The notes below the pieces were generated by a model. It was not told the DNA's origin. It searched no databases and saw only the letters and a program-made list of their open reading frames with translations. From positions 192,001 through 256,000 of the forward strand of contig CAWHFW010000004.1 of the NCBI GenBank assembly GCA_963828735.1: a DNA stretch of 64,000 nt, read 5' to 3'. Position 1 is the first letter of the stretch, and each line of letters starts with the position of its first letter. Shown in pieces: positions 1 to 64,000 of this stretch. The translations under genes were made by a program, and so were the position numbers. The stretch is from an uncultured Gemmatimonadales bacterium (GTDB lineage: Bacteria > Gemmatimonadota > Gemmatimonadetes > Gemmatimonadales > GWC2-71-9).

Positions 1-508
1 GGCCGGTGGCCACCGTCGGCAGATCCTGTCGGTCGACCTTGACCACGGCGATGTCGGTGAGCGGATCCTCGCCCAGCACCCGCGCGGTGAGGTCGGTGCC
101 GTCGGTCAGCGTGACCACCACCTTGGTCGCGTTCGCGACCACGTGCTGGTTGGTCACGATGATGCCGTTGGGCCGAATGACGAAACCCGTTCCGTAGCCC
201 TGCACGACGCGCGCGCCCTCGGGGACGAAGAAGAAATCCCATGGGGACCGCTGCGGTGCTTCGCGCGTGGAGGTGACGTTGACCGAGACCACCGCGCCCG
301 ACGCGCGCTCGACCGCGGCCACGAGCGCGGTGCGCCGCGACGTATTCGCTTGCGCGTCGGCGGCCGTCCGCGAGGCGACCTGGGCGGCGGCGGTGCTGAC
401 CGACGTCCGCGAAGACGACTGGTCGGGCGCGCGCCGGACCGCCGCCGATTCACCGCTCCGGCACGCGGCCACCGCGAGCAGCGCCAGGGCGACGGCGGGC
501 CTACGCAT
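1..508 (-). CDS. HtrA/DegP-family trypsin-like serine protease, probable lipoprotein (5' part; runs off the window)
   Basis: Manual translation from ATG 508: MRRPAVALALLAVAAC (lipobox)...GYGTGFVIRPNGIIVTNQHVV...DIAVVKV, matching the catalytic His/Asp motifs of HtrA. Confidence 0.9.
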   Translation of the reverse strand, partial: MRRPAVALALLAVAACRSGESAAVRRAPDQSSSRTSVSTAAAQVASRTAADAQANTSRRTALVAAVERASGAVVSVNVTSTREAPQRSPWDFFFVPEGARVVQGYGTGFVIRPNGIIVTNQHVVANATKVVVTLTDGTDLTARVLGEDPLTDIAVVKVDRQDLPTVATG

Positions 509-1343
509 CGCTCACCATCGCGTCGCGAGAGGAGGGCTCGTGCGTTCGGTGGGACAAGGGCTCGGCCGCGGCCTCCGGGCCGAGCACGTGATCGGCCGGG
601 TAGGTGGCCCTCACGAAATAGAGTCCCTGAGGCGGCGCCGGCGGGCTCGTGCGCTGATTGTCTCCCAGCTCGAGCAACATGTCGATATCGGAGACCGGCC
701 GCCGGCCCAGCCCGATGTCCACCATGGTGCCGACGAGCATCCGCACCATGTGGTGCAGGAATCGATCGGCCTCGACGTGGAAGCTCACGCCGCGGCCCTC
801 GCGGCGTTCGGTCCACTCCGCCACCGCGAGCCGGCAGCGGTAGTGCCGTTTGGCCTGTCCGCTGACGGCGAAGGCGCGGAAGTCGTGCTCACCGTGCAGA
901 AGCGTGGCCGCGGCGCGGAGTGACGGCAGCTCCAGGGGCCGCACGAGTGCCCATTCGAACGGGCGACGGAACGGCGAAGCCGCGGCGTCATCCATGCCGA
1001 TGTCATACCGGTACCGTCGGGTCAGCGCGCTCTTGCGGGCATGAAATCCGTCTTGCACGCGATCCACTCGCGCGACCCAGCAGTCCGGGGGCAGCAAGGC
1101 GTTGAGCGCACGGCGAAGGGCGGGTGGGGTCCACTGGTCGGGAGCGGCGAAGCTGACGGGAAGACCTTCCGCATGCACCCCGGCGTCGGTCCGACCGGCG
1201 GCGGAGGCGGCCGCGTGTGCTCCGAACAGGCGCTCGAGCACGCGCTCGAACTCGGCTTGGACCGAACGGCCGGCCGGTTGGCGCTGCCATCCGACAAACC
1301 CGGTGCCGTCGAAGTGCAGCGTGGCGAGAAAGGTCCGGCTCAT
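501..1343 (-). CDS. truA: tRNA pseudouridine(38-40) synthase
   Basis: FDGTGFVGWQRQ, AGRTDAGVHA and FLHHMVR motifs; start trimmed to ATG 1343. Confidence 0.97.
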   Translation of the reverse strand: MSRTFLATLHFDGTGFVGWQRQPAGRSVQAEFERVLERLFGAHAAASAAGRTDAGVHAEGLPVSFAAPDQWTPPALRRALNALLPPDCWVARVDRVQDGFHARKSALTRRYRYDIGMDDAAASPFRRPFEWALVRPLELPSLRAAATLLHGEHDFRAFAVSGQAKRHYRCRLAVAEWTERREGRGVSFHVEADRFLHHMVRMLVGTMVDIGLGRRPVSDIDMLLELGDNQRTSPPAPPQGLYFVRATYPADHVLGPEAAAEPLSHRTHEPSSRDAMVSDA

Positions 1344-1402
1344 CGGCCCGCAATCTAGCGGGGAAGGACCCCCCGGGCAAGCTGCGCAACTGCTTGTCGT
1401 GA

Positions 1403-1432
1403 TTGACAAAAGGACGCTTCCGCAGATACTCT
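1403..1432 (+). promoter_or_regulatory. Putative sigma70 promoter of trpD
   Basis: TTGACA at 1403-1408, then GATACT or TACTCT after a 16 or 18 bp spacer, in an AT-richer intergenic region. Confidence 0.55.
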
Positions 1433-1481
1433 TTTCGACACTTCCCACGCATGCCCGACGACGCTCCGACCGCGACCGCCC

Positions 1482-2543
1482 GTGACCCAGGACGCTCCGC
1501 TCCGCTACGCCATCGACCAGCTGTCCCAAGGCCTCCCGCTGACGGCCGAGGCGGCCGCGGAGGCATTCGGCGTGGTCATGCGTGGGGACGCGACACCGGT
1601 GCAGACCGCCGCGTTGCTCATGGGCCTACGGGCCAAGGGCGAGACGGCCGAGGAGCTCGCGGGCGCGGCGCATGCGCTGCGGTGCGCGATGGTGCGGGTG
1701 GAAGGCGCAGCCGGCGACGGGCTGGTCGATACGTGCGGCACGGGGGGCGGACGCGTGGGCACGCTCAACATCTCGACAGCGGCGGCATTCGTCGTCGCTG
1801 GGGCGGGCGTGCCGGTCGCCAAGCACGGCAACCGGAGCTTCACATCGCGCTCGGGCTCGGCGGACGTGCTCGAAGCGCTCGGCATCGACATCTCGATCGC
1901 GCCCGCCCGGGCCGCCGGCGTGCTCCGCGAGGCGGGACTCGTGTTCCTGTTCGCGCCGACCTATCACCCCGCGATGCGGCACGTCGGACCCGTGCGCAAG
2001 GAGCTCGGCGTCACGACCATCATGAACCTGCTGGGACCGCTCGCGAATCCGGCGGGCGTCCGGCGCCAGGTGATCGGGGTCGCGACGGCGGATCGCGCGC
2101 CGCTGGTTGCGGCGGCGGTTGCGCGCCTGGGCGCGGATCACGCGCTCGTCGTTCACGCCGCGGTGGGCATGGACGAGGTGAGTCCGTCCGGTACGACACG
2201 AGTCTGGGAGGTGCGCGACGGCAGCGTCACCGACTGGGAAGTCTCGCCGAACGCGCTCGGTCTCGACTGCGACGATCTCGATGCGCTTGCCGGCGGAACG
2301 CCGGAGGAGAACGCCCACCGCGTTGAACGGTTGCTCGGTGGGGAGGGCGCCCGGGTCGAGCGGTGCGCGGTGCTCCTGAACGCGGCCGCGGCGCTCTACG
2401 TGTCCGGACGGGGCTGGACGATGGTGGAAGCGGCGAAACGGGCGACCGAGTCACTCGAGAGCGCGGCGGCGGCGCGGGCCCTTGCCGCGTTGCGCGCCGC
2501 GGCTCCGGGGGGAAAATCGTCGCTGGCGAGCCGCCCGTCCTAG
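1482..2543 (+). CDS. trpD: Anthranilate phosphoribosyltransferase
   Basis: DTCGTGG, NISTAA and KHGNRS..SRSGSADVLEALG motifs. Confidence 0.97.
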   Translation: MTQDAPLRYAIDQLSQGLPLTAEAAAEAFGVVMRGDATPVQTAALLMGLRAKGETAEELAGAAHALRCAMVRVEGAAGDGLVDTCGTGGGRVGTLNISTAAAFVVAGAGVPVAKHGNRSFTSRSGSADVLEALGIDISIAPARAAGVLREAGLVFLFAPTYHPAMRHVGPVRKELGVTTIMNLLGPLANPAGVRRQVIGVATADRAPLVAAAVARLGADHALVVHAAVGMDEVSPSGTTRVWEVRDGSVTDWEVSPNALGLDCDDLDALAGGTPEENAHRVERLLGGEGARVERCAVLLNAAAALYVSGRGWTMVEAAKRATESLESAAAARALAALRAAAPGGKSSLASRPS

Positions 2544-2579
2544 GAGCACCCGACGGTGCACGGCCCGCCAGCGACGCGC

Positions 2580-3188
2580 TCAGTACTTGCGAATGACTCC
2601 GACCACGACGCCCTGAATGAGGACGTCCCGCTCCTGGAACCGCATCGGTTGCATGGTGGCGTTGGCCGGCTGCAGCCGGATCCAGCCACCGGCCTCCCGA
2701 TAGAACTTCTTGACTGTAGCCTCGCTGCCGTTGACGAGCGCGATGACCATTTCGCCGTTTTCGGCGGACTGCTTCCCGTGCACCACGACGACATCGCCGT
2801 CCATGATGTGCTCGTCGATCATGGACGTGCCCTGGACGCGGAGGGCGTAGTTGGGCCCGCGCCGCGGGAGCATCTGATCGGGCACGGCGATGGTTTCCTG
2901 ATGCATCAGCGATTCGATCGGTGTGCCCGCGGCGACCTTGCCCAGGAGCGGGATCTCGCTGGCGGCCGACGTGCCCCGCGGCGGGAGGACCTCGATGGAG
3001 CGACTCTCGTTGTACGAGCGGCGGATATATCCCTTCCGCTCGAGATTCGTCAGGTGCTCGTGCACCGTGGCGAGCGACTGAAAGCCGAACCGCTCCGCGA
3101 TCTCCTCGAAGCTGGGCGCGTAGCCCTGCTCATCGATGTGGTGCTGCAGGAACGTCAGGATTTCACTCTGTCGCTTGGTCAGGGGCAC
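2580..3188 (-). CDS. lexA: SOS repressor LexA
   Basis: LTKRQ..GYAPSFEEIA winged helix, VAAG cleavage site, GTSM (Ser) and TVKK (Lys); GTG 3188 preceded by GAGGAGGA RBS. Confidence 0.97.
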   Translation of the reverse strand: MPLTKRQSEILTFLQHHIDEQGYAPSFEEIAERFGFQSLATVHEHLTNLERKGYIRRSYNESRSIEVLPPRGTSAASEIPLLGKVAAGTPIESLMHQETIAVPDQMLPRRGPNYALRVQGTSMIDEHIMDGDVVVVHGKQSAENGEMVIALVNGSEATVKKFYREAGGWIRLQPANATMQPMRFQERDVLIQGVVVGVIRKY

Positions 3189-3213
3189 AATTTCCTCCTC
3201 GTGCGCGGTGCGA

Positions 3214-3260
3214 CCGAATAGAGCCCGAACAACAATACCCGAAGACTGGCCGAAGGACAA
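3214..3260 (-). promoter_or_regulatory. lexA sigma70 promoter (TTGTCC-N17-TATTGT) overlapped by two TTCGG-N6-TTCGG direct repeats (candidate LexA operators)
   Basis: -35 at 3255-3260 and -10 at 3232-3237; CCGAA on + strand at 3214, 3225, 3239 and 3250. Confidence 0.7.
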
Positions 3261-3261
3261 G

Positions 3262-4050
3262 ATGCCCGTAACGCTCGACCAGATCCTGAGCTCGACCCGC
3301 GACGGCCTGCCGGCGCTCCACGCCCGCCGGGCCGCGCTGGAGCGGGAAGCGGCCGACGCCCCCGTGCCGAGATCGTTCGCGGCGGCGCTCGCTCGTCAGA
3401 CTGTGGCCGTGATCGCGGAAGTGAAGCGGCGCTCGCCGTCAGCCGGAGCCATTCGCGAGGATCTCGATCCCGCGGATCGCGCCGAGCGGTACGCGCGCCA
3501 CGGGGCGGCGGCGATCTCGGTGCTCACGGATGCGCCGTATTTCGGTGGTTCGATGGGCGACCTCCGCGCGGCGGCGGCCCGGGCTCACGTACCGCTGCTC
3601 CGCAAGGACTTCGTCCTCGACGAGCTCCAGATACTCGAGGCGCGCGCGGCCGGCGCGTCGGCGGTCCTGCTCATCGTGCGCGCGCTGCCGCCAGCGCGAC
3701 TCGCGGCGCTTCTGGCGCAGGCGACGTCAGCCGGCCTCGACGCGCTGGTGGAGGTCCATACGCGGACGGAGCTGGACCAGGCGCTCAACGCGGGCGCGCG
3801 GATCCTCGGTGTGAACAGCCGCGACCTCGACACCTTCCGCATCGACACGGCCGCGGCCTGGGCGCTCCTCGGGTCCGTGCCCCCGGAGATCGTCGCGGTG
3901 GCGGAGAGCGGGATGGCCAGCGCGTCTGACGTCGAGGCCGCCGCGGCCTCGGGCGCCGATGCCGCCCTGATCGGGACCGCGCTCTCCGCGGCGGCCGATC
4001 CCGACGAGCTGCTCGAGCGCCTGAGCCGGATCACTCGCCATGGGCGCTGA
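3262..4050 (+). CDS. trpC: Indole-3-glycerol phosphate synthase
   Basis: IAEVKRRSPSAG, SVLTD..YFGG, LRKDF, GVNSRDL and AESG motifs. Confidence 0.97.
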   Translation: MPVTLDQILSSTRDGLPALHARRAALEREAADAPVPRSFAAALARQTVAVIAEVKRRSPSAGAIREDLDPADRAERYARHGAAAISVLTDAPYFGGSMGDLRAAAARAHVPLLRKDFVLDELQILEARAAGASAVLLIVRALPPARLAALLAQATSAGLDALVEVHTRTELDQALNAGARILGVNSRDLDTFRIDTAAAWALLGSVPPEIVAVAESGMASASDVEAAAASGADAALIGTALSAAADPDELLERLSRITRHGR

Positions 4051-4673
4051 GGGTGGCACGCAGGTCAAGATCTGCGGGCTCACGCGCCCCCGCGATGCGG
4101 CGGTCGCGGCGGGCGCCGGGGCGGCCTACCTGGGCGTCGTTTTTGCTGGTGGGCCACGGGTCGTCACCGTCGAGGGTGCGGCCGCCATCCGCGAGGCCGC
4201 CGACCGGGTCCCGGTCTTCGGAGTTTTCGGCGCCCAACCCATCGAGGAGATCCTGCGGATAAGCCGCCGGGCTGGGCTCGCCGGCGCACAGCTCCACGGC
4301 CCGTACCGACGGCAGGACGCCGTCCGTCTCCGAGCCGAGGGGCTGCTCGTCTGGCGGGTGGTGCGAATCGCCGCTCCGGCCGATCTCGACACGCTGTTCG
4401 AGGCTGCCCGGGACGCCGACGCTGTGCTGGTGGAGCCGCGGGTTCCGCACGCGGCAGGCGGAGCGGGCGTTTCGCTGGACCTCGCCGTGGCTCGCGAGGC
4501 CCGCTCTCGCCTGGCGGACTCGAGGATGGTGCTGGCGGGGGGGTTGGTGCCGGACACCGTCGGCGAAGCCGTGGCCCTCGTTCGACCCGAGGTGGTGGAT
4601 GTAAGTTCCGGGGTGGAGCACCTGCCGGGCATCAAGGACCCTGACAAAATCGCGCGCTTTCTGGAGGCGGTGA

Positions 4674-4696
<23 letters not shown>
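4040..4696 (+). CDS. trpF: Phosphoribosylanthranilate isomerase
   Basis: VKICGLT, QLHG, LAGGL and DVSSGVE..PGIKD motifs. Confidence 0.95.
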
Positions 4697-5872
<1,176 letters not shown>

Positions 5873-5876
<4 letters not shown>

Positions 5877-7567
5877 CCAGCGGCCCGCCGCCGACCGAGA
5901 TCCTCCCCGTCTCGCAGGTCGCCGAGCTCATCAACGGCCTGGTGAAGGCGCTCCGCGCCTATCACATGTACCTGCCCAACAATCCCATCTACCAGCGGGC
6001 GAGCGACAACCTGCGGATCGCGTTTCAACCGATCTGGGCGGTGCTCGACGAGCTGACCCTGACAGTGGCGGAGACCGACTTCGTCTGGGAGGAGCAGGTG
6101 GTGTACCACCAGCTCAACAAGACGGAGAGCGTCGCCTGGGGGCTGTTCAAGGACGGCATGCGCTCGCTGACGATCCGTCGCGGAGCGGAGCACGAGGAAC
6201 TGCCACGATTCCTCGAGACGATCAACCGGGCGCGCTTCCTCCCCGCGGATGCAGGCGACGATCTGCTGACCCTGCTGTGGGAGCAGGAGTTCGAGTTCAT
6301 CTCCTACAAGTTCATCGAGTTCTTCGGCGGAGACGGCGGGGTCCCGGAGCAGACGGGGACCTACACCACCGCCGGGGCCGATGCCCAGCAGGCGGCCAAC
6401 GATCGGCGCGCCGCCGCCGCCCAGGAGGCCCCGCCACGGCCCAAGGGCGTCGTCGACCTCGAGGAGTTCGATTCGACGCTCTACTTCCTCGAGGAGCGGG
6501 AGATCAATCAGGTGGCCGCGGCCGTCGAGGACGAATACCGTCGCGACGTGCGCTTCGCCGCGCTCAACGTCCTGTTCGACCTGTTCGAGCTCCAGGGCGA
6601 GGAGCCGATCCGCGGCGAGATTCTCGGCGCTCTCGAAGCGCTCTTCCCCAACTTCCTGAACGCCAGGGATTTTCGCACCGCCGCCACGGTACTGCGGGAG
6701 ACGCGCCTGCTGGGCCAGCGCGCGCCGGGGCTCGTGCCGGCGCACGTGGCAAGGCTGGACGGGTTCATCGCGAAGCTGAGCGAGCCGGCCATCGTGAGCC
6801 AGCTGGTCCAGTCGCTCGATGAAGCGCCGGCTCTCGCCGGCGAGGCCACGGTCGGGGAAGTGCTGCGGGAGCTCCGCGCCTCGGCGCTCGAGCCCATTCT
6901 GACCTGGATTCCGAACCTGTCCGCGCCGGCACTTCGGCAGGCGCTCGAGGGGGTCGCGGACCGGCTCGCGGAAGCCCACCCGGCGGAAGTGTTGCGTATC
7001 CTGCGCTCTCCCGAGTCCGAGGCGCTCGCGGCGGTGGTGGCCTTGTGCGGCCGCCTCCAGCTGGTGCAGACGGTGCCCGGACTTGGCGAGACCGTGGTGC
7101 ACAAGGACCCGGCCGTCCGCCTCGCCTCGGTGCAGGCGCTCGGCCAGCTCGGCACGCCGGCGGCGCTGGCGTTCATCGAGAAGGCGCTGGAGGACGGGGA
7201 CCGCGGCATTCGCCTGGCGGCGGTTCGGGCCGTCGGCGGGCGCGGCTACAAGGGGGCCCAGCGCCGGATCGAGGGCCTGGTGCTCGGGAAGGCCGTCGGC
7301 GAGATGGACCTGACGGAGAAGATGGCGTTCTTCGAGGCGTACGGCGCGATCGCCGGGGCCGCGGCGATCAAGCCGCTGACCGGCCTGCTGGCGCCGCGCG
7401 GGCTGCTCCGCATGAAGGAGGCCTCGGAGACGCGCGCGTGCGCCGCGATCGCCCTGGGGAAGATCCGGACCCCGGAGGCCCGTGAGGTGCTGCAGCGCGC
7501 CGCCGAGGACAAGGACCTCGTGGTCCGGAACGCCGTGAGCCGCGCGCTCCGGGACAGCGCGACGTGA
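5873..7567 (+). CDS. HEAT-repeat protein with uncharacterised N-terminal domain
   Basis: GTG overlaps the trpB stop; C-terminal HEAT/PBS-lyase repeats ([54 protein letters not shown]). Confidence 0.85.
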
Positions 7568-9021
7568 CCACGCCCGCTGAGCAGGCGTCCAGCACGGCGG
7601 CGGACGGCCGGCTCCGCCAGGGCGGTCGCGTCCTCCTGCTGGCCCTTTACACCGCGCTCCGCAGTCTCAAGCTGTACCCCGTCGAGAACACCACCGTGCA
7701 GAAGGCGCTGGACGACCTGGACACGTCGTCGCGCTCGCTGCTCGCCCAGGAGACCGATCTCGAGATCCGGCTCGCGGGCGACTTCATCTTCGTGAACGCC
7801 ACCCGCCTCCGACTCGAGCTCGACAACTACGCCTCGTTCAGCCACATCCTCGCCATGCTTCGCGCGTTCTCGATCGGCGGCCTTCGCGTGCACGCGACGG
7901 CCAACCGGCGCGAGTGGCAGATCCTCCTGAGCCTGCTGCTCAGTCTCTCGGAGCGGGGCGAGCCGGACGACCGGTTCGACGAGCTGGCCGAGCGGCTGGG
8001 CGGTGCGCAGGTCCAGGGGATCGGGATCGAGCGCGCCGTTCACCAGGAGGACGACCCGGACGCCGAGCAGGCGAAGGAGCAGGCCAAGCGCATCTACTCG
8101 CAGGGCGTGGCGGTCACCAAGGACGTCATCACCGGCGCGCGACTGGGCAGGGCCACCAGCGTCAAGCGGGTCAAGCGCGCCGTGCAGCTCATCGTGGACC
8201 AGGTGCTCAACAACGAGACGTCGCTCGTCGGACTGACCACCATTCGCGACTACGACGAGTACACGTTCACCCACTCGGTGAACGTCTGCATCTTCTCGGT
8301 GGCCCTCGGCAAGAAGCTCGGGTTCACCAAGCTCCAGCTCTACGACCTGGGCATGACGGCACTGCTGCACGACGTCGGCAAGGCGCGGGTGCCCGTGGAA
8401 ATCCTCAACAAGACCACCGGGCTCGACGAGCAGGAATGGCGGATCATGCAGGGCCATCCGTGGCTCGGCGCGCTCACGCTGTTCGCCATGCGCGCGCAGG
8501 ACGAGGTGCCGTACCGCTCGATCCTCGTGGCGCACGAGCACCACATGAAGACGGATCTGACGGGATATCCCAAGCACGTCCGCGACCGCTCGCTCGGCAT
8601 CTTCTCCCGCATCGTATCGGTGGCTGACGGCTTCGACGCCGCGACCACGCGGCGGAGCTATCAGACGATTCCGATCGAGCCCGACCAGGTGCTGCGCGAG
8701 ATGTGGCAGAACCCGAAGCGCGGCTACGACGGGATCCTCGTGAAGGCGCTCATCAATCTGATCGGCATCTACCCGGTCGGCACCTGCGTCATCCTCGACA
8801 CGTTCGAGGTGGCCCTCGTGGCCGCGCCGAACCCCGAAGGGCAGCAGCTCAACCGGCCGCTGGTGCGCATCGCGGTCGACGCGGACGGCGGCCTCGTGCC
8901 GCCGCCCGGCACGCTGGTCAGTCTGACGGAGCAGGACGACACGGGGGCGTTCCGCCGCTCGATCGTCAAGGTGACCAACCCGGACCGCTACGGGCTGACG
9001 GTTGGCGACTACTTTGTCTGA
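7564..9021 (+). CDS. HD-GYP domain protein (putative cyclic-dinucleotide phosphodiesterase)
   Basis: YTFTHSVNV, LLHDVGK, HEHH..DLTGYP, SRIVSVADGFDA and IGIYPVGT motifs. Confidence 0.92.
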   Translation: MTTPAEQASSTAADGRLRQGGRVLLLALYTALRSLKLYPVENTTVQKALDDLDTSSRSLLAQETDLEIRLAGDFIFVNATRLRLELDNYASFSHILAMLRAFSIGGLRVHATANRREWQILLSLLLSLSERGEPDDRFDELAERLGGAQVQGIGIERAVHQEDDPDAEQAKEQAKRIYSQGVAVTKDVITGARLGRATSVKRVKRAVQLIVDQVLNNETSLVGLTTIRDYDEYTFTHSVNVCIFSVALGKKLGFTKLQLYDLGMTALLHDVGKARVPVEILNKTTGLDEQEWRIMQGHPWLGALTLFAMRAQDEVPYRSILVAHEHHMKTDLTGYPKHVRDRSLGIFSRIVSVADGFDAATTRRSYQTIPIEPDQVLREMWQNPKRGYDGILVKALINLIGIYPVGTCVILDTFEVALVAAPNPEGQQLNRPLVRIAVDADGGLVPPPGTLVSLTEQDDTGAFRRSIVKVTNPDRYGLTVGDYFV

Positions 9022-9811
9022 GTCGCGGTTGGCGCCGGCGTGGTCGGGGCTCAAGGCCCGGGGCCGCACGGCACTGATCCCCTACCTGACCGCCGGCTAT
9101 CCCTCCACCGAGACGAGCCTCGACGCGCTCCGCGTGGCGGACGAGGTCGCGGACATCCTCGAGGTGGGTGTTCCCTTCAGCGATCCGCTGGCTGACGGGC
9201 CCACCATCCAGCGCTCCACGTTCGACGCGCTGCGCCAGGGCATGACGCTCGCCGGCACGCTGGCGCTGATCGAGCGGGCGCGCCTTCGGCGCCCGGTGGT
9301 GGTCTTCAGCTACGTCAATCCCATTCTCCGGTACGGCCTCGGGCGCTTCCTCCAGGATGCCGACGCGCTCGGGATCGCCGGCCTGCTGCTCACGGACCTG
9401 CCGGCCGGGAGCGATCCGCCGTTCGAATCGGCGGTCCAGGAAAGCTCCCTCGACCTGATCCGGCTCATCGCGCCCACCACGCGTCCCGACCGACTCGCGG
9501 CCGCGGTCGAGGGAGCGCAGGGCTTCGTCTATCTCGTCGCGCGCCTGGGCGTGACGGGCGCGACCGCTTCGCTGGCGGAGGGACTCGGGGCGTCCATCGC
9601 GCAGGTCCGCCACGCGACGCCGTTACCCGTCGCCGTGGGCTTCGGCATCTCCACGCCCGACCAGGCGCGCACCGTGGCGACACAGGCCGACGGCGTCGTG
9701 GTCGGCAGCGCGCTGGTCGATGCACTCGGCGCGCGCGGCGTGGACGCGGCCCGCGAGCTTCTCGTCGCCCTGCGGCAGGCGCTCGACGGCCCACCCGGGG
9801 GGACTCGATGA
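9002..9811 (+). CDS. trpA: Tryptophan synthase alpha chain
   Basis: [29 protein letters not shown] and DGVVVGSA motifs; start is TTG 9002 or 9014. Confidence 0.97.
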
Positions 9812-11889
9812 GCGCCCGCGTGCAGCGGCTGGTGGACGGGTACGCCCGAGGGCTCGCGCTGGGCGGCGCGGGCGTTGCGTTGCTCTATCTGGCGGTCGAC
9901 CGAGACTGGGCGTCGCGTCCGGTCACCTCGCTCGTCATGGCCCTCGCCGTCTTCGCGCTGCGGGCCTCGCCGGTTCGACTCAGCAAGTATTCCTACCTTA
10001 CGCAGTCCGGCGTGGCGGCGCTCGTGGGCGCGGTGTCCGTCGGGACCGCGCCGGTCGTGCTCGCCCTGTGGCTCGGCGTCTTCACCTCCGACCTGCTCTG
10101 GCTCCGTAAGCTGCCCCGCGCGGGCGTGATCAATGCGGGCCGGGAGGTCCTCGCCTTCGCCGCGGCATACGGGCCCTACGCGGGGGTGCTCGCCCTGACC
10201 GGCCAGCCCGATCTCTCGCTCGATCTGCTGCCGGCCGTCACCATCCTCGTGTGCGGGTACTTCTTCGCGACGCGCGCGCTGTTCTACTTCACCCTCCTCC
10301 TGCGCGACAAGCTCGAGTACGCCGAGAAGATCCTGATCCTCCGGTGGGAAATCATCTCCTACCTGCTCACGGTGATCGCCTCGGTCGTGATCGTCGCCGC
10401 GCTTCGCGGGCTGTCGCCGGTCGGGTGGGTGGCCGTGGCGCTCGCGCTGGGCGTGCTCGGCGTGCTCACCCGGCGGATCCTCGAGGAGGCCATCGGCGCC
10501 GAAGACCTGAACAAGGTGCACCTGATGGAGACGGCGATCGCGAGCAACGCCACGCTGCAGGGCTCCTTCGATCAGATCGAGCGTCTCGCCTATCGGCTGC
10601 TCGACTGGGGCGATTTCCGGATCTACCGGGTCGTCGACGGCACGCCCTCGCTGGCCTATCGCGGCACGCTGGGGCGGCCGAACCGTGGCGAGCCGCCCCA
10701 AGGCGCGGCGCCGCTTCGCGCGCAGGCCATCGCGGAGAACCGGGTCGTCGAGGTGAAGGACGCGGGCTCGGATCCGCGCGTGCCCCTTCCGATGCTGGAG
10801 GTGGGCAGCCTGGTCATCCACCCGATCCGGTTCGGCGAGGAGCTGCTGGGAACGCTCGAGGTGGACCACCCCAAGCGTCATACCTACGGCTCGAAGGATC
10901 TCACGGCGCTCAGCACGCTCGGGACCCAGATCGCGACCGCGATCCACATCGCGGAGCTCCGCCGTCCGCTCCTCGGCACGGTCGAGCAGATCGGCCAGCA
11001 GGTGACCGCGCTGGCCCGGGTGACCGAGTCCCTGCGGGGGTCCGCCCTCGCGCTCGCCGAGGCGTCCCAAGGCATGCGGCAGGGCGTGGGCGAGCTCGAG
11101 TCGTTCGTCGCCGACGGGCTCCGGGCCACCGATTCGCTCGGCGCCGCGTCGCGGGTGATGGCCGACCAGGGTGCCCGGGCCGCGGACGCGAGCGGCACGG
11201 CGGTGGAGGTCGCCGCGCAGAACCGGGCGGTGATCGGCGAGGCGATCAGCCGGCTGGTGGGGCTCAACGCCTTCGTGTCCACGAGCGTGCAGCAGGTGGG
11301 CGCCCTCGGCGCCATGACGAGCCGGATCAAGGGCTTCATCGGCACCATCCGGGAAATCGCCGACCTCACCAATCTGATCGCCCTCAATGCCGCGATCGAA
11401 GCGGCCCGCGCGGGGGCGGAAGGCCGCGGCTTCGCCGTCGTGGCCGACGAAGTGCGCGAACTCGCCGCGCAAAGCCTGCACGCCGCCGGCGAGGCGCGCT
11501 CGCTGCTCGAGGAGATCACGACCCAGGTCGAAGCGGTCTCGGGGGAGATGGCGCGCGGGCGCGAGGCCGTGACGGGCGTGGAGGAGCTGAGCGCCGACGC
11601 GGCGAGCGCGCTCGATGCCATCGTGGGAACGACCGGCGAGGCGGAGAGCCACGCCCGCGCCATCGCCACCACGGCCGCCGAGCAGCTGCGCGCCGTGGAC
11701 GGCTTGACGGGGCAGATCCGTCGCGTCGCCGCGGGATCGGCCCGCACGCTCAGCGAGACCGAGACGCTCGCCCGCCGCGCGGCCGAGACCGCGGCAGGGC
11801 AGGCCGACCTCGAACGCGCCATCCGCGAGCTCGGGGAGGTGGCGTCCGATCTGCAGCGCATCGCGCAGCATTTCGTCGTGGAGACGTAG
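9808..11889 (+). CDS. Methyl-accepting chemotaxis-type receptor with multi-TM N-terminus and GAF domain
   Basis: Hydrophobic N-terminal ~220 aa, GAF-like segment ([19 protein letters not shown]) and signalling hairpin [33 protein letters not shown]. Confidence 0.9.
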
Positions 11890-11890
11890 T

Positions 11891-12313
11891 GTGACGCCTG
11901 CGGTCGAGGCCGCCTACGTGGCGCTCGGCAGCAATCTGGGAGACCGCGCCGGCCACCTCGCGGCCGCGCGTGCCGCCCTCGGCGCCTTGCCGGACACCCG
12001 GCTGGTGGCCGCCTCGACCGTCGAGGAAACCGCGCCGCTGGCCGGAAAAGAGCAGCCGCCGTACCTCAATCAGATGGTGTTGCTCGCGACCGGCCTGGCC
12101 CCCAGGGCGCTGCTCCAGGCATGCCAGGCCATCGAGCGCGCCGAGGGGCGCGTCCGGGCGGAGCACTGGGGGTCGCGCACCCTCGACCTGGACATCGTCC
12201 GCTTCGGCCAGCGGCGCGTGGCGGAGCCCGACCTTATCATTCCCCATCCCGAGCTGGCCAACCGCGACTTCTGGCAGCGAGAGCTGGCGGAGCTCAAGGC
12301 CCATGAACGCTGA
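11891..12313 (+). CDS. folK: 2-amino-4-hydroxy-6-hydroxymethyldihydropteridine diphosphokinase
   Basis: AYVALGSNLGD, WGSRTLDLDI and IIPHP motifs. Confidence 0.96.
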   Translation: MTPAVEAAYVALGSNLGDRAGHLAAARAALGALPDTRLVAASTVEETAPLAGKEQPPYLNQMVLLATGLAPRALLQACQAIERAEGRVRAEHWGSRTLDLDIVRFGQRRVAEPDLIIPHPELANRDFWQRELAELKAHER

Positions 12314-13115
12314 TGCGCGACCGCTCACGGTGCTCGACCTGCCGGCCATGAAGGCGGCAGGCCGTCGCATCGTGATGCTGACCTGCTACGACGCCGCGTT
12401 CGCGCGCCTGCTCGATCAGGCCGGAGTGGACGTCCTGCTCGTGGGCGACTCGCTCAACCAGGTGATCGCGGGCGAGGAAACGACGCTCAGCGCCAGCCTC
12501 GACCAGATGATCTACCACGCGGCGGCCGTTCGCCGGGGCGCGCCGCGGTCGCTCCTGCTGGTTGACCTCCCCTTCCTCACCTACCAGGTGTCGGTGCCGG
12601 AGGCGATCCGCAACGCGGGCCGCGTGCTGCAGGAGACGGGCGCGCAGGGGGTCAAGCTCGAGGGCGGGCGCCCCATGGTGGAGACCGTGCGCGCGCTGGT
12701 GGAACGGGGCATTCCGGTGCTCGGCCACCTGGGACTGACGCCGCAATCGGTCCACGCGCTCGGCGGGTATCGCGTGCAGGGCCGCGACCATCCCGCAGCC
12801 GAACGGCTGCTCGCCGATGCGAGCGCGCTGGAGGAGGCGGGCGCGTGCGGCGTCGTGCTCGAGCTCGTGCCGACCGCCCTGGCCGAGCGGGTTTCGAAGG
12901 CGCTCGCCATCCCCACCATCGGGATCGGTGCGGGCGCGGGATGCGACGGCCAGGTGCTCGTCCTGCACGACATGCTCGGCCTCAACGAGGGGTTCAATCC
13001 GAAGTTCCTCAAGCGCTACGGTGCGCTGGGTGAAGCGGTCCGCCAGGCGGTTCGGGCCTACGCCGCGGAGGTGCGCGACGGCTCGTATCCCGGCCCCGAG
13101 CACAGCTTCGACTGA
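12303..13115 (+). CDS. panB: 3-methyl-2-oxobutanoate hydroxymethyltransferase
   Basis: MLTCYDA, LLVGDSL, GHLGLTPQS and GIGAG..CDGQVLV motifs. Confidence 0.97.
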   Translation: MNADARPLTVLDLPAMKAAGRRIVMLTCYDAAFARLLDQAGVDVLLVGDSLNQVIAGEETTLSASLDQMIYHAAAVRRGAPRSLLLVDLPFLTYQVSVPEAIRNAGRVLQETGAQGVKLEGGRPMVETVRALVERGIPVLGHLGLTPQSVHALGGYRVQGRDHPAAERLLADASALEEAGACGVVLELVPTALAERVSKALAIPTIGIGAGAGCDGQVLVLHDMLGLNEGFNPKFLKRYGALGEAVRQAVRAYAAEVRDGSYPGPEHSFD

Positions 13116-13140
13116 CCGCGCCGCTGCCCGTCTTCCTCCC

Positions 13141-13998
13141 ATGATCGAGCTCGAGACCATTTCCGACCTGCGCCGCTGGGTCCGAGGCGCGCGCGCGGCG
13201 GACCGCCGCGTCGCCCTGGTGCCGACCATGGGCTACCTCCACGAGGGGCATCTTCGGCTCGTGGACGAGGCCCGTCGTCGGGCCGACGCGGTCGTGATGA
13301 GCGTGTTCGTGAACCCGCTCCAATTCGGGCCCAACGAGGACCTTGCCCGCTATCCGCGCGACCTGCCGCGCGACCGCGCCCTCGCGGAAGCCCGGGGAGT
13401 GGATGCCCTGTTCGTGCCTACCGCGGACGCCATGTACCCCACCGGGTCGGAGATCCGCGTGATCCCGGGTCCCACCGCGGATCGGTGGGAGGGCGCGGCG
13501 CGCCCGGGCCACTTCGCAGGCGTGCTCACCGTCGTGGCCAAGCTGTTCCATCTCGTCGAGCCCGACGTCGCCACCTTCGGGCGGAAGGACATCCAGCAGG
13601 CCGTGCTCGTGCGCCAGATGGTCCACGACCTCGACTGGCGGCTCGACATCGTCGTCGTCCCGACCGTGCGCGAGCCCGACGGGCTGGCGCTCAGCAGCCG
13701 CAATGCCTACCTCGACCCGGCGCAGCGCCGACAGGCCGTCGCCCTCAGCGCGGCCCTCGGCGCGGCGCATGCCGCCTTCACGGCGGGCGAGCGTCGCGCA
13801 TCTGCGGTGGAGGCCGCGATGCGGCGTCGGCTCGACGCGGAGCCGGCCGTGGCGGTCGAGTACCTGGCCATCGCCGAGCCGCGGACGCTCGCGCCCGTCG
13901 ACATGGTCGAGGCGGACACGGTCATCGCGCTCGCCGCCCGGCTCGGACGCACGCGCCTGATCGACAACATCGTTCTGGGCGAGGGCCTCGGCGCATGA
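13141..13998 (+). CDS. panC: Pantoate--beta-alanine ligase
   Basis: VPTMGYLHEGH, FVNPLQF, RPGHF.GV, GLALSSRN and RLIDN motifs. Confidence 0.97.
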   Translation: MIELETISDLRRWVRGARAADRRVALVPTMGYLHEGHLRLVDEARRRADAVVMSVFVNPLQFGPNEDLARYPRDLPRDRALAEARGVDALFVPTADAMYPTGSEIRVIPGPTADRWEGAARPGHFAGVLTVVAKLFHLVEPDVATFGRKDIQQAVLVRQMVHDLDWRLDIVVVPTVREPDGLALSSRNAYLDPAQRRQAVALSAALGAAHAAFTAGERRASAVEAAMRRRLDAEPAVAVEYLAIAEPRTLAPVDMVEADTVIALAARLGRTRLIDNIVLGEGLGA

Positions 13999-14555
13999 CG
14001 GGCGTCGAGCCGGGACTGCCCGCGTGGGCCGTCGCGTCACCCAAGCGCATCGCGCACATTCAGCGCGTCGCCGACCTCGCGGCGGCATGGGCGGCGCGGA
14101 TGCGAGTGACCGGCGCCGAGCGGGCCAGGTGGCTCCGCGCGGTGTGGCTGCACGATGCGCTGCGTGATGCGGACGAGGCGGCCCTCGCCCGGTGGGCGCC
14201 GGACACGCCCGGCTCGCGCTCGCTGCGCCACGGGCCGGCCAGCGCATCGCACGCCGAAGCGGATGGCGAGGCCGATCGCGGCGTGCTCGATGCCGTGCGA
14301 TACCATTCGGTGGGCTTCGCCGGCTGGGACATGGTAGGCCGGGTGCTCTACTGCGCGGACTATCTGGAGCCCGGGCGCGAGTTCGATCGCGAGTGGCGCG
14401 CGGCGCTGGCGGCGCGCTTTCCCGAGGATTCGCCCGCGGTGCTGTCCGAGGTCGCGGCGCGGCGCGTCACCCACGTTGTGCAGACTCGGTGGCCGTTGAT
14501 CGAGCCGACGGTGAGCTTTTGGAACAGTCTCGTCGCGTCGTCCGGGCCGCGCTAG
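13995..14555 (+). CDS. YqeK-like HD-domain hydrolase (putative Ap4A hydrolase)
   Basis: RIAHIQRV, WLHD, HG, AVRYHSVG and LYCADYLEPGR pattern of YqeK. Confidence 0.8.
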   Translation: MTGVEPGLPAWAVASPKRIAHIQRVADLAAAWAARMRVTGAERARWLRAVWLHDALRDADEAALARWAPDTPGSRSLRHGPASASHAEADGEADRGVLDAVRYHSVGFAGWDMVGRVLYCADYLEPGREFDREWRAALAARFPEDSPAVLSEVAARRVTHVVQTRWPLIEPTVSFWNSLVASSGPR

Positions 14556-14944
14556 TCGCGTCGGGCGCGTTCGCGCTGCTCGGCGTGCTGGCGCTGCTGC
14601 TTCAGCCCAGACGCGAGCAGGTGCCCGGCCACGCGTATCCCGTTCCGGCGCCCGGAAAACGCATCCGGGTGGAAGTGCTGAACGGCACGCGGCGTCCGGG
14701 TTTCGCGCGGACGGCGACTCGCGCCCTCCGGGAGCGAGGACTGGACGTCGTCTTCTTCGGGACCGGACCCGCGGCGGATTCCACGCGCATCTTCGTTCGG
14801 CGGGGAGATCCGGGGCAGGGAAAGGACGTGGCGGAAGCGCTCGGCGTCGGACGTGTGGTTCTCCAGCCGGACACGCTCCGCCGAGTGGATGTGAGCGTCC
14901 TGCTGGGAAACGACTGGCGACCGAGGCTGCCGCTGCATCCCTGA
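14519..14944 (+). CDS. LytR C-terminal domain membrane protein
   Basis: TM helix, then VEVLNGTRRPGFA...DVSVLLGND; TTG start approximate. Confidence 0.8.
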   Translation: MEQSRRVVRAALVASGAFALLGVLALLLQPRREQVPGHAYPVPAPGKRIRVEVLNGTRRPGFARTATRALRERGLDVVFFGTGPAADSTRIFVRRGDPGQGKDVAEALGVGRVVLQPDTLRRVDVSVLLGNDWRPRLPLHP

Positions 14945-14964
14945 CGCCCCGTCCCTTCGCTCCG

Positions 14965-16305
14965 CTACACCACCCCGATGACGACATCCATCACGTTCGT
15001 CCCCGTCAGCCCCACTCTCAGCAGGGCTCCCGCCGCGTCCAGCGCCCGGTAGGCGTCGTGCGCCGCCAGGTCCCGCTCGGGATCCCGACCCGAGGTCGCC
15101 GCGGCGCGCCAGGTGCCGCCGTCCACGATCGCACCCGCAGCGTCGGTCGGACCGTCGCGACCGTCGGTGCCGGCGGCCATGAGCGCCACGCCCGATCGCG
15201 CGCCGTCCAGCGCCCGGGCCGCCGAGAGTGCCAGCTCCTGGCACCGCCCGCCGAGTCCAGGAGAAGCGTCGCCCAAGGTCACGGTCGTCTCACCGCCCCA
15301 GATGAAGCAGCGGCTCGGCGCGACTGGTTGCGGGATGTTCCGGGGACCGCAATGTTGTAGCAGAAGAGCGGCTACACTCGCGCCTGTCGCCCATGCCTCC
15401 CCGGCGAGCGGCGTCTCAGCCACCTCGGGCGCGAGGCCCAACTCAGCCGCCCGTCTGGCCGCAGCTTCGACGGCCAGTCTGTTACTGGCGATCACTTCGA
15501 GGGTCACGCGCGCGAAGGCCTGATCTCCGGGCTTTGGCGTTTCGGCTGTTTCCCCCGATTCCGACGCCAGCAGGAGCCGTTGGGCGGCCGCCGGAATACG
15601 GGTCCAGAGCCCGGCCTGCTCGAGTTGGCGGTGGACTTCCGCCGCGGTGGTGGGGTCGGGGACGCAGGGGCCGGAGCCGATCGAAGCGAGGTCGTCGCCG
15701 ATGACGTCGGAGACGACGAACACCCGTACCCGCGCCGGCGCGAGCGCCGCGGCGAGCCGTCCGCCGCCCCAGCGCGAAAAGCGCTTGCGGATCCGGTTCA
15801 TGGCGGTGATATCGAGGCCGGATCCGAGGAGGAGACCGTACAACGCGGTCAGCTCCGCCGGCGCGAGTCCGGGGACCGGCGCCGCGAGCAGGCTCGAGGC
15901 GCCGCCGGAGAGCAGCACCCAGACCTCGTCCGGCGACCCGACCCGACTGGTCGCCTGCGCCAATGCTTCCGCCGCGGCGAGCGAGCCCGGCCCGGGCTCG
16001 GGATGATCCCCGCGGATCGTGCGGATGCCGGGATGCGGTGTTGCCTCCGCCGCGGGGGCGACGAGGAGTCCGCCTGCCGGCTCCTGACCCCACGCGCCGA
16101 GGGTCTCGACGGCGGCGCGGGCCATCGGGCCAGCCGCCTTCCCGAGCGCGAAGATCCAGGGGGAGGCAGGGGTGCGGTCGAGGAGGCTCAGCCTCGCCGA
16201 GAGCGCCGGGCCGGGATCAACCGCCCGGGTGGCAACCGTGTAGAGCTCGGTGAGGAGCTCCCGTGGGGACAAATCCGAGTGGGAACGAGCGGCGGACGCG
16301 GGCAA
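14965..16305 (-). CDS. gck: Glycerate 2-kinase (class II, DUF4147/MOFRL)
   Basis: ALGKAA, LLSGGASSL, SDVIGDDLASIGSGP, GGETTV, GGRCQE, GTDGRDGPT and TGTNVMD motifs. Confidence 0.9.
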   Translation of the reverse strand: MPASAARSHSDLSPRELLTELYTVATRAVDPGPALSARLSLLDRTPASPWIFALGKAAGPMARAAVETLGAWGQEPAGGLLVAPAAEATPHPGIRTIRGDHPEPGPGSLAAAEALAQATSRVGSPDEVWVLLSGGASSLLAAPVPGLAPAELTALYGLLLGSGLDITAMNRIRKRFSRWGGGRLAAALAPARVRVFVVSDVIGDDLASIGSGPCVPDPTTAAEVHRQLEQAGLWTRIPAAAQRLLLASESGETAETPKPGDQAFARVTLEVIASNRLAVEAAARRAAELGLAPEVAETPLAGEAWATGASVAALLLQHCGPRNIPQPVAPSRCFIWGGETTVTLGDASPGLGGRCQELALSAARALDGARSGVALMAAGTDGRDGPTDAAGAIVDGGTWRAAATSGRDPERDLAAHDAYRALDAAGALLRVGLTGTNVMDVVIGVV

Positions 16306-16315
16306 GATCGCAGCC

Positions 16316-16368
16316 TTGTGAAAAAAAGCACAAAGTGCTATACATGGGCTGACGCATAAAAATTCAGC
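16316..16368 (+). promoter_or_regulatory. AT-rich divergent gck/sgaA promoter region with two dyads
   Basis: TTGTGA-N17-TATACA with extended -10 TG; AGCAC-AAA-GTGCT (16327-16339) and GCTGA-N11-TCAGC (16348-16368). Confidence 0.5.
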
Positions 16369-16461
16369 GGGCAGTATGAGCTTCAGCGCCTGCTAATGTA
16401 CTCTGATCAGGCGGGGGCGTCGCGCCTCCGCCGGGGCTTCCTTCCTCCTGAGGGCTCGCGC

Positions 16462-17724
16462 ATGGCCGGCCGCAACTTCCTCCTCGTTCCGGGGCCTACG
16501 AACACGCCCGACCGTATCCTCCGCGCCATGCATGTCGCGATGGAGGACCACCGGTCGTCCGACTTCCCCAAGCTCGCCGCCCCGGTGCTCGAGAACCTGA
16601 AGAAGATCTTCAAGACGTCGACGGGGCAGCCCTACATTTTCCCCGCCAGCGGCACGGGCGCGTGGGAGGCGTCGCTGTCGAACACGCTGAGCCCCGGCGA
16701 CCGCGTCCTCGCGGCCCGGTTCGGCATGTTCAGCCACCTCTGGATCGACATGGCCCAGCGGCTGGGCCTCAAGGTGGACGTGCTCGACACCGAGTGGGGC
16801 GAGGGCGCCCCGGTCGAGCGGTATCACGAGGCGCTCGCCGCCGACAAGAACCACGAGATCAAGGCCGTACTGTTCACCCACAACGAGACGGCCACCGGAG
16901 TCACCAGCGACGTGGCCGGGATGCGCAAGGCGCTCGACGACGCGAAGCATCCCGCGCTCCTCATGGTGGACGGCGTGAGCTCGATCGCGAGCATCGACTT
17001 CCGGATGGACGAGTGGGGCGTCGACTGCGCCGTCACCGGTTCCCAGAAGGGCCTAATGCTTCCGGCCGGCCTCGGCATCGTGTGCGTGAGCCAGAAGGCT
17101 GCGGCGCAGTACGAGAAGGCCAGGCTGCCGCGGGTCTTCTTCGATTTCGGCGACATGAAGAAGGCGAACGCGACGGGGTACTTCCCGTACACGCCGTCGC
17201 TTCCGATGCTGTACGGCCTCCGCGAGTCGCTCGCGGTCCTGTTCGAGGAAGGGCTCGAGAACGTCTTCGCCCGGCATCACCGGCTCGCCGAGGGCACCCG
17301 TGCCGCCGTGAAGGCCTGGGGGCTCGAGCTCTGCGCCCGCGAGCCGCGGTGGCACTCGGACACGGTGAGCGCGATCATGGTGCCGCCCGGCATCAACGGC
17401 GCCGAGGTCATCGACGTGGCCTACCGCCGCTACAATCTGGCGCTCGGCGCGGGTCTCGCGCGGATGGCGGGGCGGCTCTTCCGCATCGGCCACCTCGGCG
17501 ATTTGAACGAGTGCATGCTCCTCGGCGGCCTCGCCGGCGCGGAGATGGCGATGCGCGACGTGGGCATCAAGGTGACGCCCGGGAGCGGGGTGGCCGCGGC
17601 CGAGGAATACTGGCGCGGCACGGCGAAGCCGCTCGAGCAGCGGGAGCTTCCGCCGCGCGCCCCCGATGCCCAGCCCGCGGCCCCGACGGCGAAGGAGAAG
17701 GCGACCGCCGGCGTCGCTCGATGA
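16462..17724 (+). CDS. sgaA: Serine--glyoxylate aminotransferase (class V PLP)
   Basis: GRNFLLVPGPTN.PDRILRAM...EDHRS, SGTGAWE, HNETATGV, GSQKGLMLPAG and GYFPYTP, strongly resembling methylotroph SgaA; serine-cycle context. Confidence 0.9.
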   Translation: MAGRNFLLVPGPTNTPDRILRAMHVAMEDHRSSDFPKLAAPVLENLKKIFKTSTGQPYIFPASGTGAWEASLSNTLSPGDRVLAARFGMFSHLWIDMAQRLGLKVDVLDTEWGEGAPVERYHEALAADKNHEIKAVLFTHNETATGVTSDVAGMRKALDDAKHPALLMVDGVSSIASIDFRMDEWGVDCAVTGSQKGLMLPAGLGIVCVSQKAAAQYEKARLPRVFFDFGDMKKANATGYFPYTPSLPMLYGLRESLAVLFEEGLENVFARHHRLAEGTRAAVKAWGLELCAREPRWHSDTVSAIMVPPGINGAEVIDVAYRRYNLALGAGLARMAGRLFRIGHLGDLNECMLLGGLAGAEMAMRDVGIKVTPGSGVAAAEEYWRGTAKPLEQRELPPRAPDAQPAAPTAKEKATAGVAR

Positions 17725-18659
17725 GCCACACCCGCGTCGAGCCCGCCCGTCAGCGGCTGCAGCGCAGCGAGCTGGCCGTGCCCGGATCGAGTCCGGGCAT
17801 GTTCGCGAAGGCGCTCGACAGCGCCGCCGACTACATCTTCCTCGATCTCGAGGACGCGGTGGCGCCGGGGGACAAGGAGTCCGCGCGGACCAACGTGATC
17901 CGCGCGCTGCAGGAGCACGAGTGGCGCGGTCGCGGCAAGACGATCTCGGTGCGGATCAACGGCATCGACACCCACTACATGTATCGCGACGTGGTGGACG
18001 TCGTGGAGCAGGCCGGCCATCGGCTCGACACGATCCTGATTCCCAAGGTGGGCGTTCCCGCGGACGTCTACCTCGTGGACGCGCTGCTGACGCAGATCGA
18101 GCAGGCGAAGGGCATCCCCCACCGCATCGGCATCGACGTGTTGATCGAGACCGCGCTCGGCATGGCCAACGTCGAGGCGATCGCGCAGTCCAGCCGGCGG
18201 CTCGAGGCCATGCACTTCGGGGTCGCCGACTACTCGGCGAGCTGTCGCGCGCGCACCGTGGTGATCGGCGGCCTCAACCCCGACTACCCGGGTGATCAGT
18301 GGCACGCCGCGCTCTCGCGGATGATCGTCGCCTGCCGCGCCTACGGCCTTCGCCCCATTGACGGGCCCTTCGGCGACTTCAAGGATCCGGATGGCTATCG
18401 GCTCGCCGCGAAGCGCGCCGCGGCGCTCGGCATCGAGGGAAAGTGGGCCATCCATCCCTCGCAGATCGCGCTGGCCAACGAGGTGTTCAGCCCTCCGCCG
18501 GCCGAGGTGGATCGGGCGAAACGCATCCTGGTCGCGCTCGACGAGGCCGCGCGGGACGGGCGCGGCGCGGCGCAGCTCGACGGGCGGATGATCGACGCCG
18601 CCTCCGCGCGGATGGCGCAGAACATCGTTCACATGCACGAGGCCATCGAGAAGGCCTGA
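17721..18659 (+). CDS. mcl: Malyl-CoA lyase (CitE family)
   Basis: [50 protein letters not shown] and GKWAIHPSQ typical of Mcl; ATGA overlap with sgaA. Confidence 0.9.
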
Positions 18660-18693
18660 CCGCGACTCCGACCCACGACTCGAGATCGCCACC

Positions 18694-19887
18694 ATGGACA
18701 TCCACGAATACCAGGCCAAGGAGCTGCTCGCAGGTTTCGGCGTGGCCATCCCGCGTGGCGGGGTGGCCTACAGTCCGGAACAGGCGGTCTACCGCGCGTC
18801 GGAGATCGGCGGCACTCGCTGGGCCGTGAAGGCGCAGATCCATTCGGGCGCCCGCGGCAAGGCGGGCGGGATCAAGCTCTGCTCCAACGAGGACGAGGTC
18901 CGGCAGGCCGCGAAGGGCCTGCTCGGCAAGCGACTGGTGACCCACCAGACCGGTCCCGAGGGTCGCACGGTCCACCGTCTCTACGTCGAGGCGGCGGTGC
19001 CGATCGACCGCGAGATCTATCTGGGGTTCGTGCTGGACCGGAAGAGCGAGCGGGTGATGATCGTCGCCTCGGCGCAGGGCGGGATGGAGATCGAGGAGAT
19101 CTCCGAGCGCTCGCCGGACGCGATCATCCGCTCGGTGGTCGAGCCTGCGGTGGGCCTCACCGCCTTCCAGGCGCGGGAGATCGCCTTCGCCCTCGGCCTC
19201 GATTCCGCCCAGGTGACCCGCGCCGTGACCACCTTGCTCGGCTGCTACCGGGCGTTCCGCGACCTCGACGCGACCATGGTGGAGATCAACCCGCTCGTGG
19301 CCACGACGGACGGCCAGCTCTTCGCGCTCGACTGCAAGATGACGTTCGACGACAACGCGCTGTTCCGGCGGCCGAACGTGAGCGAGCTGCGCGACTACGC
19401 CGAGGAGGATCCGCGGGAGTCCCAGGCCGCCGAGTACGGGATCAATTACGTCGCGCTCGACGGCGAGATCGGCTGCATCGTGAACGGCGCGGGCCTCGCG
19501 ATGGGCACGATGGACCTGATCAAGCACGCCGGCAGCTCGCCGGCCAACTTCCTCGACGTAGGCGGCGGCGCCTCGCCGGAGAAGGTGTGCAATGCCTTTC
19601 GTCTGGTGCTCGCGGATCCGAAGGTCAAGGCGATCCTCGTGAACATCTTCGCCGGGATCAACCGCTGCGACTGGGTGGCCCAGGGCGTGGTCTATGCCGT
19701 GAAGGAGCTCAAGCCCGCCGTGCCCCTGGTGGTGCGGCTCGCGGGCACGAACGTCGAGGAGGGCCGCAAGATCCTGAAGGACAGCGGCCTCGACCTGGTC
19801 ACCGCGGATACCCTTACCGAGGCGGCCGAGAAGGTCGTCGCCGCCCTCAAGGCCTCGGGCAGCACGGCCGGAAACGGAAAGCCATGA
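18694..19887 (+). CDS. mtkA: Malate--CoA ligase (malate thiokinase) large subunit
   Basis: SucC-family fold with MtkA-type [12 protein letters not shown]...AYSPEQAVY and [13 protein letters not shown] (SucC typically NIFGGIVRCD); lies between mcl and ppc. Confidence 0.88.
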
Positions 19888-20795
19888 GCATCCTGATCGA
19901 CGAACGGACGCGCGTGATCATCCAGGGCTTCACGGGCGACAAGGGCTCCTTCCACGGCAAGGAGATGGCCGCGTACGGCACCAACCTGGTGGGCGGCGTC
20001 ACGCCAGGGAAGGGCGGCAAGCGGCACCTCGACCGGCCGGTCTTCAACACCGTCAAGGAAGCGGTCCGCGAGGCCGGCGCCGAGGCGACCATCATCTTCG
20101 TACCGGCCGCGTTCTGCGCGGACTCGATCATGGAAGCGGCCGACGCCGGCGTCCGGCTGATCTGCGCCATCACCGACGGGATCCCGGCGCAGGACATGAT
20201 GATGGTGAAGCGGTATCTGTGGCGATATCCCAAGGAGAGGCGCTCGACGGCGATCGGCCCCAACTGCGCCGGCATCATCAGTCCGGGCAAGGCCATGCTC
20301 GGCATCATGCCGGGCCACATCTACAAGCGCGGCACGGTGGGTCTGGTGACGCGATCCGGCACGCTGGGCTACGAGGCCGCGTCGCAGATGAAGGCGGTCG
20401 GTATCGGCATCTCGACCAGCGTCGGCATCGGCGGCGATCCGATCAACGGCAGCTCGTTCGTGGACATCCTGCAGCGCTTCGAGGAGGATCCCGAGACCGA
20501 GGCCGTCATGATGATCGGGGAGATCGGCGGCCCCCAGGAGGCGGAGGCAGCCCGGTTCGCGAAGGCGAACATGAAGAAGCCGGTCATCGGGTACGTGGCC
20601 GGCCTGACCGCGCCGAAGGGCCGCCGCATGGGACACGCGGGCGCCATCATCCGCGCCTTCGGGGAGAGCGCGGCCGAGAAGGTGGAGATCATGAAGGAGG
20701 CGGGGCTCACGGTGGTCCACAGCCCGGCCGACCTCGGCGCCACGACCGCGACGGTGCTGGGCGGGCTGTCCAAGCGCGTGGCGGTCGCGACGTGA
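19884..20795 (+). CDS. mtkB: Malate--CoA ligase small subunit
   Basis: SucD family; [26 protein letters not shown] and RMGHAGA (phospho-His). Confidence 0.88.
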
Positions 20796-21766
20796 GCGGG
20801 CGGCCGGTGATCGTCGTGACCCGCCGGCTGCCGGAGCCGGTGCACCAGGCGCTCACGCGCGAGTTCGACGCGCGGCTCAACGAGGACGACCGCCCGCTCT
20901 CGTCCGACGGCCTCCGCGACGCGCTCGCCACCGCCGACGCCCTGCTCACCACGGTGACGGACAAGGTGACCGAAGAGGTGCTCGCCGTGGAGCCGCGGCG
21001 CGCCAAGCTGGTGGCCAACTTCGGCGTGGGCTTCAACAACATCGACGTCGAGGCCGCGAAGGCCCGAGGCGTCGCCGTCTCGAATACGCCCGACGTCCTG
21101 ACGGATGCCACGGCGGACCTCGCCATGACCCTTCTGCTCATGGTGGCGCGCCGCACGGGGGAAGGCGAGCGCCACCTGCGGGGCGGGCAGTGGACCGGCT
21201 GGCGTCCGACCCACATGCTCGGGACCCAGGTGACCGGGAAGACGCTGGGCCTCGTCGGCATGGGGCGGATCGCGCGCGCGGTGGCGCAGCGCGCCCACCA
21301 CGGCTTCAAAATGAAAGTGATCTATCACGATCCGTTTCCGCCGCCGGCCGACGTGGCCAGCGCCCTCGGCGCCGAGCCGCGCGAGACGCTGGACGACGTG
21401 CTGCGCGAGGCGGACTTCGTCTCGCTCCATTGCCCGGCGCTACCGGAGACGCGGCACCTGATGAACCGGGATCGACTTGCCCGCATGCAGCCGCACGCGT
21501 TCCTCGTGAACACCGCCCGCGGCGACGTGGTGGACGAGGCCGCCCTGGTCGAAGCGCTCGCGTCGAAGCGGATCGCGGGCGCGGGCCTCGACGTGTACGA
21601 ACGCGAGCCGCAGGTGACGCAGGCGCTCACGACCATGGACAACGTCGTGCTCCTCCCCCACCTCGGCAGCGCCACCACCGAAACGCGCGTGGCGATGGGC
21701 ATGCGCGCCGTCGAGAACCTCCAGCTCTTCTTCAGCGGCAAGCCCCTCCGCGATCGCGTCGTGTGA
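20792..21766 (+). CDS. D-2-hydroxyacid dehydrogenase, hydroxypyruvate/glyoxylate reductase
   Basis: NTPDVLTDATAD, GLVGMGRIA, NTARGDVVDE, GLDVYE.EP and LPHLGSAT motifs; GTGA overlap with mtkB. Confidence 0.88.
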   Translation: MSGRPVIVVTRRLPEPVHQALTREFDARLNEDDRPLSSDGLRDALATADALLTTVTDKVTEEVLAVEPRRAKLVANFGVGFNNIDVEAAKARGVAVSNTPDVLTDATADLAMTLLLMVARRTGEGERHLRGGQWTGWRPTHMLGTQVTGKTLGLVGMGRIARAVAQRAHHGFKMKVIYHDPFPPPADVASALGAEPRETLDDVLREADFVSLHCPALPETRHLMNRDRLARMQPHAFLVNTARGDVVDEAALVEALASKRIAGAGLDVYEREPQVTQALTTMDNVVLLPHLGSATTETRVAMGMRAVENLQLFFSGKPLRDRVV

Positions 21767-24534
21767 CCCCGGTGGTGCTCGAGCCGTTCGTCGCCGGGAT
21801 CGAGCTGCCCGAGTCGCCCGACCCGGTAGCGGCGAGCGCCGCGCACTATGCCAACGGGGTCGTTGACCTCCTGAGCGATTTGATGCTGCGACTGGTCCGG
21901 CAGCGCGCGCCCGACGTCGAGCCGGTGCTGCGGGGTCAGAAGGCGCCACACGAGCTGAGCGCCGAGCTGCTGGCCCGGACGCTCCAGGTGCAGGGAATCT
22001 GGTTCCAGCTCCTGAGCATCGCCGAGCAGAACGCGGCCATGCGGCGCCGCCGGCAGACCGAGGCCGAGCGCGGCTACGAGCTGGTCCGCGGGACGTTTGC
22101 GCAGGTCTTCTCGTCCGCGGTCGAGGCCAAGGTGCCGGCGGCCGACATTCGAGGGCTGCTCGAACGGCTCCGGGTCCGGCCGGTCATCACCGCGCATCCC
22201 ACCGAAGCCAAGCGCGTCACCGTCCTGGAGAAGCACCGGCGCATCTACCGCCGCCTCGTGGATCTCGAGTCCCCGCGCTGGACGCCGCGCGAGCGCCAAT
22301 CGCTGATCGACGGGCTCCGGAACGAAATCGAGCTGCTGTGGCTCACGGGAGAGCTGCGCCTCTCGAAGCCGACCGTGCCGCAGGAAGTGTTCTGGGGCCT
22401 GCACTTCTTCAACGAGACGTTGTTCGAGGCGGTGCCGGACCTGCTCGACAAGGTCGAGCGCACGCTGGCCCAGCACTATCCCGACGAGCGCTGGGTGGTC
22501 CCGCCGTTCTTCCAGTTCGGCTCCTGGATCGGCGGCGACCGCGACGGCAATCCCTTCGTCACCAACGACGTCACGCAGAGCACTCTGCTCGAGAACCGGC
22601 TCACGTCGCTCCGGCGATACCGGCGTCGGATCGATGAGCTGGTGCGCGCGCTCAGCATCACGGAGAAGGCCGTCCCGATCTCCGACCGGTTTCGGCGGGC
22701 TCTCGAGAAGGAGCTGGCCGAGACCGGGCGCGCGGAGGAGGTCGCGGCGCGGAATCCCGGGGAGGTCTTCCGGCAGTACCTGGGCTGCATGCTGGGCCGG
22801 ATCCAGGTCATGATCGAGCGGACGGAGCAGGGCTCCACCAAGCCCGACCCGGCCGGCTACGCCACGGCAGACGCCTTGCTCGCGGACCTCAAGCTGCTCG
22901 AGGACGAGCTGGGCCTTGCCGGCCGGCCCGAGATCGCACGGGCGCTGCTCACGCCGGTGCGACGCGAAGTGGAGTCGTTCCGGTTCAGCACCGTGCGGCT
23001 CGACGTGCGCGAGAACACAACCAAGCTGGGCGCCGCCCTGCGCGATCTCTGGCGGCTCGCTAACGGCGGCGACCCGCCCGAGGCCGGCTCCGAGGCGTGG
23101 CGGGCCTGGGTCGCCGCGGAGCTGGCGCGTCCGCTGGCTCCCGGCGCTCTCGCGCCGGCGCTCCCCGAAGCGACCGCGGAGACGCTAGGCATGTTTCAGC
23201 TCGTGCGACGGCTCCGCGACGAGATCGACCGTGAGGCCTTCGGCGCCTTCGTGCTCAGCATGACACAGAGCGTGAGCGACGTGCTCGGCGCGTACCTGCT
23301 GGCGAAGGTCAGTGGGTTGTTCGCCGACGCGCCCGGCGTGGAGAGCTGCACCCTGCCCATCGTGCCCCTGTTCGAGACGATCGACGATCTGCAGCGCGCT
23401 CCGACCATCATGCGAGACCTGCTGACGGTGCCATTGGTCAAGCGGAGCGTGCGGGCCCAGGGCGGCGTGCAAGAGGTGATGATCGGCTACTCCGACTCGA
23501 ACAAGGACGGCGGGTTCCTCACCTCGAACTGGGAGCTGTACAAGGCGCAGACCAAGCTGACCCGGGTCGGGAAGGAGTGCGGCGTGCCGATCGCCTTCTT
23601 CCACGGGCGGGGCGGCTCGGTGAGTCGCGGCGGCGCGCCGACGGGGCGCGCGATCGCGGCCCAGCCTGCGGGCTCGATCCGGGGACGCATGCGGATCACC
23701 GAGCAGGGCGAGGTGGTCTCGTTCAAGTACGCCAACCGCGGCACCGCCCAGTATCAGATCGAGCTGTTGGCCTCGAGCGTCGTCGAACATTCGCTCAAGT
23801 CCGAGCGGGAAGAGGCCCTCGCCCCCACGGCGGAATTCGACGAGGCGATGGAGGCCTTGAGCGGCGCGGCTCAGGCGGCGTATCGGCGCCTGGTGGACCA
23901 CCCCGATCTCCTGCCGTATTACCAGTCGGCGAGCCCGCTCGAAGAGATCTCGCTCCTCAATCTCGGCTCACGCCCCGCGAGGCGCTTCGGCGCGCGCTCC
24001 CTGGGTGATCTCCGCGCGATCCCCTGGGTGTTCGCCTGGTCCCAGAATCGCCACTTCGTGCCGGGATGGTACGGGGTCGGGAGCGGCATCCTCACGTTTC
24101 TGCAGGTGCGCGGGCAACGGGGCGCCGCGCTGATCCAGCGCATGTCCACCGAGTCGCGGCTGTTTCGTTTGATCGCGGATGAGGTCGAGAAGACGCTGTG
24201 CTACGTGGATCTCGAAACAGCCAGGGAGTACGCCGCGCTGGTGCCGGACGAGCGCGCGCGCGACGCGATCTTCCCGATGATCGAGGAGGAGTACCATCGG
24301 ACCGTCGAGGCGGTGCTTCGGATCAGCGGCGGTCCGGAGCTGGCGCACCGGTTTCCCCGCTTCCGTCGCAAGCTGGCCCGACGTCTCCCGACCCTGAACC
24401 AGATCTCCCGGCAGCAGATCGAGCTGCTCCGGCGCTTCCGGGAAACGGGCGGGGACACGTCCCAGGAGGAACTGCTCTCGGCGCTACTCCTGTCCATCAA
24501 CTGCATCGCGGCGGGGTTCGGGGCGACAGGGTAA
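21763..24534 (+). CDS. ppc: Phosphoenolpyruvate carboxylase
   Basis: ITAHPTE, GSWIGGDRDGNPFV, QEVMIGYSDSNKDGG, FHGRGGSVSRGG and LRAIPWVFAWSQNR motifs. Confidence 0.97.
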   Translation: MTPVVLEPFVAGIELPESPDPVAASAAHYANGVVDLLSDLMLRLVRQRAPDVEPVLRGQKAPHELSAELLARTLQVQGIWFQLLSIAEQNAAMRRRRQTEAERGYELVRGTFAQVFSSAVEAKVPAADIRGLLERLRVRPVITAHPTEAKRVTVLEKHRRIYRRLVDLESPRWTPRERQSLIDGLRNEIELLWLTGELRLSKPTVPQEVFWGLHFFNETLFEAVPDLLDKVERTLAQHYPDERWVVPPFFQFGSWIGGDRDGNPFVTNDVTQSTLLENRLTSLRRYRRRIDELVRALSITEKAVPISDRFRRALEKELAETGRAEEVAARNPGEVFRQYLGCMLGRIQVMIERTEQGSTKPDPAGYATADALLADLKLLEDELGLAGRPEIARALLTPVRREVESFRFSTVRLDVRENTTKLGAALRDLWRLANGGDPPEAGSEAWRAWVAAELARPLAPGALAPALPEATAETLGMFQLVRRLRDEIDREAFGAFVLSMTQSVSDVLGAYLLAKVSGLFADAPGVESCTLPIVPLFETIDDLQRAPTIMRDLLTVPLVKRSVRAQGGVQEVMIGYSDSNKDGGFLTSNWELYKAQTKLTRVGKECGVPIAFFHGRGGSVSRGGAPTGRAIAAQPAGSIRGRMRITEQGEVVSFKYANRGTAQYQIELLASSVVEHSLKSEREEALAPTAEFDEAMEALSGAAQAAYRRLVDHPDLLPYYQSASPLEEISLLNLGSRPARRFGARSLGDLRAIPWVFAWSQNRHFVPGWYGVGSGILTFLQVRGQRGAALIQRMSTESRLFRLIADEVEKTLCYVDLETAREYAALVPDERARDAIFPMIEEEYHRTVEAVLRISGGPELAHRFPRFRRKLARRLPTLNQISRQQIELLRRFRETGGDTSQEELLSALLLSINCIAAGFGATG

Positions 24535-24566
24535 GACGGCGGAACCGCTGGGGCCAGCCTCAACGA

Positions 24567-24599
24567 GAAGGGGCCATGCGTGCGACGCATGGCCCCTTC
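24567..24599. terminator. Hairpin between convergent ppc and rlmN (probably bidirectional terminator)
   Basis: Perfect 15-bp inverted repeat GAAGGGGCCATGCGT-GCG-ACGCATGGCCCCTTC. Confidence 0.75.
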
Positions 24600-24644
24600 G
24601 CTTCGCTCGGCCGGGCTCACTTCCCGGCGACGCTCGGCACGCGT

Positions 24645-25736
24645 CTACTCGGGCTGACCGACCCCGGCCGCCGCTTGGCGCTTCCGCTCCGTCGCCACCC
24701 GGAGCTGCCCGCACGCGGCATCGATGTCGAGCCCGCGACTCCTTCGCACCGTGGCCTCGACGCCTTGGTTGCGCAGGCGGCCCGCGAAGGCGCGGATGCG
24801 GTCGGGGCCCGTGGGCGTCAGGTCCGGTGCGCCGCCAGGATGGAGCGGAAGGATGTTAACCAGCGCTCCGAGGCCCCGGGCGAGCTTGGCGAGCCGGTCG
24901 GCATCGGCGTCGCGATCGTTGACCCCGCCGATCATCACGTATTCGAAGGTCACCCGCTTCCTGAACGCCCCCGCGGCGCGGAGCACGGCCGCGAGGTCGT
25001 ATTTCTTCTCGATCGGCATGATGCCCAGCCGCTGCGGCGACGTGGTCGCATGCAGCGAGATGGCGAGGCGGAACTGCTCGGGACGCCGGGCGAAGGCCTC
25101 GAGCCCCGGCAGGATCCCCACGGTCGAGACCGTGATGTGGCGAGCACCGATCCCGAGGCCGTCGGGAGAGTTGAGGATCGTGAGCGCCGTGTCCACCGCG
25201 GGCCAGTTGAGCAGGGGCTCGCCCATGCCCATGAAGACGACATTGGTCGGCACGTCGTCCGGATTCCTGAGCACGATCTCGCGCACCTGTCCCACGATCT
25301 CGAACGCGGAGAGGTTGCGCCGAAAGCCCATCCGACCCGTCGCGCAGAACGAGCAGCGCAGCGCGCAGCCCGCCTGTGACGAGATGCAAAGCGTCCGTCG
25401 CGATCCTGAGGGAATGAGCACCGATTCGATCGCCTCGCCGTCCGCGAGCCGCCAGAGGAACTTTCGGGTGCCGTCCTCCGAGAGCTGCTCCACCTCCGCG
25501 GTCAGTCGGCCCAGCGGAAAGGCACGCTCCAGTTCGTCGCGAAGCGCGAGGGGCAGGTCGGTGGCCTCACGCCACGTACTGACCGGCGCCTGCCACAGAC
25601 GGCGGAAGATCTGGCTCACCCGGTAGGCCGGCAGGCCCTTGCCTCGGACCCAGGCGGCCAGGTCCCCGCGGGCGGCGGCCGGCGGCCGGTCGAGGAGATC
25701 TGGCGCCGGAGAAGATGGCTGAGAGGCGATGCTCAT
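24645..25736 (-). CDS. rlmN: 23S rRNA (adenine2503-C2)-methyltransferase
   Basis: CISSQAGCALRCSFCATG, VFMGMGEP and RGLDIDAACGQL motifs. Confidence 0.96.
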   Translation of the reverse strand: MSIASQPSSPAPDLLDRPPAAARGDLAAWVRGKGLPAYRVSQIFRRLWQAPVSTWREATDLPLALRDELERAFPLGRLTAEVEQLSEDGTRKFLWRLADGEAIESVLIPSGSRRTLCISSQAGCALRCSFCATGRMGFRRNLSAFEIVGQVREIVLRNPDDVPTNVVFMGMGEPLLNWPAVDTALTILNSPDGLGIGARHITVSTVGILPGLEAFARRPEQFRLAISLHATTSPQRLGIMPIEKKYDLAAVLRAAGAFRKRVTFEYVMIGGVNDRDADADRLAKLARGLGALVNILPLHPGGAPDLTPTGPDRIRAFAGRLRNQGVEATVRRSRGLDIDAACGQLRVATERKRQAAAGVGQPE

Positions 25737-25947
25737 CGTGTTGAAAACTAACATCATAGCCGGCCGACGTGTGGCTCCGTCCGAACCGGGACGCCAAGGC
25801 CGAGCGGGCCCGGCGCCCCGCCGGAGAACCACCCCGCGGGATCCCCGTGGACACCCCTGCGCAAGGAGCCTAACTCCCGTTCATTCCTCGCATTGCTCCC
25901 CCTCTGGCCGCCGGTTACGTTTGTCCAATGCACCGCCTAGCCGTGCT

Positions 25948-26403
25948 GTGCTCCTGACCGAGTTGCTCTCGCCGGACCGGGTGGTGGTGCCGCTGCTGGC
26001 CGATGACAGGCAGACAGCCATCGCAACGCTCACGCGCAAGCTCGCCGAGCTGGCGGGCGCCGGGTATGACGAGGTGCTGGACGCGGTGCTCGAGCGCGAG
26101 TCCGTCCAGAGCACCGGTATAGGCTTCGGCGTCGCCATTCCGCACGGTCGGTGCGCCGCGGTCCGCGAGCTCACCATGGTGGCCGGGGTGAGTCCCGCGC
26201 CCGTGCCGTTCGACGCGATCGACGGGGAGCCGGTGCGGCTGTTCTTCCTCATCGTCGGCCCCGAGGCATCCGCCGGGCTGCACGTCAAGATCCTGAGTCG
26301 AATCGCCCGCCTGGTCCGCCGAGATACGGTGCGCCAGCAACTGGTCGAGGCCACCACCGCCGATGCGTTCTACAACGTCATCCTCGACGCCGAAGCGCGT
26401 TGA
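25948..26403 (+). CDS. PTS EIIA component (PtsN/Fru family)
   Basis: ERESVQSTGIGFGVAIPHG and FDAIDGEPVRLFF motifs. Confidence 0.9.
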   Translation: MLLTELLSPDRVVVPLLADDRQTAIATLTRKLAELAGAGYDEVLDAVLERESVQSTGIGFGVAIPHGRCAAVRELTMVAGVSPAPVPFDAIDGEPVRLFFLIVGPEASAGLHVKILSRIARLVRRDTVRQQLVEATTADAFYNVILDAEAR

Positions 26404-26437
26404 CCACATCTCCTTTCCGCGTCCATTGGCCGGTAGC

Positions 26438-28207
<1,770 letters not shown>

Positions 28208-28210
28208 CCC

Positions 28211-29164
28211 ATGGCAGACGACAGTCACCATCGCCTATCGGCCGAAGGCGCCGATCCGCTCCTCTTCGCGGGCGTCAACGACGCGAACCTGCTCGAGCTC
28301 CAACGGAGCCTCGGGGTCCGCGTGTCGTTCCGCGGGGATGCCGTCACCCTGACCGGCACGACCGAGCAGCTGGAGCGGGCCACGCCCGTCGTGCAAGGGT
28401 TGCTGGACCTCGCCCGGATGGGCGAGCCGGTGTCGCCCGACGACGTCGCCCGCCTCGCGGCGGAGGGACCTCCGGGCGAGCTCCCGGCCCAGCCCAGCGA
28501 CGGGAAGATCGTGCTGCCGGGCCTTCGCCGGGCCATCGTGCCGAAGACGCAGGGCCAGCGCGACTACCTGCAGGCGATCAGCAATCACGACATCGTGGTC
28601 GGGATCGGCCCAGCGGGCACGGGCAAGACGTACCTTGCCGTCGCCAAGGCGATCGAGGCCCTCGCGCGGAAGCGCGTGAAGCGGATCATCCTGGCCCGGC
28701 CCGCGGTCGAGGCCGGCGAATCGCTCGGCTTCCTGCCGGGAGATCTGCAGGCCAAGGTGGATCCCTACCTGCGGCCCCTGTACGACGCGCTGGAAGACAT
28801 GATGCCGCATGACCGGGTGCAGCGGGCGCTCGAGACGCGAACCATCGAGATCGCACCGTTGGCGTACATGCGCGGCCGCACGCTCGCCGACGCCTTCATC
28901 ATTCTCGACGAGGCGCAGAACGCCACCGGCGCGCAGATGAAGATGTTCCTCACCCGGCTCGGCGTGAACAGCAAGACCGTCGTGACCGGCGACAAGACGC
29001 AGATCGATCTGCCCAAGCGCGAGGACTCGGGCCTGGTGCAGGTGGAGCGGGTGCTGCCGGGCATCGAAGGAATCGCCTTCTGCTACCTGCACGAGGCCGA
29101 CGTGGTGCGGCACCGCCTCGTGCGCGAGATCATCAAGGCCTATGCGGAGGATCAGATCGGTTGA
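28211..29164 (+). CDS. phoH: PhoH-family ATPase
   Basis: [26 protein letters not shown] and AYMRGRTL motifs. Confidence 0.95.
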
Positions 29165-31362
29165 TGGCCCGCCGGGAGGCGTTTCACGGCCCCACTGGGG
29201 AAACGCTGTCCGACCGGATCCGCTACCATGCCATCCGGTGGCTGCCGCTGCTCGCGACGGCCCTGGTCACGTACGCGCTGTTCCCGCCGCCGGCCGCCGT
29301 CCTGTCCCGCGTTCCCGACGTCGGTCAGCGTGCCGAGCGCACCGTCGTGGCACCGTTCCCGTATCAGGTGCGCAAGTCCACCGACGAGCTGGCCCGGGAG
29401 GGCGAGGCTCGCGCGATGACGGCGCAGCCGGTGTATCGCTTCAGCCCCACCGCGTACGACTCAGCCATTGCCGCCACGCGGGATTTCTTCGCCGACCTCG
29501 ACCGTGCCGGCACTCAGAACCCCGAGCTCATGCGTGCCGTGGCCGCGACGCAGGCCCATCTCGGTCCGGAGGAGACCCGGTTCCTCGCGGATTCGGCCAA
29601 TCGCCGGGCCATGCGCGAGCTCGTGACGCACTTCCTGGGCGAGTCGCTGTCGCACGGCGTCGCCGACGCGGGCGTGATTCGCGGCGAGGCGAGCCGGCAG
29701 ATCACCCTGCGCCGCAACGACGCGGAGCGCGTGGTGGCGCGCGACTCGATCCTCACGTTCGCCGATCTCATGGAGCAGGCCGAGGTCGCCGGCATCGTCG
29801 TCGAGGATCCCGTGGGCCAGCGGACCCTCCGGCGCCTGGTGGGCGCGTTCTACCACCCGACCATCGTGCCCGACCCGTTGCTCACGAGCGCGCGCCGCGA
29901 GCAGCTGCGGGCGAGCATCGACCCGGTGCGCTTCGGCGTCCGCTCGGGCGAGCGGATCGTGTCCTCGGGCCAGGCCGTGAGCGAGGAGCAGCGGGCCAAG
30001 CTCATCGCGCTGCACCAGGAGCTCGAGCGGCGCGGCTCCCAGGAATTCTGGACTCAGGGTGCCGTCGGCGGGTTCCTGTACAACGCCCTCGTGCTGAGCG
30101 CCTTCTGGCTGCTGTTGGTGTTCTACCGGCCCGAGACGTACGCGGAAGTCCGCGAGATGGCCTTCTTCGGCGGCCTCCTCACGCTGGTCGTGTTGATCAC
30201 CGCGGGGACGACGCAGCTGCTGCCGATCCGGCCGGAGATGGTTCCCATCCCGTTCGCCGCGATCCTGGTGACCCTCCTCTACAACGGCCGCATCGGGGTA
30301 TTCGCGGCGCTGACACTCGCGGTGCTTCTGGATGGCCAGTGGGAGCTGCGCGAGACCGGCATTCTCTTCTTCGGCCTCATGGGCGGCGTCGCGGGGGCCA
30401 TCGGCATCCGGGCGGTCCGGCGCCGGCGGCATCTCTACGTCACGGTCGCGGTGGTGGCGGGCGCGAGCATGCTGGCCTCGCTGACCATCGGCCTCATGCA
30501 GGGATGGGGGACGATCACCATCGTGGCGAGCGCGTTCCTGGGTGTGCTCATGGCGCTGGCGAGCGCCGCGCTCGCGATGCTCGTCACGCCTCTCGCCGAG
30601 TCGGCGACCCGCATCACGACGGATCTCACGCTGCTCGAGCTTTCCGACCTGGGCCGGCCGCTCCTCCGCCGCCTCGCGCTCGAAGCGCCGGGCACGTGGG
30701 CGCACAGTCTGGCGATGGCCAACCTCTGCGAGTCCGCCTGCAACATCATCGGAGCGAACGGGCTGCTCGCGCGCGTCGGCTGCTATTACCATGACATCGG
30801 CAAGCTGACGGCGCCCGGGTTCTTCGTCGAGAACCAGGGCGGGGGACCGAATCCGCACGATCAGCTCCCTCCCGCCGAATCCGCGCGCATCATCCGGCAG
30901 CACGTGCTCGACGGCATCGCCCTGGCCGAAACGGCGGGCCTCCCGCCCATCGTACGGTCGTTCATTCCGGAGCATCACGGGACCACGGAGATCAGCTACT
31001 TCCTCGTGCGCGCCCGGCGGGCCTCGCCGAACGGCTTGCCCAACCCATCCGACTACCGCTATCCCGGTCCGCGCCCGCAGCGCGCCGAGACGGCGGTCGC
31101 CATGCTCGCGGACTCCGCCGAGGCCGCCATCCGCGTGCTGCCCGATCCCACGCCCGACAAGGTGCGCGAGGCGATCGATCTCCTGGTGCAGCAGAAGCTC
31201 GCCTCGGGACAGCTCGAGGACGCGCCGCTCACCCTGCGCGACATCGACCGGGTGAAGCGCGAATTCGCCCGCGTGATGTCGGGCACCTACCACAAGCGCA
31301 TCGGGTATCCCCGTGCCAGCGGCGGCATCACGTCGGAATTCCAGACCGCCGAGCGGCAGTGA
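29164..31362 (+). CDS. 7TM-HD (HDIG) phosphohydrolase, PgpH-like
   Basis: TM helix, extracellular domain, multiple TM helices, then APGTWAHS, YYHDIGK, EHHGT, YRYPGPRPQ and MLADS; phoH-ybeY context. Confidence 0.9.
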   Translation: MARREAFHGPTGETLSDRIRYHAIRWLPLLATALVTYALFPPPAAVLSRVPDVGQRAERTVVAPFPYQVRKSTDELAREGEARAMTAQPVYRFSPTAYDSAIAATRDFFADLDRAGTQNPELMRAVAATQAHLGPEETRFLADSANRRAMRELVTHFLGESLSHGVADAGVIRGEASRQITLRRNDAERVVARDSILTFADLMEQAEVAGIVVEDPVGQRTLRRLVGAFYHPTIVPDPLLTSARREQLRASIDPVRFGVRSGERIVSSGQAVSEEQRAKLIALHQELERRGSQEFWTQGAVGGFLYNALVLSAFWLLLVFYRPETYAEVREMAFFGGLLTLVVLITAGTTQLLPIRPEMVPIPFAAILVTLLYNGRIGVFAALTLAVLLDGQWELRETGILFFGLMGGVAGAIGIRAVRRRRHLYVTVAVVAGASMLASLTIGLMQGWGTITIVASAFLGVLMALASAALAMLVTPLAESATRITTDLTLLELSDLGRPLLRRLALEAPGTWAHSLAMANLCESACNIIGANGLLARVGCYYHDIGKLTAPGFFVENQGGGPNPHDQLPPAESARIIRQHVLDGIALAETAGLPPIVRSFIPEHHGTTEISYFLVRARRASPNGLPNPSDYRYPGPRPQRAETAVAMLADSAEAAIRVLPDPTPDKVREAIDLLVQQKLASGQLEDAPLTLRDIDRVKREFARVMSGTYHKRIGYPRASGGITSEFQTAERQ

Positions 31363-31369
31363 CGTCGCC

Positions 31370-31771
31370 GTGAGCGGACGTCGCATGCCCCTCCCGGGGA
31401 CGCTGGTGCGCCGGGTGGTCGAGACCGTGCTCGCGGGAGAGCGTCGCCGCGCCCTGGTCTCGATCACCTTTCTCGGCCGCGACGCCATGCGGCGGCTGAA
31501 TGCCAGCCACACCGGGCACGATCGGCCGACCGACGTCCTCAGCTTCGCCCTGACCGACCCGTCGGGCGCCACCGTGGGCGACGTCTACGTCTGCGCATGG
31601 GTCGCCCGACGTGAGGCGCGGACCCGCCGCATTCCGCTGCGCGAGGAGCTGATTCGCCTCGTCGTGCACGGCACGCTGCACGCCCTCGGCCGCGACCATC
31701 CCGAGGGCGAGCGCCGCACCACCTCGCCCATGTGGCGGCGGCAGGAGCGGTACGTGGACGCGCTCGCATGA
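31370..31771 (+). CDS. ybeY: rRNA maturation endoribonuclease YbeY
   Basis: PTDVLSF and HGTLHALGRDH zinc motif. Confidence 0.93.
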   Translation: MSGRRMPLPGTLVRRVVETVLAGERRRALVSITFLGRDAMRRLNASHTGHDRPTDVLSFALTDPSGATVGDVYVCAWVARREARTRRIPLREELIRLVVHGTLHALGRDHPEGERRTTSPMWRRQERYVDALA

Positions 31772-32964
31772 TGGCCATGCTGCAGCTTTTCATCGCCCCG
31801 CTGGTCGCGGCGGGGCTCACGCTCTGGGCGGCATGGCTCGCGCTCGCGGCGGAGTCGGACGCGGACCTGCCGCGGGCGCTCGGCGGGGAGTTCTCCACCG
31901 AGACCGGGGCAGGGACGCTCTCTCGCAATCTGCATGTGGCGCACCTGGCGCTCCTCGTGCTCGCCGGCGCCGCGGCGGGCGGCGCGGTAGCCTGGTGGGC
32001 GCGGCCGCCCGCGGCCGGCCTCGTCCGCCTGACGCTCGCGGTCGGGTTGGTGTGGGTCTTGGGCGACTTGCTCCCGCGACTCCTCGCGGCCGTGGCGCCC
32101 GAGCTCACGGCGCCCGCGAGGCGCGCCGCCGCGGCGACGATGGCGCCGTTCCGGCCGCTCCTCAGGCTCGCGGCCTGGGCCGACACCCGAGCGCGCATGG
32201 CCGCGCCGAGCCAGGCGGCCCATCACGCCGGCGCCGCCGAGCGCGACATGCTTCTCGGCGTCTTCTCCCTGTCCGACACCACGGTGGCGGAGGTGATGAC
32301 GCCGCGGATCGACGTCATCGCCGTCGATTCGTCGGCCGATCGCGAGGAAGTGACCGACACGCTCCGGAGCTCGGAGCACGCGCGCCTCCTCGTCTACGAC
32401 GGGCACCCGGACGCGGTGGCCGGCGTCATCTACGCGAAGGACATCCTGGCCGCGCGCCCGGAAAATGAGACGCCGTGGCAGACGCTCATTCGCCCCGCGG
32501 CGTTCGTGCCCGAGGGCAAGCCGCTGGACCGGCAGCTCCGCGACTTTCAGCGTGGTCCGAGCCATCTGGCGGTGGTGGTGGACGAGTTCGGCGGGACCGC
32601 CGGGCTGGTCACGCTGGAGGACATTCTCGAGCAGATCGTCGGCGAGATCCAGGACGAGCGCGACATCGACGAGGTCGTCCCGATCCAGGTGGTCGCCGAG
32701 GACCAGCTCCGCGTCGAGGGCGGCGTGGCGCTGTCCGAGCTCGAGGGCGTCCTCGGTCACAGCTTCGACCGGGAGGACGTGAGCACGGTCGGGGGGCTGG
32801 TGCTCGCAGAGTTCGGTCGGGTGCCGCGCACCGGCGAGGTGATCGACCTCGACGGTTATCGACTCATCGTGGAGCAGGTGATCCGGCGCCGGGTGCGACG
32901 CGTCGCGGTGTATCGGCCGCCCGTGGAAGCTCCTCTCACCGCGGCCGACCGGGTGCTGCCGTGA
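31768..32964 (+). CDS. Hemolysin/CorC-family CBS-pair protein
   Basis: TM N-terminus, EVMTPRID, VVVDEFGGTAGLVTLEDILEQIVGEI and a C-terminal CorC_HlyC domain. Confidence 0.9.
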   Translation: MMAMLQLFIAPLVAAGLTLWAAWLALAAESDADLPRALGGEFSTETGAGTLSRNLHVAHLALLVLAGAAAGGAVAWWARPPAAGLVRLTLAVGLVWVLGDLLPRLLAAVAPELTAPARRAAAATMAPFRPLLRLAAWADTRARMAAPSQAAHHAGAAERDMLLGVFSLSDTTVAEVMTPRIDVIAVDSSADREEVTDTLRSSEHARLLVYDGHPDAVAGVIYAKDILAARPENETPWQTLIRPAAFVPEGKPLDRQLRDFQRGPSHLAVVVDEFGGTAGLVTLEDILEQIVGEIQDERDIDEVVPIQVVAEDQLRVEGGVALSELEGVLGHSFDREDVSTVGGLVLAEFGRVPRTGEVIDLDGYRLIVEQVIRRRVRRVAVYRPPVEAPLTAADRVLP

Positions 32965-34151
32965 CCTGGGTGGCCATCGTGGTCGGCGTGATGGTGGCCG
33001 CGTTCGGCGCGACCGCCGGGGCGGCGCTGATCACGGTGAGCCGTGCGGAGCTCACCCGCGCCGTGAGTCGGCGTCTCCGCGGCGCGGCCCCATCGCTCGC
33101 GTGGCTCTCCAGGGTCGACAACTATCTCACCGCGGCGTCCGCCACGACGTCCCTCGGCGTCCTGATCGTCGGCGCGACGCTGCCCGCGCTCGCGGGCTCG
33201 GGCGCGCCTCGCGTGATCGTCACCCTCGCCATCCTCGGCGTGCCGCTGGTGCTCGTCGCGGCCTACCTCGTGCCCCGACGGTTGACCCAGCCCCGCGCGG
33301 AAACGGTGGCTGACCGCGTCATCCCGGTGCTCCGCCTCTGGTCCCGCGTCATCGGCCTGCTGCTGCCGGCCCGGACCGCCACGCGGCCAACTGATCTGCG
33401 ATCGATCTGGCGCGAGGGCGCGGCGGTCGGTCTTCGGGCCGACGACGAGCTGTTCCTCGTGGGCGGCGTCATGGCGTTCAGCGTGCGGCCGGTGCGCGAG
33501 GTGATGACGCCGCGCACGGAAATCGTCGCCATCGACGAGCACGCGGCGCTCGATGACATCCGCATGGTCTTCGCCCAGAGCGGCTACAGCCGGATCCCGG
33601 TCTATCGCGAGACACTCGACGACATCATCGGGATGCTGCACGCGTTCGACCTGTTTCGCCTTCAGCCCGGTGATCCGCTGCCGGTGCGTCCGCTGGCGGT
33701 GACGCCGGCCAGCCGAGACTGCGGCGACCTGCTGCTCGACATGCAGCGCGAGCGCCGCCACCTGGCCGTGGTGCTGGACGAGTTCGGCGGCACGCTCGGG
33801 ATCGCCACGCTGGAGGACCTGCTCGAGGAGCTGGTCGGCGAGATCTTCGACGAGCACGACGACGAAGTCCGCGCCTCGCCGACCAGCGGGCCCGCGCTCT
33901 TCGAGACCGACGGCAACGTCTCGCCCGAGGCCATCGAGGAGCAGTTCGGCGTGTCGCTCCCCGAGGGCCGTTCCAGCACGGTGGCGGGACTGCTGGCCGA
34001 GTGGGCCGGGCGCATCCCGAACGCGGGCGAGCGCTTCACCGTGCGCGGCCTCGAGTTCGACGTGCTGCAGGCCTCCCCCACCCGCATCGAGCGAATGCTG
34101 ATCCGCTCCGGCGCGGCCTCTCCCGTGACGCTCCTGCCGAGCGGTTCGTGA
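32961..34151 (+). CDS. Hemolysin/CorC-family CBS-pair protein (second paralog)
   Basis: EVMTPRTE, GYSRIPVY and VLDEFGGTLGIATLEDLLEELVGEI motifs. Confidence 0.9.
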   Translation: MTWVAIVVGVMVAAFGATAGAALITVSRAELTRAVSRRLRGAAPSLAWLSRVDNYLTAASATTSLGVLIVGATLPALAGSGAPRVIVTLAILGVPLVLVAAYLVPRRLTQPRAETVADRVIPVLRLWSRVIGLLLPARTATRPTDLRSIWREGAAVGLRADDELFLVGGVMAFSVRPVREVMTPRTEIVAIDEHAALDDIRMVFAQSGYSRIPVYRETLDDIIGMLHAFDLFRLQPGDPLPVRPLAVTPASRDCGDLLLDMQRERRHLAVVLDEFGGTLGIATLEDLLEELVGEIFDEHDDEVRASPTSGPALFETDGNVSPEAIEEQFGVSLPEGRSSTVAGLLAEWAGRIPNAGERFTVRGLEFDVLQASPTRIERMLIRSGAASPVTLLPSGS

Positions 34152-35485
34152 CGCACTCCGACGACAAGGTCGAACGCATGGTCGACCTGGTACGGACGGG
34201 CGAGATCACCGTTTTCGTCCGCCGCGCCCACGACTTCGAGCCGGCCGATCTCGCCGACGTGCTTTCGGCGCTGGGCGAGCAGGACCGGCTGGCAGTGGTC
34301 CAGGCGCTGCCGCCGGAGCTCTCGAGCCAGGCCCTGATCGAGATGCCCCAGGCCGCCCACGCCGAGGACACGCTCGCAGCGCTCGCGCCGGAGAAGGCGG
34401 CGGAGATCGTCGAGGAGCTCGAGGACGACGACGCGGCCGACATCCTGGGCGAGCTCGCACCGGCCGAGCAGGAGCGCATCCTCTCCACGCTCGAACACCG
34501 GGCCGACGTCAAGCGACTGCTGCGCTACGACGAGAAGACCGCCGGCGGCCGGATGACCACGCACGTGGTGACCGTGCGCGACACGGCCACCGTCGGCGAG
34601 GCGCTCGACGAGATCCGACGGCAGGCGGAGACCGTCAGCGAGTTCTACCAGGTGTTCGTGGTGGACGCCGAGCGGCGGCTCGTGGGCGTCCTGCCCTTCA
34701 AGGATCTGGTGGTGAGCCGCCCGGATCGGCGCGTGCGGGACTTCATGGCGCCGGCCGACGTCTCCGTGCGGACGGACGCGGACCAGGAGGAGGTGGCCCG
34801 CCTGCTCGCGAGGTACAACCTCCCGAGCCTCGCCGTCGTGGACGAGGTCGGGCATCTGCTCGGCCGCATCACGTTCGACGACGTGATCGACGTCGTGGAG
34901 GACGAGTCGACCGAGGACCTGCTGCGCTTCGGCGGCGTCTCCGCGGGCGAGGCGCTCGCGGCGGGGTGGCGGGAGGCGGTGCGGAGCCGCCTGCCGTGGC
35001 TCTACCTGAACCTGCTCACGGCGTTTCTCGCCGGCGGGGTCGTCTACGTCTTCCAGGGCACCGTGCAGCGCACGGTGGCGCTCGCGGTGTGGATGCCGAT
35101 CATCGCGGGGATGGGCGGCAACGCCGGCACCCAGGCGCTCGCGGTGACCGTGCGGCGGCTCGCGCTGGGGCTCATTCCGACCCACCTGTTCGTGCGGGTG
35201 GTCGGCAAGGAGGTCCTGGTCGGCATGGTGAACGGTCTCGCGATCGGCGTTGTCGTGGGTCTCGTCGCCACGATCATGGGCGGCCAGAGCCGCCTCGGCC
35301 TCGTCGTCTTCCTCGCGATGTCGGGCAACCTGCTGGTGGCCGGCTTCGCCGGGGGCTTCATCCCGGTCGTGCTCGAGCGCTACCGGATCGACCCCGCCAT
35401 CGCCTCGTCCATCTTCGTCACGACCTTCACCGACGTGTGCGGCTTCCTTCTGCTCCTCGGGCTCGCGGGATGGCTCCTGCTCTGA
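34148..35485 (+). CDS. mgtE: Magnesium transporter MgtE
   Basis: DDAADIL, CBS pair, RLPWL, MGGNAGTQA and DPAIASSIFVTTFTDVCG motifs. Confidence 0.95.
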   Translation: MTHSDDKVERMVDLVRTGEITVFVRRAHDFEPADLADVLSALGEQDRLAVVQALPPELSSQALIEMPQAAHAEDTLAALAPEKAAEIVEELEDDDAADILGELAPAEQERILSTLEHRADVKRLLRYDEKTAGGRMTTHVVTVRDTATVGEALDEIRRQAETVSEFYQVFVVDAERRLVGVLPFKDLVVSRPDRRVRDFMAPADVSVRTDADQEEVARLLARYNLPSLAVVDEVGHLLGRITFDDVIDVVEDESTEDLLRFGGVSAGEALAAGWREAVRSRLPWLYLNLLTAFLAGGVVYVFQGTVQRTVALAVWMPIIAGMGGNAGTQALAVTVRRLALGLIPTHLFVRVVGKEVLVGMVNGLAIGVVVGLVATIMGGQSRLGLVVFLAMSGNLLVAGFAGGFIPVVLERYRIDPAIASSIFVTTFTDVCGFLLLLGLAGWLLL

Positions 35486-35492
35486 CCGCCTA

Positions 35493-37130
35493 GTGCGGGC
35501 TCTGGTCGTCTTCGGCCGGCTGTTTCCGTTCGTGCTGGCCTTTCTGCTGGACCGCCGGCGGTTTCTCGTCTTCGGCCGGCCGCGCCGGCGCTCGGCGGAT
35601 CATCACCGGCGGCGCGCGGATCGGCTTACCCGCACCGTGGCCGACCTCGGGCCCACCTTCATCAAGCTGGCCCAGGTCTTCGCCACGCGGGCGGACATCC
35701 TGCCCGAGCCGTACCTCTCCACCATCAGCACGCTCACCGACCAGGTCCCGCCGCTCCCGTCGGGCGTCGCGGAGCGAGTGGTGGAGGAGGAGCTGGGGCG
35801 CGACGTCGCGCACCTGTTCGGGCGGTTCGACGCCGAGCCCCTCGCCGCGGCCTCGCTGGGCCAGGTCCACCGGGCCACGTACCAGGGTCGAGAGGTCGTG
35901 GTCAAGGTGTTACGGCCGGGCGTCGAGGCCATCGTCGCCGAAGACCTGGACGTGTCCTTCCGCATTCTCTTCGTCCTCAACGTCCTGTTTCCCAACCACC
36001 ACACGCGCGCGATCACCGCGATCGTGAGCGAGTTCGCCAAGCGGGTGCGGGACGAGCTCGATTTCCGCGAGGAAGCCAGGAACGCCACCACCCTCCGGCG
36101 CAACTTCCAGGCGGAGCCCAGGGTCGTCGTGCCCGAGGTCGTGACGGAGCTGGTAACGCGGCGCGTGCTCGTGCTCGAGTACGTGGAGGGGACGCGCATC
36201 GATCGCCTGCGGGACCGGCTCGCGTCGGGCGAGCTCGACCTGCAGCGGCTGATCGAGACGGTGGTCGACGCGTACATCAAGATGATGCTCGAGGACGGCG
36301 CCTTTCACGCCGATCCGCACGCCGGGAACCTGCTGGTGGATCCGCAGGGGCGCCTCGTCCTGCTCGACTTCGGCATGGTGCTCGAGGTCGACCGGGAGAC
36401 CCGGCGGCGGCTGCTCGAAACCGTGCTCGCGGCGGGCCGGCAGGACGTCGAAGGGGTGATCAACGGCTTCTACGAGCTGGGCATCCTCGATCCGGACGTC
36501 GACCGCGGCACCGTGCGCGACGCGGCCCGGAGTCTCATGGCGGTCTCCCTTCGAGACGACGTCTCGCCGCGACAGATCCAGCGCCTCGTCGAGCAGGTGC
36601 TTCAGACGTTCTACGAGTGGCCCCTGATGCTGCCGTCCAACCTGGTCTACTTCGGCCGCGCGGGCGTGCTGGTGGAGGGCCTGGGACTTCGGTACGACCC
36701 GAACTTCAACGTGCTCGCCCTGGCGCGGCCCGTGCTCGACCGGGCCGCGACGCGCCTCATCCGCGGCGCGCTCGAGCAGGACCCGCGGAGCCGGATCACC
36801 GATTGGACGCAGGAAGCGCTCACGACGGTCCGGACGCTGCGAGATCTCGTGCGGCGGGTCGAGCGCGACGAGCTCCGGGTGCGCTCACACCCCAGGGACG
36901 CGCTCGAGCTTCAGCGGTTTCTCGCCCAGCAGATGCGCCGCGTGCTGCTCGCGCTGCTCGCGTTCACCATCGCGATCATCGCGAGCGTCGTGTTCGCGGC
37001 GACCCGCAGACTCGAGGTGCTCGTGGTGGGTCTGCTCATCGCATTCGGGATGTTTCTGGTGATCTTCCTGCTGCCGACACACCTATTTCAGAACCCGCTC
37101 CGTTTCCGAAAGAATTGGCCGCCGCGGTGA
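35493..37130 (+). CDS. ABC1/UbiB (AarF) family atypical kinase
   Basis: LGPTFIKLAQ, AAASLGQVH, VKVLRPG, FHADPHAGN and LLDFGM motifs; C-terminal TM helices. Confidence 0.93.
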   Translation: MRALVVFGRLFPFVLAFLLDRRRFLVFGRPRRRSADHHRRRADRLTRTVADLGPTFIKLAQVFATRADILPEPYLSTISTLTDQVPPLPSGVAERVVEEELGRDVAHLFGRFDAEPLAAASLGQVHRATYQGREVVVKVLRPGVEAIVAEDLDVSFRILFVLNVLFPNHHTRAITAIVSEFAKRVRDELDFREEARNATTLRRNFQAEPRVVVPEVVTELVTRRVLVLEYVEGTRIDRLRDRLASGELDLQRLIETVVDAYIKMMLEDGAFHADPHAGNLLVDPQGRLVLLDFGMVLEVDRETRRRLLETVLAAGRQDVEGVINGFYELGILDPDVDRGTVRDAARSLMAVSLRDDVSPRQIQRLVEQVLQTFYEWPLMLPSNLVYFGRAGVLVEGLGLRYDPNFNVLALARPVLDRAATRLIRGALEQDPRSRITDWTQEALTTVRTLRDLVRRVERDELRVRSHPRDALELQRFLAQQMRRVLLALLAFTIAIIASVVFAATRRLEVLVVGLLIAFGMFLVIFLLPTHLFQNPLRFRKNWPPR

Positions 37131-37518
37131 GCGCCTCGTGGTACCGGTCGCGCCATTGGCGAAGCGAGTCGGTCGAGAGCTCGTCCAGCGTCCGCGAAAC
37201 GGCGGCGACGGCGCCCATCGCCAACGACAGGCGCTCGCGCTCGAGCGTCGTAGCCGCGCCGGCGCCCTGCTCTGCCAGGGAGAACAGCACGATCTGGAGG
37301 TGGTTGTTGATGCGGTCGCGGAGCAGCGCCTGGATTTCCGCGATCAGTCGCTGGCGGATCGCGGTCGCCCGGCGGCGCAGGACCCAGAGCAGGGTGCCCT
37401 GCAGCACGCACGCGGCGAGCGCGGCGCCCGCCAGCTCCTGGGCGTCGGTGCCGAGCTCGAGCCCGAGCGGAACCAGCAGGGCCACCGACAGCGTCACCGC
37501 GACGAGATAGAGCTCCAC
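37036..37518 (-). CDS. Hypothetical two-TM protein with HisKA_2-like helix
   Basis: Two hydrophobic helices, then LRDRINNHLQIV; 3' end overlaps the ubiB-like gene; start uncertain. Confidence 0.55.
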   Translation of the reverse strand: MELYLVAVTLSVALLVPLGLELGTDAQELAGAALAACVLQGTLLWVLRRRATAIRQRLIAEIQALLRDRINNHLQIVLFSLAEQGAGAATTLERERLSLAMGAVAAVSRTLDELSTDSLRQWRDRYHEALTAAANSFGNGAGSEIGVSAAGRSPETSRMR

Positions 37519-37577
37519 GTTGGCGGCGACGTGCGTCTCGAACCGGCGCCACCAGCGGCGCCGATGGGCAGGAAGAT

Positions 37578-37597
37578 GCCCCCCCTTGCGGGGGGGC
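37578..37597 (-). terminator. GC hairpin downstream of the PG-binding gene
   Basis: GCCCCCCC-GCAA-GGGGGGGC on the - strand (GNRA loop). Confidence 0.55.
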
Positions 37598-37625
37598 GGG
37601 ATGAGCGGGAACTGCGGAGGCCTGG

Positions 37626-37991
37626 TCAGGCGGACTTAAGCTTGGCGAGGACGTTCTCGTCCAGCTGTCCGGTGACGGGCATCTTGTTCTTCTTCTGGTA
37701 TTCCTTGAGCGCCTTGTGGGTGTCGGCGTTGAAGGTCCCGTCCACCTTTCCCTTGTAGAGCCCTTCCTTGGCCAGCCCCTCCTGGGCTTCCTTGACCTCT
37801 GCCTTGGTCCACGAGGCCTGCTTCGTGGTGGACGTGGCCGTGGCGCTGGTCGACGCCTTCTTGGCCGTGTCCGACGCGTGACTCGTGGCGGGCTTGGAAG
37901 CCGGCTGTTGGTTCGCGCTGGACTGGGCAGCGAGGACGCTGGTCGAGAGGGTCAGGGCTGCCATGGCGGCGACGAGAGCGAGCGTGCGCAT
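37626..37991 (-). CDS. Small secreted peptidoglycan-binding (PG_binding_1-like) protein
   Basis: Signal peptide MRTLALVAAMAALTLSTSVLAA, A/S/T/K-rich linker, then VKEAQEGL..GLYKGKVDG.F...T..ALKEYQKKNKMPVTG.LD; GAGGAGGA RBS. Confidence 0.88.
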   Translation of the reverse strand: MRTLALVAAMAALTLSTSVLAAQSSANQQPASKPATSHASDTAKKASTSATATSTTKQASWTKAEVKEAQEGLAKEGLYKGKVDGTFNADTHKALKEYQKKNKMPVTGQLDENVLAKLKSA

Positions 37992-38057
37992 CGTGTTTCC
38001 TCCTCGGGAGTGCGGCATGGCCTCCGGAGTGGAGACCACGATCGACCCACCGGAAAG

Positions 38058-38072
38058 GCAATCCATGTGCCA
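38058..38072 (-). promoter_or_regulatory. Sigma54 -24/-12 promoter of the PG-binding gene
   Basis: TGGCAC-ATGGA-TTGC, an exact consensus match; next to a sigma54 activator gene. Confidence 0.85.
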
Positions 38073-38130
38073 TGCGAAGGGGAGCCAAATGAGGCCTCGT
38101 GAGGGGAGACGGAGCGGGTCGGGCGAGGAT

Positions 38131-38170
38131 GGCGCGCCACTCTGTCCGTTGACGGACAGACTGGCGCGCC
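38131..38170. promoter_or_regulatory. Inverted repeat holding two CGCCA-N3-TGTCC sites (candidate enhancer; may also act as terminator)
   Basis: GGCGCGCCA-C-TCTGTCCGT-TG-ACGGACAGA-C-TGGCGCGCC, 60-100 bp upstream of the -24 element. Confidence 0.6.
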
Positions 38171-38176
38171 GCATGG

Positions 38177-39598
38177 CTACTCGAAACGGCGGGGGAGGTT
38201 CCAGCGCAGGATCATGCGACTCAGCGTCCGGCGGCTGATGCCCAGGACACGCGAGGTTTCGTCGCGATTGCCGCGCATCGCGCCGAGGACGCGAAGGACG
38301 TGGTCCCGATCGATGTCCTCGAGGGACCGCAGCGGGCTCGAGGCCGCGGGGTCGGCAGCGGCCACCGCGGCCGGCACGCCGAACGAGCCGCGTGGAGCGC
38401 GCACATCGGGCGGCAGGTGCTCCGGGCCGATCACGTCCTGCTCGGCGAGCAGCATGGCGCGCTCCAGCACGTTCTGCAGCTCCCGGATGTTGCCCGGCCA
38501 GTCGTAAGCGAGCAGTCGCCGCTGCGCTTCGGGATCGACCGCCACGGGGCCGCGGCCGTGGCGCGCGGCGAGCTCGCGCAGGAAGTGGTCGATGAGGAGC
38601 GGAATGTCCTGCGGACGCGCCCTGAGCGGCGGCAGCGTGAGCGTGACGACATTCAGCCGATAGTACAGATCGTCACGGAACCGACCCTGGCGGACGAGTT
38701 CTGGCAGATCCCGGTGCGTCGCGGCCAGCACGCGTACGTCCACGCGGACCGGGGTTTCCGAGCCCACCGGCACGATCTCGTGCTCCTGCAGGGCCCGGAG
38801 CAGTCGCGCCTGCAGGCCGGGCGAGATGTCGCCGATCTCGTCGAGGAACAGCGTCCCGCGGTCGGCCTCGCGGAAGAGGCCGGGACGTGCGGCGGCAGCG
38901 CCCGTGAAGGCCCCGCGCACGTGGCCGAACAGCTCGCTCTCGAGCAACCCTTCGGCGAGCGCGGAGCAGTTGACCGCCACGAACCGGCGGTCGGCGCGCT
39001 CGGAGAAGTGGTGTATGGTGCGGGCCACGAGCTCCTTGCCCGTGCCGGTCTCGCCGAGCACCAGCACGGTAGCCTGCGACGGCGCGACGCGCGCCAGCGT
39101 CTTCATCACCTCGATGATGGCGGGGCTGTGTCCCACCAGCGCCGGCCCCGCCGAGCGACCGCCGGAGTCTCCCTCGCTGGACGATCCGCGGTCACGCCGC
39201 ACGCCGGCGAGCCGGCGCCGACCGAGCGAGCGGGCCAGCGTCTCGCGGAGCGCCGCGAGGTCGTACGGCTTGCTGATGAAGTCGTACGCGCCGGCGCGGA
39301 TGGCCTCGCCTGCCGCGCCGGCGTCGCCGAAGGCGGTGAGCACGAGGATCAGCGCCGCGGGGTCGCGCTCCCGGAGCGTACGCAGCAGGTCGAGCCCGCT
39401 CTTGCCGGGCATGCGCAGGTCCGTCAGTACGGCGTCGAACGGGCCGTTGTCGTTCACCTTGGTGAGCGCCTCGTCCGCCGAGAGCGCCGGCACGACGTCG
39501 TACGCCTCGCGCTCGAGCACCTCGGCGAGCAGGCGGCACGCCTCCTCGTCGTCGTCCACGAGCAGGAGTCTGGCGCGGGTGAGGGTCGGCGCGGTCAT
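38177..39598 (-). CDS. NtrC-family sigma54-dependent response regulator (REC-AAA+-Fis HTH)
   Basis: LLVDDD, DLRMPG, GETGTGKE, ESELFGHVRGAFTGA, LFLDEIG and WPGNIREL motifs. Confidence 0.97.
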   Translation of the reverse strand: MTAPTLTRARLLLVDDDEEACRLLAEVLEREAYDVVPALSADEALTKVNDNGPFDAVLTDLRMPGKSGLDLLRTLRERDPAALILVLTAFGDAGAAGEAIRAGAYDFISKPYDLAALRETLARSLGRRRLAGVRRDRGSSSEGDSGGRSAGPALVGHSPAIIEVMKTLARVAPSQATVLVLGETGTGKELVARTIHHFSERADRRFVAVNCSALAEGLLESELFGHVRGAFTGAAAARPGLFREADRGTLFLDEIGDISPGLQARLLRALQEHEIVPVGSETPVRVDVRVLAATHRDLPELVRQGRFRDDLYYRLNVVTLTLPPLRARPQDIPLLIDHFLRELAARHGRGPVAVDPEAQRRLLAYDWPGNIRELQNVLERAMLLAEQDVIGPEHLPPDVRAPRGSFGVPAAVAAADPAASSPLRSLEDIDRDHVLRVLGAMRGNRDETSRVLGISRRTLSRMILRWNLPRRFE

Positions 39599-41052
39599 GC
39601 GATCTCCTCGATGGGCAGGGTCAGGCGCCAGCGGACGCCGCGGGCGCTAGGGACGTGGACGAGGTCACCGCCCAGCATGCGGGCGAGGCGCCGGCTGACC
39701 GCGAGGCCAAGGCCGGAGCCGAGGGGACCCTTGGTGGTGGAGAACGGTCGAAAGAGATTGGACTCGGCCTCATCGTCGAGGCCGGGGCCATCGTCCTGGA
39801 CGTCGATGTAGGCGTGATTGTCGGCCAGCCCGGTGGCGATCGAGACCGTCCCGCCGTCCGGCAGCGCCTCGACCGAGTTCTTGAGCAGGTTGAGCAGGAT
39901 CTGCTCGACCATGGCCGGATCGCACGTGGCGAGGACCGGCCGCCCGCCGTCGAGCGCCAGCTCCGCGCGGACGCCGGCGTCGGTGAACGACGGCTCGAGG
40001 AATCGCGCCATCCGCACCGCGATCTCGTTCAGATCCTGTCGCCGCACCAGGGGCCGCGGCCACGGGCCGCGGTTGAGGCCCGCGCGCACGATGCCCGCCA
40101 CCCGATCGACCTGCGCGAGCAGGAGCCGCACGCGCTCGACGCCCTTGGCGTCCTGCTGGCCCTCGAAATCGTCGCGCAGCAGCTGGAGGTGGCCGCTCAC
40201 CGTGTTGAGCGGGGTGCCGATCTCGTGTGCGAACATCGCGGCCGTCTCGTGCATCAGTGCGAGGCGGTCCAGGCCGCGGGCCCGCTCCTCGAGCGTCAGG
40301 AGCATGGCGCGAGCGGCGCTCTCGCGCTCGCGGGCCGAGAGCGCCTCGCGCATCTGGTTGTACCGGCGGGTCAGCTCGCGAAACTCGCGTGGGCCGATCT
40401 CGGGGGCGTCCGGTGCGCCGGTGGCGCCGCCGTGCGCGCCCGCCATCGCGGTGCCGAGCGCGGCCAGTGGACGACCGACCCATCGCGCCGTCAGCACCGC
40501 CACGAAGAGCGCGACCAGGAGAGCCGAGATCAGGGCGAGCAGGTAGCCGCGGCGCCGCTCCAGCCGGGCCCAGTCCAGCAACCGGCGCGTCGAGACGCGC
40601 ACGTCGAGCACCCCGAACATGCGCGGCATGCCGAGCGGCACGGCGACCTCCCAGCCGGGCGCCTCCCCCTGGTGAAGCATGACCTCGGTGGCCCGGTGCG
40701 CGAGCGCGGCGTACGCCACACGGCTGGCGGAGGTCGTATCGCTCGCGCCGCTCGCGGCGACGGGCGAGAGGTGCCTGGCGTGGACGAGGTAGACGATCGC
40801 CTGGGAGTCGTTGGTGCGGTGGCGGGCCCACCCTTCGAGGCCCTGTCCGAGGCTGGTCGAGTCGCCGTGCGGAGCGCTGCGGACGAGCAGCGACGCCAGG
40901 GTATTCGCCAGCGCGACCGTCTCCAGCCGGAAATCCTCGAGGCGCGTGCGCCCCGACCACCAGAGGGCGATCTCGGTCGCTCCGGTCACGAGCAGGATGG
41001 CCATGACGGCCGTGAGCACGGCGAGCCGCCGTGGCAGGCCCATGGGCATCAT
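39595..41052 (-). CDS. Membrane sensor histidine kinase
   Basis: Two TM helices flanking a periplasmic domain, HAMP-like segment, FAHEIGTPL H-box, NLLKNS, DDGPG and GSGLGL; start trimmed to MMPMG. Confidence 0.93.
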   Translation of the reverse strand: MMPMGLPRRLAVLTAVMAILLVTGATEIALWWSGRTRLEDFRLETVALANTLASLLVRSAPHGDSTSLGQGLEGWARHRTNDSQAIVYLVHARHLSPVAASGASDTTSASRVAYAALAHRATEVMLHQGEAPGWEVAVPLGMPRMFGVLDVRVSTRRLLDWARLERRRGYLLALISALLVALFVAVLTARWVGRPLAALGTAMAGAHGGATGAPDAPEIGPREFRELTRRYNQMREALSARERESAARAMLLTLEERARGLDRLALMHETAAMFAHEIGTPLNTVSGHLQLLRDDFEGQQDAKGVERVRLLLAQVDRVAGIVRAGLNRGPWPRPLVRRQDLNEIAVRMARFLEPSFTDAGVRAELALDGGRPVLATCDPAMVEQILLNLLKNSVEALPDGGTVSIATGLADNHAYIDVQDDGPGLDDEAESNLFRPFSTTKGPLGSGLGLAVSRRLARMLGGDLVHVPSARGVRWRLTLPIEEIA

Positions 41053-41391
41053 GCGCGGCGCCCCGGGGCGACGAGCCGACGGTCGGGGGCCCGATCCATT
41101 ACCGCGGGTCGCCGGATGCGCCGGCGGCGTCCGGAGAACTGGTGTCCGGAGAACTATGGAAAGCGGGACCAGTGGCTGGCATGCGTGCGGACCTGGCTTC
41201 CATGACGGAGGCGACGCCCCCGCTGCGTCCGGCGGACGAGGCGTCCCGCGCTGGGGCGGGTCGTCGTCCCGGCCCGGAACGGAAATGTAGCGGCCTGGGA
41301 GGCGACCTTGCCGCCAGCGCTTCCTGCGTCGAGCGGCGTCTTGTACGCTCAGCACCGGCCAGCCCCCAGGGAGGCGAACGCGTGCTGGAGG

Positions 41392-41406
41392 GCAAGAACA
41401 CGGCCA
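41392..41406 (-). promoter_or_regulatory. Sigma54 -24/-12 promoter upstream of the histidine kinase gene
   Basis: TGGCCG-TGTTC-TTGC on the - strand. Confidence 0.7.
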
Positions 41407-41460
41407 ATGGTGAAAGTGCTTGTGGGACGGCAGATTTCGGTTCCTTTGCTCGCGGGCATG

Positions 41461-41503
41461 GGACGATTTGGCCCGCATCCAGGCCACTCGGGCCAAGATG
41501 TCC
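41461..41503. promoter_or_regulatory. Two GGCCA-N3-YGTCC sites (candidate enhancer)
   Basis: GGACG-ATT-TGGCC (41461-41473) and GGCCA-AGA-TGTCC (41491-41503); same motif as at 38135 and 38154. Confidence 0.55.
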
Positions 41504-41531
41504 GCGCCACCATTGACTGCCGGCCGCATAC

Positions 41532-42122
41532 GTGAACCTGGAAAGCCTGATCCTTCACTACGGCCTCGTCGCGGTCTTCCTTGGTGCCGCGCTGGAAGGC
41601 GATTTCACCCTCATCCTCGCCGGCGTCGTAGCCCACCTCGGCTACTTCCCGTTCCCCCTGGCCGTCGCCGCCGGCGCCGTCGGGAGCATACTCGGTGATC
41701 TCGCCTGGTACGGGCTCGGACGGACCCACGGACGATGGTTCCGATCGGGTCGGCTGTACCGGCGGGTCGGGCCCCGGATCGAGTCCCTGGCGCGCCGCTT
41801 CGGGAGCGCGCAGCTCCTCGCGGCGCGATTCGTCTACGGGACCAAGGCCGCCAGCATGGTATTCTGGGGCCTTCACGACATGCCGCTCGCCAAGTTCCTG
41901 CTGGTGGACGGGATCGGGGCGCTGATCGGGTCCTTCGTGTTCTCCGGCCTGGGCTACCTCGTGAGCGGAAGCGCGACCCTGCTGCTGGGGAAGGTGCGGC
42001 GGGTTCAGTTCTGGCTGCTCGGGGCGCTGGTCATCGGCATCGTGCTGGTCGTCGTGATCCATTTTACGGCCAAGAAGGAGCTGCAGCTCGAGAACGGGGA
42101 CGGCGGCCTCGACACCGAATAG
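41532..42122 (+). CDS. DedA-family membrane protein
   Basis: YGLVAVFLGAALEGD, GSILGDLAWYGLGR and ARFVYG motifs. Confidence 0.92.
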   Translation: MNLESLILHYGLVAVFLGAALEGDFTLILAGVVAHLGYFPFPLAVAAGAVGSILGDLAWYGLGRTHGRWFRSGRLYRRVGPRIESLARRFGSAQLLAARFVYGTKAASMVFWGLHDMPLAKFLLVDGIGALIGSFVFSGLGYLVSGSATLLLGKVRRVQFWLLGALVIGIVLVVVIHFTAKKELQLENGDGGLDTE

Positions 42123-42194
42123 ACCCCCGTCCTGCAGGAAGTTGCGGCCGAGGCGGCGCTTGCGACGATCCTGCCCTCGGGCGACTTTTCCCCC

Positions 42195-43246
42195 ATGGAT
42201 CCCGACCTCCTGCTCGCGGGCCTGCAGGCCGGCAATACTGCGGCCTTGGCCCGCGCGATCTCGGTGGTCGAGAACCGGCGTCCCGGGTTCGAGCGCCTGC
42301 TGGCCGACGTCCACCGGTTCATCGGGCGGGCCCGCCGCATCGGAATCACCGGCCCGCCCGGCGCGGGCAAGTCCACACTCGTCGAACGCATGGTAGCCGC
42401 CTACCGGCACGTTGGATTGCGGGTGGCGGTCGTGGCCGTCGATCCTACCAGCCCCTTCACCGGCGGCGCGCTGCTTGGCGACCGCATCCGCATGGAATCC
42501 GTGGCGCTCGACCAGGGGGTCTACATCCGGTCGATGGGAAGCCGCGGGTCCCTCGGCGGTCTGGCCACCACCACGCGCGAGGTGTGTGACCTGCTTGATG
42601 CCGCGGGTTTCGAGCGCATCCTGATCGAAACCGTCGGCGTCGGACAGAGCGAGCTCGACGTCGCGCGCATGGCCGATACCACGGTCCTCGTCCTCGTGCC
42701 CGAGTCGGGCGACGGCATCCAGACCCTCAAGTCCGGGGTGATGGAGATCGCCGACCTGTTCGTCGTGAACAAGGCGGACCGCCCCGGAGCGGAGAAGCTG
42801 CGCCAGGAAATCGAAGTCACGCTCGGCATCCGCCGCGGCAACGCGTTCCGGAACGTGCCGGCGCATCACGGTCGAGCAGTCGGACGGCCGGGCAAGCGCG
42901 CCGGGGATGCGGGCGCCGCGGACCAGGTGACCGCGCCGCCGTCCTGGGATCAACCGGTGGTCCTCAGCGTGGCGGCCAAGGGTGAGGGCGTGGGGGAGCT
43001 GATCGGCGCCCTCGACCGGCACTCCGCGTGGCTCGCCGAGAGCGGCACGCTCGAGGGGCGCCGCCGCCGGCGTCTGCTCGATCGGACCCGCGAGGTGGTG
43101 GACCGGGCCACGCGGCGCTGGCTGTGGGAAGAGACTCGCGCCGACGAGCGCATCAACGAACGGCTGGACGAGATCGTGGCCGGGCGCGTCAGTCCCTACG
43201 AGGTGGCGGCGGAAGTGCTGGACGGGCTCAAGCAGGGAGAGCGGAT

Positions 43247-43250
<4 letters not shown>
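42195..43250 (+). CDS. meaB: B12 mutase chaperone GTPase MeaB
   Basis: [41 protein letters not shown] and NKAD motifs. Confidence 0.95.
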
Positions 43251-44959
<1,709 letters not shown>

Positions 44960-46164
44960 CGGCCGACGCACGGCCGCCAGGGCAGGAAACGGACGGGGAC
45001 GCACCCGGACGGCGGTGCCGGCGGTCGCGGAGCGCCTCGCGCGGCTGACCGGTGTGGCCCCGGCACCGCATCGCGTGGTCACCTGCTACCTCAAGCTCGA
45101 GCCTCGGGATCGGAGCCGTGGGAAGTATCTCATCAAGCTCAAGAACCGCGCGCGCGAGGTCGCCCAGGCGCTGCCGCGGCTCGGCCTCGAGCGGCCGGTC
45201 TACGAGGAGGTCGTGCGCGACCTCGAGCGGGTGCAGCAGTACCTGCGGACGCCGGCCAATCTCCCGTCCACCCAGGGGCTCGCGATCTTCGCCTGCGAGG
45301 CGCTCGGCCTGTTCGAGGCGCTCCCGCTGCCCGTGGTCTACCGGTCCCGCCTCGCGGTGGACTCCACGCCGCTCGTGCGCGAGCTCGCCTCCGTGGACGA
45401 CGAGTTCGGACGCCTCCTCACGGTCGTCCTCGACCGCATGGGCGCCCGGTTCTTCGAGGTCACCGCGTACGACTGCCACGAGCTCTCGGGCCTCCGCGCC
45501 GACAGCACCCGAGGCCGTCGCTTTCGCGGCGATCAGAACGGCCCGGGCTGGGGCGAGCATACCTACAACAACCGCATCCGCACCGAGAAGCAGCGGCACT
45601 ACGAGGCCATCGCGCGGGAGCTGTTCGTCATCGATCGCCGGCAGCCGGCGCACGGCATCGTGATCGCGGGGACCGGGACGGATGCGGGCGCGGTCGAGCC
45701 GTTCCTGCACAACTATCTCGCCGAGCGGGTCCTGGGGACGGCGCGGCTCAACCCGAAGGAGGCGACGCCGGCGGCGGTGCACGCGGCCACGCTGGCCGTT
45801 CGCGAGGCCTGGGAGCGCGAGAGCGAGCGCGCACAGGTCGAGGAGATGCAGGAATCGCTCGGCGGCGGTTGGAGCGTGAACGGGCTCGACGCGACCCTGC
45901 GCGCGCTCTCGCGCGGGCAGGTGCGGACGCTCCTCGTTCACGCCGACGCCAGCGAGCCGGGTTTCCGCTGCGGGTCGTCGGGTCGCCTGGCGCGCACCGA
46001 GCGGGAATGCCGGGACGAGGGCGAGCCGGTGCCCGTGCTCGACGTCGTGGACGACGCCATCGAGGAGGCGCTGCGCCAGGGTGTGGACGTGAACGTCGTC
46101 TATGACACCGAGGCGCGGACCGCCGTGGACGGGCTGGCCGGACTGCTCCGGTTCCGTTGATCGC

Positions 46165-46862
46165 GTGATCGAACTCCACGCGCCGCTTCGGGCGGTCCTG
46201 TTCGACGCCGGCAACACCCTCCTGTTTCTCGACTACGCGCGGATGGCGTCGGCGGTGGGCGCCGCGCTCGGCCTTCCGCTCACCGGCGGCGGGCTCGCGG
46301 CCGGCGCGCCGGCCGCCGCGCGCGCCATGGAGGGCTCGCGAGGGACCGACCGCGAGCGGGCCACGGTGTATCTGGAGACGCTGTTCCTCGAGGCCGGGGT
46401 CCCGCCGGCCGACATGCCCGACGTGCGCGAGCAGCTCGCGACGCTGCACGGCGAGCGTCACTTGTGGAGCGGGATCGCGGACGACGCGCACGAGGCGCTC
46501 GGCCGGCTGCGCCGCGCGGGACTGCGCCTGGGTATCGTGTCGAACAGCGATGGACGGGTGGACGAGGCGCTCGTGGCGGCGGGCCTCAGGCCGTACTTCG
46601 AGGTCGTGGTCGATTCCACCCTCGCGGGGGTGGAAAAGCCCGATCCCGCTATCTTCCGGGCCGCGCTGGACGTTCTGGAGGTGGCGCCGGAACAGGCCCT
46701 CTACGTCGGCGACCTGTACGAGGTGGACGTCATCGGCGCCAACGCCGCGGGCATCCCCGCCGTCCTGCTCGTGCCACCGGGCGCCCCCCGGCCGCAGGGC
46801 TGCGCGACCACCGGCTCGCTTCGGACGCTGGCCGACGATCTGCTCAAGGAGACACCCGCCTC

Positions 46863-46866
<4 letters not shown>
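46165..46866 (+). CDS. HAD-superfamily hydrolase
   Basis: [20 protein letters not shown] and YVGD..EVDVIGA motifs. Confidence 0.92.
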
Positions 46867-47284
<418 letters not shown>

Positions 47285-47288
<4 letters not shown>

Positions 47289-48904
47289 GCCGCCTGCGGG
47301 CGCTCACCGACGAGTACCGGCAGCTCGCCGAGCGGCTGCGTGCCGGCGGCGGCCCGGCGCGCGTCGCCAAGATGCACCAGCAGGGCAAGCTCGCGCCGCG
47401 CGAGCGGGTCGCGAAGCTGCTGGATCCCGAGGGACCCTGGCTCGAGCTCGGCCTGCTCGTCGCGTACGACCAGTACGACGGCCAGGCGCCCGGCGCCGGC
47501 GTGATCACCGGCGTCGGGGTGGTGGAGGGACGGGAGGTGGTGGTCGTGGCGAACGATGCCACGGTGAAGGCGGGCTCCTGGTGGCCCGAGACCATCCGCA
47601 AGATTCTCCGCGCGCAGGAAGTCGCCATGCGGCAGCGGATCCCCATCATCTATCTCGTGGACAGCGCCGGCGTGAATCTGCCGTACCAGGGTGGGGTGTT
47701 CCCCGGGCAGTACGGCGCCGCGCGAATCTTCTATTACAACTCGATCATGCGACGCTACCTCCACGTCCCGCAGATCAGCGCGGTCATGGGCAGCTGCATC
47801 GCCGGCGGCGCGTACCTGCCGGCGTTGTCCGACGTGATCTTCATGGTCGAGGGCACGACGTTCATGGGTCTGGGCGGCCCCAACCTCGTGAAGGGCGCCA
47901 CCGGACAGACCATCGACGCGGAGAGTCTGGGCGGCGCCGTGACGCACACCGAAGTGAGCGCGGTGGCTCACTACCGCGCCGCGAACGATGCCGACTGCCT
48001 CGGGCGGATCCGCGAGTACGTGACCCGGCTGCCACGGGTCCACGGCGTCCGGCATCGCCTCCGCCCCCCTGCCGCGCCCAGCCGTCCGGCCGAGTCGCTC
48101 TATGACGCGCTCCCGGCGGACCACCGCCTGTCCTACGACATGCGGCACGTGCTCGATGCGCTGCTCGACGATGGCGCGCTCGACGAGTTCCAGCCCGGCG
48201 TGGCGCGCGAGATGATCTGCGGACACGCGCACATCGAGGGCTGGCCGGTGGCCGTGATCGCGAACCAGCGCGGGGTCATCAAGGGGCGCCCCGACGAGCG
48301 GCCGCGGTTCGGCGGCATCGTCTATACCGGAAGCGCGGAGAAGGTCGCCTACTTCATCGAGACCGCCAACCGCGAGCACCTGCCGATCCTGTTCGTCCAG
48401 GACGTGAGCGGGTTCATGGTCGGCCCCGAGGCGGAGCACAGCGGCATCATCCGGGCCGGCGCGCACTTCGTCGAGGCCATGGCCACGGCAGCGGTGCCGA
48501 AGCTCGTGCTCACCGTCAATCACGCGTCGGGGGCGGGCTACTATGCGATGGCGGGCCAGGGCTTCGACCCGGACTTCATCCTGTCCTGGCCCACCGGCCG
48601 CATGGGGGTGATGGAGGGCGAAAGCGCGGTCATGGCGGTCCACGGACCGGAGATCGAGCGCGCCCAGCGCGAGCGCCGTGAGCTCGCCCCCGAGGTCAAG
48701 ACGTCGGTCGAGTCCATGCGCGCCGACTACGAGGCGCAGCTCGATGCCCGGTACGCGGCCGCCCGCGGCTACGTGGACGCTATCCTCACGCCCGAAGAGA
48801 CCCGCGATCAGCTCGCGTTCACGCTCCGCATCGTCGCCAACTACGCCGGGCCGCACCTCGGCCCATTCGTGCTCCCGCCGCTCGACGCGGCCTCCTCCAC
48901 GTAG
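47285..48904 (+). CDS. Acyl-CoA carboxylase carboxyltransferase (beta) subunit, MCC/geranyl-CoA-like
   Basis: [43 protein letters not shown] and GAGYYAMAG motifs. Confidence 0.92.
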
Positions 48905-48911
48905 GATCCGC

Positions 48912-51797
48912 ATGACGCCGTCGCGCCTGTCCGTCTGCCTGCTCTCCGTTGCCCTCGCCTGCTCGTCCGGTCACCCGGAGGCGTCCGCCCCGGCCCCGGC
49001 CGCCGCGCCCGACTCTGCGGCCGCGTCGCGACCGGCGGTGGCGGCCGCCCCATCCGCGAGCCCGGCCGCTCCGGCGAAGCCTCCGGCGCCCGCCGATGAT
49101 TCGATGCACCACGTGGCGCCGCCGGACATGGCGTACGCGCACGGGTGGATGCCCCTTGCCAGCACCGGCGTCGATCGCTTCCTCAAGGCGCATCCCGAGT
49201 ACGACGGCCGGGGCGTCCTGATCGGCATTCTGGACACAGGGATCGATCCCGCGATCCCCGGGCTGCTCACGACTTCGGGGGGCGGTCCCAAGGTCCTCGA
49301 CCTTCGCGACTTTTCGGGTGAGGGCGCGGTGCCGCTCGCGCGCGTCACGCCGGCCGGTGACTCGGTGCGCGTGGGAAGCCGCTGGCTTCGCGGCTTCGGG
49401 CGCGTCGTCGCGCTGAGCACGGCCGGGCCGTACTACGGCGGCACCATCGCCGAGATTCCGCTGGGCGAGCCGCCCGCGGCGGATCTCGACGGCAATGGGA
49501 CGGTGGGCGACACCCTGGCGGTGGTCGTCGTGCGCGCCACCGACGGCTGGGTGCTGCTCGCCGACACCGATGGCGACGGCTCGCTGGCGAACGAACGTCC
49601 GGTCCACGACTACCTCGTCGGCCGCGAGACGTTCGGCTGGTCGCATGCCGGTCGGCGGCCGAAGGTGACCGTGGCCGCGAACTTCGGCGAGGCGTCCGAG
49701 GCGCCCACGCTCGATCTCGTCTTCGACACCGGCGCGCACGGCACGCACGTCAGCGGAATCGCGGCGGGCCACGATCTCTACGGCGTGCCAGGCTTCGACG
49801 GCGTGGCGCCCGGCGCGCAGCTCCTCGGCCTCAAGATCGCCAACAGCGCGCAGGGCGGCGTCACCACCACGGGGAGCATGGCGCGCGCGTTCGACTATGC
49901 GATCCGCTTCGCGCAGGCGCGGCACCTGCCGCTGGTGATCAACCTGAGCTTCGGCGTGGGCAACGAGGTGGAAGGCCAGGCGCGCATCGATGGGATCGTC
50001 GACTCGGTGCTGGCGGCGCACCCCGACGTGGTGGTCACGATCGCCGCCGGCAACGACGGGCCGGGGCTCTCGACCATCGGCTTCCCCGGCAGCGCGGGCC
50101 GGGCGATCAGCGTCGGCGCGACACTGCCCGGCAGCTTCCTGCCGGCCGGCCCGGTCGGCGCGCCCTCGCCGGACCAGCTGGCCTATTTCAGCTCGCGAGG
50201 CGGCGAGGTGGCGCGGCCGGATCTGGTCACGCCCGGCGTGGCCTACAGCACGGTGCCGCGGTGGGACGCGGGCGAGGAAGTCAATCAGGGTACCAGCATG
50301 GCGGCGCCGCACGCCGCGGGCATCGCGGCGCTCCTGGTCTCCGCGCTGACGCAGGAGAAGCGTCCGGTCGTCGCGCGCGAGATCCGGCAGGCGCTCATGG
50401 TCACGGCCCAGCCGACGCCGGGCGCCACGTTCATCGACGAGGGCACGGGCATTCCGGATGTGGACCGCGCGTACCGTTGGCTCACATCGGCCACGCCGGT
50501 GGCCGACGTCCAGGTACGCGCGCTCGGCGTCGGCAACGCGACCGCCGCCGTGCTCCGGGGTCGAGACGGCGCCACCGACACGACCCAGGGCTTCGAGCTG
50601 CGTCGCCCGGCCGGCACCCCACCGGCGACCTACACGCTGAAGAGCGACGTTCCGTGGCTCACCGCGCCGGCGACGCTCGCCCTGCGCGGCGAGCGCGCCA
50701 CCGTGCAGCTCCGTGTCGCTCGGCGCTCGCTCCCGGTGGACGCGGCGTCCGTGGGGACGGTGACCGGGTGGACCGGGGATACGCTGGCCGGCCCCGCCTT
50801 CCGGCTCGTGACGACGGTGATCGCCACCGCTCCGGTCGCCCACGGCACCAAAACGCTGCGTGAGAAAGCGGCGGTCCCGGCCGGGGGCGCGCTCCGCACC
50901 TTCTTCCAGGCCGACAGCGGACGGCCCTTCGCGCTCACGATCGAGACGGCCGGTCGGGCCGAGCGGGCGCTCGCCTTCCTCCACGAGCCGGACGGCATGC
51001 CGTTCCGTGACGAGGGCGCGCGGACGGCTGGGTTCGGCCCGCAGTCCGCCGAGTACGAGGCCGACTCCCGCGACGTGATCAGCGGCGCCTACGAGGCCGT
51101 CGTCGTCGCGCCGCCCACCCAGGGCGTCACCGTCTCGGTCGCGGTGAGCGAGTCGCCATTGGTCCTCCGCGCCGCCCGCGAAGGCGAGTCGGTTCACGCC
51201 GAGGTCACCAACGTCACCGCGGCGCCGGTCGATGCCGAATTCGGGATGCACCTGGGCGGCGCGGCGCGTATCGAGAACGTCCAGGCGACGGGTGGCGAGG
51301 TCCAGCGGATCCCCTTCGTGGTGCCGTCGTGGTCGCGCGGCGTCGTGGTGGACATCACGATGGACCGTGCGCAGTGGGGCAGGTTCACCGATTTCGGCGT
51401 GAGCCTGTTCGACTCGCTCGGCCGCCAGCTCGGCAAGCAGCCGCTCAACTATGCCTTCGGACGCCTGCAGGTCGAGCTCCCCGAAGGTCACGGCGACACG
51501 CCCGTGACGCTCGGCCTCTTCCCCGGCTTCGCCGATGCGAACGGCGATCAGCGGTGGAGCCTGCGCGCGTCGATCCGGGTGTACGCGGACACCTCGATCG
51601 TCCTCGCGCGCTCGGACAAGAGCGCCGACACCGTCGCCGCGCACGGCACCACCACGGCGACGTTCAAGCTGCCGGCCGCCCCGTGGCCGATGGGCGCCGG
51701 GTTCGTGCCGCTGGGGCTGCTGGTCGCGCGCGCGGATGGCCGGAGCTGGACCCGGGAGATCGAGCTGGGATCGTCCGGCACGGCCCTCGTGCCGTGA
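48912..51797 (+). CDS. S8 peptidase, tripeptidyl-peptidase II-like lipoprotein
   Basis: Lipobox [22 protein letters not shown] (Asp), HGTHVSGI (His) and GTSMAAP (Ser). Confidence 0.88.
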
Positions 51798-53180
51798 GCG
51801 GCGTCCGTCGGGAGCCCGTGCGGATCGCCGCGGGGCAGGGCTTCTGGGGGGACTGGCTCGAGGCGCCGGTCCGGCAGGTGCGCGGTGGTCCGATCGACTA
51901 TCTGATGATGGACTACCTCGCCGAGGTGACCATGTCCATCATGCAGAAGCAGAAGTCCCGCGACCCGAACGGCCGGTTACGCGCGGGACTTCGTCCCGCT
52001 CATGGAGCGCATCCTCCCCGACGTCGTCGCGAAGGGCATCCGCGTCACGTCGAACGCCGGCGGCGTGAATCCCCGTGCGTGCGCCGAGGCGGTGCTGGCG
52101 GTGGCGCGGCGCCTCGGCCTTCCGCGCAGGCTCAAGGTCGGTCTCGTCTCCGGCGACGACATGCTCGACCGCCTGGATGACCTGCTGGCACGGGGCCACC
52201 CGCTCGCCGACATGGAGACCGGCCGCCCGCTCTCGGACGTTCGCGACAAGGTACTCTCCGCGAATGCCTACCTCGGCATGGCGCCGATCGTCGAGGCGCT
52301 CCGCGGCGGCGCGGACCTGGTCGTCACCGGGCGCGTCACCGATACGGGGCTCACGCTCGGCCCCATCTTCCATGAGTTCGGGTGGTCGCCAGACGACTGG
52401 GACAAGGTGGCGGCCGGCACCGTCGCCGGCCACATCATCGAATGCGGGGCACAGGCCTCCGGCGGGAATCTGCTCAAGGGCTGGCGAGCGGTGAAGGGAC
52501 TGGCCGACCCGGGCTTTCCCATCGTCGAGGCGTCACCCGACGGGACCTTCGTCGTCACGAAGCACGACGGCACCGGCGGCGTGGTGTCGGTCGCGTCCGT
52601 GACCGAGCAGCTCGTCTACGAGATGGGCGATCCGCGAAGCTACATCACGCCGGATGGCGTCGCCGACTTCACCACCATCCAGCTCCGCCAGGCGGGACGC
52701 GACCGGGTGCGGGTGAGCGGGATCCGCGGCGGCCCACGGACGCCGATGCTCAAGGTGTCCATCGCCTATTTCTGGGGCTACAAGGCGGTCGGGACATTGG
52801 TCTACGCCTGGCCCGATGCCTACGACAAGGCGAAGGCGGCCGACCGCGTGCTGCGCCGGCGTCTGTCGGACCTCGGCCTCCGCTACGACCAGATCCTCAC
52901 CGAGTTCGTCGGCGTGGACGCGACCCACGGCCGCCTGAGTGGCCCACCGAGCCCGGACCTGCCGGAGGTGCAGCTCCGCGTCGGGGTGCGCGCGCGCGAG
53001 CGCGCGCCGGTGGACCGCTTCACCCGGGAGATCGCGCCACTGGTGCTCACGGGCCCACCGAGCGTCACCGGCTTCGCCGGCGGCCGCCCCGCGGTCGAAG
53101 AGGTCGTCGCCTACTGGCCCGCGCTCATCGATCGTCGCGAGATCGAGCCGCACGTGCGCGTCGAGATCCTGGAGGCCTGA
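51794..53180 (+). CDS. AtuA-like (acyclic terpene utilisation) protein; frameshift near 51971
   Basis: N-terminus [20 protein letters not shown] joins GYARDF..NAGG..NAYLG..GRVTD..GHIIECG if one extra G is removed. Confidence 0.85.
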
Positions 53181-53181
53181 C

Positions 53182-53562
53182 GTGCCCAAGCCCGTGAAGC
53201 GCCGCGCGCGCCCCACGACCCGCCCCGTGCAGCTCCGCTTTCTCGCGCACGCCCGCTCGGGCGACAAGGGCAACACCGCCAACGTCGGCCTCATCGCCCT
53301 CGAGCCAGCGTACTATGAGCTGCTGGTGCGCGAGGTCACGACGGCGCGCGTGGCCCGCCACTTCAAGGGGATGGTGAGCTCGGTCGAGCGCTTCGAGCTG
53401 CCGAATCTCCGCGCGCTCAATTTCCTGCTCCACGACGCCCTCGACGGCGGCGGGACCATCTCGCTCAAGACGGACGCGCAGGGCAAGGTCTACTCGACGG
53501 CCCTCCTCCGGATGGCGGTCCCCGTGCCCACGGCGCTCGCCCGCCGGCTCACGCGCGCATGA
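53182..53562 (+). CDS. AtuA C-terminal-like small protein
   Basis: LAHARSGDKGNTANVG, VERFELPNL.ALNF and LDGGG..SL..D.QGK motifs. Confidence 0.85.
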   Translation: MPKPVKRRARPTTRPVQLRFLAHARSGDKGNTANVGLIALEPAYYELLVREVTTARVARHFKGMVSSVERFELPNLRALNFLLHDALDGGGTISLKTDAQGKVYSTALLRMAVPVPTALARRLTRA

Positions 53563-54326
53563 GCGCTGCCGGCACCCCGCTGGGGATCGCGGTGGAGAGC
53601 GGGATCCTCACGCTCCGACTCGACCGACCGGAGAAACGCAACGCGCTGAGCACCGCGCTGGTCGAAGGCCTGCACGCCGGTCTCGACCGCGCCGATCTCG
53701 ACGCCGACGTCCGGGTGGTGGTGCTGCGCGGGGCGGGGAAGGATTTCTGCGCCGGCGCCGACCTGGACGAGCTGCTCGCGTCGGCGGACCGGTCACCGGC
53801 CGACAACGAGGCCTCCGCGCTTCGCCTCGGCACGTTGTTCGGCCGGATGCGGCGGCTGCCGAAGCCCGTGGTCGCCGTCGTCCAGGGCCGCGCGCTCGCG
53901 GGCGGCGCGGGCCTGGTCACCGCGTGCGACCTCGCGCTCGCCGGCGCGGGGTCGGTGCTGGGGTACCCGGAGATCCAGCGTGGCTTCGTGCCGGCCATGG
54001 TGATGACGCTGCTCCGCCGGGCAGCGGGCGAGAAGGTCGCGCTCGATCTCGTCCTGACCGGCCGGCTGCTCCCGGCCCAGGAGGCGCTCGCGATGGGCCT
54101 GGTCGCCCGGGTCGTGCCGGATGCCGATCTCGAGCGAGAAGCGGGCGCGCTCCTCGCGGCCCTCGCCGCCGCCAGCCCGTCGGCGCTCGCGCTCACCAAG
54201 CAGCTGTTCTACCAGCTCGACGGCATGAGCATTGACGACGGCGTCGCACTGGGCGCCCGCGTCAATGCGGTCGCCCGCCAGACCCCCGATTTCCGCGCGG
54301 CGATCGCCCGGTTTCTCCAGCGGTGA
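53559..54326 (+). CDS. Enoyl-CoA hydratase/isomerase (methylglutaconyl-CoA hydratase-like)
   Basis: RPEKRNALS, FCAGADL, GRALAGGAGLVTACD and YPEIQRG motifs. Confidence 0.92.
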   Translation: MSAAGTPLGIAVESGILTLRLDRPEKRNALSTALVEGLHAGLDRADLDADVRVVVLRGAGKDFCAGADLDELLASADRSPADNEASALRLGTLFGRMRRLPKPVVAVVQGRALAGGAGLVTACDLALAGAGSVLGYPEIQRGFVPAMVMTLLRRAAGEKVALDLVLTGRLLPAQEALAMGLVARVVPDADLEREAGALLAALAAASPSALALTKQLFYQLDGMSIDDGVALGARVNAVARQTPDFRAAIARFLQR

Positions 54327-54484
54327 GCTGGTCGGCCCTCCGGATCGGGCTGGCGCTCGCGGGGTTCGCCGTCGCGCTGCTCGCGATCGCCCTGGAGGAT
54401 CGTCGCGTCGGCTGGGGCGCGATCGCCCTCCTGGTGGGCTCCCTCATCGTTCGCCTCCTTCAACGACGTGACCCTCCTGTGTGA
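54323..54484 (+). CDS. 53-aa two-TM small protein (not in ORF track)
   Basis: GTGA overlap with the hydratase stop; MSWSALRIGLALAGFAVALLAIALEDRRVGWGAIALLVGSLIVRLLQRRDPPV. Confidence 0.65.
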   Translation: MSWSALRIGLALAGFAVALLAIALEDRRVGWGAIALLVGSLIVRLLQRRDPPV

Positions 54485-54523
54485 CGTTTGTCACATGGCC
54501 GGTGGATTGCCTCGCGCTACCTT
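54480..54523 (+). promoter_or_regulatory. CRP-type box with adjacent sigma54-like and sigma70 -10 elements
   Basis: TGTGA-CGTTTG-TCACA (54480-54495), TGGCCG-GTGGA-TTGC (54496-54510) and TACCTT (54518-54523). Confidence 0.65.
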
Positions 54524-54605
54524 GTCGCCAACCCGGCGACGGGTACGCGAGCGGGCATCGAGTCGGATGCGCCGCTCCGATCAATCCGATTCAAGGAGGA
54601 GCGGT

Positions 54606-55157
54606 ATGAGGGTACCGAAGGGCGTCGTTCCGTTGGCCCTCGCTCTTGGGCTGGGTGCAGCACCGCTGCACGCCCAGGGTCCCGAGTTCTCGGTCGGTGG
54701 CGGGCTCGACCTGCCGCTGGGCAACTTCGACGATGCAGCGAACACGGGATATCACGGGTTGGCCGCCGTCTCGTTCGTCCCGACCGGCTCGCCGGTCGGC
54801 TTTCAGGTGGACGGCGACTACGGTCGATTCGGGGACGACACACCCGCCGACGTCAATTTTCAACTCATCTACGGCACGGCCAACGTCGTCTACAAGTTCA
54901 AGACATCCGAGACGAGTACCTTCCGTCCCTACCTGATCGGCGGCGGCGGAGTGTACAGCTTCAAGCCGACGGGTAACGACGTGCTGCCGGGGACGAGCTC
55001 GGAAACGAAATTCGGCATCAACGCCGGCGCCGGGTTCGACATCAAGGCGGGAAGCGCGGCATTGTTCCTCGAAGGGCGATTCCACGACGTCTTCATCAGC
55101 GGGTCGGACCTGCAGTATTTGCCACTGACCGTCGGCATTCGCTTCGGCGGTCACTGA
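54606..55157 (+). CDS. Outer-membrane beta-barrel protein (OmpA/OMP_b-brl type)
   Basis: Signal peptide, alternating beta strands, RPYLIGGGG, FGINAGAGF and C-terminal VGIRF; AAGGAGGAG RBS. Confidence 0.88.
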   Translation: MRVPKGVVPLALALGLGAAPLHAQGPEFSVGGGLDLPLGNFDDAANTGYHGLAAVSFVPTGSPVGFQVDGDYGRFGDDTPADVNFQLIYGTANVVYKFKTSETSTFRPYLIGGGGVYSFKPTGNDVLPGTSSETKFGINAGAGFDIKAGSAALFLEGRFHDVFISGSDLQYLPLTVGIRFGGH

Positions 55158-55177
55158 GCTTCTCTTCGACGGAATCC

Positions 55178-55210
55178 AGGCCGCTCCTTCCGCATGGGAG
55201 GAGCGGCCTT
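55178..55210 (+). terminator. Hairpin terminator after the OMP gene
   Basis: AGGCCGCTCCTTCC-GCAT-GGGAGGAGCGGCCT. Confidence 0.65.
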
Positions 55211-55278
55211 CGCGTGTCCCGGATGACCGACGGGACAGAACGATGCGGGCGTTCTGACGAGGGGCGCCAGCTTGGCTC

Positions 55279-57429
55279 ATGCCGGCGAGCCTGGAAGACG
55301 CCCGTCTTCTCCTGCGACAGCACTTCGGACACGGGGACTTCCGCCCCGCGCAGGTTCCGGTCATTCGCTCGGTGCTGGGCCGCCGGGACACGCTGGCCGT
55401 CCTGCCGACCGGTGGAGGAAAGTCGGTCTGTTTCCAGGTTCCCGCTCTCGCGTCCGGCGGACTCACGCTGGTCGTCTCGCCGTTGATCGCGCTGATGCAG
55501 GATCAGGTCGCGGCGGCGGTCGCGCGAGGCATCCCGGCGGCGGCGATGCACAGTGGGGTATCCGAGTCGGAGCGGAAGGGTATCTGGCAGACCCTCGAGG
55601 CAGGATCCCTTCGACTGCTGTACGTCTCGCCCGAGCGGCTCACCCGGCTCGCGCCGGATTTGCAGGCGAGAGGACTGCGTCCCTCGCTTCTCGCGGTCGA
55701 CGAGGCCCACTGCATCGCGGAATGGGGCCATGATTTCCGGCCGAGCTACCGAGCGATCGGCGCCGCGCGCTATCGCCTCGGAAGGCCTCCCGCCGTGGCG
55801 CTCACCGGCAGCGCCACCCCCGAAGTTCGGCAGGACATCGTGCGGGCCCTTCGATTCCGGCCGCACGAGTACGACGAGCACCTCGGCTCGTTTGACCGTG
55901 CCAACCTGTGGTTCGGAGTGGTGCGCGTCCGAAGCGAGCGCGAACGAGTCGCCGCGCTCGTCCGGCTCCTGGCCGACGACGATCGAATGGTCATCGTCTA
56001 CGCCCCCACGCGAAGCGTCACGGAGGCAGTGGCCCAGACGCTCGTCCGCGCGGGGCACCGAGCGGCGCCGTATCATGCGGGCCTTTCCAGGGACCGGCGA
56101 GCCAGCACGCTTGAGACATTCCTCGACGACCGGCTCGACGTCATCGTCGCCACCTGTGCCTTCGGCATGGGCATCGACAAGCCGCAGATCCGAATGGTCG
56201 TACATTGGACCCTGCCCGCCACGCCGGAGGCGTACTACCAGGAGGCGGGGCGCGCGGGCCGCGACGGTGAGTTCGCGCGCTGCGTCCTCCTCTGGCGCGA
56301 CGGCGATGCGGAGCTACACCGGCGCCAGCTCGACGTCACCTTCCCGCCGCGGGCACAGCTGGAAACGATCTGGCGGGGAGGCGGGACCTGCGCCGGCATT
56401 CCAGCCAACGTGATGGCCTCGGCCGACCGGCTTCGCCGGGAGCTGCGGGCTGAGCGCGGTTCGGTGGACTGGTCAGCGGTGTCCGAGCGGCGCCGGAAGG
56501 CCGAGGCCCGCATCGCGGCGATCGAAGGCTACGCCAAGGGACGCCGATGCCGGCGGCAGATGCTCGTCGGCTACTTCGGCGAGCGTCTCGAGCGGTGTGC
56601 CGGGTGTGACCGCTGCCGGTCGCGCACTGTCGCGGTGCCGCGCGAGCCCGCGGTCGAGGCGCGACTCACGCGCCTTCGCGCCGCCGTCGGAGCGCGTCGC
56701 GGGGCGTGGGGCGCGGCGCTGCTCGAGCCCGAAGTGCTGCTCGCGCTCGCGCGTCGGCCACCGGCGGATGCCGCCGCGCTGGCCGACGTGCCGGGCGTGG
56801 GCCCCTCGCTGACAGCCCGCTGGGGTGGCGCGATCCTCCGGGCACTCGGCACCGACAGCGGGCGCGAGAGGGTCGTCGAGGCCGTGAGCACGCGTCGAAT
56901 CGCGCTCGAGGCCTGGCGCCGGCGCGTGGCCAGAGAGGCTGGAGTTCCGGAGTACGTCATCCTCGGAAACGCTGCCCTCGACTCCCTGGTCGCGAGCCCG
57001 TCGCCAACTCTGTCGGGGCTGGGTCCGCGAACGCGGGCCAAGCACGGCGAGGAGCTCCTCCGCCTCGTCGCGGCGTATCCCCCCGGCTATCTTCTGCCCA
57101 TGGATCAGGAGGATGCCGAGATCCTCGAGCGGGTCGGAGCCGGCGAGCGGATCTTCCGCCCCGGGCTGAGCGGGGAGGAGGCTCCCCAGATCTTCGAGGC
57201 GCTGGTCAAGCAGCTGCGGGCGCTTCGGGACCGAGGGTTGCTCGACATACCCGAGCGAGGTGTCGCCTTCGCCGTTTCGGTCGAGGCGAATGCGGACCTG
57301 GTAGCGGGGCCCTGCGATGTGACCGAGGCTGGACGAGCGGCGCTGCGGGCGTTCCGCCAGGCGACGGACGCCGGGATGAGCGCTGGCACGGCGAGCGGCG
57401 ACAACCAGGCACGCTCATACGTTCCTTGA
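55279..57429 (+). CDS. recQ: RecQ-family DNA helicase with HRDC-like domains and an extra C-terminal segment
   Basis: LPTGGGKS, VDEAHCIAEWGHDFRPSY, ATCAFGMGIDK, YYQEAGRAGRDG and CRR..L..YFGE...CAGCDRC motifs. Confidence 0.9.
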   Translation: MPASLEDARLLLRQHFGHGDFRPAQVPVIRSVLGRRDTLAVLPTGGGKSVCFQVPALASGGLTLVVSPLIALMQDQVAAAVARGIPAAAMHSGVSESERKGIWQTLEAGSLRLLYVSPERLTRLAPDLQARGLRPSLLAVDEAHCIAEWGHDFRPSYRAIGAARYRLGRPPAVALTGSATPEVRQDIVRALRFRPHEYDEHLGSFDRANLWFGVVRVRSERERVAALVRLLADDDRMVIVYAPTRSVTEAVAQTLVRAGHRAAPYHAGLSRDRRASTLETFLDDRLDVIVATCAFGMGIDKPQIRMVVHWTLPATPEAYYQEAGRAGRDGEFARCVLLWRDGDAELHRRQLDVTFPPRAQLETIWRGGGTCAGIPANVMASADRLRRELRAERGSVDWSAVSERRRKAEARIAAIEGYAKGRRCRRQMLVGYFGERLERCAGCDRCRSRTVAVPREPAVEARLTRLRAAVGARRGAWGAALLEPEVLLALARRPPADAAALADVPGVGPSLTARWGGAILRALGTDSGRERVVEAVSTRRIALEAWRRRVAREAGVPEYVILGNAALDSLVASPSPTLSGLGPRTRAKHGEELLRLVAAYPPGYLLPMDQEDAEILERVGAGERIFRPGLSGEEAPQIFEALVKQLRALRDRGLLDIPERGVAFAVSVEANADLVAGPCDVTEAGRAALRAFRQATDAGMSAGTASGDNQARSYVP

Positions 57430-57524
57430 CCAATGCCGAGCGAGGCGAGGGCGGCGAGCGGCGCCACCCCGACCTCCGCCACTGAGCGAGCGGACGGCCT
57501 TTCCCTTCACCTCACGACAGACCC

Positions 57525-58742
57525 ATGGACGACTCACTCTATTTCACCGAGCACCACCACCAGGTGCGCGAGATGGTGCGGGAGTTCTCCCAGAGCCACA
57601 TCGCCCCCGTGGCAGCGGAGCTCGACCGCACGTCCAGCTTCCCGTGGGACAACATCAAGGCGATGGGCGAGCTCGGCCTCCTCGGCGTGCCCTGGAGTGA
57701 GGAGCTCGGCGGGGCGGGCATGGACCAGCTGTCGTACTACATCACCATTCACGAGATGGGGAAGGTGGACGCCAGCCATGCGCTCACCATCAGCGCCCAC
57801 ACGAATCTCGGCACGTCGCCCATCGTCGAGTTCGGCACCGAGGCTCAACGCAAGCGCTACGTGCCGCTCCTCGCGAGCGGGCGCGTCCTGGGCGGCTTCG
57901 GCCTCACCGAACCTGGCGCCGGGAGCGACGCGGGCGGCACCGCGACCACGGCGGTGGACAAGGGCGATCACTACCTTCTCAACGGCTCGAAGATCTTCAT
58001 CACGCATGCGGGCGTGGGCGAGATCTTCGTCGTCACGGCGCGCACCGAGCCCGGCCGCGGCAACAAGGGCATCACCAGTTTCATCGTGACCAAGGACACG
58101 GTGGACCTGGAGACGACCCGTGCCCTCGGCATCGGTCACGCGGCGGACATCCCGAAGACGCGCGGCGTGCGCGCCGGGAAGAAACAGGAAAAGATGGGCT
58201 GGCGCGCCAGCGACACGCGCGAGCTCATCTTCGAGGATGCGGTGGTGCCCAAGGAGAATGTCCTCGGCACGGTAGGTGAGGGCTTCATCAACTTCCTCAA
58301 GACGCTCGATGCCGGCCGGATCGGGATCGCGGCCCTCTCCCTCGGAATCGCGGAGGGCGCCTACGACGAGGCTCTGCGGTACGCGGGGGTACGCAAGCAG
58401 TTCGGCCGGCTCATCGGGAGCTTCCAGGGCGTCAACTTCCAGCTGGCCGACATGGCGCTCGAGATCGAGGCCGGGACCCATTTGCTCTATCACGCCGCGT
58501 GGCTCAAGCAGAATGGCCGCCCGTTCAAGAAGGAGGCGGCGATGGCGAAGCTCTTTTGCTCGGAGCTGGCCATGCGGGCAACGACGAAGGCTGTCCAGAT
58601 CTTCGGCGGCTACGGCTACACCACCGAGTACCCCGTCGAGCGGATGATGCGCGACGCCAAGGTCTGCGAGATCGGGGAGGGAACGAGTGAGATTCAGCGG
58701 ATGGTGATCGCTCGCCAGATCCTGGGGCAGGTGGTGGACTGA
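57525..58742 (+). CDS. Acyl-CoA dehydrogenase (short/branched-chain type)
   Basis: GLTEPGAGSDA, NGSKIFIT, KMGWRASDT, QIFGGYGY and EIGEGTSEIQR motifs. Confidence 0.95.
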   Translation: MDDSLYFTEHHHQVREMVREFSQSHIAPVAAELDRTSSFPWDNIKAMGELGLLGVPWSEELGGAGMDQLSYYITIHEMGKVDASHALTISAHTNLGTSPIVEFGTEAQRKRYVPLLASGRVLGGFGLTEPGAGSDAGGTATTAVDKGDHYLLNGSKIFITHAGVGEIFVVTARTEPGRGNKGITSFIVTKDTVDLETTRALGIGHAADIPKTRGVRAGKKQEKMGWRASDTRELIFEDAVVPKENVLGTVGEGFINFLKTLDAGRIGIAALSLGIAEGAYDEALRYAGVRKQFGRLIGSFQGVNFQLADMALEIEAGTHLLYHAAWLKQNGRPFKKEAAMAKLFCSELAMRATTKAVQIFGGYGYTTEYPVERMMRDAKVCEIGEGTSEIQRMVIARQILGQVVD

Positions 58743-58743
58743 G

Positions 58744-58772
58744 TTGCCCTAACCCCTATCGCGACATATAAT
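58744..58772 (+). promoter_or_regulatory. Sigma70 promoter of rne/rng
   Basis: TTGCCC-N17-TATAAT. Confidence 0.8.
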
Positions 58773-58936
58773 TGGCGCAGGTCTGACGCGTCGGTTTCGC
58801 GGGCTCACGTGTGTTCCTGATCGGGCACGCCCCCGGGCCGGCGCGTTCGCATACAGCGGGCCTTTTCATTCCCAGCGTGCTGCGGCGTTTGGATGCGGAG
58901 TGCATGGTGGCGCTCCGCCGCAGCTGAGGGCATCAC

Positions 58937-60665
58937 TTGAAGCGCGAGATCCTGATCAACGGGAGCCAGCGGGAAACCCGCGTGGCCATCCTGGAAGACG
59001 ACCGTTTGGTGGAGCTGCTCGTGGACCGGCCTGATCACCGGCGCACGGTCGGCGACATCTATCTGGGTCGGGTCGAGGCCGTGCTGCCGGGGATCCAGGC
59101 AGCCTTCGTCGACATCGGTCAGGAGAAGAGCGCGTTCCTCCATGCTTCCGACCTGCTCGAGCCGGACGAGGACGAGGACCCGGTCGAGCAAGCGGAGGAC
59201 GAGGTGGCTGACGGAGACGCCCGCCGAGACGTCGGCCGATCCGGCCCCGGCCGAGGAGGCCCCGGGTGAGCGGAAGGGCGGCTGGCGTGCTGGGGATCGC
59301 CGCCGGCGCGGGCGCGGGAATCGGGGTGGGGACGGCGGCAACGGCGGCGCCGCCGCGACCGAACGCGTGTCCAACGGTGGCGAGTCCCGCCAGCGCGAGA
59401 TCTCCTCCCGCCGCCCGCTCCCGAACATCCAGGACATCCTCAAGAAGGGGCAAACCCTCCCCGTTCAGGTCACCAAGGAGCCCATCAGCACGAAGGGCTG
59501 CCGGGTCACCGCACAGATCTCCCTCCCCGGACGCTTCCTCGTCTACATGCCGTACGCCTCGAAGGTGGGCGTGAGCCGGAAGATCGAGAGCCGGGAGCAG
59601 CGGTCCAAGCTCCGCGAGATGGTCACCAAGCTCCTGCCGAAGGATGCCGGCGGCGTGATCGTCCGAACGGTGGCCGAGGGGGTGACCGAGGAGCATTTCC
59701 GGCGCGAGATCGACTCGCTGCTGGCGCTCTGGAAGAAGATCAACCGCAAGAAGACGTTCGTTCGGCGGGCTCCGGCGCTGCTCCAACGGGAAACCAGCCT
59801 CACGCGCGGCATCATTCGCGATCTCTTCAGCGCCAAGGTGGACGCGCTGCACGTGGACTCGCGAGAGCTGTACAACGAGATCGAGCAGTATCTCGCCCAG
59901 ATCGATCCCGAGCTCATCAACCGGGTGCATCTCTACTCCGAGCCCACTCCGCTGTTCGACAAGTTCGACATCGAGTCGGAGATCCGCGACCTGTTCAAGG
60001 CGCGCGTCGAGCTTCCCACCGGCGGATCGCTGATCATCCAGCCGACGGAAGCGCTCATCAGCATCGACGTCAACACGGGCCGGTATACGGGGAAGAAGGA
60101 TCCGGAGAAGACCATTCTCCGCACCAACATCGAGGCGGCACGAGAGATCGCCCGGCAGATCCGCCTCCGCGACATCGGCGGCATCATCGTCTGCGACTTC
60201 ATCGACATGGAGACCCGGTCCAACCGCGACAAGGTGCTCCAGGAGCTGCGCACCCATCTGGGCCGCGACCGGGCCCGCACCAAGGCGTTGGCAGTGTCCG
60301 AGCTCGGGCTGGTGGAGATGACCCGGCAGCGCGTGCGGCCATCGCTCTGGCACTCGATGACGACGGATTGCCCGACCTGCGCCGCCAGCGGTCGGGTGTT
60401 CACGCCCGAGGTCGTGACCCGGCGCCTCGAGCGGGCGCTCAAGCGCGCCGGACACGAGCACCGGGAACGCCAGCTGACGATCCGCCTGCACCCCGAGGTG
60501 GCGCTCTACCTGCTCGAGGAGGAGCCCAAGCTGCTTCAGACGCTCTCGAAGCTCACCAGCCTCGACCTGGAGCTCCGCGATGATCCGATGATGCGGCTGG
60601 ACGAGTTCCGCCTCATGAGCAGACCCGCCGGACGTGACGTGACCGAGCTGTACGCCGTGGCGTAG
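58937..60665 (+). CDS. Rne/Rng-family ribonuclease; frameshift near 59210
   Basis: S1 start GDIYLGRV...AAFVDIG..KSAFLH in one frame; VQVTKEPISTKG, IDVNTG, RLRDIGGIIVCDFIDM and CPTC in the next. Confidence 0.92.
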
Positions 60666-60702
60666 GGGCGGGGGTCCTGAGATTGGCGGGGCAGGAGTCC
60701 CC

Positions 60703-60731
60703 TTGCTTCAACCCCATCCGCCGTCTATGTT
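60703..60731 (+). promoter_or_regulatory. Putative sigma70 promoter of rplU-rpmA
   Basis: TTGCTT-N17-TATGTT. Confidence 0.6.
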
Positions 60732-60772
60732 TAGCGGCTAACGTCGTTCCAAACCCAGCAAACGGGCATCCC

Positions 60773-61087
60773 ATGTACGCGATTTTCCGGGCCTTGGGCA
60801 AGCAGTTCCGGGCCGAAAAGGGCAAGACGATCCGGCTTCCTCTGATGGACGCCGAGGCCGGGACCAAGGTCACCTTCGATGAGGTGCTGCTCTCCTCCGA
60901 CGGTGAGACCATTCGGGCCGGCAGCCCGCTGGTCGCCGGGGCCAAGGTCGAGGCCGAGGTGGTTGGCATGGGCAAGGAGCCCAAGATCTACGTGTTCAAG
61001 TTCAAGCGGCGGAAGAACTACCGCCGGAAGACCGGGCATCGGCAGAAGTACACCGAGGTCCGCATCACCGACGTCACCCTCGGCTGA
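60773..61087 (+). CDS. rplU: 50S ribosomal protein L21
   Basis: [13 protein letters not shown] and [15 protein letters not shown] motifs. Confidence 0.97.
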
Positions 61088-61094
61088 GGCACCC

Positions 61095-61364
61095 ATGGCA
61101 CACAAGAAGGGCGTAGGCTCCAGCCGGAACGGGCGGACCAGCAACCCCCAGTATCTCGGCATCAAGCGCTACGGCGGGGAGCAGGTGGTCGCGGGCAACA
61201 TCCTGGTTCGGCAGCGCGGCACCAAGTTCCACGCGGGCAGGAACGTTCGTCGCGCCAACGACGATACCCTGTTCGCCCTGGTGGACGGCGTCGTGAAGTT
61301 CGAGTTCAAGGACAAGAACCGGCAGAAGGTCTCGGTCTACCCCGCGGAACAGGCAGCCTCCTAG
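61095..61364 (+). CDS. rpmA: 50S ribosomal protein L27
   Basis: [14 protein letters not shown] and [11 protein letters not shown] motifs. Confidence 0.98.
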
Positions 61365-61381
61365 GCCCTGTCCACGCGGTC

Positions 61382-61415
61382 GAAGGGGCGCGGCGTCAGG
61401 CCGCGCCCCTTTTTC
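61382..61415 (+). terminator. Rho-independent terminator after rpmA
   Basis: AAGGGGCGCGGC-GTCAG-GCCGCGCCCCTT followed by a T-run. Confidence 0.85.
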
Positions 61416-61523
61416 GTGCCTATACTTCCGTATACTTCAGGAGCCGGCCGACGGATGACGCGATGGAGGACATCCGGACCAGGCCTCATGTCGTGCGCGG
61501 CCACACGATTTCCGGAGGGTGCG

Positions 61524-61907
61524 ATGACGAGATCCACGATCCTAGATCGGCTGAACCAGGAGCTCGAGCTGTTCGGGCGGAAGGCACAGGCCGCCCTCGA
61601 CGAGGGCAAGCTGCAGATCGAGCAGATGCGGGTTCGCCGGAGACGGGATAGCCTGGCCCGTGATCTGGGCCTGCTGGTGCACCGGCGGGAGCGAGGGAGC
61701 GAGGTGGAGCCGCGGCGAGTGGAATCGCTCTTGTCGCGCCTCGACGATCTCGAGGCCGAGCTCAAGCGGGTGGGTCAGGAACTGGCCGAAGCGCAGCGTC
61801 AACGCCCGTCGCGCGCGCCGAGCCAGCCACGTCGACCGCCGGCCGGCGAGCCCAGGAGCTCGACCGCCGGTGAGCCGCGAGAGCCGACGGCCGGCGCCAC
61901 GATGTAG
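61524..61907 (+). CDS. Hypothetical coiled-coil protein
   Basis: GGAGG RBS, GC-biased codons and helical/coiled-coil sequence. Confidence 0.7.
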   Translation: MTRSTILDRLNQELELFGRKAQAALDEGKLQIEQMRVRRRRDSLARDLGLLVHRRERGSEVEPRRVESLLSRLDDLEAELKRVGQELAEAQRQRPSRAPSQPRRPPAGEPRSSTAGEPREPTAGATM

Positions 61908-61929
61908 TCGCGGTTCAGGCAGACGCGGC

Positions 61930-62635
61930 TCAGACCCTCGCGGCCGACCCACCCCGGGCCGCGAGCGCGACCCGGATGCGGTCCGGGTAATTGCCGCACA
62001 ACCCATCCACGCCCAGCCGCGCGAGATGCTCCAGGTCGCCCACTTCGTTGACTGTCCAGGCGACGATGCGGCTCCCGGCCGAGTGCACCGCGTTCACGAG
62101 CTCCTGATCCACGAGCTGCCACTCCTGCCAGAGCGTCGTCGCGCCGACCGCGCAGAGCGCGCCGACCGGATCGTCGAGGTAGGCCGAGAGCAGGATGCCA
62201 CGCGGTAGCGAGGGCCGCTGCTCGCCGAGCCGGCGGACGATCCGGTGATCGAAGCTGTGGATGGCGTAGCGCTGCGGCGCGGGTCCCGCGTCGAGCACCG
62301 AGAGAGAGCGCCTGGTCATGCACGCCGGGCAGGCTCTTCACCTCCACCCACACATCGTGATCGCCCAGGAGCTCCAGCACTTCCTGCAGCAAGGGGAGCG
62401 TCTCCCCGTTGCGGATCCGGACCTGCCTGGCTTCCGCCGCGGTCAGCAGCGCGATCGGGCCGACGCCGGGAAGATCGGCGTCGTGGTGCACCACGATCGC
62501 GCCGTCCCGGGTCGCATGGACGTCGAGCTCGACTCCATCGGCGTCCAGCATGATCGCCCGGCGGAAGGCGGCGCGTGAGTTCTCGTATTCGTACCCTGAC
62601 GCGCCGCGATGGGCGATGACGCTCGTTCGTCGCAT
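61930..62635 (-). CDS. Glycerophosphodiester phosphodiesterase; frameshift near 62300-62310
   Basis: IAHRGASG..ENS, ELDVH.T.DG..VVHHD and EVKS in one frame; HSFDH and AWTVN..GVDG in the next. Confidence 0.88.
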
Positions 62636-62692
62636 GGCCCCAAAGGTAGTCCCGCTTAACGGACCCGTCCAACCAACGTCAACCGGCTCCGG

Positions 62693-63242
62693 ATGAGCGC
62701 GCGAGCGACGCCCGATCCCCCGACAGATGCGGCTCTTGCGGCCGCTTACCGACACGGCGACGAGCGAGCGGCCACCGAGCTCGTCCGTCGCCACGCCGGG
62801 GCCCTCGGCCGCTTTCTCTACGCCTCCGGCGCGCCGCCCAGCGACGTGGACGACCTGGTCCAGGACGCCTTCTTCCGGGCGTTTCGAGGTCTGGGGAGCT
62901 GGCGCGGCGAAGCCTCCTTTCGGAGCTGGTTGTTCACCATCGCCGGCAACGTGCTCCGCGACGAGTACAGAAGGCGGAAGGGGCGTCAGATGCTCCCGCT
63001 GGACGACCGAGACATCGTGGACCGCGCCGATCCCCACGCCGATCTGACCGCCTCCGAGGCCGAGGCAGCGCGTGCGCGAAGGCCTGGCCCGCCTCCCGAG
63101 ACTCCAGCGTGAGGTGTTCCTGCTCCGGGTTCAGCAGGGCTCGGCCTACGAGGAGATCGCCGCTGCGCTCGGCACGACGCCGGGCGCCGCCCGAGTGCAC
63201 TACCACCACGCCGTAAAGCGTCTGAAGGAGCTGGTCCGATGA
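62693..63242 (+). CDS. ECF RNA polymerase sigma factor; frameshift near 63065
   Basis: Region 2 DLVQDAF..FRSWLFTIAGN; region 4 LPRLQREVFLLR..SAYEEIA..LG....ARVHYHHA in the shifted frame. Confidence 0.88.
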
Positions 63243-63846
63243 CTATGTGCACCCATCTGTCCGACCGGATGCCGGAGATCGCGCTCGGCCGCGACCGGTG
63301 GACGCGCCGAGGACGAGCGTCATCTGGCGGCGTGCGAGGACTGTCGCGCGGAGTGGGCGATCGTCTCGGCGGCGAGCCGGGTGGGCCTCTCGGTCTCGCC
63401 GACGGATCCGGAGGGGATGGCCGCCCGGATACTGGAGCGCGTGCGCGCCGAGCCAGCGGGGCGTCCCGTCGCGCGTCCCGCGCCGGGTGCTCGCGGGGCT
63501 GGCGGCCGCGGCCGCGGTGGCGCTGGTGGTCTGGGCCGGGCGCAGAGGTCGTGATGCGGCCCCCATCCCCGAGACCGCGCCGCCGTCGGTGGCGTCATCG
63601 CCCGGGACCCCGTCACCGGACACTCCTGCGCAGCCCCCGTCGCCACCGGATGTGGCGAGGGGAGCATCCGCGGGCGCGCCGGTCGATCTCCCGCTGCCGG
63701 AGCTCGACAGCCTGCCGGCGGAGGTCCTCGATTCGATGCTGCGGACGCTCGACGACCCGCTGGCGCACGTGGGGGCGTACGACCTTCCTCCCGACGAGTC
63801 CGGCGATCGAGAGCTGGAGCAAGTGCTCGCCAGCCTGGAGGGCTGA
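63239..63846 (+). CDS. ZAS (zf-HC2) transmembrane anti-sigma factor; two apparent frameshifts
   Basis: ATGA overlap with the sigma gene; HLAACEDC (HxxxCxxC) and a TM helix LAGLAAAAAVALVVW lie in successive frames. Confidence 0.75.
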
Positions 63847-64000
63847 TGCGTACCAACTCGTGGCTCGCGCTGGCTGTTGCGCTCATCGTCGTGGGCCGTC
63901 CCGTGCGGGCGCAGGAACCGACGCCCGATCGCCCTCGCCCGGAGGAGCTGCGGCGTCGCGTGCGGGAGCACTTCGCGGAACGCATTCAGGAGGAGCTCAA
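63846..64000 (+). CDS. Secreted helical protein, possibly Spy/CpxP-like (partial)
   Basis: MRTNSWLALAVALIVVGRPVRAQ signal peptide, then EELRRRVREHFAERIQEEL; follows the sigma/anti-sigma pair. Confidence 0.6.
   Translation, partial: MRTNSWLALAVALIVVGRPVRAQEPTPDRPRPEELRRRVREHFAERIQEEL

Follow-up and report, generated by a model that had tools for sequence, protein, structure and literature searches.

Organization of the gene cluster

Seven intact reading frames are found at positions 14965-24534 of the window, which is the whole 64-kb stretch of DNA analysed here. The gene gck is divergent from a unit of six genes, sga-mcl-mtkA-mtkB-hpr-ppc. The features of the locus are as follows.

14965..16305, minus strand: gck, glycerate 2-kinase of the MOFRL/DUF4147 type (TTG start codon, uncertain)
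16316..16333, no strand: palindrome resembling a Rex operator, within the promoter region shared by the divergent gck and sga (2 of its 14 positions mismatched)
16462..17724, plus strand: sga, predicted serine-glyoxylate aminotransferase
17721..18659, plus strand: mcl, malyl-CoA lyase
18694..19887, plus strand: mtkA, malate thiokinase beta subunit
19884..20795, plus strand: mtkB, malate thiokinase alpha subunit
20792..21766, plus strand: hpr, predicted hydroxypyruvate reductase of the glyoxylate-reductase type
21763..24534, plus strand: ppc, phosphoenolpyruvate carboxylase
24567..24599, no strand: 15-bp hairpin between ppc and the convergent rlmN, without a U tract

Four of the five junctions within the six-gene unit are 4-base overlaps (ATGA, ATGA, GTGA and GTGA), and mcl and mtkA are separated by a 34-base gap. 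In the gene calls of the host genome, overlaps of this kind occur in 534 of 3051 same-strand neighbour pairs. The frequency in the cluster is above this background, yet it is evidence of an operon only. The hairpin consists of two 15-bp stem arms (24567-24581 and 24585-24599) and a loop of 3 bases. It is not followed by a U tract on either strand and is not listed by the terminator scan, so it is described here as a hairpin between convergent genes and not as a shown terminator. Neither the terminator nor the sigma-70 scan gave a site at the hairpin or at the cluster promoter. The divergent gck, the four overlaps and the hairpin had all been described in a sequence-only reading of this DNA, and the gene calls bear them out. 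In base composition the cluster falls at the 61st percentile of the host genome, a typical value. By inspection, mcm, meaB and a carboxyl transferase-like gene are also located in the window.

Identity of the cluster enzymes

Gck contains the Pfam DUF4147 and MOFRL domains; the glycerate 2-kinase models match it below their cut-off, and its identity to the Aminobacter and Paracoccus cluster genes is 37-39%. Sga belongs to the class V aminotransferase family (Pfam). Its score on the BhcA model (622.5) is below the cut-off of 650, and its best plasmid match is a Paraburkholderia serine-cluster gene with 71% identity, compared with 55-60% for the BhcA genes listed. The cluster context fits this protein, and it is predicted to be a serine-glyoxylate aminotransferase. 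The best scores of Hpr are on glyoxylate-reductase/GhrB models, as the sequence-only reading had suggested, yet they are below the cut-offs of these models. Hpr is 56% and 51% identical to the cluster reductases of Aminobacter and Paracoccus, respectively, and 33-34% identical to HprA of Methylobacterium and Paraburkholderia. Ppc matches the Pfam PEPcase family with 823 bits, has the catalytic motifs and is the only copy found in the genome (a single tblastn match). By family and by their orthologues in known clusters, Hpr, Gck and Ppc appear to be serine-cycle enzymes.

The best PDB match of Mcl is the malyl-CoA lyase 5ugr (E 1.7e-124), while CitE-like structures match with E 1e-32 or weaker. 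The score on the CitE model is 167, below the cut-off of 443, so the protein is assigned as malyl-CoA lyase and not CitE; it is 75% identical to the Aminobacter cluster protein. MtkA scores 700.9 on the malate-CoA ligase model NF010647 (cut-off 604). The phylogeny of MtkA and SucC, proposed earlier as a check, places MtkA with proteobacterial MtkA and apart from SucC, and its identity to the SucC of the same genome is 45%. MtkB matches SucD-family models and is 67-73% identical to proteobacterial cluster proteins and 51% identical to the SucD of the genome. Both subunits also pass the SucC/SucD cut-offs, but the malate-CoA ligase model gives MtkA the higher score and the host has its sucCD at another locus, in agreement with a malate thiokinase.

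The plasmid pAA01 of Aminobacter aminovorans (NZ_CP015006) shares with the host the order sga-mcl-mtkA-mtkB-hpr, the type of reductase (56%) and a MOFRL-type kinase. However, in pAA01 gck is read in the same direction as hpr and comes after it, with ppc outside the cluster, while in the host gck is divergent and ppc is the last gene of the operon. A. aminovorans is a classical icl+ methylotroph. In Methylobacterium (M. bullatum, NZ_LR743510), Sga, MtkAB, Ppc and Mcl are 60-72% identical to the host proteins, but the order is sga-hpr-...-mtkAB-ppc-mcl, the Hpr is of another type (34%) and glyoxylate is regenerated by the ethylmalonyl-CoA pathway. The gene order thus differs from that of Methylobacterium, as had been stated, but it is not special, the core order being shared with pAA01.

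C1 oxidation and the folate route

The host genome encodes a XoxF that carries the lanthanide motif D-Y-D and matches 4mae best; its gene adjoins xoxJ and a cytochrome c gene. In the model search of the genome fae, mch and fhcA/C/D are above cut-offs, as are PqqC, PqqE, FtfL and GlyA; FolD and enolase are also encoded, and formate dehydrogenase is found at two loci. The genes fhcB and fhcA are each broken up between different frames in the current assembly. The absence of mtdA and fch noted earlier holds for the cluster and not for the genome, where an MtdA-family enzyme and an FTCD_C (Fch-like) protein are encoded elsewhere, together with FolD. The XoxF, fae, FtfL, FolD and GlyA for which a search had been recommended are all present, and the gene set predicts a route from C1 to methylene-THF and, with GlyA, into serine-cycle assimilation.

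The presence of XoxF, the H4MPT pathway, FtfL, FolD and GlyA in one genome makes methanol the likely C1 source. The earlier list of sources, which included methylamines, formate and methoxy groups, is thereby narrowed to methanol as the best-supported one among the routes searched. For pmoA/amoA there was no match and a blank motif scan, in a search where the control query matched nowhere either. Support for Mdh, aconitase and citrate synthase is at motif level at most and was counted against the proposed cycle.

Proposed glyoxylate regeneration

The best match to Ccr in the host genome scores 114.5 bits against a cut-off of 378.55, in a search whose control was above cut-off in 1 of 14 genomes; on this Ccr search, an ethylmalonyl-CoA pathway does not seem to be encoded. 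Neither malate synthase nor a canonical isocitrate lyase was found in the host genome. Two motif matches were rejected: that to malate synthase is a beta-propeller protein and that to Ccr is a generic reductase.

The genome has one locus of the isocitrate lyase (ICL) family, located apart from the serine-cycle operon. It encodes a divergent lyase whose loop reads RTCGH and which is below every NCBIfam cut-off (167.4 vs 562; 166.5 vs 275.9). The protein has 370 residues, compared with 434 in AceA, is about 30% identical to it and has a long stem in trees. Every one of its best PDB matches is an isocitrate lyase. The RTCGH loop occurs in all 120 homologues listed and in all 16 aligned genome copies, and KKCGH is absent from them. 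A literature search turned up 'RTCGH' in an unrelated virus paper only.

The 16 copies were aligned with E. coli AceA and PrpB as references. All of them keep the AceA positions Y89, S91, G92, W93, D108, D157, E159, H184, E186, C195, H197, R232, D234, W287, E289, N317, S319, F349 and T351. By this alignment the lyase shares with AceA (E. coli b4015; NF011645, TIGR01346) the metal ligands, the catalytic Cys and His and the residues on the succinate and glyoxylate sides, including the W/F/T residues of the lyase type. The Trp of this triad is of the lyase type. At the other two positions, F349 and T351, the copies carry the residues that PMC11982470 treats as lyase-type. The differences from AceA are K193 to R, K194 to T (RTCGH for KKCGH) and D187 to N; in addition, the gene is not in an aceBA operon and has a Rex-type box upstream. 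The loop lysines matter for isocitrate lyase catalysis. The marks of PrpB, namely the KRCGH loop and the F/L/P specificity residues, are absent.

All 50 long homologues are fusions in which a malate synthase A domain precedes the RTCGH lyase. They are 57-63% identical to the lyase and all read ERTCGH, and those with a taxon name are from Elusimicrobiota. Malate synthase-isocitrate lyase fusions are described from Euglena, nematodes and Anaeromyxobacter in PMC1630690; the Elusimicrobiota fusion has the synthase first, as in Euglena, and is absent from the fusions listed there. No Euglena-like sequence appeared in the homologue searches for its kin. Another candidate fusion, P0231, was rejected because it belongs to the AceA lineage, fused to a hemerythrin domain. 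It is unrelated to the RTCGH lyase and also reads RTCGH though several active-site residues are lost, so the RT pair may also appear in a gene under decay, which counts against the proposed lyase.

Isocitrate lyase activity is suggested by these residues, and the divergent protein likely closes the serine cycle. One alternative, although an unlikely one, is that the cycle is real and the RTCGH protein acts on 2-methylisocitrate or another substrate of C-C lyases, C1 carbon being co-assimilated with outside glyoxylate or glycine. A loop unlike both KKCGH and KRCGH, the distance from AceA in identity and in trees, and the location of the gene away from aceB and the operon would agree with this. 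However, the malate synthase fusions, the W/F/T residues in place of the PrpB type, the PDB matches and the failure to find a second ICL-family locus in the host genome argue for isocitrate as the substrate.

Rex-type operator sites

The box model was TTGTGAA-N4-TTCACAA (18 bp, 14 scored positions). The gck/sga box is the only match in the 64-kb window, with none in 100 shuffles. Among 30 loci of the genus it is perfect in 9, has two mismatches in 17 and four in 4, so that 26 of the 30 are within two mismatches; it was not found before sga in the 14 loci outside the genus. The box before the lyase is within one mismatch in 76 of 76 loci. The host genome has a confirmed rex gene, the promoter of which carries a box as well. 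In 4.78 Mb there are eight sites within two mismatches, and six of these are upstream of rex, the lyase, a plastocyanin-like gene, both atp operons (atpA and atpZ/B) and gck/sga. A site with three mismatches precedes a nuoA-like gene, and no site within three mismatches occurs in the xox/H4MPT stretches examined. Of the canonical ICL genes used as a control, 0 of 11 had a box within two mismatches; this control is weak, since in many cases the gene lies behind aceB and the promoter is further upstream. The TGTGA-N6-TCACA core could also be read by a protein of the CRP/FNR family, which counts against the Rex reading.

The serine-cycle operon and the lyase are predicted to be under Rex control and repressed until NADH/NAD+ rises. 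In Methylobacterium the serine-cycle regulator is QscR. In Streptomyces, Rex control of atp, nuo and rex is proven (PMC5355995), and the consensus of the S. avermitilis regulon, identical over its 18 bp, precedes rex, atp and, weakly, nuo. The predicted host regulon differs in adding the serine-cycle operon and the lyase. Gating by NADH and Rex had no counterpart in the serine-cycle literature examined.

Distribution among related genomes

The named homologues and the best 80 genome loci of one host gene are from Gemmatimonadales/Gemmatimonadota, which supports the affiliation proposed earlier. The core order is identical in 20 of 20 loci of relatives, and the operon occurs at several different genomic sites among carriers. 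Insertion among housekeeping genes, also proposed earlier, agrees with the empty site found in three of four non-carriers. In the MtkA tree the branch order of Gemmatimonadales and Methylobacterium/Paraburkholderia is not separated, so no direction of gene transfer is claimed.

Co-occurrence was assessed in 77 genomes, 30 with MtkA and 47 without. Mch is present in 27 of the 30 carriers and 3 of the 47 non-carriers, and the XoxF orthologue in 26 and 4, respectively. Two carriers lack both Mch and XoxF, and three have no ICL match. FtfL was rejected as a marker, being near-universal (70 of 77 genomes). The RTCGH lyase occurs in 20 of 161 sampled genomes, all 20 with MtkA; these genomes represent six related genera and probably one acquisition, and are not 20 independent cases. 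Malate synthase is also present in 16 of the 20 (the host and three relatives lack it), so the lyase may serve growth on acetate too.

A further alternative, which we consider improbable, is that the operon serves mainly glyoxylate and acetyl-CoA metabolism and not C1 assimilation. Mcl and MtkAB would run in reverse and replace malate synthase, Sga, Hpr and Gck would convert glyoxylate to glycerate, and methanol would supply energy only. The four genomes with the lyase and without malate synthase, the suitability of Rex control for general redox balancing, and mcm, meaB and the carboxyl transferase-like gene in the same window would fit this scheme. However, the reverse route would be redundant in the 16 genomes that keep malate synthase, the operon goes together with Mch and XoxF at several sites of insertion, and Ppc is co-encoded as in methylotroph clusters. 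A third reading, in which the ligase would be an additional succinyl-CoA synthetase and the cluster a product of chance or contaminant assembly, is very improbable: the subunits pass the SucC/SucD cut-offs and the genome is 5.17% contaminated, with foreign-looking stretches, but the malate-CoA ligase score, the separate sucCD, the tree position, the order conserved in relatives and the typical composition all stand against it.

In ten soil RNA runs at most 0.10 of the words of the cluster were found. Four runs gave short contigs of near-identical strains over sga, mcl, mtkA, hpr, ppc and the lyase; these were rejected as evidence of expression, as the flanks are covered too and the contigs show neither strand nor level.

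Proposed mechanism and significance

From the genes, families, co-occurrence and DNA boxes observed here, we infer enzyme activities, the direction of flux, methanol as substrate, lyase activity and Rex binding, allowing the following scheme. Lanthanide-type XoxF would oxidise methanol, and Fae, Mtd, Mch and Fhc would convert formaldehyde to formate on H4MPT. Formate would pass to formate dehydrogenase, giving NADH, or be loaded on folate by FtfL, the product being reduced to methylene-THF by FolD or by the MtdA-family and Fch-like proteins. GlyA would join this carbon to glycine; Sga, Hpr, Gck, enolase and Ppc would lead to oxaloacetate with one CO2 fixed, and Mdh, MtkAB and Mcl to glyoxylate and acetyl-CoA. 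Acetyl-CoA would proceed through citrate and isocitrate to the lyase, returning a second glyoxylate and giving succinate to biomass, as in the icl+ variant. Rex repression of the cluster and the lyase would be lifted when the NADH/NAD+ ratio rises. A serine cycle that runs on methanol, is closed by the RTCGH lyase and has both loci repressed by Rex until then is, in our judgement, the probable reading of this genome.

The serine pathway was reported for Gemmatimonadetes in 2016, and the operon alone is ordinary. Soil genomes of this phylum have a 'canonical malate-intermediated serine' pathway, with XoxF, H4MPT formaldehyde oxidation and folate-linked entry as in the host (Butterfield et al. 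2016, PMC5103831); the main text of that paper, as far as available to us, gives no gene order, lyase clade or regulator. The sequence-only reading is supported in general and contained neither the glyoxylate-regenerating lyase nor the Rex-type box. The likely closure of the cycle by an unusual lyase and the predicted Rex control are the less ordinary parts. It is tentatively proposed, with somewhat more doubt than confidence, that a widespread Gemmatimonadales clade consists of full serine-cycle methylotrophs, in which an undescribed family of isocitrate lyases (RTCGH), shared almost only with the Elusimicrobiota malate synthase fusion, closes the cycle, and that the operon and the lyase were recruited to Rex in the genus, C1 assimilation being gated by NADH from methanol oxidation.

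XoxF of Gemmatimonadetes ranked first in abundance among the proteins of a grassland soil proteome (PMC5103831), so whether methanol carbon is used for growth or burned bears on the soil methanol flux. Annotation based on cut-offs would score the host as lacking glyoxylate regeneration, a gap that the RTCGH lyase would fill. A lyase functional without the two loop lysines, if true, would interest enzymologists, and a compact, Rex-gated, non-proteobacterial serine-cycle operon may be a source of parts for synthetic methylotrophy.

The serine-cycle operon and its genome setting

The genome of the uncultured Gemmatimonadales bacterium (GCA_963828735.1, here G000) comprises 4.78 Mb, with 97.5% completeness and 5.17% contamination; the window corresponds to C4:192001-256000. 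The seven genes named in an earlier sequence-only reading of the window were all recovered with intact reading frames. The features discussed here are as follows (C denotes contigs of G000):

Window 14965-16305, minus strand: gck
Window 16316-16333: predicted Rex-type box in the divergent gck/sga promoter
Window 16462-24534, plus strand: sga-mcl-mtkA-mtkB-hpr-ppc
Window 24567-24599: hairpin
C5:56015-57127: predicted RTCGH lyase, the one ICL-family gene found in G000, 370 aa; homologues point to a start some 9 codons further upstream

As that reading had counted, four of the five plus-strand junctions overlap by four bases, the remaining one being a 34-base gap; the genome-wide share of such overlaps is 534/3051 in our gene calls. 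The 15-bp hairpin it described is present, with no U tract after it on either strand. Its proposal of a Gemmatimonadota-like host agrees with the named homologues of one G000 gene, which are Gemmatimonadales. The base composition of the cluster is typical for G000. The third-position GC of gck is 0.83, compared with 0.90-0.94 in the other six genes, and gck also diverges faster among relatives than they do. Elsewhere in the window (42195-48904), motifs and inspection indicate meaB, split methylmalonyl-CoA mutase genes and a carboxyl transferase-like gene. Composition is outlying at C2:about 20000-43000 (96th percentile) and C1:about 178000-190000 (93rd percentile), where a second folD, serA, gat genes and nitrile hydratase-like genes are found; on inspection these stretches resemble actinobacterial DNA, and contaminating sequence may have been joined in there.

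The MtkA protein scores 700.9 against a cut-off of 604 for the malate-CoA ligase model, SucC models scoring lower, and a separate sucCD pair with 45% and 51% identity to the cluster genes is located elsewhere in G000. In a tree of 25 rows, MtkA falls into one group with the proteins of Methylobacterium, Paraburkholderia, Aminobacter and Paracoccus; the two SucC rows lie outside that group. The closest solved structure to Mcl is malyl-CoA lyase. Sga falls below the BhcA model cut-off, and its nearest relative is a serine-cluster gene (predicted Sga). The predicted hydroxypyruvate reductase belongs to the same type as its counterparts in the Aminobacter and Paracoccus clusters, not to the HprA type of Methylobacterium.

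Gene order and distribution

MtkA is encoded by 21 of 24 further genomes of the genus; completeness is 58-76% in the three without a match. None of the 16 genomes from other families in the same draw has it. An even sampling of the phylum found it in 30 of 161 genomes, representing 12 genera and two families. The order sga-mcl-mtkA-mtkB-hpr is retained in all 20 relatives' loci; ppc follows hpr in 18 and a divergent gck lies ahead in 14. In two loci (L084 of genome G143 and L085 of G113) hpr is the last gene of the operon, and the 20 kb retrieved contain neither ppc nor gck; in G143 the operon lies downstream of ilv/leu-like genes. This gene order is not new, because plasmid pAA01 of Aminobacter aminovorans has sga-mcl-mtkA-mtkB-hpr-gck.

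Twelve loci from four genera share one insertion site, flanked by a LytR_C gene and rlmN (both flanks visible in 11); other loci are placed elsewhere. The suggestion that the cluster was inserted among housekeeping genes is borne out by panC-rlmN synteny: the LytR_C gene directly adjoins rlmN in three of four non-carriers examined. In the fourth (G165, L102:7197-9484), divergent gck and hpr are all that stands at this site, possibly an operon remnant, and synteny with rlmN then breaks off. No panC match was found in a fifth.

The operon is real and was correctly read, and at the level of the pathway it is already known. The original paper on 'Ca. Methylotropicum kingii' reportedly lists a serine cycle. 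This organism is a Gemmatimonadota methanotroph (PMC11102522). XoxF, the H4MPT pathway and a canonical malate-mediated serine pathway are described in Gemmatimonadetes (Butterfield et al. 2016, PMC5103831), and the serine pathway occurs in most XoxF genomes of PMC10875860, Gemmatimonadetes among them.

Source of C1 units

The marker genes that the sequence-only reading had named for a C1 route, xoxF, fae, ftfL, folD and glyA, are all present. A 30-kb island contains XoxF (best match 4mae, with the lanthanide-type D-Y-D motif), XoxJ, cytochrome c, Fae, an MtdA-family dehydrogenase, Mch, Fhc subunits and cofactor synthesis genes. G000 also encodes PqqB/C/E, FtfL, FolD, GlyA and enolase and has two formate dehydrogenase loci.

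Co-occurrence was counted in 77 genomes, namely the 30 MtkA carriers and 47 of 131 non-carriers, the latter biased to the family of G000 and to ICL-positive genomes. In this set Mch is found in 27/30 carriers vs 3/47 non-carriers and the XoxF orthologue in 26/30 vs 4/47; two carriers have neither. Related genomes are not independent in these counts; nonetheless, the association is repeated where the operon is inserted at different sites. FtfL, present in 70 of the 77, was uninformative as a marker. A pmoA search gave no match, and its control matched nowhere either.

One formate dehydrogenase alpha subunit gene (C5:23127-24401; L126, L131) contains a TGA codon in frame where the active-site residue is placed, which likely specifies selenocysteine; a NuoF-like subunit gene and fdhD follow. 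The fhcB and fhcA genes (C5:2284979-2287900, L027) are broken across reading frames, as is the RTCGH lyase gene in genomes G151 and G154; these splits are probably assembly indels. Five more PQQ alcohol dehydrogenase genes were seen (L013, L015, L016, L017, L018), of which those in L013 and L015 have D-x-D at the lanthanide position and adjoin cytochrome c genes.

A predicted RTCGH isocitrate lyase and proposed closure of the cycle

Net carbon gain from the serine cycle requires that acetyl-CoA be converted back to glyoxylate. Of the two routes considered in the sequence-only reading, Ccr was not found in G000, and instead of a typical aceA there is one divergent ICL-family gene. No malate synthase was found in G000. 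The encoded RTCGH lyase is under every NCBIfam cut-off, although many homologues are already labelled 'isocitrate lyase' by JGI, and its closest solved structures are isocitrate lyases. Aligned with E. coli AceA, it shares the metal-binding residues, the catalytic Cys/His and the W/F/T residues, the last of which are F/L/P in PrpB; it differs from AceA by D187N and by the loop RTCGH in place of KKCGH. The loop occurs in all 120 homologues listed, and in trees the protein forms a separate long-stemmed clade. When 1.8 billion representatives were searched with a profile, two members of full length scored more than 450 bits, of which one is a fusion and the other stands alone; partial members were also recovered, and other full-length proteins reached no more than 183 bits. 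The family was not found in the openly accessible literature searched.

In all 50 long homologues the lyase domain, 57-63% identical and always reading ERTCGH, lies behind malate synthase A; those bearing a taxon name are Elusimicrobiota. These fusions (P0121-P0170) are about 890 aa long, with the synthase first, and do not appear among the malate synthase-isocitrate lyase fusions listed in PMC1630690. The fusion is our strongest argument for lyase function of the RTCGH domain. Against it, a degenerate protein of AceA lineage likewise reads RTCGH; this is the 1110-aa malate synthase-AceA-hemerythrin fusion P0231, in which several active-site residues are gone from the lyase part.

The RTCGH lyase occurs in 20 of the 161 genomes drawn, which belong to six related genera and without exception carry MtkA; among the 10 further MtkA carriers, seven have a canonical-type ICL match and three none (loop checked in 16/20 and 5/7 genomes, respectively). 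The lyase need not be dedicated to C1 metabolism, since a malate synthase encoded at a separate locus is present in 16 of the 20. In Paracoccus aminophilus, aceA is induced together with hpr and gck in methylotrophic growth (PMC4543880). We consider it probable that methanol is assimilated through a serine cycle closed by the RTCGH lyase.

Predicted Rex-type sites

Reading of the intergenic DNA by eye showed that sga and the RTCGH lyase gene are preceded by a common palindrome, which fits the Rex operator TTGTGAA-N4-TTCACAA (PMC5355995). G000 has three perfect, one one-mismatch and four two-mismatch sites, while five block shuffles of the genome yielded no site within one mismatch and a total of four with two. 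Six of the eight precede rex, the lyase gene, a plastocyanin-like gene, atpA, atpZ/B and gck/sga; of the other two, one is within a gene and one has no nearby gene start. A three-mismatch site lies ahead of a nuoA-like gene recognised by eye. Sites were noted at C4:31381, C5:55882, C5:253896, C2:940056, C5:989580 and C1:57672. Together they outline a small predicted Rex regulon of rex, the lyase, the plastocyanin-like gene, both atp operons and, weakly, the nuoA-like gene. In Streptomyces, atp, nuo and rex are proven Rex targets (PMC5355995). The rex gene of G000 was confirmed and has the box at its own promoter; alternatively, a CRP/FNR-type regulator may read the same box core.

Among the 30 best-scoring of 44 genus loci, G000 included, the box before sga is perfect in 9, with two mismatches in 17 and four in 4; equal-length control stretches within sga were never better than four mismatches. 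No box was found before sga in any of 14 loci outside the genus. Before the lyase gene it is within one mismatch in all 76 loci (4 of 80 being left out for short flanks) and in six of seven loci of other genera; the adjacent divergent gene varies, but the box stays.

Rising NADH makes Rex release its targets (PMC5355995). Methanol and formate oxidation would raise NADH, which could lift Rex repression of the NADH-consuming assimilation cycle and also derepress the lyase, diverting isocitrate from oxidation. Such gating is less certain than the assimilation of methanol closed by the lyase. What appears to be new beyond the known pathway, as predicted from sequence, is the divergent lyase and the Rex-type box that it would share with the operon.
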